Shown: positions 1 through 64,000, numbered from the stretch's first letter. The stretch is DNA of 64,000 bases from Blastocladiella emersonii ATCC 22665 (GCA_025594325.1 JANHCV010000007.1:496001-560000); one strand, 5' to 3'. Translations and numbers: made by a program. Notes: generated from the letters alone by a model not told the origin.

Positions 1-283
1 CCGTAACTTTTTGCTCGTGTACGCGGTCCAGGGCCGCGCGGCCGGGCTGGTTCGCGCGATTCGGGAGAGTCCGCGGTGGACGCCCATGGACCCGGCCGGG
101 GTGCGGGTGTTGATCCAGCAGGCGAAAACGGCGGGAGCTGGGCCCGAGGTGTTGGTGGAGCTGTACGCGGTGCTCGAGGACGCGGTCAAGCGGTACGGCG
201 ACGCGGGGCTGGCGGCGGTCGTGGCCCCGGGCGTCGCGCGGATGGCCGTCGGTGCAGAGGCGCCACGGCGGCCGGGAGTCTAG
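1..283 (+). CDS. 3' end of an upstream gene, product unknown (helical)
   Basis: Open frame from the window edge to TAG at 281-283 with host-like high GC3. An AATAAA follows at about 308. It converges tail-to-tail with the next gene (35-bp gap). Confidence 0.5.
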   Translation, partial: RNFLLVYAVQGRAAGLVRAIRESPRWTPMDPAGVRVLIQQAKTAGAGPEVLVELYAVLEDAVKRYGDAGLAAVVAPGVARMAVGAEAPRRPGV

Positions 284-318
284 TCTCGTCCGCAGCAGTT
301 GTATTGAAATAAAAGTCA

Positions 319-3300
319 TCAGTGCTCCGTCTGCGCGTGCTCCGCCGTCGCCCCGCTCGTCGTCGCAGTCGCCAGCACACTCGTCCCGACGACAGCGCCC
401 ACACGCGTCGGCGCAGGACTCCCTCCACCCCCGCCCGCATGTCCGCCGTACAGCCCCGCAAACGACTGTCCGCGGTTCGCGAGCGCGTACGCGAGCGCGT
501 CGGCCCACATGCCCGCGTCGGCGGGGGTCGCGGCCATCAGCTCGTACTGGTGGCCGTCCGTCAGCGCGATGGTGAAGGCCACGGTGGCGAGGTCGACGGG
601 CGCGTCGGTATCGGCGCCGGCGGCGGAGGAGGGTGAGGGGGGAGACGGAGGGGTGATCTTGGCCAGCTCGTCGATGCATAGCACGTTGCCAGTGTCCGAG
701 ACGTCCGCCTACACACACGCCGGGGTTAGCTTGACGTCGTTCTTGCGGATGCGGCATTCGTACCGAGTCGAGCGGCTCGAGCACGACCAGCCCCTGCTGC
801 GGGTACACGAGGAACCGCGCCGCCTTCCACGCCGCGCGCCACATGAGCCGCGCGGTGCGCGAGTGCCGGTAGCTGAGCACGCCCTCTTTCACGTACGCGA
901 GCGGCGGCGGGACTTTGGCGGGGGTGCTACCGGTGCTCTCGCTCGACTGCGTCATCGACGCCTTCCCACCGGCGCCCTTGGTCGAAGCGCCGCGGGTCTG
1001 CGAGTCCTCACCGCCAAACGAACCGCCCGTCCGCGCCTCGCTCCCACCCCCCGCGCGGCTCCCGCTGCGCTTCCCCGGCTCCGGCAACCCGCGGACCGTG
1101 CGGACGCCCGCGGCGACGAGCGGCGCGAGCAGCGTCGCGACGAGGGTCCCCGTGGCGAGCATCGTGCCCATGGCGAGGATCGCGTACTGGAGCGGCTGGC
1201 CGAGCGTGTTGAGGTAGACGAGCGGCGGCGCGACGAGCGCGATGAGGGCCAGGTTGTACGTGCAGAAACCGAGCCCTTTCGCCTCGGGGAACTGCGCCGC
1301 CGAGGCTTTGCGGGTTTTGACGGCCAGGTACAGCAGGAACGCGAGCTGTGCTCCCCCAAAAACGAACAGGATGGCGAGCATCGCGGTTTCGAATGCGGGG
1401 GATCGCGACGCGCACGCCGTGTATCGCGAAAGCGTCTGCGGCACGTCCGCGGGGACGCGCGGGTCGACGGCCGTCCAGACCGCGAGAACGGCGGCGGTGG
1501 TCCCGATGGACGCGGCGCGGAACATCATCCGCATGCGCGCGGGGACCGCGTTGATCGCGAGCCGCCGCGCGAGCGGGTTGCGGTGCAGCATGTACACGTG
1601 GAACAGGTTCATCCCCATGGCGTTGAACACGGTCGACGCCGCGAGCCCGGTCACCCACGGCTGCACGATGCACTGGAACGGCGTCGGCACACCGACGTAC
1701 ACCGCGGGCACAAAGTACGCGAGGAACGCGCCCGCCAGCATCTGCGCCGCGAGCGACGGGCACGACGACAGCGTGCGGCGCCACCGGGTCGGGTCCGACT
1801 TTGTGCGCAGGTGCGACGCGAGCGCGTAGAGCGCGAACAGGACGATGGTCAGCTGCCCGAGCGCCGCGAGGACCAGCATCACGAGCCCGACGGCGTCCGT
1901 CGCCTGCACGTTGGTCGGCAACCCCAGAAGGTCGATGGCCATGACCTGCGCGATCACCGAGTTGATGGTCGCTAGCATCTCCTCCTCGGTCACCTGCCCG
2001 CGGAGCATGTTCGCCCAGTTGGTGTAGATGGCCTGCGACACGTCGAGCCACTGTGTCCCGGCGACGGCCGAGGGCCGGGCTACGGGCTACACGCGAGGGG
2101 GCGGGGTTAGAGCGCTTGTAGCGGTGGTGATAGAGAGGGACGTACCTTGACTGCCTTGAAGATGTCACACCCGCCGACCGCCGCGCACACGGCCGCATCG
2201 TCCCACAGCCCCGTGAGCGACGGCAGCACGCCATGCGCGACGGCCCGTGCCGCCTGGACCTGCCGGCTCGCGAGCCACGCCGCCGCCAACAGCGTCGCCG
2301 CGCGGTCCGTCCCCGCCGGCGTCGTCGCGCTGCTGACCCCGACCATCATCCCGCCGACCATACTCACGCCCGCATCCGCCGCGACATTCCCCGGGATCGG
2401 CGCGCGCGCCCACGCGAAGCTCACGTTCCCCGCGGCGCGCGGCAGCCACGACCAGTGCCGCAGGTAGACCGCGTTGCCGCGCTGCCACTCGTCGAGCGAG
2501 GCCAGGTCGTCCGACACGATGGCGGGGGCCCCGATCACGCCCGACTTGATCCAACGGCGCGCGCGGCGCGCGGTCGCGAGGGCCGCGGGGTACAGAGGCG
2601 ATTTCGCGGTTGAGGAGAGAGTGCGGTTGGGTTCGAGGACCGAGCCCGCACGGTACGACGCCAGCCACTCGAGGGCCGCGGCGGTTAGGCCTTCGGCGGA
2701 GCGCAGCTGCGACATGTACCCGATCAGCGCCGGGTTCTTGACGCGTTCCGAGGGGAGGGTCGCGTTCAGCGCGCGCTCGATGTCGTCCCACTACATTCGC
2801 GCAACGGTGAGTGAAGGCGGCGGGAGAGGGTGAGAGGGGAGAGGCCGGACCGTCTTGGGCGCGTCAGCGAACCCGTACTTGGCGAGCAGCGAGGTCTGGT
2901 AGTACAGCACGCCGAGGTCGAGCGACACGGGCAGGCCGACCCTGTCCACCAACTCGTTAGCCCTCGCTCGCCTCCTCGCACCGCTGAAAAACGTACTGCG
3001 CCCCGTTAATCATCCCCGCGCCCAGCACCTGCGGGAGATGCCCCGCGAGCGTGCTGCCCGACAGCCCCTGGCTCAGGTTGTACAGCGACGGCGACAGCGC
3101 GCCGGCCCAGATCCCGTCAAACACGACCACGTCCGTCGCGTTGTTGAGCAGCGCGTTTTGCAGGTTCGAGAGGATGTCTACCCGAGGCGGTCGCGCGGTC
3201 AGCGACGCGTCACTCGCGTGTGTGTGTGTGTGGGTGGCCACGGACCCGTCGTCGTGAGGCCCGGATTCCACGTCAGCGCGAGATCGATGCCCGACGCCGC

Positions 3301-3582
3301 GGACCACGACGCGGCGAGCGGGCCGAGGACCGACTCTTCGTCCGTGATGTTGGTTGTCGTCGGGACTAGACGCGCGTCCGCGGGTCAGCGACGCGTGGAT
3401 GTCGAGGGGCCAGGACGACGTACGCGGCGTGATCAGGACGCGGACGGTTGGCCGACAAGCTGCGCTAGGACAAATCGGGCGAAGCTCAGTCGCCGAGAGC
3501 CGAGAAAGTGGCGGCGCATCGTACACGCGAGGCCCGCGAGGGCGGCGAGCAGCGCCAGCGCGCTCAGGTACAGGCGGTGCAT
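319..3582 (-). CDS. Multi-exon receptor: signal peptide + sugar solute-binding protein (TMBP-like) + class C GPCR 7TM + C-terminal PH domain (copy R1)
   Basis: Hand-spliced. Signal MHRLYLSALALLAALAGLA. SBP motifs LPVSLDLGVLYYQTSLLAKYGFADAPKT|WDD and AEGLTAAALEWLASY. 7tm_3-like motifs VGVPTPFQCIVQPW and AVKTRKASAAQFPEAKGLGFCTYNLALI. PH motifs VKEGVLSY...WKARRFLVY...FTIAL...YELMAATPADAGMWADAL. GT-AG introns with CTRAC branch sites restore the frame. Confidence 0.85.
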
Positions 3583-3728
3583 CGTGTTACAACATGGGCA
3601 GTGGACGTGTTTGCATTGAGGTTTATAAAAGAGCTAAGGATACGACGGGAGCGTCTAAGAAAGGGGGAGGGGGAAGCCGATGACAAGGACGCGTCGGGTG
3701 TCTCCCACGACGCGACGCGTCTCGCTGC

Positions 3729-5291
3729 TCAATCCCGTGCAGCAGCCGCCCGCGATGGCGGCGGGACCAGCTCGCCCTTCTCGGCCGTCTCCCTCGCGCG
3801 CGCCTCGGTCCACCCGGTCGGTCCGGGCTCGTACCCGCGCTCGAGGCACGACATCACGAACGGCACGATCCGGTCCGTCTGCTTGGCGTCGACGAAGGCG
3901 CGGACCATCATCTCGACGGCGTAGTCGTGGAGGAACGGCGTCCCCGGGATCGTCGCGAACAGGTCCTCGATGCGCTGCACGAGCTCGCCGCGGGTCCGCT
4001 TCTTCCCACTCCGGTTCCCGCCGGCCTCGGCCGCCCAGTGCCGGATCAGCACCGCGTATGGCGAGTACTTGACGCGCGCGAACCCGAGAAACTCGGCGCA
4101 CCGGTCCGTGTACGCGGCCAGCGTCTCGAGCGCACCGCGCTCGTCGCCCGCCCGCAATAGCGCGTCCATCACGGCCTCGGCCGACATGCTGAAGAGCGGT
4201 TTCTGCGACAGGCGCATCTCGTGCGCGAGGTGCGCGCGCGCCGCGGCCAGGTCGTTGCGATGGATCGCCAGCTGTACGTGCACGTGGTGGCAGCTCGGCG
4301 TCAGCGGCACGCCGCGCGCGTCGAGCCGGTCGAGGACGGCCTGCGCCGCGTCGGCGTGCCCGTGCGCCAGCTCGGCGAGCGCCATGGTCGAGTACGCCTT
4401 GGCGAGCGCCGCGGGCTGGGTCTCGTTCGCAACAAACTCCTCGAACAGGGCGCGCGCGGCCGCGAGCCCCAGCGAACCGTCGGGGTCGGCGGGGTCGCCG
4501 CGTGCCTTGCGGTCGAGCGCGAGCGACGAGTGGATCTCGATCAGGATACGGTGCAGGACCCACGGGTGCGCCTGGATCACGGGCTGGTCGCGGAACGACT
4601 GCGCGACGTCGAGCGCCTCCTCGAACCGGCGCGTCTTCTTGTACGCATTGAGCACCGCCGCGAACACGGGCAGCCGCACGGGCTCCGCGCCCGGCGCCTT
4701 GGCGGCTTCCTGCACCACGTCCCACAGCCCGCGGGTCTCGGAGACCATCTTGCACTGCGCGGCGCGCACCAGCGTCAGCTCCAGCAGCGGCATCGGCGGG
4801 GCCGCGCCGCCCTCGAGGCCCGCCAGCCGGTCGAGGAGCGAGATCATGTGCACCACGTCGCCCCGGCTCGCCTGCCGCTGCCGCAGCGCATTGAATAAAG
4901 CGAGGCACACGTCGGACGTCACGTACTCAGGCGCGTGTGCCGAGAGCCACTCGTAGTCTGTCCACGCCGACCGCGTGCGACGCTTGCGGCAGTGCATCAG
5001 CAGCCGCTGCTCCACGGCGCGCGGGTCCGGCGACTCTGGGTGGCCGCGCTGCTCGTGGTGCCGCTGGTACACGTTGGACGGCGGCCGCGCGCGCGGGTCC
5101 TCGGGGTCGGTGTAGTAGCGGCTGTCGTTGTCCCGGCGGTACCGCGGGGCGCGCGAGGACAGGTGCCTTGTCGCGGCGGCGATGGGTGCCGCGACCGCGG
5201 CAGCGAGTGGCCGGGCCACGGCGATCCGGCTCGCCGTAACGACGGGTATGCGCGCAGTCCGCAGCGCGTGTAGCATCATCATTGTGTACAT
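3729..5291 (-). CDS. Mitochondrial pentatricopeptide-repeat (PPR) protein
   Basis: Intronless ORF of about 520 aa. Arg/Ala-rich, acid-free N-terminus (MLHALRTARIPVVTASR...RHLSS). PPR-like repeats such as AYSTMALAELAHGHADAAQAVLDRLDARGVPLT and VEMMVRAFVDAKQTDRIVPFVMSCLERGYEP. Start could be 5291 or 5282. Confidence 0.75.
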   Translation of the reverse strand: MYTMMMLHALRTARIPVVTASRIAVARPLAAAVAAPIAAATRHLSSRAPRYRRDNDSRYYTDPEDPRARPPSNVYQRHHEQRGHPESPDPRAVEQRLLMHCRKRRTRSAWTDYEWLSAHAPEYVTSDVCLALFNALRQRQASRGDVVHMISLLDRLAGLEGGAAPPMPLLELTLVRAAQCKMVSETRGLWDVVQEAAKAPGAEPVRLPVFAAVLNAYKKTRRFEEALDVAQSFRDQPVIQAHPWVLHRILIEIHSSLALDRKARGDPADPDGSLGLAAARALFEEFVANETQPAALAKAYSTMALAELAHGHADAAQAVLDRLDARGVPLTPSCHHVHVQLAIHRNDLAAARAHLAHEMRLSQKPLFSMSAEAVMDALLRAGDERGALETLAAYTDRCAEFLGFARVKYSPYAVLIRHWAAEAGGNRSGKKRTRGELVQRIEDLFATIPGTPFLHDYAVEMMVRAFVDAKQTDRIVPFVMSCLERGYEPGPTGWTEARARETAEKGELVPPPSRAAAARD

Positions 5292-5540
5292 GAAAGTCAA
5301 AGTGGAGAGCGGAGAGGGCGAGGTGGCGCGGGCAGGAATCGAACCCGGGCCGCGACCTGGGCGACAGGCTCGGCGGGCGCGTCACGTTGGCGCCGGCGCG
5401 AGGTGTGAGTGACGCGACGGCGGCGATCGGCGTTCGCTGAGCGGCGCTCCTCCCGCTTTCCGCTCCCGACGCGACCTGAGCCCTGCGAGCCGACCTCGCG
5501 CTTCTGCCTGCAACGCACCGACACCACACGCATCGACACC

Positions 5541-7112
5541 ATGTCCGACTTTGAGGATGACTTCATGGACGGTGGGTTGCCGCCCCCGCACCCAGACCGC
5601 GCGAGACGAGCGTGTGTGACTCACCCCACGACCCCGCACGCCCGCCACGCGTCCAGGTGATGAGGGAGATTTCGAGTACGAGGAGGACGATGACGAGGAG
5701 GAGGATGTCGATCTCGAGAACATTTACTACAGCGCCAAGGGTACGCGCTCACCGTGCGAGTGACCGCGGCGGCCGAGACTGACGCACACCCAACACGCGA
5801 AGCCGTCGTCGACGACGACAAGGACGCGGCGCTCGCCAAGTTCCAGGCCGTGGTCGACGGCGAGGTCGAGGAGGGCAAGTGGGCGTTCAAGGCCTTCAAG
5901 CAGATGTTCAAGCTGACGTTCCGCGCCGGCCGCCTCGCCGAGGCCCTGCAGTACTACCGCTCGGTGCTGCGCGTCGTGCCGACCGCCGTCACCCGCAACG
6001 AGTCGGAAAAGTCCATCAACAACATGCTCGACCTCGTGTCCGGCACGGGCGTCGGCACCGGGTGCCAGGACCTCGCCTTCCTCGAGCAGGTGTACAACGC
6101 GACGCTGGCGACGCTCGAGGCGCTGCGCAACGACCGGCTATGGCTCAAGTGCAACCTCAAGCTCGCCAAGCTGTACCTCGACCGCCGCGAGTACACGCGG
6201 CTCGCGCGCGTGCTCAAGCAGCTGCAGGCGTCGGTGCGGTCCGACGACGGGTCCGACGACCAGCGCAAGGGCACCCAGCAGCTCGAGATCCTCGCCCTCG
6301 AGATCCAAATGTACTCGGAGACCAAGAACAACAAGAAGCTCAAGGAGCTGTACCAGCAGTGCCTCAGCATCAAGTCGGCCATCCCCTCGCCCCGCATCAT
6401 GGGCATCATCCGCGAGTGCGGCGGCAAGATGCACATGGCCGAGGCCAACTGGAGCGAGGCCCAGTCCGCCTTCTTCGAGTCGTTCAAGAACTACGACGAC
6501 GCCGGCTCCTACCAGCGCATCCACGTCCTCAAGTACCTCGTGCTCGCCAACATGCTCGCCGAGTCCGAAATCGACCCGTTCGACTCGCAGGAGACCAAGC
6601 CCTACAAGTCGGACCCGGAGATCGCCGCCATGACCGACCTCGTCGCCGCCTACCACCGCCGCGACATTGCCGCCTTCGAGAAGATCCTCCGCACCAACCG
6701 CCGCTCCATCATGGACGACCCCTTCATCCGCGAGTACATTGACGAGGTCCTCCACACCATCCGCGCCCAGGTCATCGTCTCCCTCATCCAGCCCTACACC
6801 CGCATCGAGCTCGCCTTCATCGCCAACCAGCTCAACATCAGCATCGACGAGGTCGAGGCCCTCCTCGTCGCCCTCATCCTCGACAATAAAATCCACGGCA
6901 AGATCGACCAGACCCTCCAGCGCCTCGAGCTCTCGCACCGCACCGTCGTCGCGTCCTCGGCCACGATCGCCGCCCTCGGGCCCGCCGAGGCTGCCGCTGC
7001 CGCGATCGCCGCTCAGTCTGCTGCGTCCGAGTCGCTCTACGCCGTCACTAACCGCTGGTGCAACAACCTCAACACGCTGTCAGGCACCGTCGTCGGCAAG
7101 CTCAACCGCTAA
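5541..7112 (+). CDS. CSN2: COP9 signalosome subunit 2 (PCI domain)
   Basis: Two short 5' introns after MSDFEDDFMD. Diagnostic motifs DLENIYYSAK, WAFKAFKQ, AVTRNESEKSINNMLD, KGTQQLEILALEIQMY, IMGIIRECGGKMH, FFESFKNYDDAG, INPFDSQE-like IDPFDSQETKPYK. Confidence 0.95.
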
Positions 7113-7577
7113 GAGAGTGGGTGGGGTCGTGTCTATTGGATTGGTCGTGTGGGATACAAAGCAGCTTTGGTTTTCATCATCGTCTGCTTCAGCCGATCCT
7201 CGATAGCGACGGATCTGGGAGATGGGTACCCGACAAGGTCAAAGCCGATGCGGACAGAGCAACGCGTGCGCCGCGCGACACGTGCACATGAGAGACGCTT
7301 CTCGCCTCCGCATCTCCCAGTGTCCTGAACGGGACACCCCTCAACCAAGAGGACAAAAATGGCCCCCTGTCACATTGTTTGACGTGCGGACCAAGGCGGC
7401 AACCACCACCACCAGGCTGGTGATGGGAGATCCAGGCCTGGCGTGTTCGCGGCACGCTCGCTGCCACCCGACCAGGGAATGCCGAATCCGAGGCCACGCC
7501 GAATCCGAGACCACGTTGCTAGGCTCTATGTAAAGTATCCATTGTGCCCTGTATTTCTAAGGTCATTCGTGGCCACC

Positions 7578-8980
7578 ATGAAACGATTTATGTATGCTCT
7601 GCGCCTTATGTCTTTTGGCCGCGGTTCTGGCGCCGGTGGCCGTGGCCGCGGCCAACGACGCCGCGGCCGCGGACGGGCCCATCTGCATGATGTTATCGTG
7701 ACCATCATCGCTTTCGTCCTCACGGAGGCCATTGTGATCGCGTCGGCCGTCGCGCTAGTCCGGCAGAAGCGGTCACCGCTTGCGCGCCGCATGTCGTTCC
7801 GTCTGCTTCTGTCGGTTCTCGGCGGGCTCGCTGTGGCGGCCGTGTGGCCGCTGCTCTTCGTCGGCCAGCGCACTGGTACACAGTGCTTGCTTCAGGTCGT
7901 GATCCTCGCGCTCGCGTGGGCCGTGATCCTTGCATGCATGGCCGTCCAAGATCTGCGTTTTTATCTCATCGTCTCGAGCCCTTTACGCCGCGTCGCGAGC
8001 GACGTCACTCGGATGCTTCGCACTTTCATTCTCATCGTGGTTCTGGTGCAGCTTCTCGGCCTGCTGCTGTGGGGACTCGTGAGCCCGCCGTCTGCGGCCG
8101 TGTACGTCGTGGCCGACGAGTGGTAGTACCTGGCGTGTTCCGAGGGCACAACGCCAGAGCTCATCGCGATCCCGGCCTCGGTGGTCGCGGCGCTCGTCGC
8201 GCTCAACCTGTGGCTCGCGTACCGGTCCAAGGCTAGCGAGGTCGCCATGGCCAAGCGGCAGACGCCGACGCTGCGGATTCTTTACGCGATCTGCCTAATC
8301 GCGCTCGTTCAGGTACTTCCTGTTTGCTTGACTGTTAGCCACGACTAACAGCTGACCCGTGTTCGTGTTCGTGCACGTAGGCCGTCTGTCTCATGGTTCC
8401 TCAAATCACCCCGTCGACTCGCTCACTCGTCTTTGCCGTGACGACGCTCGTGCTCGTCGCGACCATCTGCAAGCTGTACGTGCTCCAGCAGCTGTACCCG
8501 GACTCGGAGGAGTCGTCGAGCGGCTGGATGGGCACGACGCGCGTCGGTATCCTCTCATCCTTCTCCTCGCAAGTCGCCTCTACTGCATCTAGCAACCGCG
8601 CACCGGGCTCGTTCCACCGCGACTTCTCGACGTCAAGCGACCGCACTTCGACTTCACTCACTACGGGTGACACGGCGGTGCACGTGGCCGCGTCGACCTT
8701 CCTCATCGAGCTGACGCCGTGCGTGCCGTGTCAGCCTCAGCTCTTCGTCGACCAGGCGGTGCTGATCGCGACCGAGATCTTGGGCAACCCGCAGTACCGC
8801 GCGGCAATCGCCCTGCGCTCGCTCACGGCTGTCGACTTTGTCCCGGGCTCGCAGACGTGTCTCCGCCTCCGGCTGCGCGGCCACGTCGTCGACATCGTCG
8901 GGTCTATGGCGACGACTGCGACGATAGCCCAGTGGAAGCACGTTCTTGGCGATTTTGTGCGCGAGGAACCGGGACAGTGA
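7578..8980 (+). pseudogene. Truncated paralog of the SBP-7TM-PH-like receptor (copy R2psi) with the SBP domain deleted
   Basis: 7TM and tail are highly similar to 10810-12094. The signal-peptide remnant (LCALCLL...AADGPI versus CSLCLV...AADRPI in R3) is joined directly and out of frame to TM1. There is an in-frame TAG at 8124-8126 where R3 has GAG. Confidence 0.85.
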
Positions 8981-9295
8981 CGCGGCCCGATGACAAGGAG
9001 TAGACCCATTTTTTTCCCTCCAACTCTGGTCGTACTCTGCGATCTGGGCGACGGGTACGCCACGGTCGGCCTCACGAAGGCGCAGCGCGGTGGCCGGTCG
9101 TTGCCGCCCCGCGTGGTGCGCGTCTTAAGCGGCACGTGCGGGTGAGCGACGCGTTTCACGCCCCGAACGCGTCTCTCGTCTCCCGGTGCCACCGTGCGAG
9201 ACGCCACGCGACTGGGGCCGGAAAAAGCGGAAACCGATGTCGCAGAGATCGGCTCGCGGCAACACGCTAATCTGTATTAAAACCCGCTGGCCACC

Positions 9296-12094
9296 ATGAG
9301 ACGCACTACGACACCATGCATTCGCCTTGTCAGCTGCTCCTTATGCCTAGTTGTCGTGGCCGTCGTGATTCTGTGCTCGGTCACCGGCGTCATGGCCGCC
9401 GACCGGCCTATCCGTCTGCTACTGCCATCGAACCGTGGGGTCGCAAAGCAATTTCAGGCCTACTTTGACGAATGGACCGTCGTGTCGGGGATCCAGGTGC
9501 AGGTCGACGTTCCGCGCGTGCAAGACGACCTGACCACGACCGAGTACTTCAGTCTGATCAAGGCCATGGAGGATCATAAGGTCGCCTACTACGATATCGT
9601 GTTCGTTGACGTCATCTGGCCGGCCCTGCTCACCAACGTCCTCGCGCCGCTCAACGGGCTCGTGAGTCCCGCCGCTATCGATGCGCAGGAGCAGAGCTTC
9701 GTCGACGCAGCGAGGATAGGCGGCAAGATCTACGCGCTCCCGTACACGGCGCCCATGTCGCTGCTCTACTACCGCGCCGACATTCTCGCTGACTACGGAT
9801 ACACTTCGGCGCCACGAACGGTACGGTTTTCTGCGCGGCGAGCGATGATTATATGGCCAACGCGCCATCGTGTAGTGGGACGAGATGGAGGCCATGCTTG
9901 ACCGCATCCTGCCGCGCGAGCAGGCGCGGCGACCCGGGCTACACGGATACATTGGTCAGCTCAAGGCGTACGAGGGCCTGACGTGCAATGCTGTCGAGTG
10001 GCTCGGCAGCTACGGCGCGGGCACCGCCGTCGAACTTGACGGGTCCATTTCCACGACGAACGTGACGCGCCGCGACGCGACCGTGGCCGCCATGACCCGG
10101 TTTCGAAGCTGGGTCACGCGCGGATTCATCCAGCCGTCGGTGCTTACCATGGCCGAGTCGCCCGCGTACGCGGCGTGGTTGTCGGGCAACGCGCTGTTTA
10201 TGCGCAACTGGGTACTGTCGAGTCTTGGCTAGTGACCGCAATGAGTCTGACGTCGACCTGCTCTCGTGTAGTTCGTTGGTTCATATCTGACGGGCCTCAA
10301 CTTCACGCCTGGCATTGCGCCGCTCCCCGGCAACACGCCCAATCTCGCCGGGTTTGCGACCAACGGCGCCAACTACTTTGGGATCAACCGGTTCACAGCC
10401 GACCCGATCCGCGCCGCCAAGGTCCTCGAGTTCATCACGGGCACCGAGTCGCAGCGCAAGTGGGCCACGACGCTCGGCCGCATCCCAACCATCAAGAGCT
10501 TACTCCAGGGTACGTAAGACGGCCGTGTCCCATCACGCACCGAGTAACCGAGTGTCCGCATGTAGACCAGTCCATCTGCAACGTCCTGGGCAACTGCAAC
10601 ATTAGCGGCAAGCTGCAGATCGTCGCCCGTCCCGCTCTCGCGACGGGCAAGTCGTACCTCACCGTGTCCGAGGCCATCTTTAGCGGGTGGAACCTCGCGC
10701 TCAGTGGGTACCTGACGCCCGCGGCCGCTGTGACGTGGCTCACGCGCCGGCTCGCGGCCATCCTATCGGTCGACATTCTCGGCCCGCCTCTCGTCGTCCA
10801 GTGGACCGACCCGGCCGGGATCGTGACCATCGTCGCGTTTGTCGTCTCCAAGGTCGTCATCATCGCGTCCACGATCGCGCTCGTGCGGCAGAAACGATCA
10901 GCGCTCGCGCGTCGCATGTCGTTCCGCCTCCTGCTCACCGTGCTCGCCGGCCTCGCCGTGACCGCCGTCTGGCCGCTGCTCTTCATCGGTCCGCGGACCG
11001 GGCTGCAGTGCTTTCTCCAGATCGCCATCCTCGCGCTCGCGTGGGCCGTGATCCTCGCGTCCATGGCCGTCCAGGACCTGCGAGTCTACCTGATCGTCTC
11101 AAGCCCGCTGCGCCGCGTCGCGAGCGACGTGACGCGAGTACTTCGCGTCTTCATTTTCGTCGTCATCTTGCTCCAGTGTCTCGGGCTGCTCCTGTGGGGG
11201 CTCGTCAGCCCGCCGTCGACGGCCATGTACGTCGTGGCCGACGAGTGGGAGTATCTCGCGTGCTCTGAGGGCACGACACCCGAACTCCTCGCGATCCCGG
11301 CCGCAGTCGTTGCGGCGCTCGTCACGCTCAACATGTGGCTCGCGTACCGCGCCAAGGCCAACGAGGTCGCCATGGCCAAGCAGCAGACGCCGACGCTCCG
11401 GATTCTCTACGTGATTTGCCTCGTCGCTCTCATCCTGGTACGGCCGCCTTTGCTAATCCACTGCTCTCTGTCGCTGACCCTCCCGCGCAAGTAGGCCGTT
11501 TGCCTCATGGTCCCTCAAATCACTCCGTCCGCGCGCTCGCTCATCTTTGCCGTGACCACGCTCGTACTCGTTGTGACCGTGTGCAAGATGTACGTGCTCG
11601 AGCAGTTGTACCCGGACTCGGAGGAGTCGACGACGGGCTGGATGGGCATGACGCGCGCGGGAACCGAGTCTTCACTCAGCACCGACATCGCCACGACCGC
11701 GTCGGGGAGTCGTCTCGGCTCCGCGCGCCGCGGCACGTCGTCGTCAATCGACCGCAAGTCCTCGTTTTCGATCACGACGCACGAGATGGCGCTGCGTACC
11801 GCCGCGTCGACGTTTCTCGTCGAGATCACGCCGTGTGTGCCGTGCCAGCTGCGCCTGTTCCTCGACCAGGCGGTGTTGATCGCGACCGAGATCTCGGGCA
11901 GCCCGCGGTACCGCGCGGCCATCGCGCTGCGTACGCTCACGGCCGTCGATTTCGTTACGCCGTCGCAGACGTGTTTGCGACTGCAGCTGCGCGGCCGCGT
12001 CGTGGATATCGTTGGGTCCGCGGCGACGAGTAGAGTGCTCGCGCAGTGGAAGCAGGTGCTGAGCGAGTTTGTGCGCGAGGATCCGGGACGGTGA
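9296..12094 (+). CDS. Multi-exon SBP(TMBP-like)-class C 7TM receptor with PH-like tail (copy R3)
   Basis: Signal peptide. DIVFVDVIWP, LPYTAPMSLLYYRADILADYGYTSAPRT|WDEM, YEGLTCNAVEWLGSYG, GNALFMRNW. Seven hydrophobic helices including FIGPRTGLQC and WEYLACSEG. Beta-rich tail ending VLAQWKQVL. Introns 9821-9875 and 10212-10271 checked. Confidence 0.85.
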
Positions 12095-12139
12095 GTCGAC
12101 CGCAAGACATAGAAAGCAGTAGAATGTATGACTAATTCA

Positions 12140-13880
12140 TTAGGCAGTAGTATCCTCATCACTTTCGCTTTCAACGTCGTCTTGGCCGTTTCCATCATCA
12201 TCCTCTTCCTCGCTTTCTTCTTCTTCTTCGTCGTTGTCGTCCTCCTCCTCCTCTTCATCGCTGCTGTTTTCGTGGGCATCCATGATCTCCCAATACTCGG
12301 AGCCGGGGCGCCTGCCGCGGAAATCGTCGTCCGAGTCGTGCGCTGCGTCGTGGCTGAAGTCCAAGGGAGGGTCGCTCGAGTCGTCCTGGCCAACCCACTC
12401 CCAGGCTGCGTCATCGCACCTCGAGACCACAAGCGTAGCGGGAAGCCGTGGAACGAACGTGTCCAGGAACTCAGTGGAGTGGCAGACGACCAGGCGCTTG
12501 AGCGAAGGCGGGAGCTGGTGTTGTGTCAGCACCCACAACGCTCGGCGCTTGAGCGGCCATTTCCCGACGTCAAGCTCCCTGAGTTGAGGCGGAAGGTGCT
12601 CGACCAGGTACGTGAAGGCACGCTCGTACCGAGAAGGGCACATGTTGAGCTCGAGCGACTTGAGCGAGGGTGGAAACGCGTCGATCAGAACACGGAAATT
12701 CGTGCACTGGTAATAAAGGTCATCAGACGAGTAATCGCCGTCCTCGCCACCGCTGTCAAGGACGTTGGTCATTCGAAGGACTTTGAGCTGGGGCGGCATA
12801 AAATGCGCGAGCTCGATCCAGCCGACGTGCCCGTTGTCCGTGAGGACGAGTTTCGTAAGGGTAGGGCGAATGTAGTTGGACACGGAGGAAGTGCGCCACC
12901 AAGAGTGCATCAAGTAGTTGTCTTTAAGGTCGATAGCCTTGAGGGAGGGCGGCAAGTTTTGGACGTGACCGCAAGTTGGCTCGCTCAGGCCGCAGCTACT
13001 GAGGTTTAGACTCTTGAGGCCAGCTGGGAGCGCGGACTCGACAGCGTGCAGATCACTGTGGTTGAAGGAATTGTTTGTCAGGTCAAGAGATCGAAGCGTG
13101 CCGGGGAGCGGAACAAGCGAGAACAAGGGGGCCAGCGCATGCCCTGAGCGGCGCACGGAAGCCAATTTCAAGTGAGCCAGCGAGGGGGGAAGCCAAGGCG
13201 CGCTGGAGTACGCGCTCCTGTCAAATGTCAGAAACCGGGCTTCTAAAGCACGGACGGAAGGTCGTTAGCATATGCTTGTCAGTAATGTGATGGCGTGCAT
13301 CCAAAGAGGTCAAAAACGTACGATCGCGAAGACGTCGCTCCCGAGTGACGTTTTCCGGGTATTGATAGGGCGGAAGGACACCCGTCTCGCCCAGTGGGTT
13401 CTCGGAGAGATTCAAGTTTGAGATGGTGGTGTTTGGGAGCTGGAGCAAGCGAACGCGCGCGAGTGAGAGCTTGCAGTTGACGAGCGAAAGGTGCGTGACG
13501 CGTTGGGCGGGACTCGTGAGGGCCGCCCCGAGCCGGCGGGCGCCCCAGTCCGTAAAATGCAACGAGGACAGCTTGAGATTAGTAACACGGCCGGCTTTGA
13601 CCTTGGGGACAAGCAGGAACACTGCGAGGTCAGCAAACAGGGTGCGCTTTTCGATCAGCTCGGGTGAGGGAGTTTCGTTGAGCTGCCTCCAAAACTCGGG
13701 AAGGCGAACCGAGTCGTCGTCAAAAACAGCTTGCTCGACATTTCGGAGCGTGTCTGGTAGAAGCGCGCGGGGCATCACGCCCAAGTACTGGCGAGCCGCG
13801 TCCAAATCCGACGGATCAAGCAAGAAAGCCTCTTCAAGGATGGCGTCGACCAAATGCGGTATCTTAAGCTCTGTTTTCAT
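12140..13880 (-). CDS. F-box-like/LRR (RNI-like) protein with acidic tail, array copy L1
   Basis: Two ORFs joined in frame by intron 13243-13321 (GTACGT...GCTAAC...TTTAG), giving RLRD|QARFLTFD. N-terminus IPHLVDAILEEAFLLDPSDLDAARQYLGVMPR, LxxLxLxxN repeats, EYWEI and a D/E tail. Confidence 0.8.
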
Positions 13881-14260
13881 AGCAAATACGGGAGGTAGTC
13901 ATTGCAGGACGAGAGCGAGAAGGCGACCGCCGCGAGGGTTCGAAAGGCAAACACGGCCGACCAGGTGGCTCCACGTGGCGAGCGTGAGTGGCGCATCGCG
14001 ACTCGTGCCGTGCCATGCCGCCCCCTGTAGACACGCACAGTTGACGGCGGAGGAGGGTCACATCTCGGACCAACCCCACAAATTACGATCCGCCGTGGGC
14101 GGCGCTGGCGGCGCAACTCAAACTAGCGCGACTCAAACCATGGCGACTTTGTGGTTGTGTGCCCGTGGCCAGGAGCGCGACCACGAGTGCATTCAAGGAG
14201 ATAACGTGTCGAATACATGTATTGGCGTTTGAAAAATCAAAACAAATTACTGGGGACAGC

Positions 14261-15859
14261 TCAATAGTCATCCGAGCCGTAGTCATCCGACACGTAGTCA
14301 TCAGAAGCATACTCGTCATAATCGAACTCGTCGTGGCCAAATTCATCCATGCCGCCGTCGTCGTCACCCTCGAAGATTTCCCAATACTCGAGTCCGTAGT
14401 CCTGGCAAGCGAAATGATCGTCCCCGTCGTCAGCGGGGTCGGACGGGAACGTCAATTTCGGACCATTCGGATCGTTGCGCCCGCTCCAGTGCTCCGGCGT
14501 GTGAACGCCCTCGACGCCTCGAGTAATGGTGAGAGTCGAAGGCATGTGGCGCGCAAGCACGTCCAGAAAATCGGAGGAAATCTCCTCGTAAACGGTGATC
14601 TTGACCAGCGACTTGGGCAGCCTGCGTTTGTTCTGGGCAAGGAACCACAACGCCCGGAGCTTGAGTAGCCACTGCGAAAGGTTGAGCTCCTGGAGCCGAG
14701 GCGGACAGTTCTGGACCAAGTACTTGAAAGCTCGCTCGTACCGGGACGGGAACATGTTGAGCGCCAATCGCTTGAGCGTGGGCGGGAAAACATCAATGAG
14801 AGACTGATAATCTTCGACCTGCGATCTGAGCTCATTCCTGATGTTGTGGCCACGAAGGAATGGGTAGTAGTCGTTCATCATCTCAAATTCTTCAAGCTGG
14901 GGTGGCATATAGTGGGCAAGATCGAGCCAGCCCGTGTTGCCGTTGTCCGAGAGGACGAGGCTGGTCAAGTTCACGAAAGTGACGTTGTCAACGGGAAGAC
15001 GGAGGCATCCCTTTTCCATGAGATCGTTGTTCCGCAGGTCGAGTCGAGTCAGCGAGAGCGGCAACGACCGGAAGCGAGCGTTCCGTGGGGCATAGCTGAG
15101 ACAGGAATCGAGATTGAGAGCTTTCAAGCCAGCTGGAAGCGCAGCCTCGACCGCCGCGATCGTTTTCGGGCACAATGTGTTACGCTTGAGGGAAAGCGAC
15201 TCGAGCGTGTCGGGAAACGGCGCCATGGTAAACAAGGGGACAAGAGATTGACCGTCGGCTTCAATGTAGCTGAGGTCTAAGTGGACAAGGGCGGGAGGGA
15301 GCCAAGCACCGGTCGCGAAGCTGGACAGGTCGAGTCGTGCGATGTGGGCTTCGGTTGCGCGTAAGTTGCTCTTGGCCGGGTTGCGCACGCGCATCGGGGC
15401 CAACGGGTTGCCTGAGAGCTCCAAATGCGTGACGGTGGCGGGAAGCTCGAGTAGGCGAACGCGAGCGACCGTGAGTTCGCAGCGTTCAAGCGAAATCTTG
15501 GTGATGGCCTGCGGGGTGCGGTTGATCGCGGCTCCGAGACGCCGAGCACCCCAATCGGTGATGTATCGCCGAGAAATGTCGATGTCAACAATCTGTCCGG
15601 ACTCGATTGCAGGGGCAAGCAGGAGCACGGTAAGGTTACCGAACTCGGTGCACTTTGACACTTCGTAGTGATTGATTCCAGAACCGAAAGGGTCCTGCGA
15701 GGAGATGTACTCGCTCACCTGGCGGCAGACGTCCGGGATAAGGAATCGGGGCAGCACGCCAAGGTACTGACGAGTGGCGCGCACGTCGCGCGGATTCAGC
15801 AAGAAAGCCTCGCAGAGGATGGCGTCGATCAAATTCGGTATGTTAAAGTGCGTTTTCAT
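14261..15859 (-). CDS. F-box-like/LRR protein, array copy L2 (intronless, 532 aa)
   Basis: Complete ORF with the same architecture as L1 (ITDWGARRLGAA, LELSGNPL, LESLSLKRN, SRYERAFKYLV, EYWEI, acidic tail). Confidence 0.8.
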   Translation of the reverse strand: MKTHFNIPNLIDAILCEAFLLNPRDVRATRQYLGVLPRFLIPDVCRQVSEYISSQDPFGSGINHYEVSKCTEFGNLTVLLLAPAIESGQIVDIDISRRYITDWGARRLGAAINRTPQAITKISLERCELTVARVRLLELPATVTHLELSGNPLAPMRVRNPAKSNLRATEAHIARLDLSSFATGAWLPPALVHLDLSYIEADGQSLVPLFTMAPFPDTLESLSLKRNTLCPKTIAAVEAALPAGLKALNLDSCLSYAPRNARFRSLPLSLTRLDLRNNDLMEKGCLRLPVDNVTFVNLTSLVLSDNGNTGWLDLAHYMPPQLEEFEMMNDYYPFLRGHNIRNELRSQVEDYQSLIDVFPPTLKRLALNMFPSRYERAFKYLVQNCPPRLQELNLSQWLLKLRALWFLAQNKRRLPKSLVKITVYEEISSDFLDVLARHMPSTLTITRGVEGVHTPEHWSGRNDPNGPKLTFPSDPADDGDDHFACQDYGLEYWEIFEGDDDGGMDEFGHDEFDYDEYASDDYVSDDYGSDDY

Positions 15860-16100
15860 AGCAAATAGTGCGAGTCTTCATGGACGGCGCGAGAGCGAGA
15901 GCGGGCGGCTGCCGACCCGATGGGCAGTTGTTTGGGAAGCAGCAGTGGCTTGACTCGAGCTCACGTGGAAGGCGTGTGAGTGGCGCATCGCGCCCCGAAC
16001 CAACTTGCACGCGGGCACGCGGATATTCAGCTAAAAAATGAGCAGATACATTGAAATTTGAATAAAACAAGATCGAAATGTTCCTACCAAGCAGTTTGCT

Positions 16101-17862
16101 CTAGACATCGGCCCAAGCGTCGTCACCATCATCATCAACGACCTCGAGCTCATCGTCGTCGTCATAACGATCGTGGTCGCTCGCAATGTCGTACTCGATG
16201 TCGACTGCGGGCTCGTCAGCTTCGTCGGCTTCGCCGCTGTCGATTTCCCAATACTCAAAGCCTTCGTAGTCGCCACGGTGATAGTCGTCTGCGTCGTCGG
16301 CCGCGTCGTGGGTGAAATCAAAGCCGGGGCCCGTCGAGTCGCCTTGGCCGATCCACGAAGAAGTCTCGCCGCTTTGGCCGGCCCACGAAGCAGTCTCGCT
16401 GATTCGGTCGATCGTAATCGTTGTCGGCAGCCGTCGAACAAGCGCCTCCAGAAAGCTTGTTTCGGTGAAGTTGTGGACAACCAGCCGCTTGAGAGTCAAT
16501 GGGAGCGGGTGCTGCGTCAGCGCCCAGAGCGCTCGCTGTTTGAGCTCCCATTCGCCAAGATCGAGTTCCTCAAGGTGAGGCGGAAGGTGGGTAACGAGGT
16601 AGGTGAAGGCACGCTCGTAGCGCGAAGGATGCATGTTGAGTTTGAGGCGCTTGAGTGTGGGCGGTAGAGCGTTAATGAAAGGGCGGTAGCAACGTGTTTG
16701 CTCCCGCTGCTCGCAGTACAAGCCGCCATCGTCGAATCCGCCGTCGTAGTTGATCATTTCAAAGTCTTCTAGCTGCGGCGGCATGAGCGAGGACAGCTTG
16801 TGGAACCCGGTTTGCCCGTTATCCAAAAGGTTGAGCTGCGTGAGAGTCGGGGGAATCAAGGCAGAAGCGGACCGACGGTGCCCGTTGATAAGCAGTAACT
16901 CGTTGCCTTGAAGGCTAAGGGAACGCAGGGAAGGCGGAAAATTGCGGAACCGGCCACGGCGCTGCGCGAGAAGCTGGCAGTAGTCCAGGCTCAGACGCTT
17001 CAGCCCTTGGGGCAGCGCAGATTCGAGGGCATCCACCGCTTCCTTGCAGAAACGGTTGCGCGCAAGGTTGAGCGACTCGAGCGTACTGGGAAGCGGCTCG
17101 AGGGCGAAAAGGGGTCCGAGCGAGTGTCCGTGGCGGTAAATGTGATCCAGCGACAAAGTTTTGAGTGCGGGAGGAAGCCAGACGCCAGGCGAATAGCTGG
17201 ATGCATCAACGGACGAAAGCATTTTTTCTACATCCCAGAGGGCGGCTTCCATTGGCGTTCGTGGCCGAAACGTTAAGCTAACAAGCACGCTACGATACCC
17301 TGTGAAATACGATGCAGCACTTCAAATCCACGATCGTGGTTCCGGTACAGGAAAGGCTCGGGGGCGCCCGTCTCACCAAGCGGGTTTTCGGACAAGTCCA
17401 AGTGCAAAACGGTGCTGCTGGAAAGCTGGAGCAGGCGGACCGAGCGAGGGTGAGACCGCAATCCACCAACGAGAGACTCGTGACGCGCTGCGCAGGGCTA
17501 GTCAACGCCGTGCCGAGGCGGCGAGCACCGTAATCGGTAAAGCGTTTCGATGAAAGCTCGATCGAGCTGATCTTTCCGGCTTCGACCTCGAGCGCGAGGA
17601 GATATACAGCAAGATTACCGCGGCGGGCGGCCGCCTTGGGCGGCTCGGTCGGCTCAGGCATTTTGGGTCCCCCACGGGCCTGAGGCTTGGGCATGGGGTC
17701 GATTGAGACAAGTTCGGTCAGCCGTAGGTAGGTGCGGGGGATGTGATCGTGTGGCAGCACGCGCAAGTACTGGCACGCCGCGTCTAAATCCGACGGGTCC
17801 AGCGACACGGCCTTGCATAGGACGAGGTCGATCAGTTGCGCTATGTTAAAAGTTGTTTTCAT
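16101..17862 (-). pseudogene. F-box-like/LRR array copy L3 with a 1-nt frameshift
   Basis: The frame changes at about 17441 (LTLAR / VRLLQL). An intron GTATTT...TGTAG lies at the same position as in L1. The rest is open to an acidic tail. It could be a sequencing error. Confidence 0.7.
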
Positions 17863-18365
17863 GGCAGTAAAGTGGGCGACGAGGAGACAAACGGGCGAGG
17901 GTTGGTGTTTAAGCGGCCAGCCACAACAACGAAGCGAGGCTTGAGCCTCACGCTCACGTGGGTGGCGCTTCGCGTCCCTTGTTGACCGTCGCTCGTTGCC
18001 TGGGACACGGTCGCTCTCTCCTGCTGCTAGGCCAAGCTGGACAGGCAGTTCTCAAAGGGTCCGTTCGCTTCACCACCGTCGCAATCGTCGATCCCTCACT
18101 TGATCCACAAGTGCTTGAGGTACCAGCCGCAAACCTCATCTACCAAGCTATCGGCGGGGCCTTGAGTGAAGTCCAGGTCGTGGCCGCCGTGTTGCCCTTG
18201 CCAATCCACTTAGAGCCACGACTGTGTTCGCGAGATGTATGCCTTGCTTCCCATGCCCGCGAGTGAGCGCGACAACCCCGTAGTACAGGACCAATTTTCT
18301 TGAGCGAGAAACAAACAAGTTGTATTCAAAACAAAGAAGGAACTAATGCGTCAATTACGGACGGA

Positions 18366-20337
18366 TCAATCTTCATCCGAGCTATCGTCATCAGACTCAA
18401 ACTCGTCCGAGTCAGTCGCATCTGAGTCAAACTCGTCCTCGTCGTCAGAGAATTCATCCGACTCGAAGCCGTCATCGTCATCGACGTTGAAAATCTCCCA
18501 GTACTCGAGCCCGTGGTACTGACCGCAAAAGTAATCGTCTTGGTCATTAGCTGCGTCGCTTGGGAACTCCCATTTCGGGCCGGATGGGTCGTTTCGTCCA
18601 GTCCAGCGACGAAGCGACTGCCCGTCCCGAGTGACGGTAAGATTCGCGGGCAACCGGCGAGCAAGCGTTCCCAAAAAGTCGGCGGAAATGTCCTCGAAGA
18701 TCTTGACTTGCTTGAGCGAGCGCGGGAGCGTGTGCTGGGCAAGGAACCAAAGGGCCCAATGCTTGAGCGGCCACTCCGAAATGTCCAGCTCCTGGAGCTG
18801 GGGCGGACAGTGCTCAACCAAGTACTCGAATGCGCGCTCGTACCGGGACTGAAGCATGTTCAGCTTCAGCCGCTTAAGCGTGGGCGGGAACGCGTCGATG
18901 AGCATGCGGTAGTGAGCGTTCTGCACCGAAAGCTCGTGCTCAATGCCGAACCGGCGGGGAAAGTCGAAGTAGTCGTTGGTCATCTCGAAGTCTTCGAGCT
19001 GGCGGGGCATAAGGGCAGCGAGCTCGTTCCAGCCCGTGTTGCTGTTGTCCGAGATGATGAGGGCCGTCAAAGTTCAAGTACACGTGACCGCGTTGCGCCA
19101 CAGTCACCGGACGCGTGCGACCCCGCCCGCGTCACGCGCGTCACGCGCACCGCGCCGATCTCCTTTGTCATCGCCGCGGACCGCCTCACCTCACCGAGCG
19201 ACGCGTCGGCCCGCTCACATCGGACGACGCGCCTCCGCATCCCCTCTCTCTCTTGTTCCTTTGACCAGTTGCTAGTATTAGCCACCACATACAGCCTGTT
19301 GTCCTCTCGTGAACCTCCTCACCGTCTCCTCTTGTGAACCTCTTCACCGTCCCCTCTTGTGAACCTCTTCACCGCCTCGACCTTCATCTCCGCCAAGATC
19401 GCACGTCCATCGTGCCGAGCTTCCTCCCAGTCGAGTACGCTTCAACTGTCAAACGTTCGAGGACGGCCTTGCTGAGCGGCGGGTAGAAGGAGTACTCGCG
19501 CATTAGCTGGTTGCCTCGAATGCTGAGCTGAGTAAGCGACGGCGGCAGGGATTCGAATCGGCGCCGCGACGGCAAATCAAAGAATTGGCGAGATTGAGAC
19601 TCTTCAAACCGGCCGGGAGAGCAGCTTCCAGGGAAGCGATCGTGTCGGGACACAATTTGCTGCCCTTGAGGGAAAGCGACTCGAGCGTCTCGGGGAACGG
19701 CGACATGTCGAACAGCGGTGCGAGGGATCGGTCGTCGGTTTGAATGGCGTCGAGTTTCAAGTCAACGAGGGCGAGAGGGAGCCAAGCACCAGTCGTGAAG
19801 CCGGACAGGTCGAGTCGTGCGAGGTGGGCCGCGGTTGCGCGCAGATTGGCCTTGGCAGTGTCGCGCGCGCATCGGACCCAACGGGTTCCCAGAAAGGTCT
19901 AAGTGGGTGATGGTGTCGGGGAGCTCAAGCAAGCGGACGCGAGGGACCGTGAGCTCGCAGTTTACAAGCGAAACCTTGGTAATCGTCTGCGGCGAGCGCT
20001 TGATTGCGGCGCCGAGGCGGCGAGCGCCCCAATCGGTGATGCATCTCCAAGTAAGCTTGATGTCAACGACCTGACTTGCTTCGATCGCGGGAGCAAGCAA
20101 AAACACGGCCAAGTTACCAAGTTCGGGACACCTGAATGCTTGACGGTGCTTGATTCCAGACTCGTACGGGTGTATCTCGGAGATGTACCCGTCCACCTGC
20201 CGGCAGATCTCCGGGACGAGAGGTCGAGGCAGCACGCCCAGATACTGACGAGCGGCGTCCAAATCCGACGGGTCCAGCAAGAAAGCCTCGCAAAGGATGG
20301 CGTCAATCAAATGCGGTATGTCAAATGGCGTTTTCAT
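18366..20337 (-). pseudogene. F-box-like/LRR array copy L4, two frameshifts plus a solo-LTR insertion
   Basis: Closest to L2. Frameshifts at about 19860 and 19580. The codons LERLT|ALII are split by the 377-bp insertion at 19071-19447. Confidence 0.85.
19071..19447 (+). mobile_element. Solo LTR with AGTT...AACT termini and a 5-bp TSD
   Basis: GTCAA is duplicated at 19066-19070 and 19448-19452. Removing the insert and one copy restores the L4 reading frame. Both ends match the PPT-adjacent LTR at 51798-53409. It contains a 25-bp unit x3 (19303-19376). Confidence 0.85.
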
Positions 20338-20532
20338 GGCAACTAGGGGGAGTATTCATCGAAGTCGTTAGAGCGGGAGCCGTCAGCGATGGCCTCGTCC
20401 GCTTGGGAACGAGCAGTGGCTTGACTTGAGCTCACGTGGCACACATGAGTGGCGCTTCGCGTCCGAGTCCTCGCGTCGTTCTCCCAGCGTCGAACAAACG
20501 AAACAGTCGGTACATTATGGTAACACGAAACA

Positions 20533-22182
20533 TCAGTAAATCGCATCATCGTCGTAATCATCCTCGTCGCCGAGATCCGAGTCTTCCTCGAATTGAGTAT
20601 CGATCCGAATGATCTTCCAGTACTCGCGCCCACGGTGGCGACCCCGGTCGCGATCGTCTGCGTCGTCAGCCGGGTCTTGGCGGAACGCCCACTCGGGACC
20701 AGTCTTATCATTCAGCCCAGTCCAGGACTTTGCTAGATTCCCGTCCTTTGCAACGGTGAGTGTGGTCGGGAGCCGGCGAGCAAGCGCGTCCATGAACTTG
20801 ACTGGCACGCGTTTGTGAACCGTGATCCATGCGAGCGTCGGTGGAAGCTGGTTTTGAGTGAGCGCCCAAAGGCCGCGCATCTTCAGCTCCCACTCCGCGA
20901 GGTCGAGTTCCTCCAAGACAGGGGGGAGATGCTGAACGAAGTACTTGAACGCGAGCTCGTACCGCGATGGGAGCATGTTCAGCTTGAGTCGCTTGAGCGT
21001 GGGCGGGAGCGCATCGATAAGCACGTGGTAGCGGTCGCACTGCTCCATAGGTTCTAGCGCAGCGTCGTCGATCTGCTCGAACCCAGACGGGCCGTTTACC
21101 AGCTCGAGGATTTGAAGCTGTTTCGGCAGGAACATAACGAGCTCATCCCAGCCCAAGTGTCCGTTGTCGGAGATATTCAACGATGTCAGTGTGGTGATAG
21201 TGCTACTCGTAATTGGCGTGTGAAAGTGGAACTCGTCATCTTCAAGGTAATTGTTTTGAATACTCAAAGTCTTGAGAGAGGGCGGAAGCGAGAGAAGGCG
21301 GCCTGAACACGACCGACCGAGATCGCACCCGTCCATGTACAAGCGCTCCAGGCCCTCCGGAAGTGAGTGCTCGAGTACGGCCACCGTGCCCCGGCAAAGT
21401 TTGTTTTCCGAAACGTCAAGCGACTTAAGGGTGCTCGGAATCGATGCGATCGAGAACAAGGGCAAGAGCGTTTGATGAAAGCAGTAGATGTGGCGCAGCT
21501 TTAAGCTGACGAGAGCGGGAGGAAGCCAGTTGCCGAGCTGGTAGCTACTCTTGTCGATAACAGGGATTTGCGATTCGATGTCCTTGATATTCTCAACATG
21601 ACGGGCCATGATCGGGTTGCACGAGCCGTAGCACTCGCGCGACGCTCCGTCGCGAATGCACGTTTGCGCGTGCTTAATCATGTTCTCGTCACGGTAGGGC
21701 TCGCGCACACCAGTCATGCCCAACGGGTTGAGCGAAAGGTCCAAATCCAGGATGGTGTTGGGGAGCCGGAGCATCCGGACGTGCGCCAAGGTAAGGTTGC
21801 AGTTGACGAGCGAAACACGGGTCACGGGCCGCGACGAACGATTCAAAGCGTCACCCAAGCGCCGGGCACCCCAGCGGGTGATCCGTCTCGATGAGAACTT
21901 GACGTCGACGACAGTTCCGGTCTCGATCGCTGGAGCCAGCAGGAGTACGGCAAAATCGCCAAGCACGGGCCCCTCCGTCAGCCGATTATAATGTGCACGG
22001 AGAGTCACGGGTCCGTGGTCCTCGAGGATGAAATAGCTCATTCGCTGGCATGTGATCGGGATGCGCGCTCGCGGCAGGACGGCCAGGTACTGCTGTGCCG
22101 CGCGCAAGTCGCGCGGATCGAGCAAGAACGCCTCGGCGAGGATCGCATCGATCAAGTGCGGCCTGTTCATGGCAGTTTTCAT
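20533..22182 (-). CDS. F-box-like/LRR protein, array copy L5
   Basis: Start placed at MKTAMNRPHLIDAILAEAFLLDP by homology with L1-L4. Open to REYWKI plus an acidic tail. Confidence 0.8.
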   Translation of the reverse strand: MKTAMNRPHLIDAILAEAFLLDPRDLRAAQQYLAVLPRARIPITCQRMSYFILEDHGPVTLRAHYNRLTEGPVLGDFAVLLLAPAIETGTVVDVKFSSRRITRWGARRLGDALNRSSRPVTRVSLVNCNLTLAHVRMLRLPNTILDLDLSLNPLGMTGVREPYRDENMIKHAQTCIRDGASRECYGSCNPIMARHVENIKDIESQIPVIDKSSYQLGNWLPPALVSLKLRHIYCFHQTLLPLFSIASIPSTLKSLDVSENKLCRGTVAVLEHSLPEGLERLYMDGCDLGRSCSGRLLSLPPSLKTLSIQNNYLEDDEFHFHTPITSSTITTLTSLNISDNGHLGWDELVMFLPKQLQILELVNGPSGFEQIDDAALEPMEQCDRYHVLIDALPPTLKRLKLNMLPSRYELAFKYFVQHLPPVLEELDLAEWELKMRGLWALTQNQLPPTLAWITVHKRVPVKFMDALARRLPTTLTVAKDGNLAKSWTGLNDKTGPEWAFRQDPADDADDRDRGRHRGREYWKIIRIDTQFEEDSDLGDEDDYDDDAIY

Positions 22183-22412
22183 GGAGTTCATCGTACGTAA
22201 TTTATCATCGCGGGAGAGAGAGCGGAAGCTCGAGGTGGGCGACACACGAAGCCAACTCGAACAACGCTCGCGCCAGGGGTTCTGCTCGCGCTCAATTCGC
22301 CGAAACGTGAGTGGCGCCGCGCGTCCGCATCGCCTGATCGTCTCCCTCCTCGGCAGCCCCACTCCTCCCACGCTCTCCAATGCATGAAATGACTTGATGC
22401 AATCGCATGAAA

Positions 22413-25400
22413 ATGAAATCCTCAACTAGCTTACGGGGTTGGCCGTGGGTTTCGCTAGCGTTGGGGTTCCTCGTCGCCGCGCTGCTGCTTGCCGTCAGCC
22501 ATGTCGCACGGGCTCAAGTACGGCTCAGCTTGCAGCTTCGCCACGATGACTCTTTCTGATTCAGATAACTCGCTAGTCAGTGTATCCGAAAGTGCGGGTG
22601 AAAATGACCGCGCTGGACGACATTGCCAACGCGCCGCGCCTCGCCCGCGAGTATCAGGCACTCGCGGACGAGTGGTCCAAGACGTCCGGCATTGAACTCG
22701 AGATAACGTATCCGATTGGGGTACGGTATCGGTGCCTTGTGATATTCTCTCGGCAACTGACGTCCCGCGCAGACAATAGTCACGACCACGGACTACGTCG
22801 GCCTTCTTCACGCGGTCGCCGACCAGCAGAGCGCGTTTTGGGACATGTGCGCACATCAACGTCGACTCCGCATCTCGCTCGATCTAACCTCACAAACAGT
22901 TTCTACGTAGACGTGATCTGGCCGCCACTCTTCGCTGGTGACCTGCTTCTGCCACTGGATCCGTTCCTCGCGCCGTCGACGCTGTCCCAGTACTCGCCGG
23001 GCCTCCTCGAAGGCGGGTACGTTGACGGCAAGCTGTACGCGCTGCCCTACTCCAATGACATGGCCGTGCTGTACTACCGCACCGACCTGCTCGCCAAATA
23101 CGGGTTCTCGAACCCACCAACAACGGTACGACGTCTTCACCCCTGGCCGTGCTCGCATTTTACTAAGAGCGGCGCCGTGTAGTGGGATGAAATGGAAACC
23201 ATGCTGAATGTGATCCTGCCCGCTGAGCGACGCACCAACCCGAAGCTGCAGGGCTACGAGGTCCAGCTATCGCTGTACGAGGGCGCGACGTGCTCGGAGA
23301 TCGAGTTCATGGCGAGCGTCGGCGCCGGGTCCGTCATCGAGGCTGACGGCGTCATGTCCATTCTCGAACCCACAAAACGCGCCGCGACCGTCGACCTGAT
23401 GACGCGTTTCCGCGGGTGGATCGAGCGCGGGCTCATCTCGAACGAGGCGCTCACCGCCAACGAGGCCACGTCCATCAACCTGTGGAACGCGGGTAACGCC
23501 GTGTTCATGCGCAACTGGCTGGTCGGCACGTTCGTCCGCGAGAGCCCGTACCCGACGGCTGTCGCACCGCTGCCCGGCCTGCGGGCCGACCTCGCGGGCA
23601 TGTCGACGAACGGCGCCAACTTCATGGGCGTCAACCGGTTCACGACCAACCAGACGCGCGCCGTCCGAGCGCTCGAATTCTTGACGGGACCCGCGTCGCA
23701 GATCTACTGGGCGATGACGATGGGGAAAACGCCGACCATTCCGTCGCTGTTGAAGAGTGCGTGTTCATTCTCTTTCTCACGAGTTGTGCGACTAACGACT
23801 CTCGCGGTAGACCAAACGATCTGTGCGGGCCTCGGCAACTGCGACCTCGGCGACAAGCTCAAGGTGCGCGTTCCCCTCTCACGCTGACTTTGCTTGCTAA
23901 CACGCGTCGTATAGTTTGTTCCGCGGCCGTCGGCCGCCACGGGCACCATGTACCCGCGCGTCTCCGAGCTCATCTACACGGGGTGGAACTTCGCGCTGTC
24001 GAACAAGATGCCTCCCGATGCCGTGATCCACTCCATGACGCTCCAGCTCGGCCAACTGCTCAACTACAACATCTTCGGGAGCCCGCTCAACGTGCTCCCG
24101 CACGATCTTGGCGGGATTGTGACCATCGCGATCGTGACCGGCACCTCGCTCCTTGTGTTCGGGACCATGGCGTGGATCTCGGTGTACCAGGGCAAGGCCA
24201 AGGGCAAGCTCGGTGCGCGAGGCACACGCGCGAAGCCGGCGATGCACAGCCTGATCCTCCTGCTCGCGGGCGTCGAGCTGCTCGTGATCTGGCCGCTGAC
24301 GCTGCTCGGTCTGCGGACGACGGCGCAGTGCTGGTCGATCCTCGCGCTCCCTGTGCTCGGCATGACGCTGACGCTGCTCATCTTCGCCGCGCAGGACCTG
24401 CAGATCTACCTGATCGTGTTCAGCCGTCTGCGGCGGCTCGCGTCGGACGTGACACGGACCGTGCGCCAGTTCATCGCGGCCGTGCTGGTGATCCAGACCA
24501 CGGCGCTCGTCGTATGGGGCCTCGTGTCGGTCCCGAAACCGGGCATCGACGTGGTGCGCGACGAGTACACGATTGCCGTGTGCAACATGGGCCGGTACCC
24601 GGTCCTGCTCGCGATCCCGATCGTGATCCTCGTGCTCCTGCTCGCCGGGTGCGCGTGGCTCACGCGGCGCGCGCAGGAGGCCGTCGCGACGCGGCTCAGC
24701 TCGCCCGAGTCGGCGCCCGCGATGGTGTTTCTGTACTCGACCGTGGTCTTTGGCGTGCTGATCGTACTTTCGCTGTTTCATCATTGCCGCGTCGTCGGCT
24801 CACACCTTTTGTCGTGTAGGCGATCCCGCTGACACAAGAGCAGCAGCTGAGCCCGCTCGTCCGCGTCCTGTTCCTGGCCCTCTCGACGTCTATCTACGCG
24901 TGCATCGCGTCGCTGTACTATGTGCGCGGCCGCGTGAAGCCGAGCCTGCGCGGTCGCGGGAGCTCGCAGTGGATGGGCGCGACCATGGTCGATGCGGCCG
25001 ACGGCAGCGACGCCGCGGACTCGGACGCGACCGGCGCCACCGGCGCGGCGACACACGACTTTGAGCTCGGGACCAAGGGCCTCGACTCGTATATCACGGC
25101 GGACCGGCGCGCGAGCGGCAACGCCGGCCAATCGGCCTTCGCCCCAGCGCGCCGCCTGCCGCCCGCGCCCATCAACGCCGAGGTGGTCGCCAACTGGTGC
25201 GTGTCGACGACGGCGCTCAAGTTCCGGCTCGCCGAGTCGCGGTTCGTCCTCGACCTGATGCCGTGGACCAAGTGCCACCTGCGGTACATGAAGCACGAGC
25301 GGGTTCTGGTCGTCGTGGAAGTCCCCGGCGCGGGCCTGCGCCGCGCGCGCCGCGTGTTCCGGATCCGCCACCTCGCCGTCGTCCGCATCACGTCAAGACG

Positions 25401-25677
25401 GTCGAGTGCGCCGTGGGTGCTCCAGTTCGAGTTCGCGGGGCAGCTGCTCGAGGTGTCGGGCCCGCGCGCCGTCGTGTCGGAGTGGCTCATGGTGTTTGAC
25501 GCGTTCCGCGACCGCGAGGCCGAGCATCCGGCGGCCGTCCCGGATAGCGCGGCGCCGACGGCCGCAGCAGCGGCGGGGCATCCGGGCGCGACGCTCGGGC
25601 TCACGCTCGCGCGCGGCGACTCGGATGGGCAGTTCGGGATGAGCATGGCGCGCTCGGCGTCGGACGGGCCGCTGTGA
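22413..25677 (+). CDS. Multi-exon SBP(TMBP-like)-class C 7TM receptor with PH-like tail (copy R4)
   Basis: Signal MKSSTSLRGWPWVSLALGFLVAALLLAV. VDVIWP, LPYSNDMAVLYYRTDLLAKYGFSNPPTT|WDEM, YEGATCSEIEF, GNAVFMRNW. 7TM including LGLRTTAQCW. Tail RFVLDL...RVLVVVE...VLQFEF...LLEVSG...VSEWLMVF. Confidence 0.85.
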
Positions 25678-25728
25678 GAGCGAGAGATGTGATATAAAAG
25701 CACGACCTGAAGTTTATATTTTATCAAC

Positions 25729-26673
25729 CTAGACGATCTGCGGCACGACACCCGACCCGTCGTGCGTGGTGACTGTGACGGGGATCCCGTCGTGACCGGG
25801 CATCGTGGTGGACGTGACGCCGTGCCAGTCGCCGTTGCCGTTCTGCCAGCTCGACGTCTGCGTGCCGATGGGTCCGTCGACGCCCGTGTTCGCGAGGCCG
25901 AACTCGTGGTGGCCGTTTCCGCCGACGCCGCCAACGCCGGACCCGCTCGTGCCCGCGTGGAACATGTCGTTGCCGATCGTCACCTGCCCGTTGCCGTGGC
26001 CGGACCAGTCGGCGCGCGCGTGGAACACGTCCATGGGTGCGTTGAAGTCCTGCTGGCCCGGCTGGCCGGGGTACTGGCCGGGGAAACCCTGCTGCTGGCC
26101 GACGAAACCCTGCTGCCCCGGAAGCACGCCGGTCTGCTGCCACGGCATCGTCGACGCGGTCGTCGAGGGAAGCACGGTGCCGGTGCCCGTCACGACGCCC
26201 GACGTGTGGTCGCCCGCGGGGAGCGGCGTCCATGCGCCCCAGTCGGCCGAGTTGCCCGTGATGGTGCCGTTGTTGCCCGTGATGACTCCGTTGTTGCCGG
26301 TGATGATCCCGTTGTTACCGGTGACGGGGACGCCGGGAACGACCGTAGTGCCAGGAACGACAGTCGGGACAGGAACAGGCGGGAGGATCGAGTGGACGCC
26401 GAGGTCGCCCGTCGGCGGCACCGTGCCGGGAGCGACGGGCGTGAACATGCTAGCGTCGAGGTGCGGGTACTGGCCGGCGCCGTACGAGAAGTCGCCGCCG
26501 CCGACGTGATGGCCACCAGTGTAGCCAGCGTTGCCGTATCCGACATTCCCGCCGTTGTAGTGGCTGCCGGGCGCGACCGAATACGTCGTGTGGCCGATGG
26601 GGTCGGCGCTGCTCTGTGTCGTCGTCTTGGTGACGCCGTTGACGGTCACGGATGTAGTCGAGGAGTAGGGCAT
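25729..26673 (-). CDS. Gly/Thr/Val/Pro/Asn-rich low-complexity protein, function unknown
   Basis: 314-aa intronless ORF with strong GC3 bias. Contains TGNNG[IVT]I heptad x3.5 and QQGF repeats. No obvious signal peptide. Confidence 0.7.
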   Translation of the reverse strand: MPYSSTTSVTVNGVTKTTTQSSADPIGHTTYSVAPGSHYNGGNVGYGNAGYTGGHHVGGGDFSYGAGQYPHLDASMFTPVAPGTVPPTGDLGVHSILPPVPVPTVVPGTTVVPGVPVTGNNGIITGNNGVITGNNGTITGNSADWGAWTPLPAGDHTSGVVTGTGTVLPSTTASTMPWQQTGVLPGQQGFVGQQQGFPGQYPGQPGQQDFNAPMDVFHARADWSGHGNGQVTIGNDMFHAGTSGSGVGGVGGNGHHEFGLANTGVDGPIGTQTSSWQNGNGDWHGVTSTTMPGHDGIPVTVTTHDGSGVVPQIV

Positions 26674-27057
26674 GATGTTGATGGTCTAAGGTGATGGATG
26701 AAGGAGAGCGGGGATCTCGCCGTGAGCTCGCTGAGAGTTAAATGTTGCTCGACGCCCATCGGACCGCATTCCGGTACGCCGGGCGCCGCACGCCGTGATA
26801 AAGCTGTAACACGTTGCACGCGAGTATTTCGGGTGCCCTCACACGGCGTTTGAGCGGCGCGACGCGTCCGTGTGGCTTAGCCGGCGCCCAAGCTGCGCCT
26901 CCTTCGCGTCACTTCTTCCACCTCCTTCCGCGATGGATGGACGGTGACCGCATCACCTCCTCCCGCACGCAATGGACGACGAGAGGGACAGATGACAGGT
27001 TGATGAAAGAAAGAGTCTATGAAGGTGTATCGAGAAAAACTATCTGCTCAGTTGGTA

Positions 27058-30000
27058 TCACGGCCGCAAGTGCCCCGACGGCCCAACGGGTCCGCGCCCG
27101 CCGCCGCCGTTGCCCGACTGTTCGGCGCGCCACTCAAAGTACCGGTCGAGCAGCGACAGGAGGTCTTGCCGGCGTGCGGGTTTCGGGACAAAGTCGTGCA
27201 TGCCCGTCGACAGACACGTGTGGCGCTCCTCGGGCAGCGCCGAGGCCGTCATGGCGCAGATGAACGGCAACCCGTTCCCATGGGTCGCGCCCTGGGGCGC
27301 GCCGGGCCGCGGTGCGCTCGCTTTCGCGAGGATCGCGCGCGTCGCGTCGAGGCCGTCCATGACGGGCATCGACACGTCCATGAACACGATCGAGACGCCC
27401 GGGTGCGCGTCGACGAACGCGACGGCCTCGGCGCCGTTGTTCGCCGTCTCGACGTTGTCGACGCCCATGGACCGCAGCGTGCGCGCCGCGACCATCTGGT
27501 TGATCGCGTTGTCGTCGACGACGAGCACCTGCAGGTTCGCGAGCCGGTCGCGGTGCGGCTCGGCCATGGACGCGCGGCTGAGCGCCGCCGACGCGGACGC
27601 CGACCGGCTGCCGGCGGACTGCATGGTCATGGGCGAGATGAGGATCGGGGTCGCGACGGGCGCGGTCCCGGTCCCCCCGGCCTGGTTGAACTGCGCGAGC
27701 TGCTGCTGGTACTGCTGCTGCGCGGCGAACTGCGCCTGGTGGTACTCGAGCCGCGCGCCGCGGATCATCTCGTCGAGGTTGCGCGCCTTGACGGGTTTCG
27801 TGACCGTGTGCCGGCACAGCGCGTCGGTGGTGGCGATGCGCGACCCGGACTTGATGCGCATCAGGACGACCACGGGGACTCGCATCTGCCAGTGCGCGAG
27901 CCGGTTGGCGTCGTCGGGCGCGAGCGCGCGCGCCGTGTCCTCGTCGACGACGAGTACGTCGAACCCAAAGTCGGCGGCCGGGGACAGCAGCGCGAGGTTC
28001 AGCGGCGGCACCGCGTCGAGCGCCGTCGGCGTGTACTTGTACCGACGCAGGACCGCGAGCAGCGCGAGCCGCTCGTTGGTGATGTTGGTCAGAATGCCCA
28101 CGCGCGTGCCCTCGAACGCGATGGCCACGTCGTTGGTCGGCGTGAGCTCGTCGGGGATCGACGCGTTGGGCGGCAGGGACGGGGTTCCGGGGGCGGACGC
28201 GGACGGGAAACATAACATCACAGTGAAAAGAGCACCGATTCCGGGCACGCTGTCGACGATGATGCGTCCGTGGTGCAGCTCGACGAGGCGCGACGTGATA
28301 GCGAGCCCGAGCCCGGTTCCCTGGAACCGGCGGGCGATGGTGGCGTCGAGCTGCTGGAACTTCTCGAACAGGAGGTGGATCTTGTCCTGCTCGATGCCGA
28401 TACCCGAGTCGCGCAGCTGGAAGAAGACGCGGACGAGTTTGCGCTCGGCGGCAACCGCCGGGTTGTAGTAGTCGAGGACGCGCTGCTTGCGCTGCTTGGC
28501 GCCGTCGGGCGTGATGTAGTAGGACGCGGGCTCGGACGTGGTGACGGTGAGCGTGACGCTTCCGGCGGACGTGAACTTGATGGCATTGGACAGCAGGTTG
28601 ACGAGGATCTGGCGCAGGCGGAGCTTGTCGCCGAGCACCTCATCGACGGCGTGCTCGAGGACCGCGCACACCGAGATGCCCTTCTTGTCGGCGGCCGCGT
28701 ACACGACCTCGACCGACTGCTCGGCCACGTCGGTGATGGACAGCGGCGTCTCCTCCATGGTGAACTGGGCGCCGTGGAACTCGAGCTTGGACAGATCGAG
28801 GATATCGTTGACGAGGTTGAGCAGCGTGTTGGACGAGACCGCCACGATCTCGAGAATGTCGCGCATGTCGCGGGTCAGCTCGTACTGCGACAGCAGCAGG
28901 TCGACGAACCCGATGATCGCGTTCATGGGCGTGCGCAGCTCGTGCGAGATCGTGGCCAGGAACACGGTCTTCATGCCGTTGAGCGCCTCGGCCTCCTTCT
29001 TCTCGCGCTCCAGCACCGTGACCTGCGTCCGGCGCGCGGCCTCGCGCTCGATCTGCGCCGACTGGTCGAGCGCAATCTCGATCTGCCCGATCGCGTCCGA
29101 CAGAACGGGCCCGTGCTGCGCCATGGTCTCGCGCGAGTGCACCAGCAGCATCATGACGCGCCGGCCCTCGACCGTCCACGACGACCCGCTGCTGCCCGTC
29201 GGCTGCAGCGGCAGCGTCGCCGCCGCCGCGGTGGCGGACCCGGCGCCCGACGTCGCGCCCGACCCGGTCCCGTCGTACACCTGCAGCAGCGTGCCAATGA
29301 CGCCGGGGTCGTCGATCCCGAACACCTCACTGAGAAGCGGTGCGCGGAGCCGGACCCAGTGCGCGTGCGACGCGCCGATCGCGATGCCCGCGGCGGACGT
29401 CATCTCGGTGGCCGTGAACGCCTGGACGAGCGGCGGTTTCCCGGCACTGCTCGCGGCCGCCGTCGCCGCCGCCACGGGGTCGCCCGCATCACCCACCCCG
29501 GCGGGCATCGCGGGCTGGTGCATGAGGAGCGGCGCGAGGTTGATGGCGGCGCCGCGCGTCGGGCCGCGGCGGAAGGGGACGCGCGAGTAGCTGGCGAGGC
29601 AGTGGGCCTCGTCGGGCCGGGTGCCGTCGACGGCGAGGACGAAGCACGCGGTCAGGTCAAAGTGGTTGGCGAGCTGGACCGAGGCGATGTCGCAGATGGC
29701 GTGGAACTGCATGGAGCGGCGGATCGACTGGGTCACGGACCGCAGCTTGTGCAGGTTCGAGTTCTCGATCTGCAGCTGCTGCTCGTTCTGGATCCGCACG
29801 CCGAGCTCTTCCTCGAGGACGAACAGGCGCGCGGGGAGGGTGAGGGCGGTCGGCATCAGGCGCACCAGGATCAGCGCCGTCAGGACCGAGATGATGGCGC
29901 TACGCGAGGGGACGGGTGAGTGGTGTGGTTCGTGGGTGGCAATGAGAGAGCACGTACGTCAGGACCTTGAAGATGGCGAGCAGGTACCCGGGGTCGATGG

Positions 30001-30872
30001 CCCACATTTTGATGAGGTGGGTGAGGCCACTACACGATCCGTGGTCAGCGCTCGAGTCCATGGCCACCGTCACCACCAAACCGCGGCGTACCAGAGCATG
30101 ATAAAGGCCTCGAACAGCCACACGACGGCCTTGTACTGGCCGCGGAGGCCCTCGAGGTTGAGGTGGCGCTGGAAGTAGAAGATTTGGCTACACACCCCCA
30201 AAATCAGCGACCGGATCAGGCCCGCAGCCGTGAGGAGAAGCCGCACCATGGGATGGCAAAGTAGGCCAGCGCAATCAACCCGTCCGACACGGCCGAGATG
30301 ATGCCGAGCGCCATCTTCTCGCTGCACCCGTCGCCGCCCGAGCACGCGAAGCTCATGTTGTTGGTGCTGAGCGGATCCGACCGCGACTGGAGCTTGTGGC
30401 GGTAGGCGGGCGAGAAGGCGTGATCGGCCGCGAGCGATGGAGACGCGTTCGCGACGCAACGACGCAGGCACTGGTCCCTCGACGCGACGAAGCGGAACGA
30501 GGCGACGAGGATGCCGAGAAAGCACAGGCCGCAGGCGACCACGGCGTACGAGACGAGCAGCACGCGCGTGATACCCGGCGAGGCAGGCGGCGGTTGGCGG
30601 GACGCGCGGCGCGAACGATGGCGATGGCGAGGGCGGCGACGCGGGCAACCGTCACGGTCTTCTACTTGATCGTCACGCGACGACGGTGCGCAGGCGTGAT
30701 CGGGGTCGCAGCCGACGGCAGCAGGGGGCGGCGCGCAGCACGGCGGATCGGACGCGGCGGCGGCGGCGGGGGCAGCGCCACGACCGCGGACGGCGTCGGT
30801 GGGAAGCCGATCGCTACAGCTCGGCGCAGGCGCAGGCGCAGGGAGTGCGCACGCGGTCTCGGTGGGAGGCAC
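27058..30872 (-). CDS. ETR1: ETR1-like ethylene-receptor hybrid histidine kinase (EtBD-GAF-HisKA-HATPase-pseudoREC-REC)
   Basis: Hand-spliced TM exons SDGLIALAYFAIP, FEAFIML-C-GLTHLIKMW and IFKVLTAIISVLTAL. H-box FLATISHELRTP, N-box RQILVNLLSNAIKFT, DSGIGI, GTGLGLAI. REC VLVVDDN...FMDVSMPVMDG...FVPKP. The 5' start is uncertain (30358 or 30872). Confidence 0.9.
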
Positions 30873-32627
30873 GGCGGGGCCGGGCGGCGGCGGAAGTCGG
30901 CAATCGGGCGGCGCAGGGCAATCGCGGGGCCGAGCACTCGCGCGCGATGCGGCAAGCGGGGCGAGCGGGAGCGCGGGGTCGGCGGCGCGGCGGGCGCGAC
31001 CGGGGGGCGGAGCAGGAGGCGCGGGGCCGGACCACGCGGTCGGCGGGGGCGGGGTAGGGGCCGACTGCGCGCGGGGGGTGGGATCATGGGTTCATCATGG
31101 CGTTAGTGACGGGTCCAAGGGTTGGTGAGGTCCGCAAGCGAGCGCGAGCGGTGAAGGGGCGAGGCGGAGCAGGCGGAGAGTGACTCGCACCATGGCACAG
31201 TCGTCCTCGGCGGCGCCGGGCTGCACTGCGAGGCAGGCGGGAGCAGGGGCGCAGGAGGGCACCACGTCGGAGGCGGGGCATCGCGGTGCGGCGAGGGGTG
31301 GGGCGGGCGACAGCGGGAGCGGGAGCGGCGGCCGGCGCGCGGGGCTGGAAGCGGGAGGCGGCGAGGGATCCAAGGCGGCGGCGGTGCGGCGGAGGCGATG
31401 CAGCGCGTCGAGGAGAGGGCGAGGGGGGAGAGAGCGAGAGACGGCGCGGAATGGCAGGGCGTGCGCTGCAACGGATGTGCCGGCGGGCGGTCAGCAGGGC
31501 GCACGCCGCGTCGCCGTGGCGTCATCCTGCGTCACACCGGGAACGCGCGTTCTGGGCCGAGCGGGCTTCGAGAGGAATGGATTGCGTGCAGTGCGGCGGG
31601 CGGCGGCGGGCGGTTCGCTGGGCACGGTGGGCGGGCGTGGGGAACCGGCTCGGCCGCGCGCAGTATCCGCCACATGCACCCGCGCGTTGCGCCACACTTG
31701 CCGGCTCGCCAAGGGGATATGCTTCGGGGAGGCGTACGTGGCGAAGTCGAGTCTAGCAGTGTGCGCGGACACACACGCTCGCGGGCGTCTAAGTCGGGTA
31801 TCTAAGTGGCAGCTGTGTGAGGTTCGAGCGAGAGAGCGAGGAGCGCGCGCGGGGCCCGCCTTGACACACGCACGCCGCGAAGCGTCGCCAGCAGAGACGC
31901 GTCGTCGCGGCGCGCGGGGGCCCGCTGCCTCCCGCGCTCCCGGCGGCGCGCATCGGGCCATGGCCGCGTGCGTGCCCCGAACCCGCTCGGCCAGGGACGA
32001 TGAACGGGGGCGCGCTACAAGCATCCCGGCCGCGCGCGGGGGAGCGGAGCAGAGCGAGCGCGTTCGTCTCCCGCCCCCGTCTCCCGGCTCGCTTCGTACG
32101 CGAACGCGCGCGTGCGTGTGGTGGCGGCTTCGCGAGACGATCGCGGCCGACGCGTTCTGGAGACAAAATGCGGGGGAGTCGAGAGACATCACGTGAGGTC
32201 ACCGCGCAACGCGTCGGCACGCGTTTGTTGACGCGTTTCCGCTTCACCACGAACCCCGCCTTCAGCCTCATGCGACCCGCTGCAATCCCTGGCGACGCTC
32301 AAGGCGACCATGACAAGCCCTTGTCGCGTGTCCCTGAGCCGACGCGGGCGTGGGCGTGAGGGTGGCGTGACAGTTTTTCCGATCCGACGGAGGAGAGCGG
32401 CTGCTCGCCCGCCGAGCAACCCTGGCCCCGAATTTAACGCGCGCGGACGCAGCTCGCCATCTGGTGCCGAAGCGCCGGGGGCCTTGTTCTCGCCGTTGTT
32501 GATGTTCGGCTCGGCGCGCCGGTCGCCGCCGATGGAAAAATCCCAGGGGCGCGTCGCGACCGCTATAAAGCGCGCCGGGCTCCTCGCGCTCTCTCCTCAC
32601 CGCTCTCACACCTCGAAGACTTTCACC

Positions 32628-34146
32628 ATGCTAGCTTCTGCACGAACCACTTCCATGCATCGCGTTGCCGGCACTCGCTGCGCCGCCGCGTCGCTGCGCT
32701 TCGCGCACATGGTCGCTTCCGCCAACGCGGCCGCCACCTCGTCGTCGACGGTCCCGGCCGTCGCATCGCAGCCCATCACGCCGATTCGGTACACGCCCGC
32801 GCAGCGGTCGGTCGTGTCCATTGGCAAGACGCAGGGCCGCCTCGTCATCATCGGCAGCGGGTGGGCCGGGTTCAAGCTCGTGCGCAACATTGACGCGGCC
32901 AACTACGAGGGTACTTCTTCTATCCCTCCCGGTCTCTCCACGACCCACTCACATTTCCCCATACCTAGTCGTGTGTGTCAGCGCCAGAAACCACTTCGTA
33001 TTTACCCCCTTGCTCGCGAGCTCAGCGGTCGGCACGCTCGAGTTCCGGGCCATCGTCGAGCCGGTGCGCCAGTTCCACAAGCCGCTGCAGTTCCACCAGG
33101 CGCGCGTGGGCGCCATCGACCTGGACCGGCAGACCATCACGTGCACGTCGTGCCTCGAGGACAACCAGGACACGTTCACGCTGCCGTACGACAAGCTGGT
33201 GATCGCCCCCGGCGCCGTGTCCAACACGTTCGGCATCGAGGGCGTCGAGGAGCACGCCGTGTTCCTCAAGGAGATCGCCGACGCGCGCCGGATCCGCGCC
33301 CGCGTGATCGAGTGCTTCGAGCACGCGATGCAGCCGGGCGTCACCGAGGACGAGCAGCTGCGCCTCCTGCACTTCCAGATCGCCGGCGCGGGGCCGACGG
33401 GCGTCGAGTTCTCGGCCGAGCTGCACGACTTTATCACCGAGGACCTCAAGAAGCTGTACCCGTCGCTCATGCCGAAAGTCCAGATGACCCTGTTCGACAT
33501 GGCGCCGCGGATCCTCGGCGGGTTCGACGCGTCGCTGTCCGAGATCGCCACGCGCCGGTTCACGCGCAACGGCGTCAAGATCCGGACCGGGACCCGCATC
33601 ACCAAGGTCGAGAAGGGGTGCATCACCGTCAACGACGGCGAGCGCGTGCCCTTCGGCTTGCTTGTCTGGGGCACGGGCATCACGCAGACCCCGCTCGTCA
33701 AGTCCCTGTACCCGAAACTCCTCGCCGAGGACCGCGGCCTGCGCCGGCTCGTCACGGACCCGACGCTGCGCGTGCTGCGCCAGGACGGCACGCCCATCGA
33801 CAACGTGTTCGCCCTCGGCGACTGCGCGACCATCAAGGACCTCGACCTCCCCGCGACCGCCCAGGTCGCGAACCAGAAGGCCAACTACCTCGCGAAACAG
33901 CTCAACCACGTCGACAAGCCGCACGCGCCCTTCACCTACCACCACATGGGCACCATGGCGTATATCGGCGGGTGGCGCGCCGTCGCCGACCTGTCCAAGG
34001 ACGTGAAGCCCACGGGGTTCGCCGCCTGGGTCTTCTGGCGGTCCGCGTACCTCTCCATGTCCGTCGGGTGGCGCAACAAGGCCCTGATCCCCATGTTCTG
34101 GTTCCTCGCGTGGGCGTTCGGGCGGGATACGTCGCGCATCCAGTAG
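32628..34146 (+). CDS. Mitochondrial type II (alternative) NADH:ubiquinone oxidoreductase, NDE/NDI-like, no EF hand
   Basis: Presequence, then RLVIIGSGWAG, FVFTPLLASSAVGTLEFRAIVEPVR, AGAGPTGVEFSAELHD, FALGDCA, PATAQVANQ and FWRSAYL. One intron at about 32912-32969. Confidence 0.93.
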
Positions 34147-34245
34147 AGCTCAGTGTTCGTTGAAAAAGTGGAAGTGCTAGGACCACGCGCGTTACGCGGG
34201 CCCGCGAGAAGTAGTATGTAGCATCATAGTCATAAACTCCCCCAT

Positions 34246-36516
34246 TCATTCATCATCGTACTCGACCGATACCGCGTCGCAAACCCGCGAAAACAGCTCG
34301 ACCATACCGCGCGCGCGCCGCAACACCACCTCGTCGGCCGCCCGCGGAACCCGCACCTCGGCTCGCCCCATCACCTTCTCACCCTCCCCACCCGCGAACC
34401 GCACCAACCGCCCGCTCGCCTCATTCACCACCGCATCCCACGCCCTCGCGTCCGCCCTCGCCACGACACCCTTCGCTCCGTGCTCCGCGACCACGACCGC
34501 GGGCGCCATGCACACGTGCAGCAGCTTCGGCGACGTGTGCGCGACGTGCGCGAGGACCGCGAGCGGGACCCCGACCCGCGTCTCGCCCTTGGCGCGCGCG
34601 CTGAGATCCGCTACCACGACGCGGACCGCGCGCGGGAACGCCGCGAGGTTTTCCGGGACCCGCGCCGCGGCCGGCGTCGGCGGATCGTGCAGCAGCGGGC
34701 TCGGGACCGGCGGGCACCCGAGCGTGGCGCGGATGACCGCGGGGAAAGCGACGCGGGCGAGGGGAGGGAGCCACGCGAGCGGGACGCGTAGGTGTGTGAG
34801 TTCCGAAGAAAAGGCGGGCGGGAGCGAGGCGAGCGACGCGTCCCACATGCCCGCGGGCGCGGCGAGCGGGACCCACTCGACGGCGAGCTGGCGGAGGCAC
34901 GGGAGCGTGAACAGGTCCGCGTGCGGCGTGGGCGCGGCGTCGCTCTCGAACTCGACGTGCAGCGCCTCGAGCGCCGACCACGCCCACGCCGCGACGCCGT
35001 GGGTGCCGTGCGCGAACGCGGTCGCCGGGACCCCGTACACAGTCACCACGCGCAGCTCCGGGCACGAGAGCGCGCGCGCGACGGGCCACGCGGCTTTCAG
35101 CTCGTGCAGCCGGCCGAGCTCGATCGCTTCCCCGTCCGCGTCCGGAGCGGGAACCCCGTCGACGTTGATCCGGTCGAGGTCCAGCACCTCGAGCGAGCGC
35201 ATCGCTGGCGCCGCGGCGGTCAGCGTGGTCCAGTCGAGCGCCACGATCGACCCGATCCGCAGCCGCCGCAGGTGGGTCATCCGGCAGATGTCGAGGATCG
35301 CGGACCGCGGCGGGCGGAACCAGTCCGTCTGGAACCCGTTGATGTCGAGGGACTGGATGAGGTCCGGGCGCGGCAGGGCGTGGAGGGGGAGAAACTGCGA
35401 CTCGATCATCACGGCGAGGGATGTCGGGCAGTGGCCCGCGGCGGCGGAGGGTGAGGCGGTCGAAGGTTGGTCGGGAAGATCGTCGATCCACGAGCGGACC
35501 CAGAAAAAGACGCGGTCCGGCGCGCCGTGCGGCCTTGGCGTCGTCAGCGCGACGAACACGAACGTCGACACGCGCGTGCACTTGATGCTGAGCGCGCGCG
35601 CCTTGGGCATCACCGGCAGCGCGACGAGATGCGACGTCGCTTCCTCGCCGCTCTCCGCGCCCCCACCACCGTCGAGGCTCAGCCACGCCTCAAAGTACAG
35701 CTTCTGCAGGTGCGGCAGCGTCACGCCCGAGAGGTCGTACACGAGGTCCTCGGGCTTGAGCCCGCGCACGCGGCCGTGCGACGACAGCGTGAACACGCGC
35801 AGCGACCCGGCGAGCGTGCCGAGAATCCGCGTCAGCGACGTGTTCGACAGCGACGCCCCGTGCAGGTTGAGCCGGCGTAGTGGCGGCATCCACGACGCCG
35901 TCACGAGCGAGTGCACGATCTGCGCCTCGGTCGACGGCGTGAACCGGTCGCTGTAGATGGTCAGCGACAGCCGCGAGAGCTGCGGGATGTCGAGCGACCG
36001 CTCCGCGCCCATGGCCGGCCGCCGCGTCACGCTGCCGTTGGCGCCCCGCTCGCGCACGTAGCCGAACACGCACGGCCCATGGTGCCGGACGATCAGGTCG
36101 CGCGACGCCTCGCACGGCCACACGGCAGTGCACTGCACGGTCCCGCCGTCGTTCCAGATTGGGACGGATGTCGGGTCTTCGGGCGTCGGTGCATCGGAGT
36201 GTCCGCCAAACTGCGACACGCTAGTCACGTCCCAGTCGGTCGCGCGCCACAGCAGCCGGTTCACGGCGGCGTGTAGGTCGCGGCACGTGCGGCCAAGCGC
36301 GAGCAGCGTCACGAGCTCGGCGGACCCGTCGTTGCGTGTGTCGTCCGGGTCATGGTACGGGACCGTCGCGGCGTGGCACAGGTGCCGCGCGACGACCTCG
36401 AGCACGTCGTGTGGTAGCGGGAGGGGCGCGAAGGGCGAGGTTGCGGATGGACGGAGCGCGTCCAGCCGGCGGTCTAGGTCATCGAGCGCATCATGCTGCG
36501 CGAGGTTGCTGCCCAT
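34246..36516 (-). CDS. F-box/LRR-like protein, family 2 copy F1 (756 aa)
   Basis: Split F-box LPHDVLEVVARHL...LVTLLALGRTCRDLHAAVNRLLW, followed by degenerate LRRs (LRRLNL, LRRLRI, LEVLDL). Shares motifs with F2-F5 (ASWMPPLR, PHxDLFTLP, HLxVPxxWL, FPxxIRxTxGCP). Confidence 0.75.
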   Translation of the reverse strand: MGSNLAQHDALDDLDRRLDALRPSATSPFAPLPLPHDVLEVVARHLCHAATVPYHDPDDTRNDGSAELVTLLALGRTCRDLHAAVNRLLWRATDWDVTSVSQFGGHSDAPTPEDPTSVPIWNDGGTVQCTAVWPCEASRDLIVRHHGPCVFGYVRERGANGSVTRRPAMGAERSLDIPQLSRLSLTIYSDRFTPSTEAQIVHSLVTASWMPPLRRLNLHGASLSNTSLTRILGTLAGSLRVFTLSSHGRVRGLKPEDLVYDLSGVTLPHLQKLYFEAWLSLDGGGGAESGEEATSHLVALPVMPKARALSIKCTRVSTFVFVALTTPRPHGAPDRVFFWVRSWIDDLPDQPSTASPSAAAGHCPTSLAVMIESQFLPLHALPRPDLIQSLDINGFQTDWFRPPRSAILDICRMTHLRRLRIGSIVALDWTTLTAAAPAMRSLEVLDLDRINVDGVPAPDADGEAIELGRLHELKAAWPVARALSCPELRVVTVYGVPATAFAHGTHGVAAWAWSALEALHVEFESDAAPTPHADLFTLPCLRQLAVEWVPLAAPAGMWDASLASLPPAFSSELTHLRVPLAWLPPLARVAFPAVIRATLGCPPVPSPLLHDPPTPAAARVPENLAAFPRAVRVVVADLSARAKGETRVGVPLAVLAHVAHTSPKLLHVCMAPAVVVAEHGAKGVVARADARAWDAVVNEASGRLVRFAGGEGEKVMGRAEVRVPRAADEVVLRRARGMVELFSRVCDAVSVEYDDE

Positions 36517-36753
36517 GGCAGCGTCGGGTTCATTCGTTTTGCGTTGGGTTGGGGTGGGGAGGCGGGGCGAGATGAACGACGCGCATCAGGACGCGCCTCA
36601 GGTCGCCCAGGTTCGCCGCCTCCCTCCACCCTCTCGTTTCCTAACCATGCACGGGCTATTTATTGGTTTTGCTCACGCCGACCCGCCAGCTTTCTCGAAC
36701 TTACCATCAGGCCGCTGCCCACGTCCGCGACCGCCTCCACGACCACGACCACG

Positions 36754-38644
36754 CTAGGAGGACGTCCCACGGTTTGCCTTCGCATCAGCTCTCTCCTTTT
36801 TCCTTTCCTTGTCCTCGCTCGTGCGCGCCTTGAGAGCTTCCGCCTCCAGCGCCACAAGCTCTTCCAGTGCGACAAGGTTGGATGCGCGATCCGGTTTCGG
36901 GACACCAGGCACGGTGCGCCGGCTGCGAACCGACTCGCTCATCGCGTCGCGCTTGTGGAGCTTGGATTCGGTCACGCGCCAGACGGGGTGGCCGGACGGA
37001 AAAAAGTCGAGAAACCAGCTGACGCCGCCGTCTGGCTGCGCAACAAATTGAGCGTGCAAGTCGTCAAGCTCTTTGAGAATGCGCCCGACGGTAGCTACAT
37101 CGACGGGTTTTGGCATGGTCACGTCGGTGCTGAGCTCGCACGGTTCTGCAGAACAGTACGACGGTATCTGGTTCCAACGTGCCTCACCCGCGGGCTTCTC
37201 GCCGCCGACACGGACGCAAGGGACTGGCGCGTGAAGCGTTGGCGGAAGTGAAGCGAGCGGGTCCCACGGCGGAAGCGCGAAGGTCTGCGGCCGCGTGCGG
37301 TACACGGCTGCGTGGAGCTCCATGGGGCCCGTGATGCCTGTCACGGCGCGGATCGACGCGAACGACGGGATCCCAGCCCCGCCTTGTCCCGAAATGGGGA
37401 CTCAAAGGACGCCGCGCGGCATGGTGCTGGGTAAGGGCGCGGTCCAGTCGATGACCGTGTGCGCGCCGCGGTTGGTGTACACGGACCAGTTGCCCTTGGT
37501 GCAAGCGAGGACCAGGTACCGGTAGCCCGACTCGCGAGCGGCGTCGGCCGGCGAATTGTGCATGAGCGGCGGAGAAGCGGGTGGATGGTCGGCGCGACTG
37601 GCAGCAACAAGCGCGTCCGCGGCGGCGGCAAGGGCGGATTGATGCTCCGACTCGATCTGGGAGACCACCTTGGCCTTGAGCGCTTCCGCTTCCGGGGATG
37701 AGGGAGCCGTGGTCGCAGAAGCAGGCCCAAACTTGATGAGCAGCGTGGCAAGGCTAACGCTTTAGCTACAGTAGCGCGTGTGCCTGGTCAGGTTCCGCAA
37801 AAAAAAGAAAGCACGATTTGACACCACCCGCGTTCGTACCTGATGGTGTCGTTAAAACAGAGTGGCCTAATTGTGGCTAAAGACTCGCCGCCGTTGTACT
37901 CAAGCCGCTGCGAGTTGTTGGTCAAGAAATCGAGGACAGGAGCATTGGGACGTAGGGCGTGACGCAGCCCGTCACTGCCACCTGGCCAACCTTGTGCGCA
38001 ACGAGATGGTCAAGCAGCGCGTCTGCGGCGGTCGTATGGCGAGCGGGGTTAAAGATGACGCACGTCGCGGTGGCGCCAGGCTTTGAAGCGTCTGGAGCTG
38101 ACACAGTCGTGAGAATTGGCTGGCATCTGGGTCGGGTGCATCTTAGAGTCAAGTACGATTCACCCGAAAGTACGGCGAGGTCGGCGGGTGCAACGAGAGT
38201 GTTGATCAAAGTGCGCATCGGATAGTCGCACTCAAGGTCATAGACCCCGTCGATCTCGTCTACACGGTTATATCAGAAAGCTGTGTTGGGTGACGGACGG
38301 CGGCAGACAAACGCACCAAGCTTTGGATGGTCGTCGCGGAACCCGATCACGGCGAGGCTGGCAGCGTCAAAGTACTGACGACGCCAAAGCAGCTCGACCA
38401 GGGCAAAACGGCTGACATGGTCGCTGGGCTCGACGGCCGGCGTCCCGTACCAGCCCGCGAGGACCATGTCTATAGCCCCACGGTCTCCGTCGCGAAAGTA
38501 GTTGGCCTCCAAGTACTCGAAGAGAAGCTTGCGCTTAGTCTCACATTGGATTTTGAACGTGAGCAAAATCGCCTCCCAACGCGAGAGCGAGGGCAGCGAG
38601 AGGCCCATGGATGATGTCGGTGTTGCGAAAGGCGACGGTGCCAC
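36754..38644 (-). pseudogene. Degraded ORF of unknown function
   Basis: Collinear protein-like ORF pieces (38273-38644, 37922-38218, 37402-37668, 36754-37344). The first two are in frame across a TGA at 38273-38275. No family recognised. Confidence 0.4.
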
Positions 38645-38945
38645 CGTCGGGGAGCCGGACGGCGAGGCCGCGTGCTGGGAGCAAGTTCTTGCGCCGGATC
38701 ATGAGTTCATTCGTTTGACGTTGCAGAAAGTCCGGCAAGAGCACAGACGCTAGGGTGCGTGGGCGAAGGAGCCGAGCGAAGGAGCCGAGATGAACTCGGC
38801 CAAGACTGGCAAGATGATCGGCATCATGTGATGGCTCATGTGTGGCGCAGCGCGTCCTCGATTGCGTGTTTCGGCACCCGCGAAAGTAGATAAAAAGGTA
38901 GCACTTATTTTCTTAACGCGCCAAAGCGTCATTATTAGCGTGGAT

Positions 38946-41186
38946 CTAGACAAAATCGTGCAGAATCTGGTGCTTCATCCACTTCGTCAGCTGCTCGCGA
39001 CGAACAATTTGCTCACGACGAGTGGGGGAAGTTGGCTCAAAGCGGACTTGAAGCCGATCATACTTGTCGGGAAGCGAGAGCCGGAGGCGGGCCTTGTTGC
39101 GCAGCACCCAGTCCCACATCGAGTCGCTCAAGTCGACCACCAGCGGAGACGTAAGGTACAAGTACGTGATGAGCGGCGTGTCCGTGTGAAGCAGTCTCGG
39201 TGCCGCTTGCACGAGTTCGAGAAGCGTGGTCAAGGGAACCGCAATCACATGAGGGTTGGGCCACGGCATCCGCGTGCCTGGCCGATGCACAGGCGTGGGC
39301 ACTTGCGTGGTGCCTTCGAGGTTCTCAAAGACTATGCGGACTGCGCGCGGGAAGCTCGGAAGCGCAACCGACGGGGCCACTTTCATCTGGCCTGGGAACA
39401 GTCCGGCAAGTGGACACCCGATCGTGACGCGAATTGCGTTCGGGAAGCTGACGGCGGAGAGCGACTCGAGCCACATGTGCGGAATCGTGACGTGTTCGAG
39501 CAGCGAAGTCGCAGAACCAAGTGCGATGGGAAGAGAACTCCAGAAATGCGCTTGATCATTCTTGTCAACGAACCACTCGACGCAGAGACGGCGAAGGTTC
39601 GGCAGAATGAAGAAATCGAGGTGCGGAGTCGGCGGCGCCACTGGTTCCGGTGGACTGGTTGCGCTGGCCATTGGTACCGAAGTTGTCGCTGGAGTCTCGA
39701 AGCGAATGATGAGCGTCTCGAGAGTGTTCCATGGCAAGTTTGGCATTGACGCGATTCCCTGCGCAAGTGCGTCAACCGGAACCTCCGTCACGCACAAGGA
39801 AGTCAAATTCGGGCACACGAAGAGCTTCACCGTGTTCCACGGAGTGCACAGGTTGAGCAGCTGCGGAAGCTCAAGAGGTTCGGAAATGTTGGTGACGCCG
39901 TAAACGCAGCAAGAAAGCTCGAGTTCTTCGAGCTGAGGCATGTTCAAAAGCAGGTGTGAAAGGTCGCTCCAATCAAGCTTCAAGTTTGCACCGAGGACAA
40001 GACAATGGAGTCGATTCATTCGAGAAAGCCCTATAATGCTGTCAGGATCGAGAGTGAGCGATCCGACTAGACTAGACCCCAGCTCAAAGGCGCGCAAATC
40101 CTCGATACAGGGAAGCTTTGCGAGAGGCGGAAGTTCGTCTTCGAACGTCATGGCGATCGATACAGGCCCTTGACTGACGGCGTTTTGCGACTGAAGAGGA
40201 GCCTGATCGACGATCCACCGGGACGCGTTGAACGAGACATGGTCAATGGGGCGCCCACGCGGAGCGCTCAGCGACAAGACAACCGAGTGGGGAATGCGCA
40301 CGCTCGCCACCGTGACCTTGCGCACCGCGGGCATCGCGGGAAGCGAAATGAGCATAGAACAGTCAGCATGCGGGTTGTTCCGATCGCGTAAGTGGACATT
40401 GAAGTGGAACGACTCGAGGCGCGGAAGCGTCACCTCGGCGAGGTCGTAGACAAAGTTGCTGGTCGCGAGTATGTGACGATCGCAAGTCAGCTTGAACGCG
40501 CGAAGCGATCCTGCAAGCGAGGAAAGTATGGACACGAGGTTGCTGCTCGAAATCAAGACGCTTTGGAGATTGAGTCTGCGAAGATGAGGCGGAAACCAAG
40601 CGAAGTTAACAAGAGATTGCAGCGCAAGTGCCTGCCGTTCGACGTTGTCCTCCATCAGGCCGCCCTTGGACGTGAGAGTGAGGTATGAGAGCATCGAGAG
40701 GTCGAGTCGGTACTGGTCAGCGAACGAAAACTGGCGATCCACGACGCCATTAGAAAGCGTGACTTGATCGTATGCCCGGCGAAAAACACCAGAATTGCGA
40801 AAAACCATGAAACGACGCGGTCTGCGGAGTTGATTGCAGTCCGAGACCTCGAGAATCGTGCCGGAAAGAACTTGCCCGACGTCATGGAGCGTCCAAACGC
40901 TCGAGCGCCAGAGCAAGCGGCGGACGAGAACGTGAAGGTCGCGGCACGTGGCGCCCAGGGCGAGCAACGACTTGAGCTCTGCGCGCCCGTTGTCGTCGGT
41001 GTCGTAAACGATGTTGAAAGGAACGGTCGCGACATAGGCCAAGTGGAACGCGATGCACTCGAAAATCTCAAAGGGGAGATCGGGAATTGCAAGGGGATCC
41101 AGAGCCGACTCGTGCTGGGCGAAGGTGCCCTGGACCTCGATGGCATCCGCGGGTTTTGGAAGTGTTTTGGATTTAGTTGTGCCCAT
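38946..41186 (-). CDS. F-box/LRR-like protein, family 2 copy F2 (746 aa)
   Basis: LPFEIFECIAFHL...LKSLLALGATCRDLHVLVRRLLWR, then LRR-like repeats. Intact and intronless. Confidence 0.78.
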   Translation of the reverse strand: MGTTKSKTLPKPADAIEVQGTFAQHESALDPLAIPDLPFEIFECIAFHLAYVATVPFNIVYDTDDNGRAELKSLLALGATCRDLHVLVRRLLWRSSVWTLHDVGQVLSGTILEVSDCNQLRRPRRFMVFRNSGVFRRAYDQVTLSNGVVDRQFSFADQYRLDLSMLSYLTLTSKGGLMEDNVERQALALQSLVNFAWFPPHLRRLNLQSVLISSSNLVSILSSLAGSLRAFKLTCDRHILATSNFVYDLAEVTLPRLESFHFNVHLRDRNNPHADCSMLISLPAMPAVRKVTVASVRIPHSVVLSLSAPRGRPIDHVSFNASRWIVDQAPLQSQNAVSQGPVSIAMTFEDELPPLAKLPCIEDLRAFELGSSLVGSLTLDPDSIIGLSRMNRLHCLVLGANLKLDWSDLSHLLLNMPQLEELELSCCVYGVTNISEPLELPQLLNLCTPWNTVKLFVCPNLTSLCVTEVPVDALAQGIASMPNLPWNTLETLIIRFETPATTSVPMASATSPPEPVAPPTPHLDFFILPNLRRLCVEWFVDKNDQAHFWSSLPIALGSATSLLEHVTIPHMWLESLSAVSFPNAIRVTIGCPLAGLFPGQMKVAPSVALPSFPRAVRIVFENLEGTTQVPTPVHRPGTRMPWPNPHVIAVPLTTLLELVQAAPRLLHTDTPLITYLYLTSPLVVDLSDSMWDWVLRNKARLRLSLPDKYDRLQVRFEPTSPTRREQIVRREQLTKWMKHQILHDFV

Positions 41187-42169
41187 GGTGTTTCATTAGA
41201 ATTCCATACTCGGTGAAGGAGGGCGGGAGAAGGAGCAGCCAGGGCGCCGCTTAGAAGGGACGTTGCGCCGCCGCGCTTGAAGCTGCGTTGTCTGGCCTCC
41301 GGAGGCGAGTCGAACCCTTCTTTGGGATCAACACAAGGGACTGCTTCACCGCCCTCACCGCAGAGTCCAAAATTAATCACGGCGTTTCAGCTGCAGCATT
41401 AGGCTGATCCGGTGGAAATGCAGCGGTTGACCTTCGCGACCCCACGTGCGTGGCTTGTGTGGCGCAGCGCGTACCGGAAGTCAGGGATCGAAACGTTGAC
41501 GACGAACAACCGGACCCATTTATTCGTAAACAATAGAAACATCAATAATCGTTGATTGCTTCTAAAACCAGTTGAGCAACCTGCGAGCGCGTTCTTCCGT
41601 CCCGCCGTGGCCTGCGTGAGCTCGGATGGTCACACGGGATTGGGCATCGCCACAGAGCCCCACATCATAATGGATCCATTTTTAATGTCAACAATCCATT
41701 AATCCGGTCCTGGGCCATTAAATCCATTATTTTCAGGTTTTTGGTCGGACCCGGGTAAAGTGCGTCATTGAGGCGCGGAGCATCACCAAACCGCGCCAGA
41801 CCCGCCAAGTCGATCCAGAGTCGATCGACTTGTTCTCGTGCGACATGGCCGAGAAAATCGATCCATACGTCGAATGAGTATCGATCGCCGTGAGCTCAAG
41901 TCATTCGACCTGTTGATCGACTTGCTTGTCATTCGACCTATGGACATGATTGATCGATCAAGTTAAAACCTCGAACGACTCATCGAACGAGTGTGGATCG
42001 AGATATGCCCCGCGCCGATTGATAAAATGCCGATCTGTCCCAGCATGTCAGACAAGTGGTCGAGCGGCGCGAGACGTGCCTCAAATGACGTCTCCACTCG
42101 CGCCGATTGAGTTCCAGCTAATTTGCAGCTCCGAATCAACTGATGAGAATGAGCTATCCGTTAAGTAGC

Positions 42170-42660
42170 GCATCGACTTTGCACTGTATCGCCATGCTCA
42201 GGCTCGTGCACTTCCAGCGCGTTGCCAAACGTCGGGTTCGCGCCTTCGGGATCGCGGCGGTCCACAAAGTCAATAAATTGGAGATCTACGGCATCATGAG
42301 CAGCGTGAGGCTCGCGTTGTCGTCGTACACGGCGATGAGGTACTTGGTGTACCCGCCCTAGTGCGCCAACGAGGGGCGGTTACCGTTCGGCGCGACGGGA
42401 AGGAAGGCCGAGATGGCCGACAGCGGCACGATGTGGAACTCGCACGTGGCAGGCTGCGTAGGGCGGAGAGGAAACGTCTGCACGACGTAGAGGCCCGGCG
42501 GAACGACGTGCGGCACCGACTGGTACAGGTGGAAATGCTCAACGACCGTGCTTTCGAGCTGCATGCCGTCCAACTCCAAGTTGACGAGCCAGGTGCGCGT
42601 TTCCTCTCGACCAAGCGCAACGGAGGGCAACGACGCGCTCAACACCTCACTTTCAACTCA
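42170..42660 (-). pseudogene. Degenerate ORF, possibly the C-terminal domain of a Plavaka/CMC-type transposase
   Basis: VEHF...PPGLYVVQT...FHIVPLSAISAFLPVAP resembles the VEWF...GMYxV...IIPLxxI...HLxP pattern recalled for fungal CMC transposases. Interrupted by stops. Confidence 0.35.
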
Positions 42661-42997
42661 TAAAGCTTAAAGATGCAAGGGTTCTTACGACCGCCGTGAC
42701 GACATCTTCCCGGGGAGATGGCTGCGCTGGAACTTGGCTTGCCCGCCGACCGGGTCCGTATCGACCAAGTTCCAACGCTCACGTCACTGCCACGCGCTTG
42801 CGGCAAGTAATTCATAGATTATTCATAGGGTGCAACTTCGAGGTGCCGTCGCCGGGAGAGCGCGGCGCTGCAGCGAAGCGCGGGGAGAAACGCGTCGAAG
42901 TCAACGTCACGTGAGCGCGTCGATCGTTCCGAGACTTCGCTCGCGGCGGCTCGCGCCAGCACCCCTGCTCGCGCTCCCTCGCCCCACCACCAGCGAC

Positions 42998-43059
42998 CAT
43001 TTGCCGTCACACAGCCTTCGGCTGGCACCGGCGCAGGGCTTTGCCCTTCGCCCTTGCCC
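42998..43059. repeat. Hairpin-containing terminal inverted repeat, left copy (partner 49037-49099)
   Basis: 50 bp perfect plus a 12 bp extension, inverted relative to 49037-49099. Contains the hairpins CAGCC-TTC-GGCTG and AGGGC-TTT-GCCCT. Confidence 0.9.
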
Positions 43060-43348
43060 TTGCCCATCGTCGCCCAACGCTCCCACTCGCTCGCTCAGTT
43101 CTCGTTGTTTTTGAGCCCGAGCTCACTCAAACTCCATGCAAACTATTTAAGAATGAACACAGACGCGATATTTATGTTTGAGAAAAAAAACTACAAGCCG
43201 ACGCGACCGATACTTTAGGCCGAGTCGTTGGGGTGAGCACGCTTGGCGGGCAGCTCGAGGTCGGCGTCCGTTGACTGCTCCTCCTCAGCCGAGCGCTTGC
43301 GGTGGCGAGCTATAGTTATTCGTCGTTCGTTGGTTAGCACATGGTCCG

Positions 43349-45920
43349 CTACTCGCTTCGACACGACCAGACAAGAAGACCGTGTCCGAGTTGAGCAGCT
43401 TGCCGCCGTTCCACACATATGTACAGCTCGAGCGAGTCGCGCGGGTTGGGCGTCAGCGTGAAGAAGATGTGCGGGAGGCGAAGACGTTGTCGGAGAACAC
43501 CTTGCGCTCGCCGTTGGAGAACCACTGCTTCTTGGCCACGCCCATGATGGCATGCACCGTGCCCTGCTGGTCGGGGCTGAGCGGCAGCACGACGCCCGAC
43601 TCGGCCGTCTTGCGCGCCTGCTGCATGCGCTCGATGACGACGTCGAGATCTTTTTCGGTGACGCTCGCGACAGACTTGATGTCCTGCGGCGCGACACGTT
43701 GCTGGAGGTACGCGCCGTTCATGAACTTGGAATAGAGTGTAGTGGATTGAGCAGAATGATTGTATATTGGGAACAACGAGAGGAACACCGCCGCGCGCAA
43801 CGCGTGATCCCGCCCATCCCAGGTCGGCCACCCCTGTACCCATCCGCCCCCCGCCGCGATGGCGAGCGCGGTGGTGTGGACAGCTTGTCGAAGACGACGA
43901 GGATGAAGTCGTTGTCGCGCGAGAACCGGTGGGTCGAGACGCGGAGCAGGTGCTGGATCAGGCCGAGAATCGAGAAGCGGTTCTTGCGGTCCCGGTCATG
44001 AAGACCGCCGCGGCCGAACGGGAACAGGTGGACGAAGAAGAGGGCGAGCCAGTCCTGGTCGTGCAGGTCGGCGTACTTGTTGGGGTGGCGGATCGCGAGG
44101 ATCGGCGAGTCGTTGAGCAGCTCGGCAGGCGGCGTTGCGGCGCCGTGAGCCGCAGTCGCAGAGCCCTGGGCGGCGACGGCGGCGGCGGCGGCGGTCGGCT
44201 GGTTGCCGAGATACTGCTGTACCACGTACATCGCGTCAGCGATGACCTTGGCGTGGCCGCTGCGCTTGTCCGAGCGTTTTTCGGCCTCGGAATCGGGTGG
44301 CGCGGCGGCTGCGGCGGGCGCCGCGGTGGTGAACGTCGCGGACGTCGCGGCGGCGGCGGTCGACTCGAGATCCGACGCGTCGCCGTCATCGTCGTCCGAG
44401 CCCGACTCGGAGTCGGAGTCGTCGACGGCCGGGTGGCAGCCGTGACGAGTCAAGTGGTCACGACGGTGGTGGAGATGGTCGACATGGTCGTCGGACGCCG
44501 CGTAGCCGTAGGCCGCGGGCGACTCGACAGGGCGTGGCGCGGCCGTTGCACCAAGTGCGACGTCCCCGCCGCCGTCACCCGCACTCAAGCCCGTCACGTC
44601 GTCGAACGCGTCCGCGTCGCCGGCTCGGCTGCCGCCCTTGAGCGACTTGAGGAACTCCTGCTTGGCCTCGCGGGCGGCCTCGAACTCGTTCTCAGGCGCG
44701 TCCTGGACAAAGATGCCCGACACGAACTCGTGCACCGTCACCTTGGCGTCGTGCGGGTCCATCTGGGCCTGCTTCCCGACAAGCGTGGCGTTGGCGACGT
44801 CGCACGTTGCGTCCACGGCCTTGGCGGCGAGATCCTTGGTCGCGGGCTGGGTGCCGTCGTAGGCCTCAGTGAAGAGCTTGTCGTTGATGGACTCAGGTGC
44901 ATCGAACGACTTCTCGCACAGCGCGTAGTCCTGGTACAGCGGGTTGAACTTGAGCAGCTTCTCGACGGCCGCGCGGACCCTTTCCGCGTCACAGCCGTAC
45001 TTTTTGCGCAGCACGGCCTGCTGCCCGTCGGTGAGCGTGGACGTGAAGACGACCTGGAACTCCTTGAGGCCGTCGACAAACGGCAGCACCTTGACGAACG
45101 CGGGGCCCGCCGTGCCGTCGTGGATGTGGATGTGCAACGTGAGCGCCTTGCCGGTGCCGCCCGCGACGACGCAGGTAATGGCGTTCATGTAGAACAACGA
45201 GATGACGCGGAGCTTGGAGAAGGTGAGGATGTCGATCTCGTCAATCGAGCCCGTCATGTTCCCATTGGCGAGGGCCCACTCGGGCGGGCGCAGGTTGAGG
45301 TTGGCGCCGCCGTCGTGGCTCTCGAGCTTGCGCTGGATGTCGCGGAGGTGCTTGAGCGTGTCCTTTTTGAAGAAGGCGGCGATGACGACGCCGTCAGGAT
45401 CGCGAACGACGCCGCGCGGGGAGAGCGCGAGGAGCGTCACGTTGACGTCCTTGAACTCAGGCGGCGGGAACAGCGAGTCGACGCGGTACTGCGCGGCGAG
45501 ATCAGGGGGCACGTCTTTGGGCACGGCGAGCACCGCGGCCATGGCCGCCCACGGGAACTCGGCGACCTCAAGGCGCTCGACCTCATTGCCGAAGCACAGC
45601 TCGTCCGTGACGACGCAAACGTGCCCGCCCATGGCCTCGGCGTGCTCCTCGCGGTACTCGTTGATGATGCGCATGCGGTTCTCGCTGGTGAGGCCGGGGA
45701 CGCACAGGTCGACGAGCAGGCGCGCAAGGCGCGCCGCGTGAAGGTACTGCGACTTGGCCTCGTCGCGTTTGCGCTGGCGATAGCGACGGGTATTGTCGCG
45801 ATGGTGCTCGACGTACTCGAGATCCACGCGCTGCTTCTGGTGCCGCTTGTCCGAGTACTCGCGCTCCTGCTGCAAACGCTCATTGTGGGACGGGGCGGGC
45901 TTGAGCTTGGGCGACTCCAT
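43349..45920 (-). mobile_element. Helitron-like Rep N-terminal region (DUF6570-like + Helitron_like_N), truncated before HUH/helicase
   Basis: 733-aa ORF with CVVTDELC, RVRAAVEKLLKFNPLYQD and LFFVHLFPFGRGG...FSILGLIQHLL...RFSRDNDFILVVFD. Downstream frameshifted piece RKVFSDNVF / LPHIFFTLTPNP, like Rep motif GxPxLFxTxxPN. No HUH, Y2 or helicase motifs follow. Confidence 0.7.
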
Positions 45921-46154
45921 TCCAGGAACAGGCTAGAGGAGAAGCGGATCTGTAAGAACGTGAAATTGCGACGCAGCAGGTGTCACTTCGCCAGAGAGTA
46001 CCTTTGGCGGTGGCAACTCCCATTGAAATGGATCCGAGGCAAAGGGCCGCCCGTACACCGCAGGGACTACGCAAAGAAATCGGAAGCCACGTTAGACGCG
46101 ATTCGAGCAGGCAGGCCTTGCGTGGCAAAACGTACCCAATCGAACAGGCGCGTC

Positions 46155-47510
46155 AAACGTGTCAATCGATGCAGGACCCGGTGGCGGAGCAGGCGGAGGA
46201 GGCACGGTTGCAGATGCGGTAGGCGGAGGTGCAGGACCAGAAGGCGAAAGCGACCTGGGTGCGACCGTTGAGGACAAGGTGGTCGAAGTAAGTGCAGTGC
46301 TTACATGCGCGTTGAACGGTGGCACGCGTGTTGAAAGTTCAGAGCGGTGGTAGGGTCTCTGTTGATGAGGGCGAGCCACAGGGCTGAGAGAGAGGATGGG
46401 TCGCGCAGATCTGCGGCGGACAGCGACAGCGACGCGAGCAGTCCATGGTATGCGTCGATCAGCTCATGGAGCTTCTTTCTGACAGACTCAGGGGCGCGTG
46501 TATGAGCAGAATGCTGAGCGAGCCATGCGGCAGCGTGTCGAGCGGCAGCAGCGCGGTGGCCGTGCGACGCGAAGGTGGCGTGGTTGCTCGAGTCGGGGCA
46601 AAGCCAGTCGACGAGGCGGTCACACTCCTCCGCGGTCCACCTTGGCCGACTCTCGTGTTGCGGCATGTTACAGCCGCTCAAGCTTTCGTTTCGTGGAGGA
46701 GAAGTGGAGTGCGCAACGTCGCCCGAGCCAAAGTCGCGAGCAAGCCGCAAAACGCGTTCAGCCACAGTCACGTGACATGTACGACGTGATGCAGGGCTTT
46801 GCCCTGAAATATTGGGTGGCCCCTTTGAAAGTCTCGGTCTATGTCACGTGCTTTTGGCGGATTTCACTTGGTTTCATCAAGTCGTACATGTCACGTGACT
46901 GTGGCTGAACGCGTTTTGCGGCTTGCTCGCGACTTTGGCTCGGGCGACGTTGCGCACTCCACTTCTCCTCCACGAAACGAAAGCTTGAGCGGCTGTAACA
47001 TGCCGCAACACGAGAGTCGGCCAAGGTGGACCGCGGAGGAGTGTGACCGCCTCGTCGACTGGCTTTGCCCCGACTCGAGCAACCACGCCACCTTCGCGTC
47101 GCACGGCCACCGCGCTGCTGCCGCTCGACACGCTGCCGCATGGCTCGCTCAGCATTCTGCTCATACACGCGCCCCTGAGTCTGTCAGAAAGAAGCTCCAT
47201 GAGCTGATCGACGCATACCATGGACTGCTCGCGTCGCTGTCGCTGTCCGCCGCAGATCTGCGCGACCCATCCTCTCTCTCAGCCCTGTGGCTCGCCCTCA
47301 TCAACAGAGACCCTACCACCGCTCTGAACTTTCAACACGCGTGCCACCGTTCAACGCGCATGTAAGCACTGCACTTACTTCGACCACCTTGTCCTCAACG
47401 GTCGCACCCAGGTCGCTTTCGCCTTCTGGTCCTGCACCTCCGCCTACCGCATCTGCAACCGTGCCTCCACCACCTGCTCCGCCACCGGGTCTGGCGTTGA
47501 TTGTCACATT
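46155..47510. repeat. Large near-perfect palindrome: arms of about 620 bp, 83-bp spacer (46792-46874)
   Basis: Positions pair with sum 93666. Identical ORFs lie on opposite strands (46301-46666 minus, 47000-47365 plus). Arms diverge only at the outer ends. Confidence 0.95.
47000..47365 (+). CDS. Myb/SANT-like (trihelix) DNA-binding ORF, transposon-type; inverted duplicate at 46301-46666
   Basis: RPRWTAEECDRLVDWL...AAAWLAQ...RAPESVRKKLHELIDAY. 121 aa, probably truncated. Confidence 0.55.
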   Translation: MPQHESRPRWTAEECDRLVDWLCPDSSNHATFASHGHRAAAARHAAAWLAQHSAHTRAPESVRKKLHELIDAYHGLLASLSLSAADLRDPSSLSALWLALINRDPTTALNFQHACHRSTRM

Positions 47511-47990
47511 TGGGCTTGCCTCATCATGTCACGTGAGTGGCTGAACGCGTCCCCTCGCCCTTTCTCCCTCGCGCGCCCTCGCTGAATCAAAGTCAACCCG
47601 CAATAAATATGTACTCTGTTGTTGCTTCTTCATGTGTCAATGACGTTTCTTGGTTGCTGTGCGACTTTAGCCGCACCCGCGCCAAGTTGGCGGTTCACCT
47701 TACGTGTTACCTTGTCACTGTCGCTCTGCGCAGCATGTTATGCGGTAACAGCAGCAGCAGCGCGGCTGAGTTGAGTCGCAGCCCCTGATCCTTGCCTTGA
47801 TCGTGTCGCGATAGAGATGAGCAACCATATGTTGGGGCAGAATCTCGACAGGAACGCAATAGTTTCGCTATGACGAATTCAGCGTAGTCTGAGCTAACTC
47901 AACTCGTTTGTTTGTCGACTCTCAAGCGCAGCACTCGATCATCATCTCTTCTTCAATCAGTGTTGCGTGGCGCGGCGTCGCTCAGCGACG

Positions 47991-48877
47991 GAACGAGGCG
48001 ACGCTGGCAATCAACGCAACGAGGCAACGCTGATCATGAAAGCAACGAGGCAACGCTGATCATGAACGCAACAAGGCGACGCTGATTACGAACTCAACAA
48101 GGCGACGCTGATTACGAACTCAACAAGGTGACGCTGGTCGTAGACACAACGCGGCGCTGATTGTCAACCCAATAAGGCAACGCTGATCATCAACGCAACG
48201 CAACGAGGCGACGCTGGTCATTGACGCAACGAGGCGCTGCTGATCACGAACTCAACAAGGACGCGTTGGACTTGAACTCAACGAGGCGACGCTGACCAAC
48301 AACTCACCAAAGCGGCGCTTGTCATTGACGCAACGAGGTGACGCTGGTCATCGACGCAACAAGGTGACGCTGGTCATCGACGCAACAAGGCGACGCTGGT
48401 CATCAACGCAACAAGGCGACGCTGGTCATCGACGCAACAAGGCGACGCTCGCCATCAACGCAACAAGGCGACGCTAGTCATCGACACAACGAGCTGACGC
48501 TGATCATTAATGCAACAAGGCGACGTTGATCACGACCCAACAAGGCGACGCTGATCACAACGCAACGAGGTGACGCTGGTCGTCAATGCAACAACGCTGG
48601 TCGTCAACGCAACGAGGTGACGCTGAGCTTTGACGCAACAAGGCGACGCTGAACTTCAACGCAACAAGACGACGCTGAACTCCAACTGAACAAGGCGACG
48701 CTGGACATCAACGCAACAAGGCGATGCTCATCGTCAACCCAACAAGGCGGCGCTGATCATTGACCCAACAAGTCGACGCTGGTCATCAATCGACGCTGGT
48801 CATCAACACAACAAGGCGACGTTGAACTTCAACCCAACAAAGCGGCGCTGATAATCAACTCGACGAAGCGACGCTGG
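47991..48877. repeat. 26-bp minisatellite, about 34 degenerate copies
   Basis: Consensus CAACAAGGCGACGCTGGTCATCGACG. The period is not a multiple of 3 and there is no long ORF. Confidence 0.95.
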
Positions 48878-49036
48878 CCGCCTTAAAAAAAAATTTTCAT
48901 CGACCTCGCCATCATGCGCAACCTGAACATCACCGTGCCCGGAGCGCAGGGTCGGCAAGCGTCCGCATGCATGCCGGGAGGCGGGCGAGTTGCACGATTT
49001 GGTCAGGGAGTGCGAGAGCGTGCGCGGCGCAAGTCT

Positions 49037-49184
49037 GGGCAAGGGCGAGAGGGCAAAGCCCTGCGCCGGTGCCAGCCGAAGGCTGTGTGACGGCAAATGA
49101 AACCAAGTGAAATCCGCCAAAAGCACGTGACTCAGGACAGACTTTCGAAGGGGTCACCCAATATTTCAGGGCAAAGCCCTGCAT
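49037..49184. repeat. Right hairpin terminus plus an inverted copy of the palindrome spacer
   Basis: 49037-49099 is the reverse complement of 42998-43059. 49100-49184 is a diverged reverse complement of 46790-46874. Confidence 0.9.
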
Positions 49185-49265
49185 GCGACCATGCTATCGA
49201 CCCGCTCGATACCTGCGACCTCGTGCAACCGCCTGCACCACCACCCCTCGCCCTCCATGTAACTC

Positions 49266-50760
49266 ATGTCGACGCGCATCCGCCCGCACCACCACGGGCC
49301 CGCGCCGCTCGGCGACTTCAACAGTATGCGTCTCTTGCCTTCTCCTCCCCCGCGACCTGCATCTGCAGTCATGCCTCGAGTCCGCCGACACGCCCTGCAC
49401 GCGTCGACGGGACTCGCGCCCGCTGCGCTCGATGTCCACGCCGCGTTCCCACGCCTTTCGCGCCGGCTGTCCGTTCGCTCACTGACGCACTCACCTTACG
49501 ACCGCTTTGCCCTGTTTCTTAGCCTTCGACGAGCACCTCGAGCACCTCAAGCTACAACGGCTCTAGTGGGGTCCGCGGAGACGCGTCGGCGTCGATCCTG
49601 ACCAAGTTCGCGGCATGGCACGCGGTGTGCGACTCAGCCTACTTCTCCCATCGGCCGAGACTAACACGTTTGCGGCCGCCATGAATAGGGCGCCGAGTAC
49701 GCCAAGTCGCGGCGACAAGGGCCGCCCCTCGACTATCGCGTCGACTCGCGCTCGAAGCGCTCAAGCCCGCGCGGTACCTCAACTATGATCAAGAACACGC
49801 GGCCGCGGCGAGGTCTCGCTGCTCGGGTCGTCGCTGGCCTCAAGCACGCGCTCGGCTGCACGTGCGAGTCCCAGTTCGAGGCATGCGACTCGGTCGGCGT
49901 CCTCGCGGACCGACACTGACACGGCCGGCTCGAGTAGGTCATCAAGTACACCACGCTGCAGCGGCAAGACTCGCCTCGTCGTCTTTCCTCGTGACGCGCC
50001 TGAGGTCAAGCGGTACGGACCCCATCCCTCATGCACTCGTCGTGATTAATCGCCCGGCACGTCGGCGCTGTCCGGCTCTACCCCACGCGAGCTGGTGCGC
50101 TCGGGTTCTGACCTGGTGCCTGCCGACACGACCCGCTCGCCCAACACCTTCTTGATCATCGCTCACTCGTCGCCGCCACGTCACCCATAGGCTCGATCTA
50201 CCACGACAAGCTGCTGCGGGGCTCGCCCACCGACTGGTCGGCGCTGCCCTCGAGCCCGCACTCGGCCGCGTACTCGTTCATGGTCAAGGTCTGCGACCCG
50301 GTCCGACCTTCCTGTATCCCGACTCCTGGTTGACCGTGACGCATTCGCAGTAGCTGAACAAGCCGGGCTCCTGCTGCACTCGCTGTCGAGTCGGGTTGCG
50401 TTCACGGCCGGGTCAAGAATTCGGACTCACGCTGACGTACGAGATCAACTCGGTCCCCGCGCGTCCCCACCACCTGCTGCTCGAGTACCTCCTCAAGTCA
50501 ACCAGCTGCACCGCGCGCCGCTGCCCTCGCCGACCGCCTTCAAGGTCCACCTGCTCGAGTCGGCCGTCGAGCAGCTCAAGTCCATCAACAACGCGAGCAG
50601 TAAAGAAGCAGGGCTGACGGCGACCGCGGCCAAGGCAACGGAGCTCGCGACATGCGCTGCGGCCGGCCTCCCGCGTGCGAGCCAACGCGACGCTCGTCGC
50701 ACGCACAAGTCGCCGACCAAGCTGCGGCCTTCGTCGTCGGCTCTTCCTGTCCCTCCCACC
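49266..50760 (+). pseudogene. Degraded intron-rich gene fragment of unknown identity inside the TIR element
   Basis: Host-like GC3 exon-like blocks (LKHALGCTCESQFEACD; SIYHDKLLRGSPTDW; EFGLTLTYEINSVPARPHHLLLEYLL) separated by GT...CTGAC...AG segments, with stops and frameshifts. Confidence 0.4.
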
Positions 50761-51117
50761 TCATCCTGCGCGTGCGGCCGCGTATATATATCAAATTGCG
50801 TCTCATTCGGTGTGTCGTTCAAGGTCAGGACTGGGTCATGCGAGTGATCGTTCGACGCTTGCAGCGGGCCCGATCAACATGTTACTTTTATCAATCAGGC
50901 GGGAAAAGATCTCGTTCGATAGTTGTTCGAGTGGTCACACGACGCGTCGTTCAAGTGCACGTGCAAACTTGATCGACGCATCAGGCCAGATCGATCAAAG
51001 GGTCAATCGGAAAAGTAACATATCGGGTCGACGTCGATCGACTTGCTCTGGGTCCGACCCATTCAAAGGGTGGATCGATGGTCGATCGATTTTATTTGAC
51101 TGGGGTGCGGTTTGGTG

Positions 51118-51797
51118 ATGCATCGGCGACCACGGATGCGTGGATTGAGATGCTGGTCAGTTTGACACTACGCAAAGTAGGTATGATTGGCAAGGAAACC
51201 AAGGTCGAGCTGGAGTTGTCCGCCCAATTAGAGCCACGAACGTAGTAGTTGAACTCGAAGTTTCGCAGGAGCGGAAGCGTCAAATGCCTCAGATCGAAGT
51301 TGAGCTCGCTCTGAGTCATGTCGTTCCCGGTTCCGTGTGTGTTGATGCTGAAGCTGCGGAGCAATCCCGCAAGCGAGTTGAAAATGTTGGTCAGCGAGGT
51401 ACTGGAAACAAAGGTGTTGTGGAGGCCGAGATAGCGCAAAGCTGGCATCCACGACGCGCGAAGCAGATTGTGCGCGAGTTGCGACTGCACCTTGGGGTCT
51501 GGCATCGTTCCCATATTGAGGGTGAGCCTTGACAAGAAAGCAATATCGTGGAAAGGCTTGGCTGCAGCTGGCTGCGAGGAACCGGTTCTGTCAACCGCGC
51601 GCTTGAGGAGCCATGGCCAGTCCCGTGAAGTTGCATGTCACGGCACGCATCACACGGCCAGACAGCCGAAGCGTGAACCGTGATGGCAAAAAGGTTGGAA
51701 CGACCATTTGTGTTAGAAACTATCCAAGAGCTCTCACGCCAGAGCACTCGGCGAACAATTGCGTGCAAGTCACGACTAGCCGTGCCAAGGTCACTTG
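51118..51797 (-). pseudogene. F-box/LRR family 2 internal fragment (F3)
   Basis: LGTASRDLHAIVRRVLWRESSW...ASWMPALRYL...LVSLPIIPTLRSVKLTSISIH. Cut at its 5' side by the LTR and at its 3' side by the TIR element. Confidence 0.8.
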
Positions 51798-53409
51798 AAT
51801 TGAAGCGTACAGGTGCAGGGTGCGAGAGGAAGGTTGAGCACGATGCACGGAAGGCTGAGGAGATGATGGAGACGGTGATGGACACGGCGAAGGAGGTAGA
51901 CACAGAAGGGAGGGAAGGGTGTATAACGACGGCTAATAGTAGCAGCGATCCAGAACAAAACAAGAGGGAGCGGAGACGCCCGCTCGAGGTGAGCGTGCGA
52001 CCCCCACAGCAGCAAACCGCGCATTTCTTAGAGCGAGAACACAGGCAAAAGCAGGCACTTTTTGAACAGGAAGAAGTTCTTATTTTTCTTAGCCCTTGGC
52101 AACGCCGCCATCCGGTGCCGCGAGCGGGCGATCCCGCCGCCAGCTCGCGCGCGCGAGATTAGGTCGGTCATGAGGATCCGAAACATGATGATTGCGGATC
52201 GATCGCGCGCACCGGGTCGCGTTCCCGCGCTTCCGCTGCCGCCCCCGCTGCACCACTCGCGCGGGTAGGGTCCCTCCTCGAGCAGGGCCACCCGCCCGAC
52301 ACGCGCGCGCACCCCACCCACCCCGCCGCCCGCGACCCGCACAGCCAGCGGCAGCGACTCGCACACGCAACGGCGGCGGCCGTCCCGAAGATGGCGCGCC
52401 TTGCGCGAGCGGTCCGCTCGCGCGGTTGTTGAGGACGACGGTGGCGACGATCGCGAACTGGACCTGGACGTGTCGATGCAGACGCCGTGCTGGAGGACGA
52501 TGGGCGAGGAGAGCGGTGAGTCGGCGATCCGAAGAGCGAGCTTGCGCGAGTAGATGGGGACGTACGTCAAGGATCACGAGCGGGTGGAGCGAGCTGGGAC
52601 AGACGAGCGACGTGTCGCGGCGCGGAAGGCATCTACACGCAGAGGAGAACGCGATCCGTTAGCCGGCGGTCGTGGCGAGCGAGCGGTCGGCGGCGGGGCA
52701 GCGTACCGTGAAGAACGCCTGGCGCGAGCGCGCACGGTTGCGAGGGAGTCCTGCTGTGACGTCTACATGGTTGGTGGTCAGCACGCGTGGCCGCCGTTTG
52801 GGACTCCATGAGGGCATGTACCACTCGAGCATCGTGGTGGGCGAGGGCGAGGGCGAGGTGAAGAGCGCGAGATGGGCAATGGCCGCGGTCGGCTTTTATG
52901 TCCGTGGCCAGCGACCGAGGCGGGCAGCGGGGCGCGGTGGGGCGCGGCGACCACCGTGGCCGTGCGCACGGATTTCGCAAAGGACCGGCGAAGGACCCTG
53001 GGCAAGCGGGCCGTGTTGCGTCATCGTGACGTGAAGGAGCAGGGCGCCCGAAGTCGCGCGCGCTCGCGCTCAAGCTGCCGCCGCGCCAGCCCGCGGGCGT
53101 TTCAGGCCGCGCCGCCTCGCGCAATTCACGCGCGCGACCGCCGCTGCGCACGCTAGGCACCTCAAAGGATATGGGCGGCCTTTCTCCGCCTTGCTCCGCC
53201 GCACGCGCCGCGGCGGCAGCGCTGCGCCCAGGCAGCTCCCCCTCACTTTTCTTAAGATTCTTACCTAAGGAAAGGGCCATCTGCTGCTGTGCCCGCGGCG
53301 AGGCAGTCCGCCGGCGGTGATTGGAGTGACACCGGCGGCATGTGCCACTCGCGTGATTGCCTGACGCGTCTCTCGCGGTCGGGCCAGCGTGCGCGTGTGT
53401 ACTTGAACT
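51798..53409 (-). mobile_element. 3' LTR (1.6 kb, may include nested DNA) of a Ty1/copia element, termini AGTT...AATT
   Basis: Begins AGTTCAAGTACAC directly after PPT GGGGGAG and ends GTACGCTTCAATT. The first 13 nt and the last roughly 150 nt resemble the solo LTR at 19071-19447. Confidence 0.7.
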
Positions 53410-53731
53410 CTCCCCCGACTGCTGGTCGAGGGGGAGCCTACGCCTTGGTGATGTCGCGCTTGGCGAGCGGGTGCGGGTGAAGGCCGAGTTGGGACACAGC
53501 CCAGTCAAACGTGCTCACAATGGGCTTGGTGAAGAAGTTGGCGAGGTTGTTCTCGGACGCGACCTTGTTGATCAAGATCACGCCCATGTCGACCTTTTCG
53601 TGGATGAAGGCGATGCGGACCGCGATGTGCTTGACCAAGCGGTACATGGCAACGGTGTTGTCAGTGGTGGCAATGAGTGGCGCGTTGTCCTCCTGCAGGA
53701 CAATCGTGCCGAGTGTGGTGTGCGCCATCAA
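53410..53731 (-). mobile_element. Ty1/copia RNase H C-terminal remnant plus polypurine tract
   Basis: IVLQEDNAPLI...KHIAVRIAFIHEKV...SENNLANFFTKPI...LG matches the copia RNase H pattern DN...KHIDxxxHFxRE...ADxxTKPL. PPT GGGGGAG at 53410-53416. Confidence 0.85.
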
Positions 53732-55800
53732 TCACATCAATCTTTTCTGAGACGAGCAGGCCCATTTGAAGACGGTTTCCGAGAATCAGGTCCCACGAGA
53801 ACGTGGCCGCATCGAGTACCAGCGGGCCCGTGACATGTATCACAATCGGGCACAACATTGTGGCATGAAGCAAGCGTGGGGACGTCCTGACAAGGTGCGC
53901 AAGTAAATCCATTGATAAGGCGAGGGAAGGTTGTCTGCCTATCGCTGGAATGCAATCCATGCCAATGCACTCGAAAACGATGCGAACGGCGCGTGGAAAC
54001 TGAGCCAGCGGCCCCAGGAGTCATCGGTGTTGCGCGAACAGCTTCCATTTCATGGGAGGACAGCCGATGGTAGCGCGAATCACGTTTGGAAAGCTGACAG
54101 ATGCGAGCGGGGCGAGCCACGCGTGGGGGACCTTGAGGTGCTCAAGGCAAGAGATCGTAGGGTCAAGCTTTGGTATCTCGGGGCCCCAAAGCGAAATGAA
54201 GTCGATGGCGGCCCACTCGACAACCAATTGCTTGAGGTTTGCCAGCGTGAATAAATCAAGATGCGGGGTTGGCAGGGGGTTTGGCGGCACCGACGCCGCT
54301 GGCGCTGTGGCTTCCAAGGAGAGGTCGGGCGGCGTGTAGAGCTTGATGTCCAGCGTCTCAAGTCGGTGCCACGGCCACTGAGAGTATTCAGCAACGCCCC
54401 GCATAAAAGCGTCACGGGTACACCACGAGGTTAGTATTGGAGCCGCTATCAGTTGGGCAGCATCCCATGGAGCAGTAAGCTCGCGCAAACATGCCAAGGG
54501 GAGCACGTCGCCATTATCAAAAGCCGCGGACACTTCGACAACAGAACATTCAAGCTCAAGCTGCTTGAGCACAGGCATTGACCGAAGCACCTGAGAAACT
54601 TTAGACCACGTGGCGTCCACAATGTGGCCAATCTGCAGACTGCGCAACTGGGTCATGCGGCTCAAGCCGAGGATCGTGTTGTTGTCAAGTGGAACCAAGT
54701 TTTGAAACAGCGGCCAGAGCACAAACGTGCGAAGCCGGCCGGCGAACGGGATCTTGTCGAGCGGGGGAAGCTGGAACTCGACGTTGACCGCAATGGTCTT
54801 TGGACAAAGTCCTGTCACGTTTGGTGGTACAGGCAACACAAGTTTTGCCCCGTCCCACTGCCGGGCATGAAGGTTGACGCTGTTCAGCGGACGAGCGCGC
54901 GCGCGGTGCACAGAGTGAGGCAAGGACCTGGACGTGGATCGACATGCTGGTCAATTTGACGTTGTGCAAGGCAGGCATGGTTGGCAAGGAGACCAGAGTC
55001 GACGCGGCGTCACCCAGTCCCCGGCTGCCATGAACGCGATAGTTGAAATGAAAGCATTGAAGGTGCGGGAGTGTCATGCGTGCCAAGTCGAAAACGAGAT
55101 CTGTTTGCGTAAATTCGTGCCTGCTACTGTGAGCATTGATGGCAAAGACGCGCAGTGACCCCGCAAGGGATTCGAGAATATTGGCAAGAGAGATGCCCGA
55201 AATAAACGTGTCTTGGAGAGTAAGAGTGCGAAGCGGAGGCATCCATGTCGCGCAAATGAGCCCGTGAACGATTTGTCCTTGCATTTCGGGTTCCCGCGTC
55301 ATTCCGACTCGGAGCGTGAGTTTTGAGAGAGCAGCAAAGTCGGCAACTATATTGGGTTTGGCGACTGGCTGACTCGTCATTGAGCCGTAGGAAGACGGCG
55401 CAGGCGCGGACTTGATCAAAAGCGCACCAGTCTCAAGAAACACGTACTCGCGAGATGCTTCGCACGGCCAGATATCCAAGGCGTGAAGCGCGCCGTTGAA
55501 GAGATTACAGGAACTTTCAGAACTCGAAAACATCCAGTGGCTCTCGCGGCACACAACGCGATGGACGCGAGCACGGAGGTCGCGGCTCGCGGCACCGAGT
55601 TGGAGAAGTGTGATCAGCTCGACAGAGCCGCTATGCCGAGAGTCTCCATGATCTTGCGCGGATGCGCGCGCTTCTCGGCCAAGATAGAAGGCGACGCGTT
55701 CTAGTATGCGAAAGGGCAGCAAGGCGCTGGAATTGTCACTCGCAAAAGCGCCGTCGCCCTGGACTGAGCTTCGTCGAGTCTGGGATCGCAATGCATGAGC
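53730..55800 (-). pseudogene. F-box/LRR family 2 copy F4, several frameshifts, 3' end fused to the copia remnant
   Basis: LLPFRILERVAFYL...LLQLGAASRDLRARV. Frame changes near 55720, 54900 and 54020. Ends abruptly at about 53730. Confidence 0.8.
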
Positions 55801-55930
55801 TTATCGTTGATTCAGATTCACGCCGATGGCAACAGTGGAGAGCAGAGCACGGACGAGCGAGCGGTGAGAGTTCAGGGATCGTTCGCGACGACGAAGTAGT
55901 GCGAGGAGGTGGATCTCGGTCGCCGTGTAC

Positions 55931-55965
55931 ACGAGAAGACGAGAAGACGAGAAGACGAGAAGACG
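55931..55965. repeat. (ACGAGAAG)4 tandem repeat
   Basis: Four exact 8-bp units plus a partial unit. Confidence 0.9.
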
Positions 55966-56849
55966 GCGCGGCGCGACCACGGAACGTAACCTTCCGCGGC
56001 AGAGGTTCCCAATGGTGGCGGCAGCGCAAACACTAGAGAATAGATCCGCGGCCACGACTGGATCACGACCGCGAACCGACCCGACGCGGCGAAGAGGCAG
56101 AAGGTCCAGCACAACGAGGGTGCTGACCAACGCCAGGGCGCGGGCGGCGGCCGGTACTTATCGTGGTCGTGGGCGAGGCGAGGCCGCTGCTGGCGGAGGC
56201 GGGCGAGGGGCGCCGAGCACTGCGGTGCGGCAGCGACGATCGAGTCGAACAGGATGGGCAGATGATCTTGGGGCACGGCGCGAGCGGGCCGAGCGGGTTG
56301 GGGCACACGGCGCGGGATCATGGGGCGAGAAGCGCGCGAGCACGCGAGTTGAGGGTCGGTACACGGGCGGGGACGCAGCGCGTGATGCGCCGAGTGGCAC
56401 GGCGGGTGAACACGGCCGAGATGAGGAACACGGGGTAGCGGCGGAACGGGGCCGGGGCGCGCGAGAAGGCGCGATCGGGTGGTCGGCGGCGCCACATCAC
56501 GTGCGATATGCGAGACAGCGTCGAGACAGAAAAAAGAGAGAGGAGGAAGCGTGTAGACAGGGAGCGAGCCACCCACTCACAGCGGGAAGATGCGGATTTT
56601 GAGTGGGAGCGCCCACGTGCCCGCAGCTGGTGTGGCGCATGTGGCGCAACGCGACTTGAAGCGCCTGCCGCAAGGGCCCGCTTGAACTCAGTCATGTCAG
56701 CGCCACGCCGACGACGAAAAACAATGATTTTTACTCGTGAGAAATGGACACGCGAATCATTGGGCAAAAATTCCTTGAACTTGGTGAATCAGGCGATAAT
56801 GCATTGGCCGCGGGCCGCTGCCTCGCTGATCACGAGGGACTCGAATTGA

Positions 56850-57329
56850 GGTGTAGCCCGCGGCCGTCGGCGAGAAGGCCACGGTCGCGGAACAGGCGGC
56901 AGATGGCCTTGAAGGTCTCGCGGGGCATACGGGCGATTTCCGAAAAACGCGTTTCGCTGTTGCACGTCAGCAGCTCTTGAACCCACGACTCGCCGGAAAG
57001 CGTGGACGTGCGGATAGGCTCCCACGAGCGGCGCTCGTTGCGAGCAGCGAGACGTCGCAGGAGAGCGAGGGCGGCTGTGAGCATTAGGCCGCGCAGCTTG
57101 CGGTTGTATCCCTTGCCCATGTTGTTCGAGGGCTCGAGAGCACGATGCGTGAGGTTAGGTGTTGATTCGTTGCAATAAGTGCGGCTGCAAGGAGGTGGGA
57201 AAGATTTTATTGCGTGGGGGCGTTCATCCAGCGGGGCGTTTGGTTCGCACGGCCGCTGAGATGAACGGGGGTGAGGTGAAACGAGGCAACTTTTTCAGCT
57301 GATCCACCTAATCTGAACCAAACGGGCCC
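56850..57329 (-). mobile_element. PIF/Harbinger transposon end with transposase N-terminal fragment
   Basis: ORF PIRTSTLSGESWVQELL...RFSEIARMPRETFKAICRLFRDRGLLADGR matches the N-terminus of PIF-type transposases. The TIR reads GGGCCCGTTTGGTT on the minus strand (57316-57329), followed by TTA (57330-57332). The second TIR is not found. Confidence 0.85.
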
Positions 57330-57516
57330 TTAGGTTATTCCATTATATATCCAGCTCTCGAGCAAGGTTCTTAGGAAGGGAGCGTCGGATTTCGACTCTG
57401 GAATGCCACTACTTGCGCAGCGGCGCGTGGGAGCAACAAGAGTGGCGCAACGCGTGTTGGACGCGCTGATCGGCTTGCATCGTGAAAGGGAAAGGTGGAG
57501 GTAATATATAAACGAT

Positions 57517-59724
57517 TCAAAGAACAGAAACGGGAATCTTGGGGCCTATGTCAGCAAACAAGCTGCGGAGGCGGAACGCGCGCGACTCGGCCTGTTGGTT
57601 GCCAGGAGGCATCCGAATGACAACTCGAGCATCGCTCCCACTCGCCACTGCATGTAGTTTTACACGGCGGGCCGCGTCAATAACCGCGTCCCATGTTCCA
57701 ACGCTCGCATCGATGTCAAGCGCTTCAACAACGAGCGCCTTGATGTAGGGCTGAGCGCTGAAGTGGAGGAGCCGCGGGGATGCTTCAAGGAGGCGCGCAA
57801 GTTTGTGCATGGACAAGGCGACTCGAGCATACTCGACATGAGTTGAACCAACGCTCTCGAAGCAAATGCGCACAGCCCGCGGGAACTGGGCCAGCGGCCC
57901 CGGTTCAATCTGTTGAGGCTGGTTTGTTTTGACGCGCGGGCATCCAATAGTCACTCAAATCGCGTCAGGAAACCGCATTGCTGCAAGCGGCGCAAGCCAA
58001 ACGTGAGGGACCTTAAGGTGCTCGAGGTGCGAAACTGCAGCATTGAGGGGAGAAAGACTTGGATCCCAGAACGGTGTGGTGGCACCAACACTCCAGTTGA
58101 CAGCCAAGCGGCGAAGGCGCGGGAGCGTGAAGAGGTCCTGATGCGGTATCGGTGGGGAGGCATAACCTGCTTGACTTGATGGAGGGAAATCGCTATGGAA
58201 GTCCAGGTGGAGCGACTCGATCTGTTGCCACGGCCAGCGCGAGAGCGATGCTACGCCGCGCGAAAACGCATCGATAGGAATGCCGCTCAGTCTAAGCGAA
58301 GTCAGAGCTGGAGAAGTAATCAATAGGGCAAGCTCCCACGGAAGCGAGAGCTTGCTGAGATGGCGCAACTCAATCAGTTGTTTGCCAGTGTCAAACGGCA
58401 CATCTTCAGGCAGCTCAATCTCGAGCTGTTCAAGCGCAGGCATCGAACTGAGCATGCTCAAGACTCTGGGCCACGAGAGACCCAAAACAGAACAAAGTTG
58501 GAGTCTGCGCAGCTTAGACATGCGGGCCAGGCCAAGTAAGTCGTTGTCGTCAAGCAAGTACAAGCAATAAAAGGTTGACTTGATTGTAAATCCACCAAGG
58601 TTTTCGAGGGCTGGAATAAGGTGGAGCGGAACAAGCTCGTGGTCAATCGTGATTGAAACGAACGTTGGGTACTGACCTGTAGCGCGCGGTGACAATGACA
58701 CAGGTACCAAATCTTTGGCGCCAGCCCAGAACTTGGCATCCAGTTGAGCACACTTGAGCAAGCAATGTCGTGACACGCAAAGCGAAGCAAACACCGAGTA
58801 GTGGATGGAAAAGCTCCCCGCTTTGAGGTTTCGCAAGGCCGGCATGGCAGGCAAAGAAACCAGCCGCGTTTTGACTCTGTCTACATTGGTTTCTTCGGGA
58901 ACATAAAAGATGAAGCGAAAATCTCGGATATGCGGTAGAGTTACGTGTGCAAGATCGAAATTGAGGACGGAATGAGCAGCGTCACAGACCAAATTTCGCA
59001 AATCGATGGTGAATGCGCGGAGCGATGCCGCAAGCGCGTTGAGGAGACTGGAAAGCGATTCGCTTGTGAGAAACACTTCGTTAACGTAGAGACTGCCAAG
59101 CGGTGGCATCCACGAAGCGCAAGCGAGCTGGTGAATAAGCTGGGCGTGCAGTTCGAGTCGAGGCGCGTTTGCCATTGCCAGGTCAAGGGTGAGCTGTGAC
59201 AGGTACGAAAGATTGAGAGGGATACCTGTCCCTTCGACCCGCTGCGAGATGTACCGCCCGTGTTCATCTTGTACAGACTCAGAATCGAGGATAAGAGGGC
59301 CAGACTCGCGAAGCTCGAGTCCTCGCGACGCCTCGCACGGCCACACGGCCGAGGCGAGCACGGTGCCAAGAGAAGTTTGTGAGAGACTTGCGCAGCTGTC
59401 GATCTTCCAGTAACTCGAGCGCCAGATTAAACGGTGTTGAACAATGGAGTGCAGGCTGCGGCTCGCGGCGCCAAAGTTAAGAAGCGTGACCAGATCTTCG
59501 CGACCGTCGCTGTATACGCCAAGAGCATCATAAGTGTGTTTGGAAGCCGAGTGGTTGAGGTAGATCGCGATGCGTTCGAGAACATCGAGGGGAAGCAGCG
59601 GGCCAAGCGCGGTCGTGGACGGCGCGTCGGTCGCTGCTTGAGAGGACACCAAGGCTTCGGTGACGCCGTCACTTTGCATGAGCTTATCATCCATATCGCG
59701 GTCGTTTGCAGGCAAGGTTTGCAT
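57517..59724 (-). pseudogene. F-box/LRR family 2 copy F5 with a single nonsense codon
   Basis: Reads FPDAI-TGA-VTIGCP (TGA at 57955-57957) where paralogs read FPNAIRVTIGCP. The frame is otherwise open. Confidence 0.8.
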
Positions 59725-59993
59725 GACGCGGGAGAGCGAAACGGCGCCGGACCTGGGCTCTGCTCCGCGACTCTGCGACGCGTCGGTGGCGCTCGCGGCC
59801 CACGTGCGGCGGGTCGGCAAGCCACCGAGCCCGGCGCGTCCCGCTGCTGTCCTTCTTCGAGCCCAGCTTCGGCTTCCTCCCACTCTCTCTCTCCCAGCAC
59901 GCACCACACCGCTGCTGCTACGCATCACACGAAACGCATCGACGACCACGCACCAACGACCCCCGCCAGCAGCCCGCCGTCCCCATTATCAGA

Positions 59994-62900
59994 ATGTCCT
60001 TCATCGAGCGCGACAAGGTCCGCACGGCGATCCTGCAGTTCACCATCAACCTCGCGGGCGCGCTGCTGGTGGGCGTCGTCTACCTCAACTACCTGCTGCT
60101 CAAGCCCTACGCCCGCCCGCTGTTCTGGGCCCTCATCTTGTGCGGCTCACCCCTCTCGCCCCTCCGCCCTCGCGCGCGCTGACCGGGCGCGCCGTACCGT
60201 AGCTCCGTCCCGCTGCACGCCATCAAGAACGAGATCCTCGCCTACGTCTACGACGCCATCGACGACGACGGCATCTCGGTCGTGCGCGTCTTCTGGCTCG
60301 GCCTCAAGATCACCTTGAAGCTGTGCTTCGGCGAGATCGCCACGCTGCTCTCGCGCCTGTTCCACTCCTACGTCTACCTCGTGTCGCGCATCTCGGCCGA
60401 CCCGCTCGCCGAGAGCAAGGAGGGCGCGCGCGCCGCCGACACCACCGCTTCTCCCGCCTCCGGTTCCGCCGATGCCGCTGCGTCCAGCGATGGCGGTCCG
60501 GACGGCGCCTCTACCACCACCTCGACCTCGCCCACCGCCGATGGCGCCGAGCCCTCGGGCGGGTCCGCCGTCGCCGCCGCCCGCCGCGCGTTCCTGCGCG
60601 AGCGCATGCGCAAGGCGTCTGAGCCGCTCCTCCGCCGCCGGACCACGCTCACGCCCGGCTCCATGCGCCAGCCGCGCCCGCTATCCATGGAGTGGGCTGC
60701 CGATGCGCTGATCCCGCTCAAGGCCATTGTGGCGGCCGGCGAAAAGTGGTTCGACGACCTCGACGGCGACGACGTGGCCACACCCACCGTCGCAAGCGCG
60801 TCGACCCCATCGCTCACCCCGACGAGCAGCCGGTCGCCCAGCGCTGCCACGTCGGTCAGTCTCCGCGTTCCCGACGTGACGGTCGCGCCACCGCCGCCGC
60901 CGCCGCGGTCCGAGTCGCCGTCGCCCGTCACCGACGACGAGAGCGGCACCGCGACCGCGTCCAGCGAAAGCACGAGCCACAACCATGGCGACGAGGAGGA
61001 GGAGGACGAGGAGGACGCTGCCGGCCCGCCGAGCCCGTCCAAGTCGCTCCGCCCGTTCCACTCGGCCGCCGACCTGCGTTCGCTCTCCCCGTCGCCCGCT
61101 GCCGCCGCCCGCGACCGCGACAGCTTCCTCTCCACCGTGTCCGAGGCCAGCTCCTCGTCGCGCCGCAGTAGCGCGTCCGTCGACCCTGGCCGCGTCGCTG
61201 CGCTCCAGCCGCTCGCCAAAAAGTCGATTGCCATGATGCGCGCTCCGCCCAAGCCGACTGCTGACGAGGCTGCTGCTGGCGCACCCGATGCTGCGACCGC
61301 GACGACGCCCGGAACCGCGGCCGAGGCTGCGCTGGATGCGAGTAACTCGACCAGCAAGCCGAGCGGCACCTCGGCCTCGCACCCGTCGCTCCTCGAGACG
61401 GCGCCGCGCAGCCGCCGGCCCAACGTGAAGCGCCGCCTGTTCACGGTATCCCGCGCGCCGTCGACCTCGGCGCGCGACCGCCGCAACAGCGCGTCGCCAT
61501 CGCGCGGGCCGACGCAGGCCGAGGAGCTGGTCGCGGCCGCGCGCGAGACCTCGTCCTTCTACCTGACGCTATTATGGCGCGTGTGCTCCGTCTACGTCGT
61601 GTACCTCCTGTACCACCAGCTCGGCGCACAGAACCAGGCCGCCATCACGCTGACGGTCGCGGGGCTCGTTCTCGTGCACGTGTCGTTCCACCTCGCGATC
61701 CGCCTGTACCTCGTGCACCTGCGCCACCACCTCCGCCGGTACGCCGACCTCGCGCTCGCGCGCGTGCACCCGCTCGACGTGATCGTCGCGTCGGTGTGGA
61801 GCAAGGTGACGCGGCTCACGGTCGGGATCGGCGTCGCGTGGGTGCGCGGCACCTTCAAGCGCGGCAAGTCCAACGCCAAGGAGGTGTTTGCGCGCAACGC
61901 CAGCTCGTTTGCGGCGCTGTTCGTGCTCACGTCGGTCCTCACGATCGGCGTCCTGCTCACGACCTTCATCACGTTCAAGGTCGGCCAGGAGACGAATATG
62001 GTGATGGAGGGCACGATTTCGACGCTCGAGTCGCACCTGTCCGACGACATGAAGCAGAAGTTTCAGTCGGTGCTCGCCGACGGGTACGCCATGGGGATCG
62101 GGTGGGTCGACACCAAGCTCGCCGAAACGTTCCCGCAGGCCAACCTGACCGCCGTGTACCGCCGCATCTCGCGCTCGTTTTCGCGCAGCCCGACGCCGAC
62201 GCTCGTTGGGCTCTCCGCCGCGGCGAGCAGCGGGACGCCGGTGCTCGGCAAGGCGCTCGTCGAGGACCCCGCCGCGGTCGTCGGCGAGCTCGCGTTCCTG
62301 ACGCGGCTCCCGCACACGGCCACGGTCGTCGCGGCGCTGACCACGGGCAACTTCTCGGCGCTCACCGACTACACGGTGCTCATGGGGTCGGCCATGGAGC
62401 TCAAGGACAGCAGCAGCCACATGGTCGCGACCGTCACGAAACTGATCCAGGACTCGTCGACCGCCACGGCGTACCTTTCGGGCGCGCTCACGTCCATGGG
62501 GACCGTCACGTTCAGCGTGCTGATCAGCATCACGCAGTACCTGCTCGACGCCTTCGACTTCATCTTCCAGGGCATCATGTTCCTGATCACGCTGCACACG
62601 CTCGTGTCGCGCGAGACGTCGGTCACCGAGTGGTTCGCGCACCTGCTGATCCTGGCGGACCCGGAGCAGGAGCTGACGCGGTCGCTCGAGGACAACATCG
62701 TGTCGGTGCTCATGTGCACGACCAAGCTGACCGTGTTCCACACGCTGCTGACGTGGTTCACCTTCTCTGCGTTCGGCGTCGACCTCGTCTACATCTCGAC
62801 CGCCCTGACCGTCGTGCTCTCGATCGTCCCGCTCGTCCCGCCCATGTGGATCGCCGTCCCCGCCGCCATCTCGCTCTACTGGCAAACGCGCTTTTGGAGC

Positions 62901-63128
62901 GCCACGGCCCTGCTCGTCATTCACTTCTACGCCGCGTGGTTCGTCGACCCGGCGTTCTTTGCCGAGATCCCCGAGGTCAACCCGTACTTTTCCGCCCTCG
63001 CCTTCATCCTCGGCCTCTGGGCGTTTGGTCTCGAGGGACTCGTCCTTGGCCCGCTTCTCATGACCGTCATCCCGACGCTCTTCTCCATGATGTCCAAGAA
63101 GCTTGGCGAATCCGAGCCCGTCGCGTGA
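59994..63128 (+). CDS. TMEM245: TMEM245-like / AI-2E (UPF0118) family multi-pass membrane protein
   Basis: N-terminal LLKPYARPLFWALI-SVPLHAIK and C-terminal FSALAFILGLWAFGLEGLVLGPLL. One intron at about 60140-60202. Long Ser/Pro/Ala-rich loop. Confidence 0.8.
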
Positions 63129-63346
63129 GAGGAGATGTAAACGAGAAATGTATCATGGTGTGTTCAAAGGAAATCGTGGAAGGTGAACTGGATGTACGTT
63201 GGGAACGAAGCGAGCCGTGTTGAGCGATGGCCTGTTGAGCCTGCTGTTGAGCGACGCGCGAGACGCGCGCCCAAAATCCGACTGGCGTCTCGAATCGGTC
63301 CTCGCTCCAAACGTCCCCCACCATGAATGATAATCGAATGAAACCC

Positions 63347-64000
63347 ATGCAACTTAACTTGCTGCCTTCTCTCGTACTCGCGAACCTCGCCCTATACCTC
63401 GACGCGCGCGAGCTCTCGCGGCTGCGACAGACCTGCGTCGCGCTGAGCCGCGTCCCCGCGAGCGCCGCCGCTCTGCGCGAACACACCCGGTGGGCCATCG
63501 ACCGCGGATCCTTCTCTGATTTGCGCACGCTGCTCTTCGATCAACGTCGATCCATCCCCGAGGAGGACCTGTATGCGGTTTCAAAGATGCTTGCCAAGGG
63601 TGCCGTCGACCTTTGCGACATGGAGTTGCTCCGTTCCGTCCTCGACACCGCTGTCGCTCCAGCACCGCGCGGCCATGTCGGCATTTCTATCTTCCACCTG
63701 CTCCTTGACGCAACTCAGCTGGGGCAGCGCGGGGTTCCAGGCGCGCTCGACATCGCTCAATTCCTTATCATCAATCCGCGGCCTTGCTACATGCCAAGCC
63801 ACCACTTCTTCGGCGAACTCTTCTCTGCCTTTCGTACCGTCGCGTCATCCGTTGACTTGGACACGCTGGCCAAAACGCATCCGTTGCGGGCATTCAACCT
63901 TGCCGTTCTTGCTGACAACCAGCCGTACATCACCCAGCACCTCGCCGCATCATTGAAAGTCCTTGTCCAAGACCCAAGCGCGCGTGACCAACGCAGCGGG
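63347..64000 (+). CDS. F-box protein, 5' part (runs off the window)
   Basis: MQLNLLPSLVLANLALYLDARELSRLRQTCVAL, with an open frame to the window end. It is missing from the ORF track because it has no stop. Confidence 0.7.
   Translation, partial: MQLNLLPSLVLANLALYLDARELSRLRQTCVALSRVPASAAALREHTRWAIDRGSFSDLRTLLFDQRRSIPEEDLYAVSKMLAKGAVDLCDMELLRSVLDTAVAPAPRGHVGISIFHLLLDATQLGQRGVPGALDIAQFLIINPRPCYMPSHHFFGELFSAFRTVASSVDLDTLAKTHPLRAFNLAVLADNQPYITQHLAASLKVLVQDPSARDQRSG

Follow-up and report, generated by a model that had tools for sequence, protein, structure and literature searches.

A diverged PH domain on the cytoplasmic tail of class C GPCR-like receptors of zoosporic fungi

The window analyzed here, a 64,000-nucleotide stretch of Blastocladiella emersonii ATCC 22665 DNA (GCA_025594325.1, JANHCV010000007.1:496001-560000), is GC-rich (56-73%) and eukaryotic, with short GT..AG introns. 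It contains four related receptor loci, R1, R2psi, R3 and R4, and the first-pass annotation had proposed that each of them ends in a PH domain fused to the cytoplasmic tail of a sugar-sensing GPCR. PH domains serve to attach proteins to membranes or to protein partners. The locus raises the question of whether these tails are PH domains at all, whether they belong to the receptor chain, how far the arrangement extends among related organisms, and what a docking domain would do in that position. Taken as a whole, the best explanation is that R1 combines a ligand domain, a seven-transmembrane (7TM) core and a PH domain, that the tails are homologous, that 7TM-PH is a lineage-wide module and that the tail may have a docking role, and we consider this explanation probable, though its docking part is more tentative than the rest.

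The R1 product, KAI9175756.1 (P0001), is a protein of 948 aa deposited as a "hypothetical protein". Its gene is organized as follows:

3582..319, minus strand: R1 gene (H9P43_006120, KAI9175756.1), with the ATG at 3582 and the stop codon at 321..319
2107..3582 (approximate), minus strand: signal peptide and sugar-type solute-binding ectodomain, in several exons
1130..1903, minus strand: class C 7TM core (7tm_3), seven helices in a single exon
896..1129, minus strand: Gly/Ser-rich linker of ∼75 aa from TM7 to the PH domain (residues 698-776)
764..895, minus strand: first half of the PH domain, beta1-beta3, in the same exon as the 7TM core
709..763, minus strand: intron inside the PH domain, 55 nt, phase 0, GT..AG (GTACGA...CTAAC...TAG)
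478..708, minus strand: second half of the PH domain, comprising beta4-beta5, a Pro/Ser-rich insert loop, beta6-beta7 and a C-terminal helix with an invariant Trp
322..477, minus strand: C-terminal Gly/Ala/Thr-rich, low-complexity end of 52 aa (residues 897-948), outside the folded segment

The PH domain proper thus occupies approximately 478-895, and the wider interval 319-960 adds part of the linker and the 52-aa low-complexity end. TM1-7, the linker and strands beta1-beta3 share one open exon of 441 codons (764-2086, minus strand), whose translation is 100% identical to KAI9175756.1, and the fusion of receptor and tail in R1 is therefore independent of any splice. The intron that divides the domain (763..709) has a CTAAC branch site and is spliced identically in the deposited gene model, where ...EPLDS is joined to ADVSD... 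For R1, the single chain of solute-binding protein (SBP), 7TM core and PH domain proposed earlier is accordingly borne out by one open exon, by agreement with the deposited model and by the predicted fold described below.

R1 is a class C GPCR-like receptor consisting of a signal peptide, a sugar-type SBP ectodomain, a 7tm_3 core, a disordered Gly/Ser linker and a cytoplasmic PH domain. The ectodomain matches Pfam SBP_bac_8 (3.3e-13, residues 67-362 of KAI9175756.1) and is, by its Pfam assignment, of the SBP_bac_8/SBP_bac_1 (type II) rather than the ANF (type I) kind; it provides the large periplasmic-binding-protein-like ligand domain that characterizes class C receptors. Its nearest solved relatives in a phmmer search of the PDB are sugar ABC binding proteins (6j9w series, 1e-31; MalE3, 9e-18; trehalose/maltose-binding protein, 1e-12), and "sugar-type" is a fair description as a statement of homology. 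The 7TM core scores 84.4-86.8 bits against PF00003 (cut-off 33.5; residues 440-697). Since the signal peptide and the ectodomain place the N-terminus outside, the tail is cytoplasmic. The nine-cysteine NCD3G domain gave no match in any Pfam scan of R1 and its full-length relatives; it is likewise missing from GABA-B receptors and gut-fungal receptors, according to the literature on fungal class C GPCRs. The linker has no Pfam match, and no kinase, cyclase or phosphatase is matched by Pfam in R1, leaving the non-catalytic PH domain as the sole folded C-terminal domain.

Structurally, the R1 tail is modeled as a PH domain with good confidence. An AlphaFold2 model based on an alignment of 25 tails from relatives (pLDDT 87.8, pTM 0.76) displays seven strands followed by a C-terminal Trp helix (elements E7-16, E28-35, E40-45, E56-59, E63-67, E92-97, E102-106 and H110-125); the Pro/Ser insert that separates strands 5 and 6 is modeled with low confidence. 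PH domains account for 50 of its 50 best Foldseek matches in the PDB, each at probability 1.00. The model aligns with the C-terminal PH domain of pleckstrin at a VIA-align Z of 13.2 (rmsd 2.6 A over 94 residues, 22% identity) and with the GRK2 PH domain at a Z of 13.1, and its top structural matches include the lipid-bound PH domains of pleckstrin (C-PH), DAPP1, TAPP1, ARAP3 and ASAP1. At the sequence level, a profile of the 25 tails searched against all PDB sequences retrieves PH domains in 40 of 44 matches (E<=10), led by FARP2 (1.6e-4), SBF1 (3.1e-4), myosin X and pleckstrin. The helix Trp (W887 of KAI9175756.1) is present in all 51 aligned tails, as well as in R2psi, R3 and R4. PTB, EVH1 and FERM-F3 domains, of which Homer EVH1 is an example with a PH-like fold, tie with PH domains in Z score; these identities were rejected, as all sequence-level matches are to true PH domains.

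Single-sequence searches see far less of this domain. R1 has no Pfam PH match at E<=1, and a Pfam scan of the separate exon pieces of the four tails returned nothing; the domain becomes visible only at the level of a family profile or of the fold. Ten of the 25 isolated tails have a Pfam PH match (best 6e-6). Full-length proteins, of which 30 were scanned, all fall short of the 25.1-bit Pfam PH threshold (best 24.2 bits). Models and profiles together show the R1 tail to be a true but very diverged PH domain, with a resemblance far beyond chance. The strings by which the tails had originally been recognized occur at the expected places in all four, starting in R1 at 889 (KEGVL), 546 (YELMA) and 510 (MWADAL) on the minus strand. 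The exception is the string quoted as WKARRF, which reads WKAARF, so that the canonical ligand-binding Arg of beta2 is Ala in R1. The description of the R1 tail as a textbook PH pattern is too strong, since the sequence lacks both the Pfam match and the canonical phosphoinositide-binding motif.

The remaining loci lie on the opposite strand, with the Trp-helix strings IAQWKHVL at 8924 (R2psi), LAQWKQVL at 12038 (R3) and VSEWLMVF at 25474 (R4), and their tails comprise the following features:

8651..8977, plus strand: R2psi PH-like tail, 72% identical to the R3 tail at the protein level
11438..11494, plus strand: R3 intron just before TM7, 57 nt, phase 0
11762..12091, plus strand: R3 PH-like tail domain (AlphaFold2, Foldseek, hhalign)
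24764..24819, plus strand: R4 intron just before TM7, 56 nt, phase 0
25186..25527, plus strand: R4 PH-like tail domain (R1-type profile; aligns with R3-type tails)

So that the result would not depend on R1, only R3-type sequences were used in folding the R3 tail. The resulting AlphaFold2 model, which rests on eight such sequences (pLDDT 88.9, pTM 0.81), has the same order of elements as R1, and its top Foldseek matches are PH or PH-like (ISP3, ASAP1, GRK2, DAPP1 and Dbs), with GRK2 at ranks 3, 7 and 9 (17-19% identity). Profile-profile comparison of R3-type with R1-type tails by hhalign gives a probability of 96% and an E of 4.3e-9 over 107 columns, and against a profile built from R1-type tails only the R3 tail scores 10.8 bits, a value reached by none of 2000 shuffled sequences. 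The R3-type profile alone has no significant match in the PDB, the best being spectrin beta (E 0.27). Fold and profile together show R3, at the level of these models, to carry a PH-fold tail homologous to that of R1.

In R4, the R1-type-only profile scores 27.2 bits, again reached by none of 2000 shuffles, which argues strongly for membership of the same family; the R2psi tail scores 7.7 bits (1 of 2000 shuffles reaches it) and is tentatively placed there as well. The earlier proposal that the tails fold as PH domains therefore stands through AlphaFold2 and Foldseek for R1 and R3, and through profile evidence for R4 and, more weakly, for R2psi. R2psi is an incomplete duplicate of R3 (7695-8980 against R3 10820-12094, 77% DNA identity), in which the ectodomain is missing and an in-frame TAG occurs at 8124-8126. 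Its intron position matches that of the R3 and R4 introns before TM7, and it is merged with R3 in the deposited gene annotation.

In R3 and R4, the junction between receptor and tail depends on splicing. In both, TM7 is encoded by the tail exon, which must therefore be spliced to the exons encoding the rest of the 7TM core. In R3, the upstream exon without TM7 scores 55.2 bits against 7tm_3 and stops at profile position 216 of 251, so that the receptor is incomplete without the tail exon. The two R3 exons are colinear with a single Catenaria protein (residues 367-644 and 659-864), and 12094, the R3 stop, is also the end of the annotated gene. The proposed joining of the last exon to the 7TM exons consequently holds in R1, where beta1-beta3 lie within the 7TM exon, as it does in R3 and R4.

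Beyond the window, an iterated HMM places a PH tail after the 7TM core in 54 of 153 proteins. The set was made up of the 150 best matches to the R1 7TM exon in a single search, together with a few cluster members, and the distribution given here is that within this set. Every named carrier in the set is a zoosporic fungus. Blastocladiomycota are represented by Blastocladiella emersonii, B. britannica, three Allomyces species, Catenaria, Paraphysoderma and Sorochytrium, and Chytridiomycota by two Phlyctochytrium species, Dinochytrium, Fimicolochytrium, Gaertneriomyces and Spizellomyces. Tail-bearing receptors are present in the public proteomes of at least 12 species, where the tail is unannotated. 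A word-seeded homologue search with residues 772-900 of KAI9175756.1, and then with the full-length alignment, returned the query alone, because word seeding fails on a family that is this diverged and this rich in low-complexity sequence. The ectodomains of tail carriers are of the SBP, ANF_receptor or EGF type, and the carriers with ANF or EGF-type ectodomains score 15 to 24.2 bits against Pfam PH. The tail was originally assigned to sugar-sensing receptors; it does occur on SBP receptors, but it is found on ANF and EGF-type receptors too, and is not specific to sugar receptors. 7TM-PH is the constant module of these Blastocladiomycota and Chytridiomycota class C receptors, and the ectodomain is the variable part.

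These data also bear on the possibility that the PH reading is an artefact, arising from a chance pattern or from a gene model in which an independent downstream gene has been wrongly appended to the receptor. The missing Pfam match in R1 speaks for it, as does the quality of neighboring models, given the merger of R2psi with R3 and the truncation of another model in this genome (P0149) by intron read-through. Against it stand the two independent, confident PH-fold models of R1 and R3 and the conservation of the tail behind the 7TM core across two phyla, in at least 12 species. Half of the R1 PH domain moreover lies in the open exon that encodes TM1-7, which rules out a gene-model artefact for R1. 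Overall, an artefact is extremely improbable.

Fungi are known to possess class C GPCRs with non-canonical ectodomains, and Allomyces, chytrids and gut fungi have an enlarged family of them (Krishnan 2012, PMC3251606; de Mendoza 2014, PMC3971589; Seppala 2016, PMC5168858). The receptors described in these papers resemble those analyzed here in combining a 7tm_3 core with bacterial type II sugar-binding, ANF, OpuAC or EGF/beta-helix ectodomains. The three papers treat N-terminal domains only, and neither "PH domain" nor "pleckstrin" occurs in their text, while "C-terminal" is likewise absent from two of them; the conserved cytoplasmic PH tail is an addition of the present study. A parallel in layout is offered by the GPCR-bigrams of oomycetes and Dictyostelium RpkA, in which a 7TM receptor is followed by a catalytic accessory domain (PIPK, INPP, AC, PDE or TKL; van den Hoogen 2018, PMC6033456, PMC5784254). 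Both systems attach a cytoplasmic C-terminal signaling domain to a 7TM receptor, lineage-wide. However, the bigrams carry a catalytic domain on a 7TM that is not of class C, whereas the present receptors carry a non-catalytic PH domain on a class C core. The bigram types listed do not include PH, and no wording on a receptor-linked PH domain occurs in PMC6033456 or PMC5784254.

Animal class C receptors provide a further comparison. In mGluR1/5 with Homer EVH1, and in GPR158 with RGS7-G-beta-5 (PMC8611064), the class C tail likewise serves as a docking platform. Unlike the fungal receptors, which bear the folded PH domain themselves, the animal receptors contribute a peptide, and the folded domain resides on the partner. 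A full-text literature search of incomplete coverage yielded no example of a PH domain fused to a GPCR. The 7TM-PH layout on class C receptors is lineage-wide and unannotated and, as far as the literature searched goes, apparently undescribed. The suggestion that the layout is new holds in this sense, with no description in the literature searched and no Pfam call; the proteins themselves are already public, in at least 12 species.

Few receptors have been studied as thoroughly as the class C GPCRs, and their tails have been known as peptide platforms and not as carriers of folded signaling domains. A PH domain on dozens of receptors in two early-diverging fungal phyla points to a wiring of receptor output that animals do not use. 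It gives a testable handle on the sensing of sugars and amino acids by swimming fungal spores, in a group that includes relatives of the amphibian pathogen Batrachochytrium, and the combination of ligand domain, 7TM core and docking domain is a compact natural design for biosensor engineering. As none of the 30 full-length proteins passes the PH cut-off, Pfam-based surveys would miss the combination of 7tm_3 and PH, and surveys of GPCR architecture built on Pfam under-report C-terminal domains.

As to function, the PH tail could be a docking module, tethered to the receptor on the cytoplasmic side of the membrane. In R1-type tails, the basic beta1-beta2 face would keep the receptor tail in contact with acidic lipids; the domain could also bind a protein partner from the G-protein pathway, and docking of either kind would set the place and duration of receptor signaling. 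That the tail acts in this way, setting the position or the partners of its receptor, is a tentative reading with a substantial chance of being right. An internal role would dispense with outside partners altogether: the tail might act within the receptor, as an autoinhibitory plug on the cytoplasmic 7TM face or as a dimer contact comparable to GABA-B tails. Class C receptors function as dimers, and their tails often mediate pairing, as in GABA-B. The long, flexible linker would permit the domain to fold back, and the retention of the tail with the 7TM core while ectodomains change would suit co-evolution with that core. Such an internal role is nevertheless rather improbable.

A protein partner for the docking module can be made more concrete by comparison with GRK2 and GRK3, whose C-terminal PH domain is likewise a PH fold placed next to an activated GPCR (Z 13.1). 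The GRK2 domain differs in residing on a separate kinase, where it binds G-beta-gamma and PIP2, whereas the present domain is part of the receptor chain and is 14-19% identical. The tail might accordingly be a built-in G-beta-gamma binder that captures G-beta-gamma released at the activated receptor, as a scaffold or as a brake. GRK2 is among the best structural matches of both R1 and R3, and a protein partner would be compatible with R1-type and R3-type tails alike. GRK-like proteins are listed for Holozoa, Dictyostelida, Heterokonta and Haptophyta alone, and fungi are missing from that list (de Mendoza 2014, PMC3971589), a gap that a receptor-borne PH domain could fill. However, GRK2 ties with dozens of PH, PTB and FERM-F3 domains within one Z unit, so that the match reflects fold and not function, and a G-beta-gamma binder is on balance unlikely. 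A broader form of the idea, somewhat speculative and with a low though real probability, is that the receptor PH domain is a signal-transducing or desensitizing element in a form of class C signaling, so far undescribed, that is used by zoosporic fungi; it would bind G-beta-gamma or a lipid made upon activation directly at the receptor, would replace GRK-type machinery, and would predate the split between Blastocladiomycota and Chytridiomycota.

A lipid partner is the other side of the docking proposal, and its most specific version is a canonical PIP2/PIP3 sensor that would tie the activity or position of the receptor to PI3K-type polarity signals in the zoospore. The presence of lipid-bound PH domains among the top structural matches favors such a sensor, as does the basic beta1-beta2 region of R1-type tails: over its first 36 residues the tail has a net charge of +6 in R1, and values in R1-type tails run from +1 to +6. 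In contrast, the same segment has a net charge of -1 in R3 and -3 in R2psi, with no basic patch, and a lipid role therefore cannot be the function common to all tails. Judged by sequence register, the canonical K-Xn-(K/R)-X-R motif is not present in R1, which has Tyr in place of the beta1 Lys and Ala in place of the beta2 Arg, with R14 and R31 as nearby basic residues; R3-type tails are without the basic residues of the motif. Tight and specific phosphoinositide binding is in any case a property of a minority of PH domains. With the motif absent from R1, and R3 and R2psi neutral to acidic, specific phosphoinositide sensing is not the common function, and a role of the tail as a canonical sensor of this kind, which would be confined to R1-type tails, appears unlikely from its sequence, the probability being quite small. 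Less specific docking remains in keeping with the R1-type tails, in which the beta1-beta2 turn is conserved as Arg, any residue, Ala/Gly, Lys/Arg, Ser/Thr (R14, a basic residue at 17 and Ser/Thr at 18); together with the positive charge, this turn would suit contact with acidic lipids or with a phosphorylated partner.

Intron positions separate the receptors into two subfamilies. R3, R4 and the broken copy R2psi share a short intron directly before TM7, for which phase 0 was derived in R3 and R4, whereas in R1 (P0001) TM7 lies within the main exon and an intron instead interrupts the PH domain.

11438-11494, +, pre-TM7 intron of R3, phase 0
24764-24819, +, pre-TM7 intron of R4, phase 0
about 8313-8380, +, pre-TM7 intron of R2psi, same placement as in R3 and R4

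A short Trp-Met-Gly motif is also common to R2psi, R3 and R4, located in the Ser/Thr-rich linker shortly past TM7; R1 lacks it.

about 11600-11640, +, Trp-Met-Gly motif of R3
about 8500-8540, +, Trp-Met-Gly motif of R2psi
about 24960-24990, +, Trp-Met-Gly motif of R4

The receptor genes form a loose cluster and not a strict tandem array. R1 and R2psi are separated by two genes, one encoding a PCI-domain protein and the other a 517-aa product with no Pfam match.

3729-5300, -, gene encoding 517 aa, between R1 and R2psi
5542-7112, +, PCI-domain gene, 474 aa (PF01399)

R2psi itself shares 77% DNA identity with R3 (7695-8980 against 10820-12094), lacks the ectodomain, and carries an in-frame TAG at 8124-8126. 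One annotated gene runs from 7791 to 12094, so its deposited 1074-aa model apparently fuses part of R2psi to R3.

7695-8980, +, R2psi, partial tandem copy of R3
7791-12094, +, deposited single gene, 1074 aa, overlapping R2psi and R3

P0149 (KAI9168405.1, H9P43_007777), a 635-aa paralogue encoded on another contig, shares 79% identity with the 7TM exon of R3. The last residues of its model resemble translated sequence of the intron before TM7. A gene-model error is probably why P0149 has neither TM7 nor a PH tail; the deposited proteome may therefore under-report PH tails.

In the tails, strand beta1 ends with a conserved turn motif, R-x-(A/G)-(K/R)-(S/T).

about 854-868, -, turn motif, P0001 residues 785-789, with the matching column in relatives

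Among the 29 tails aligned at those columns, Arg is present in 24 and Ser/Thr in 26. The motif could contact phosphate or be phosphorylated itself.
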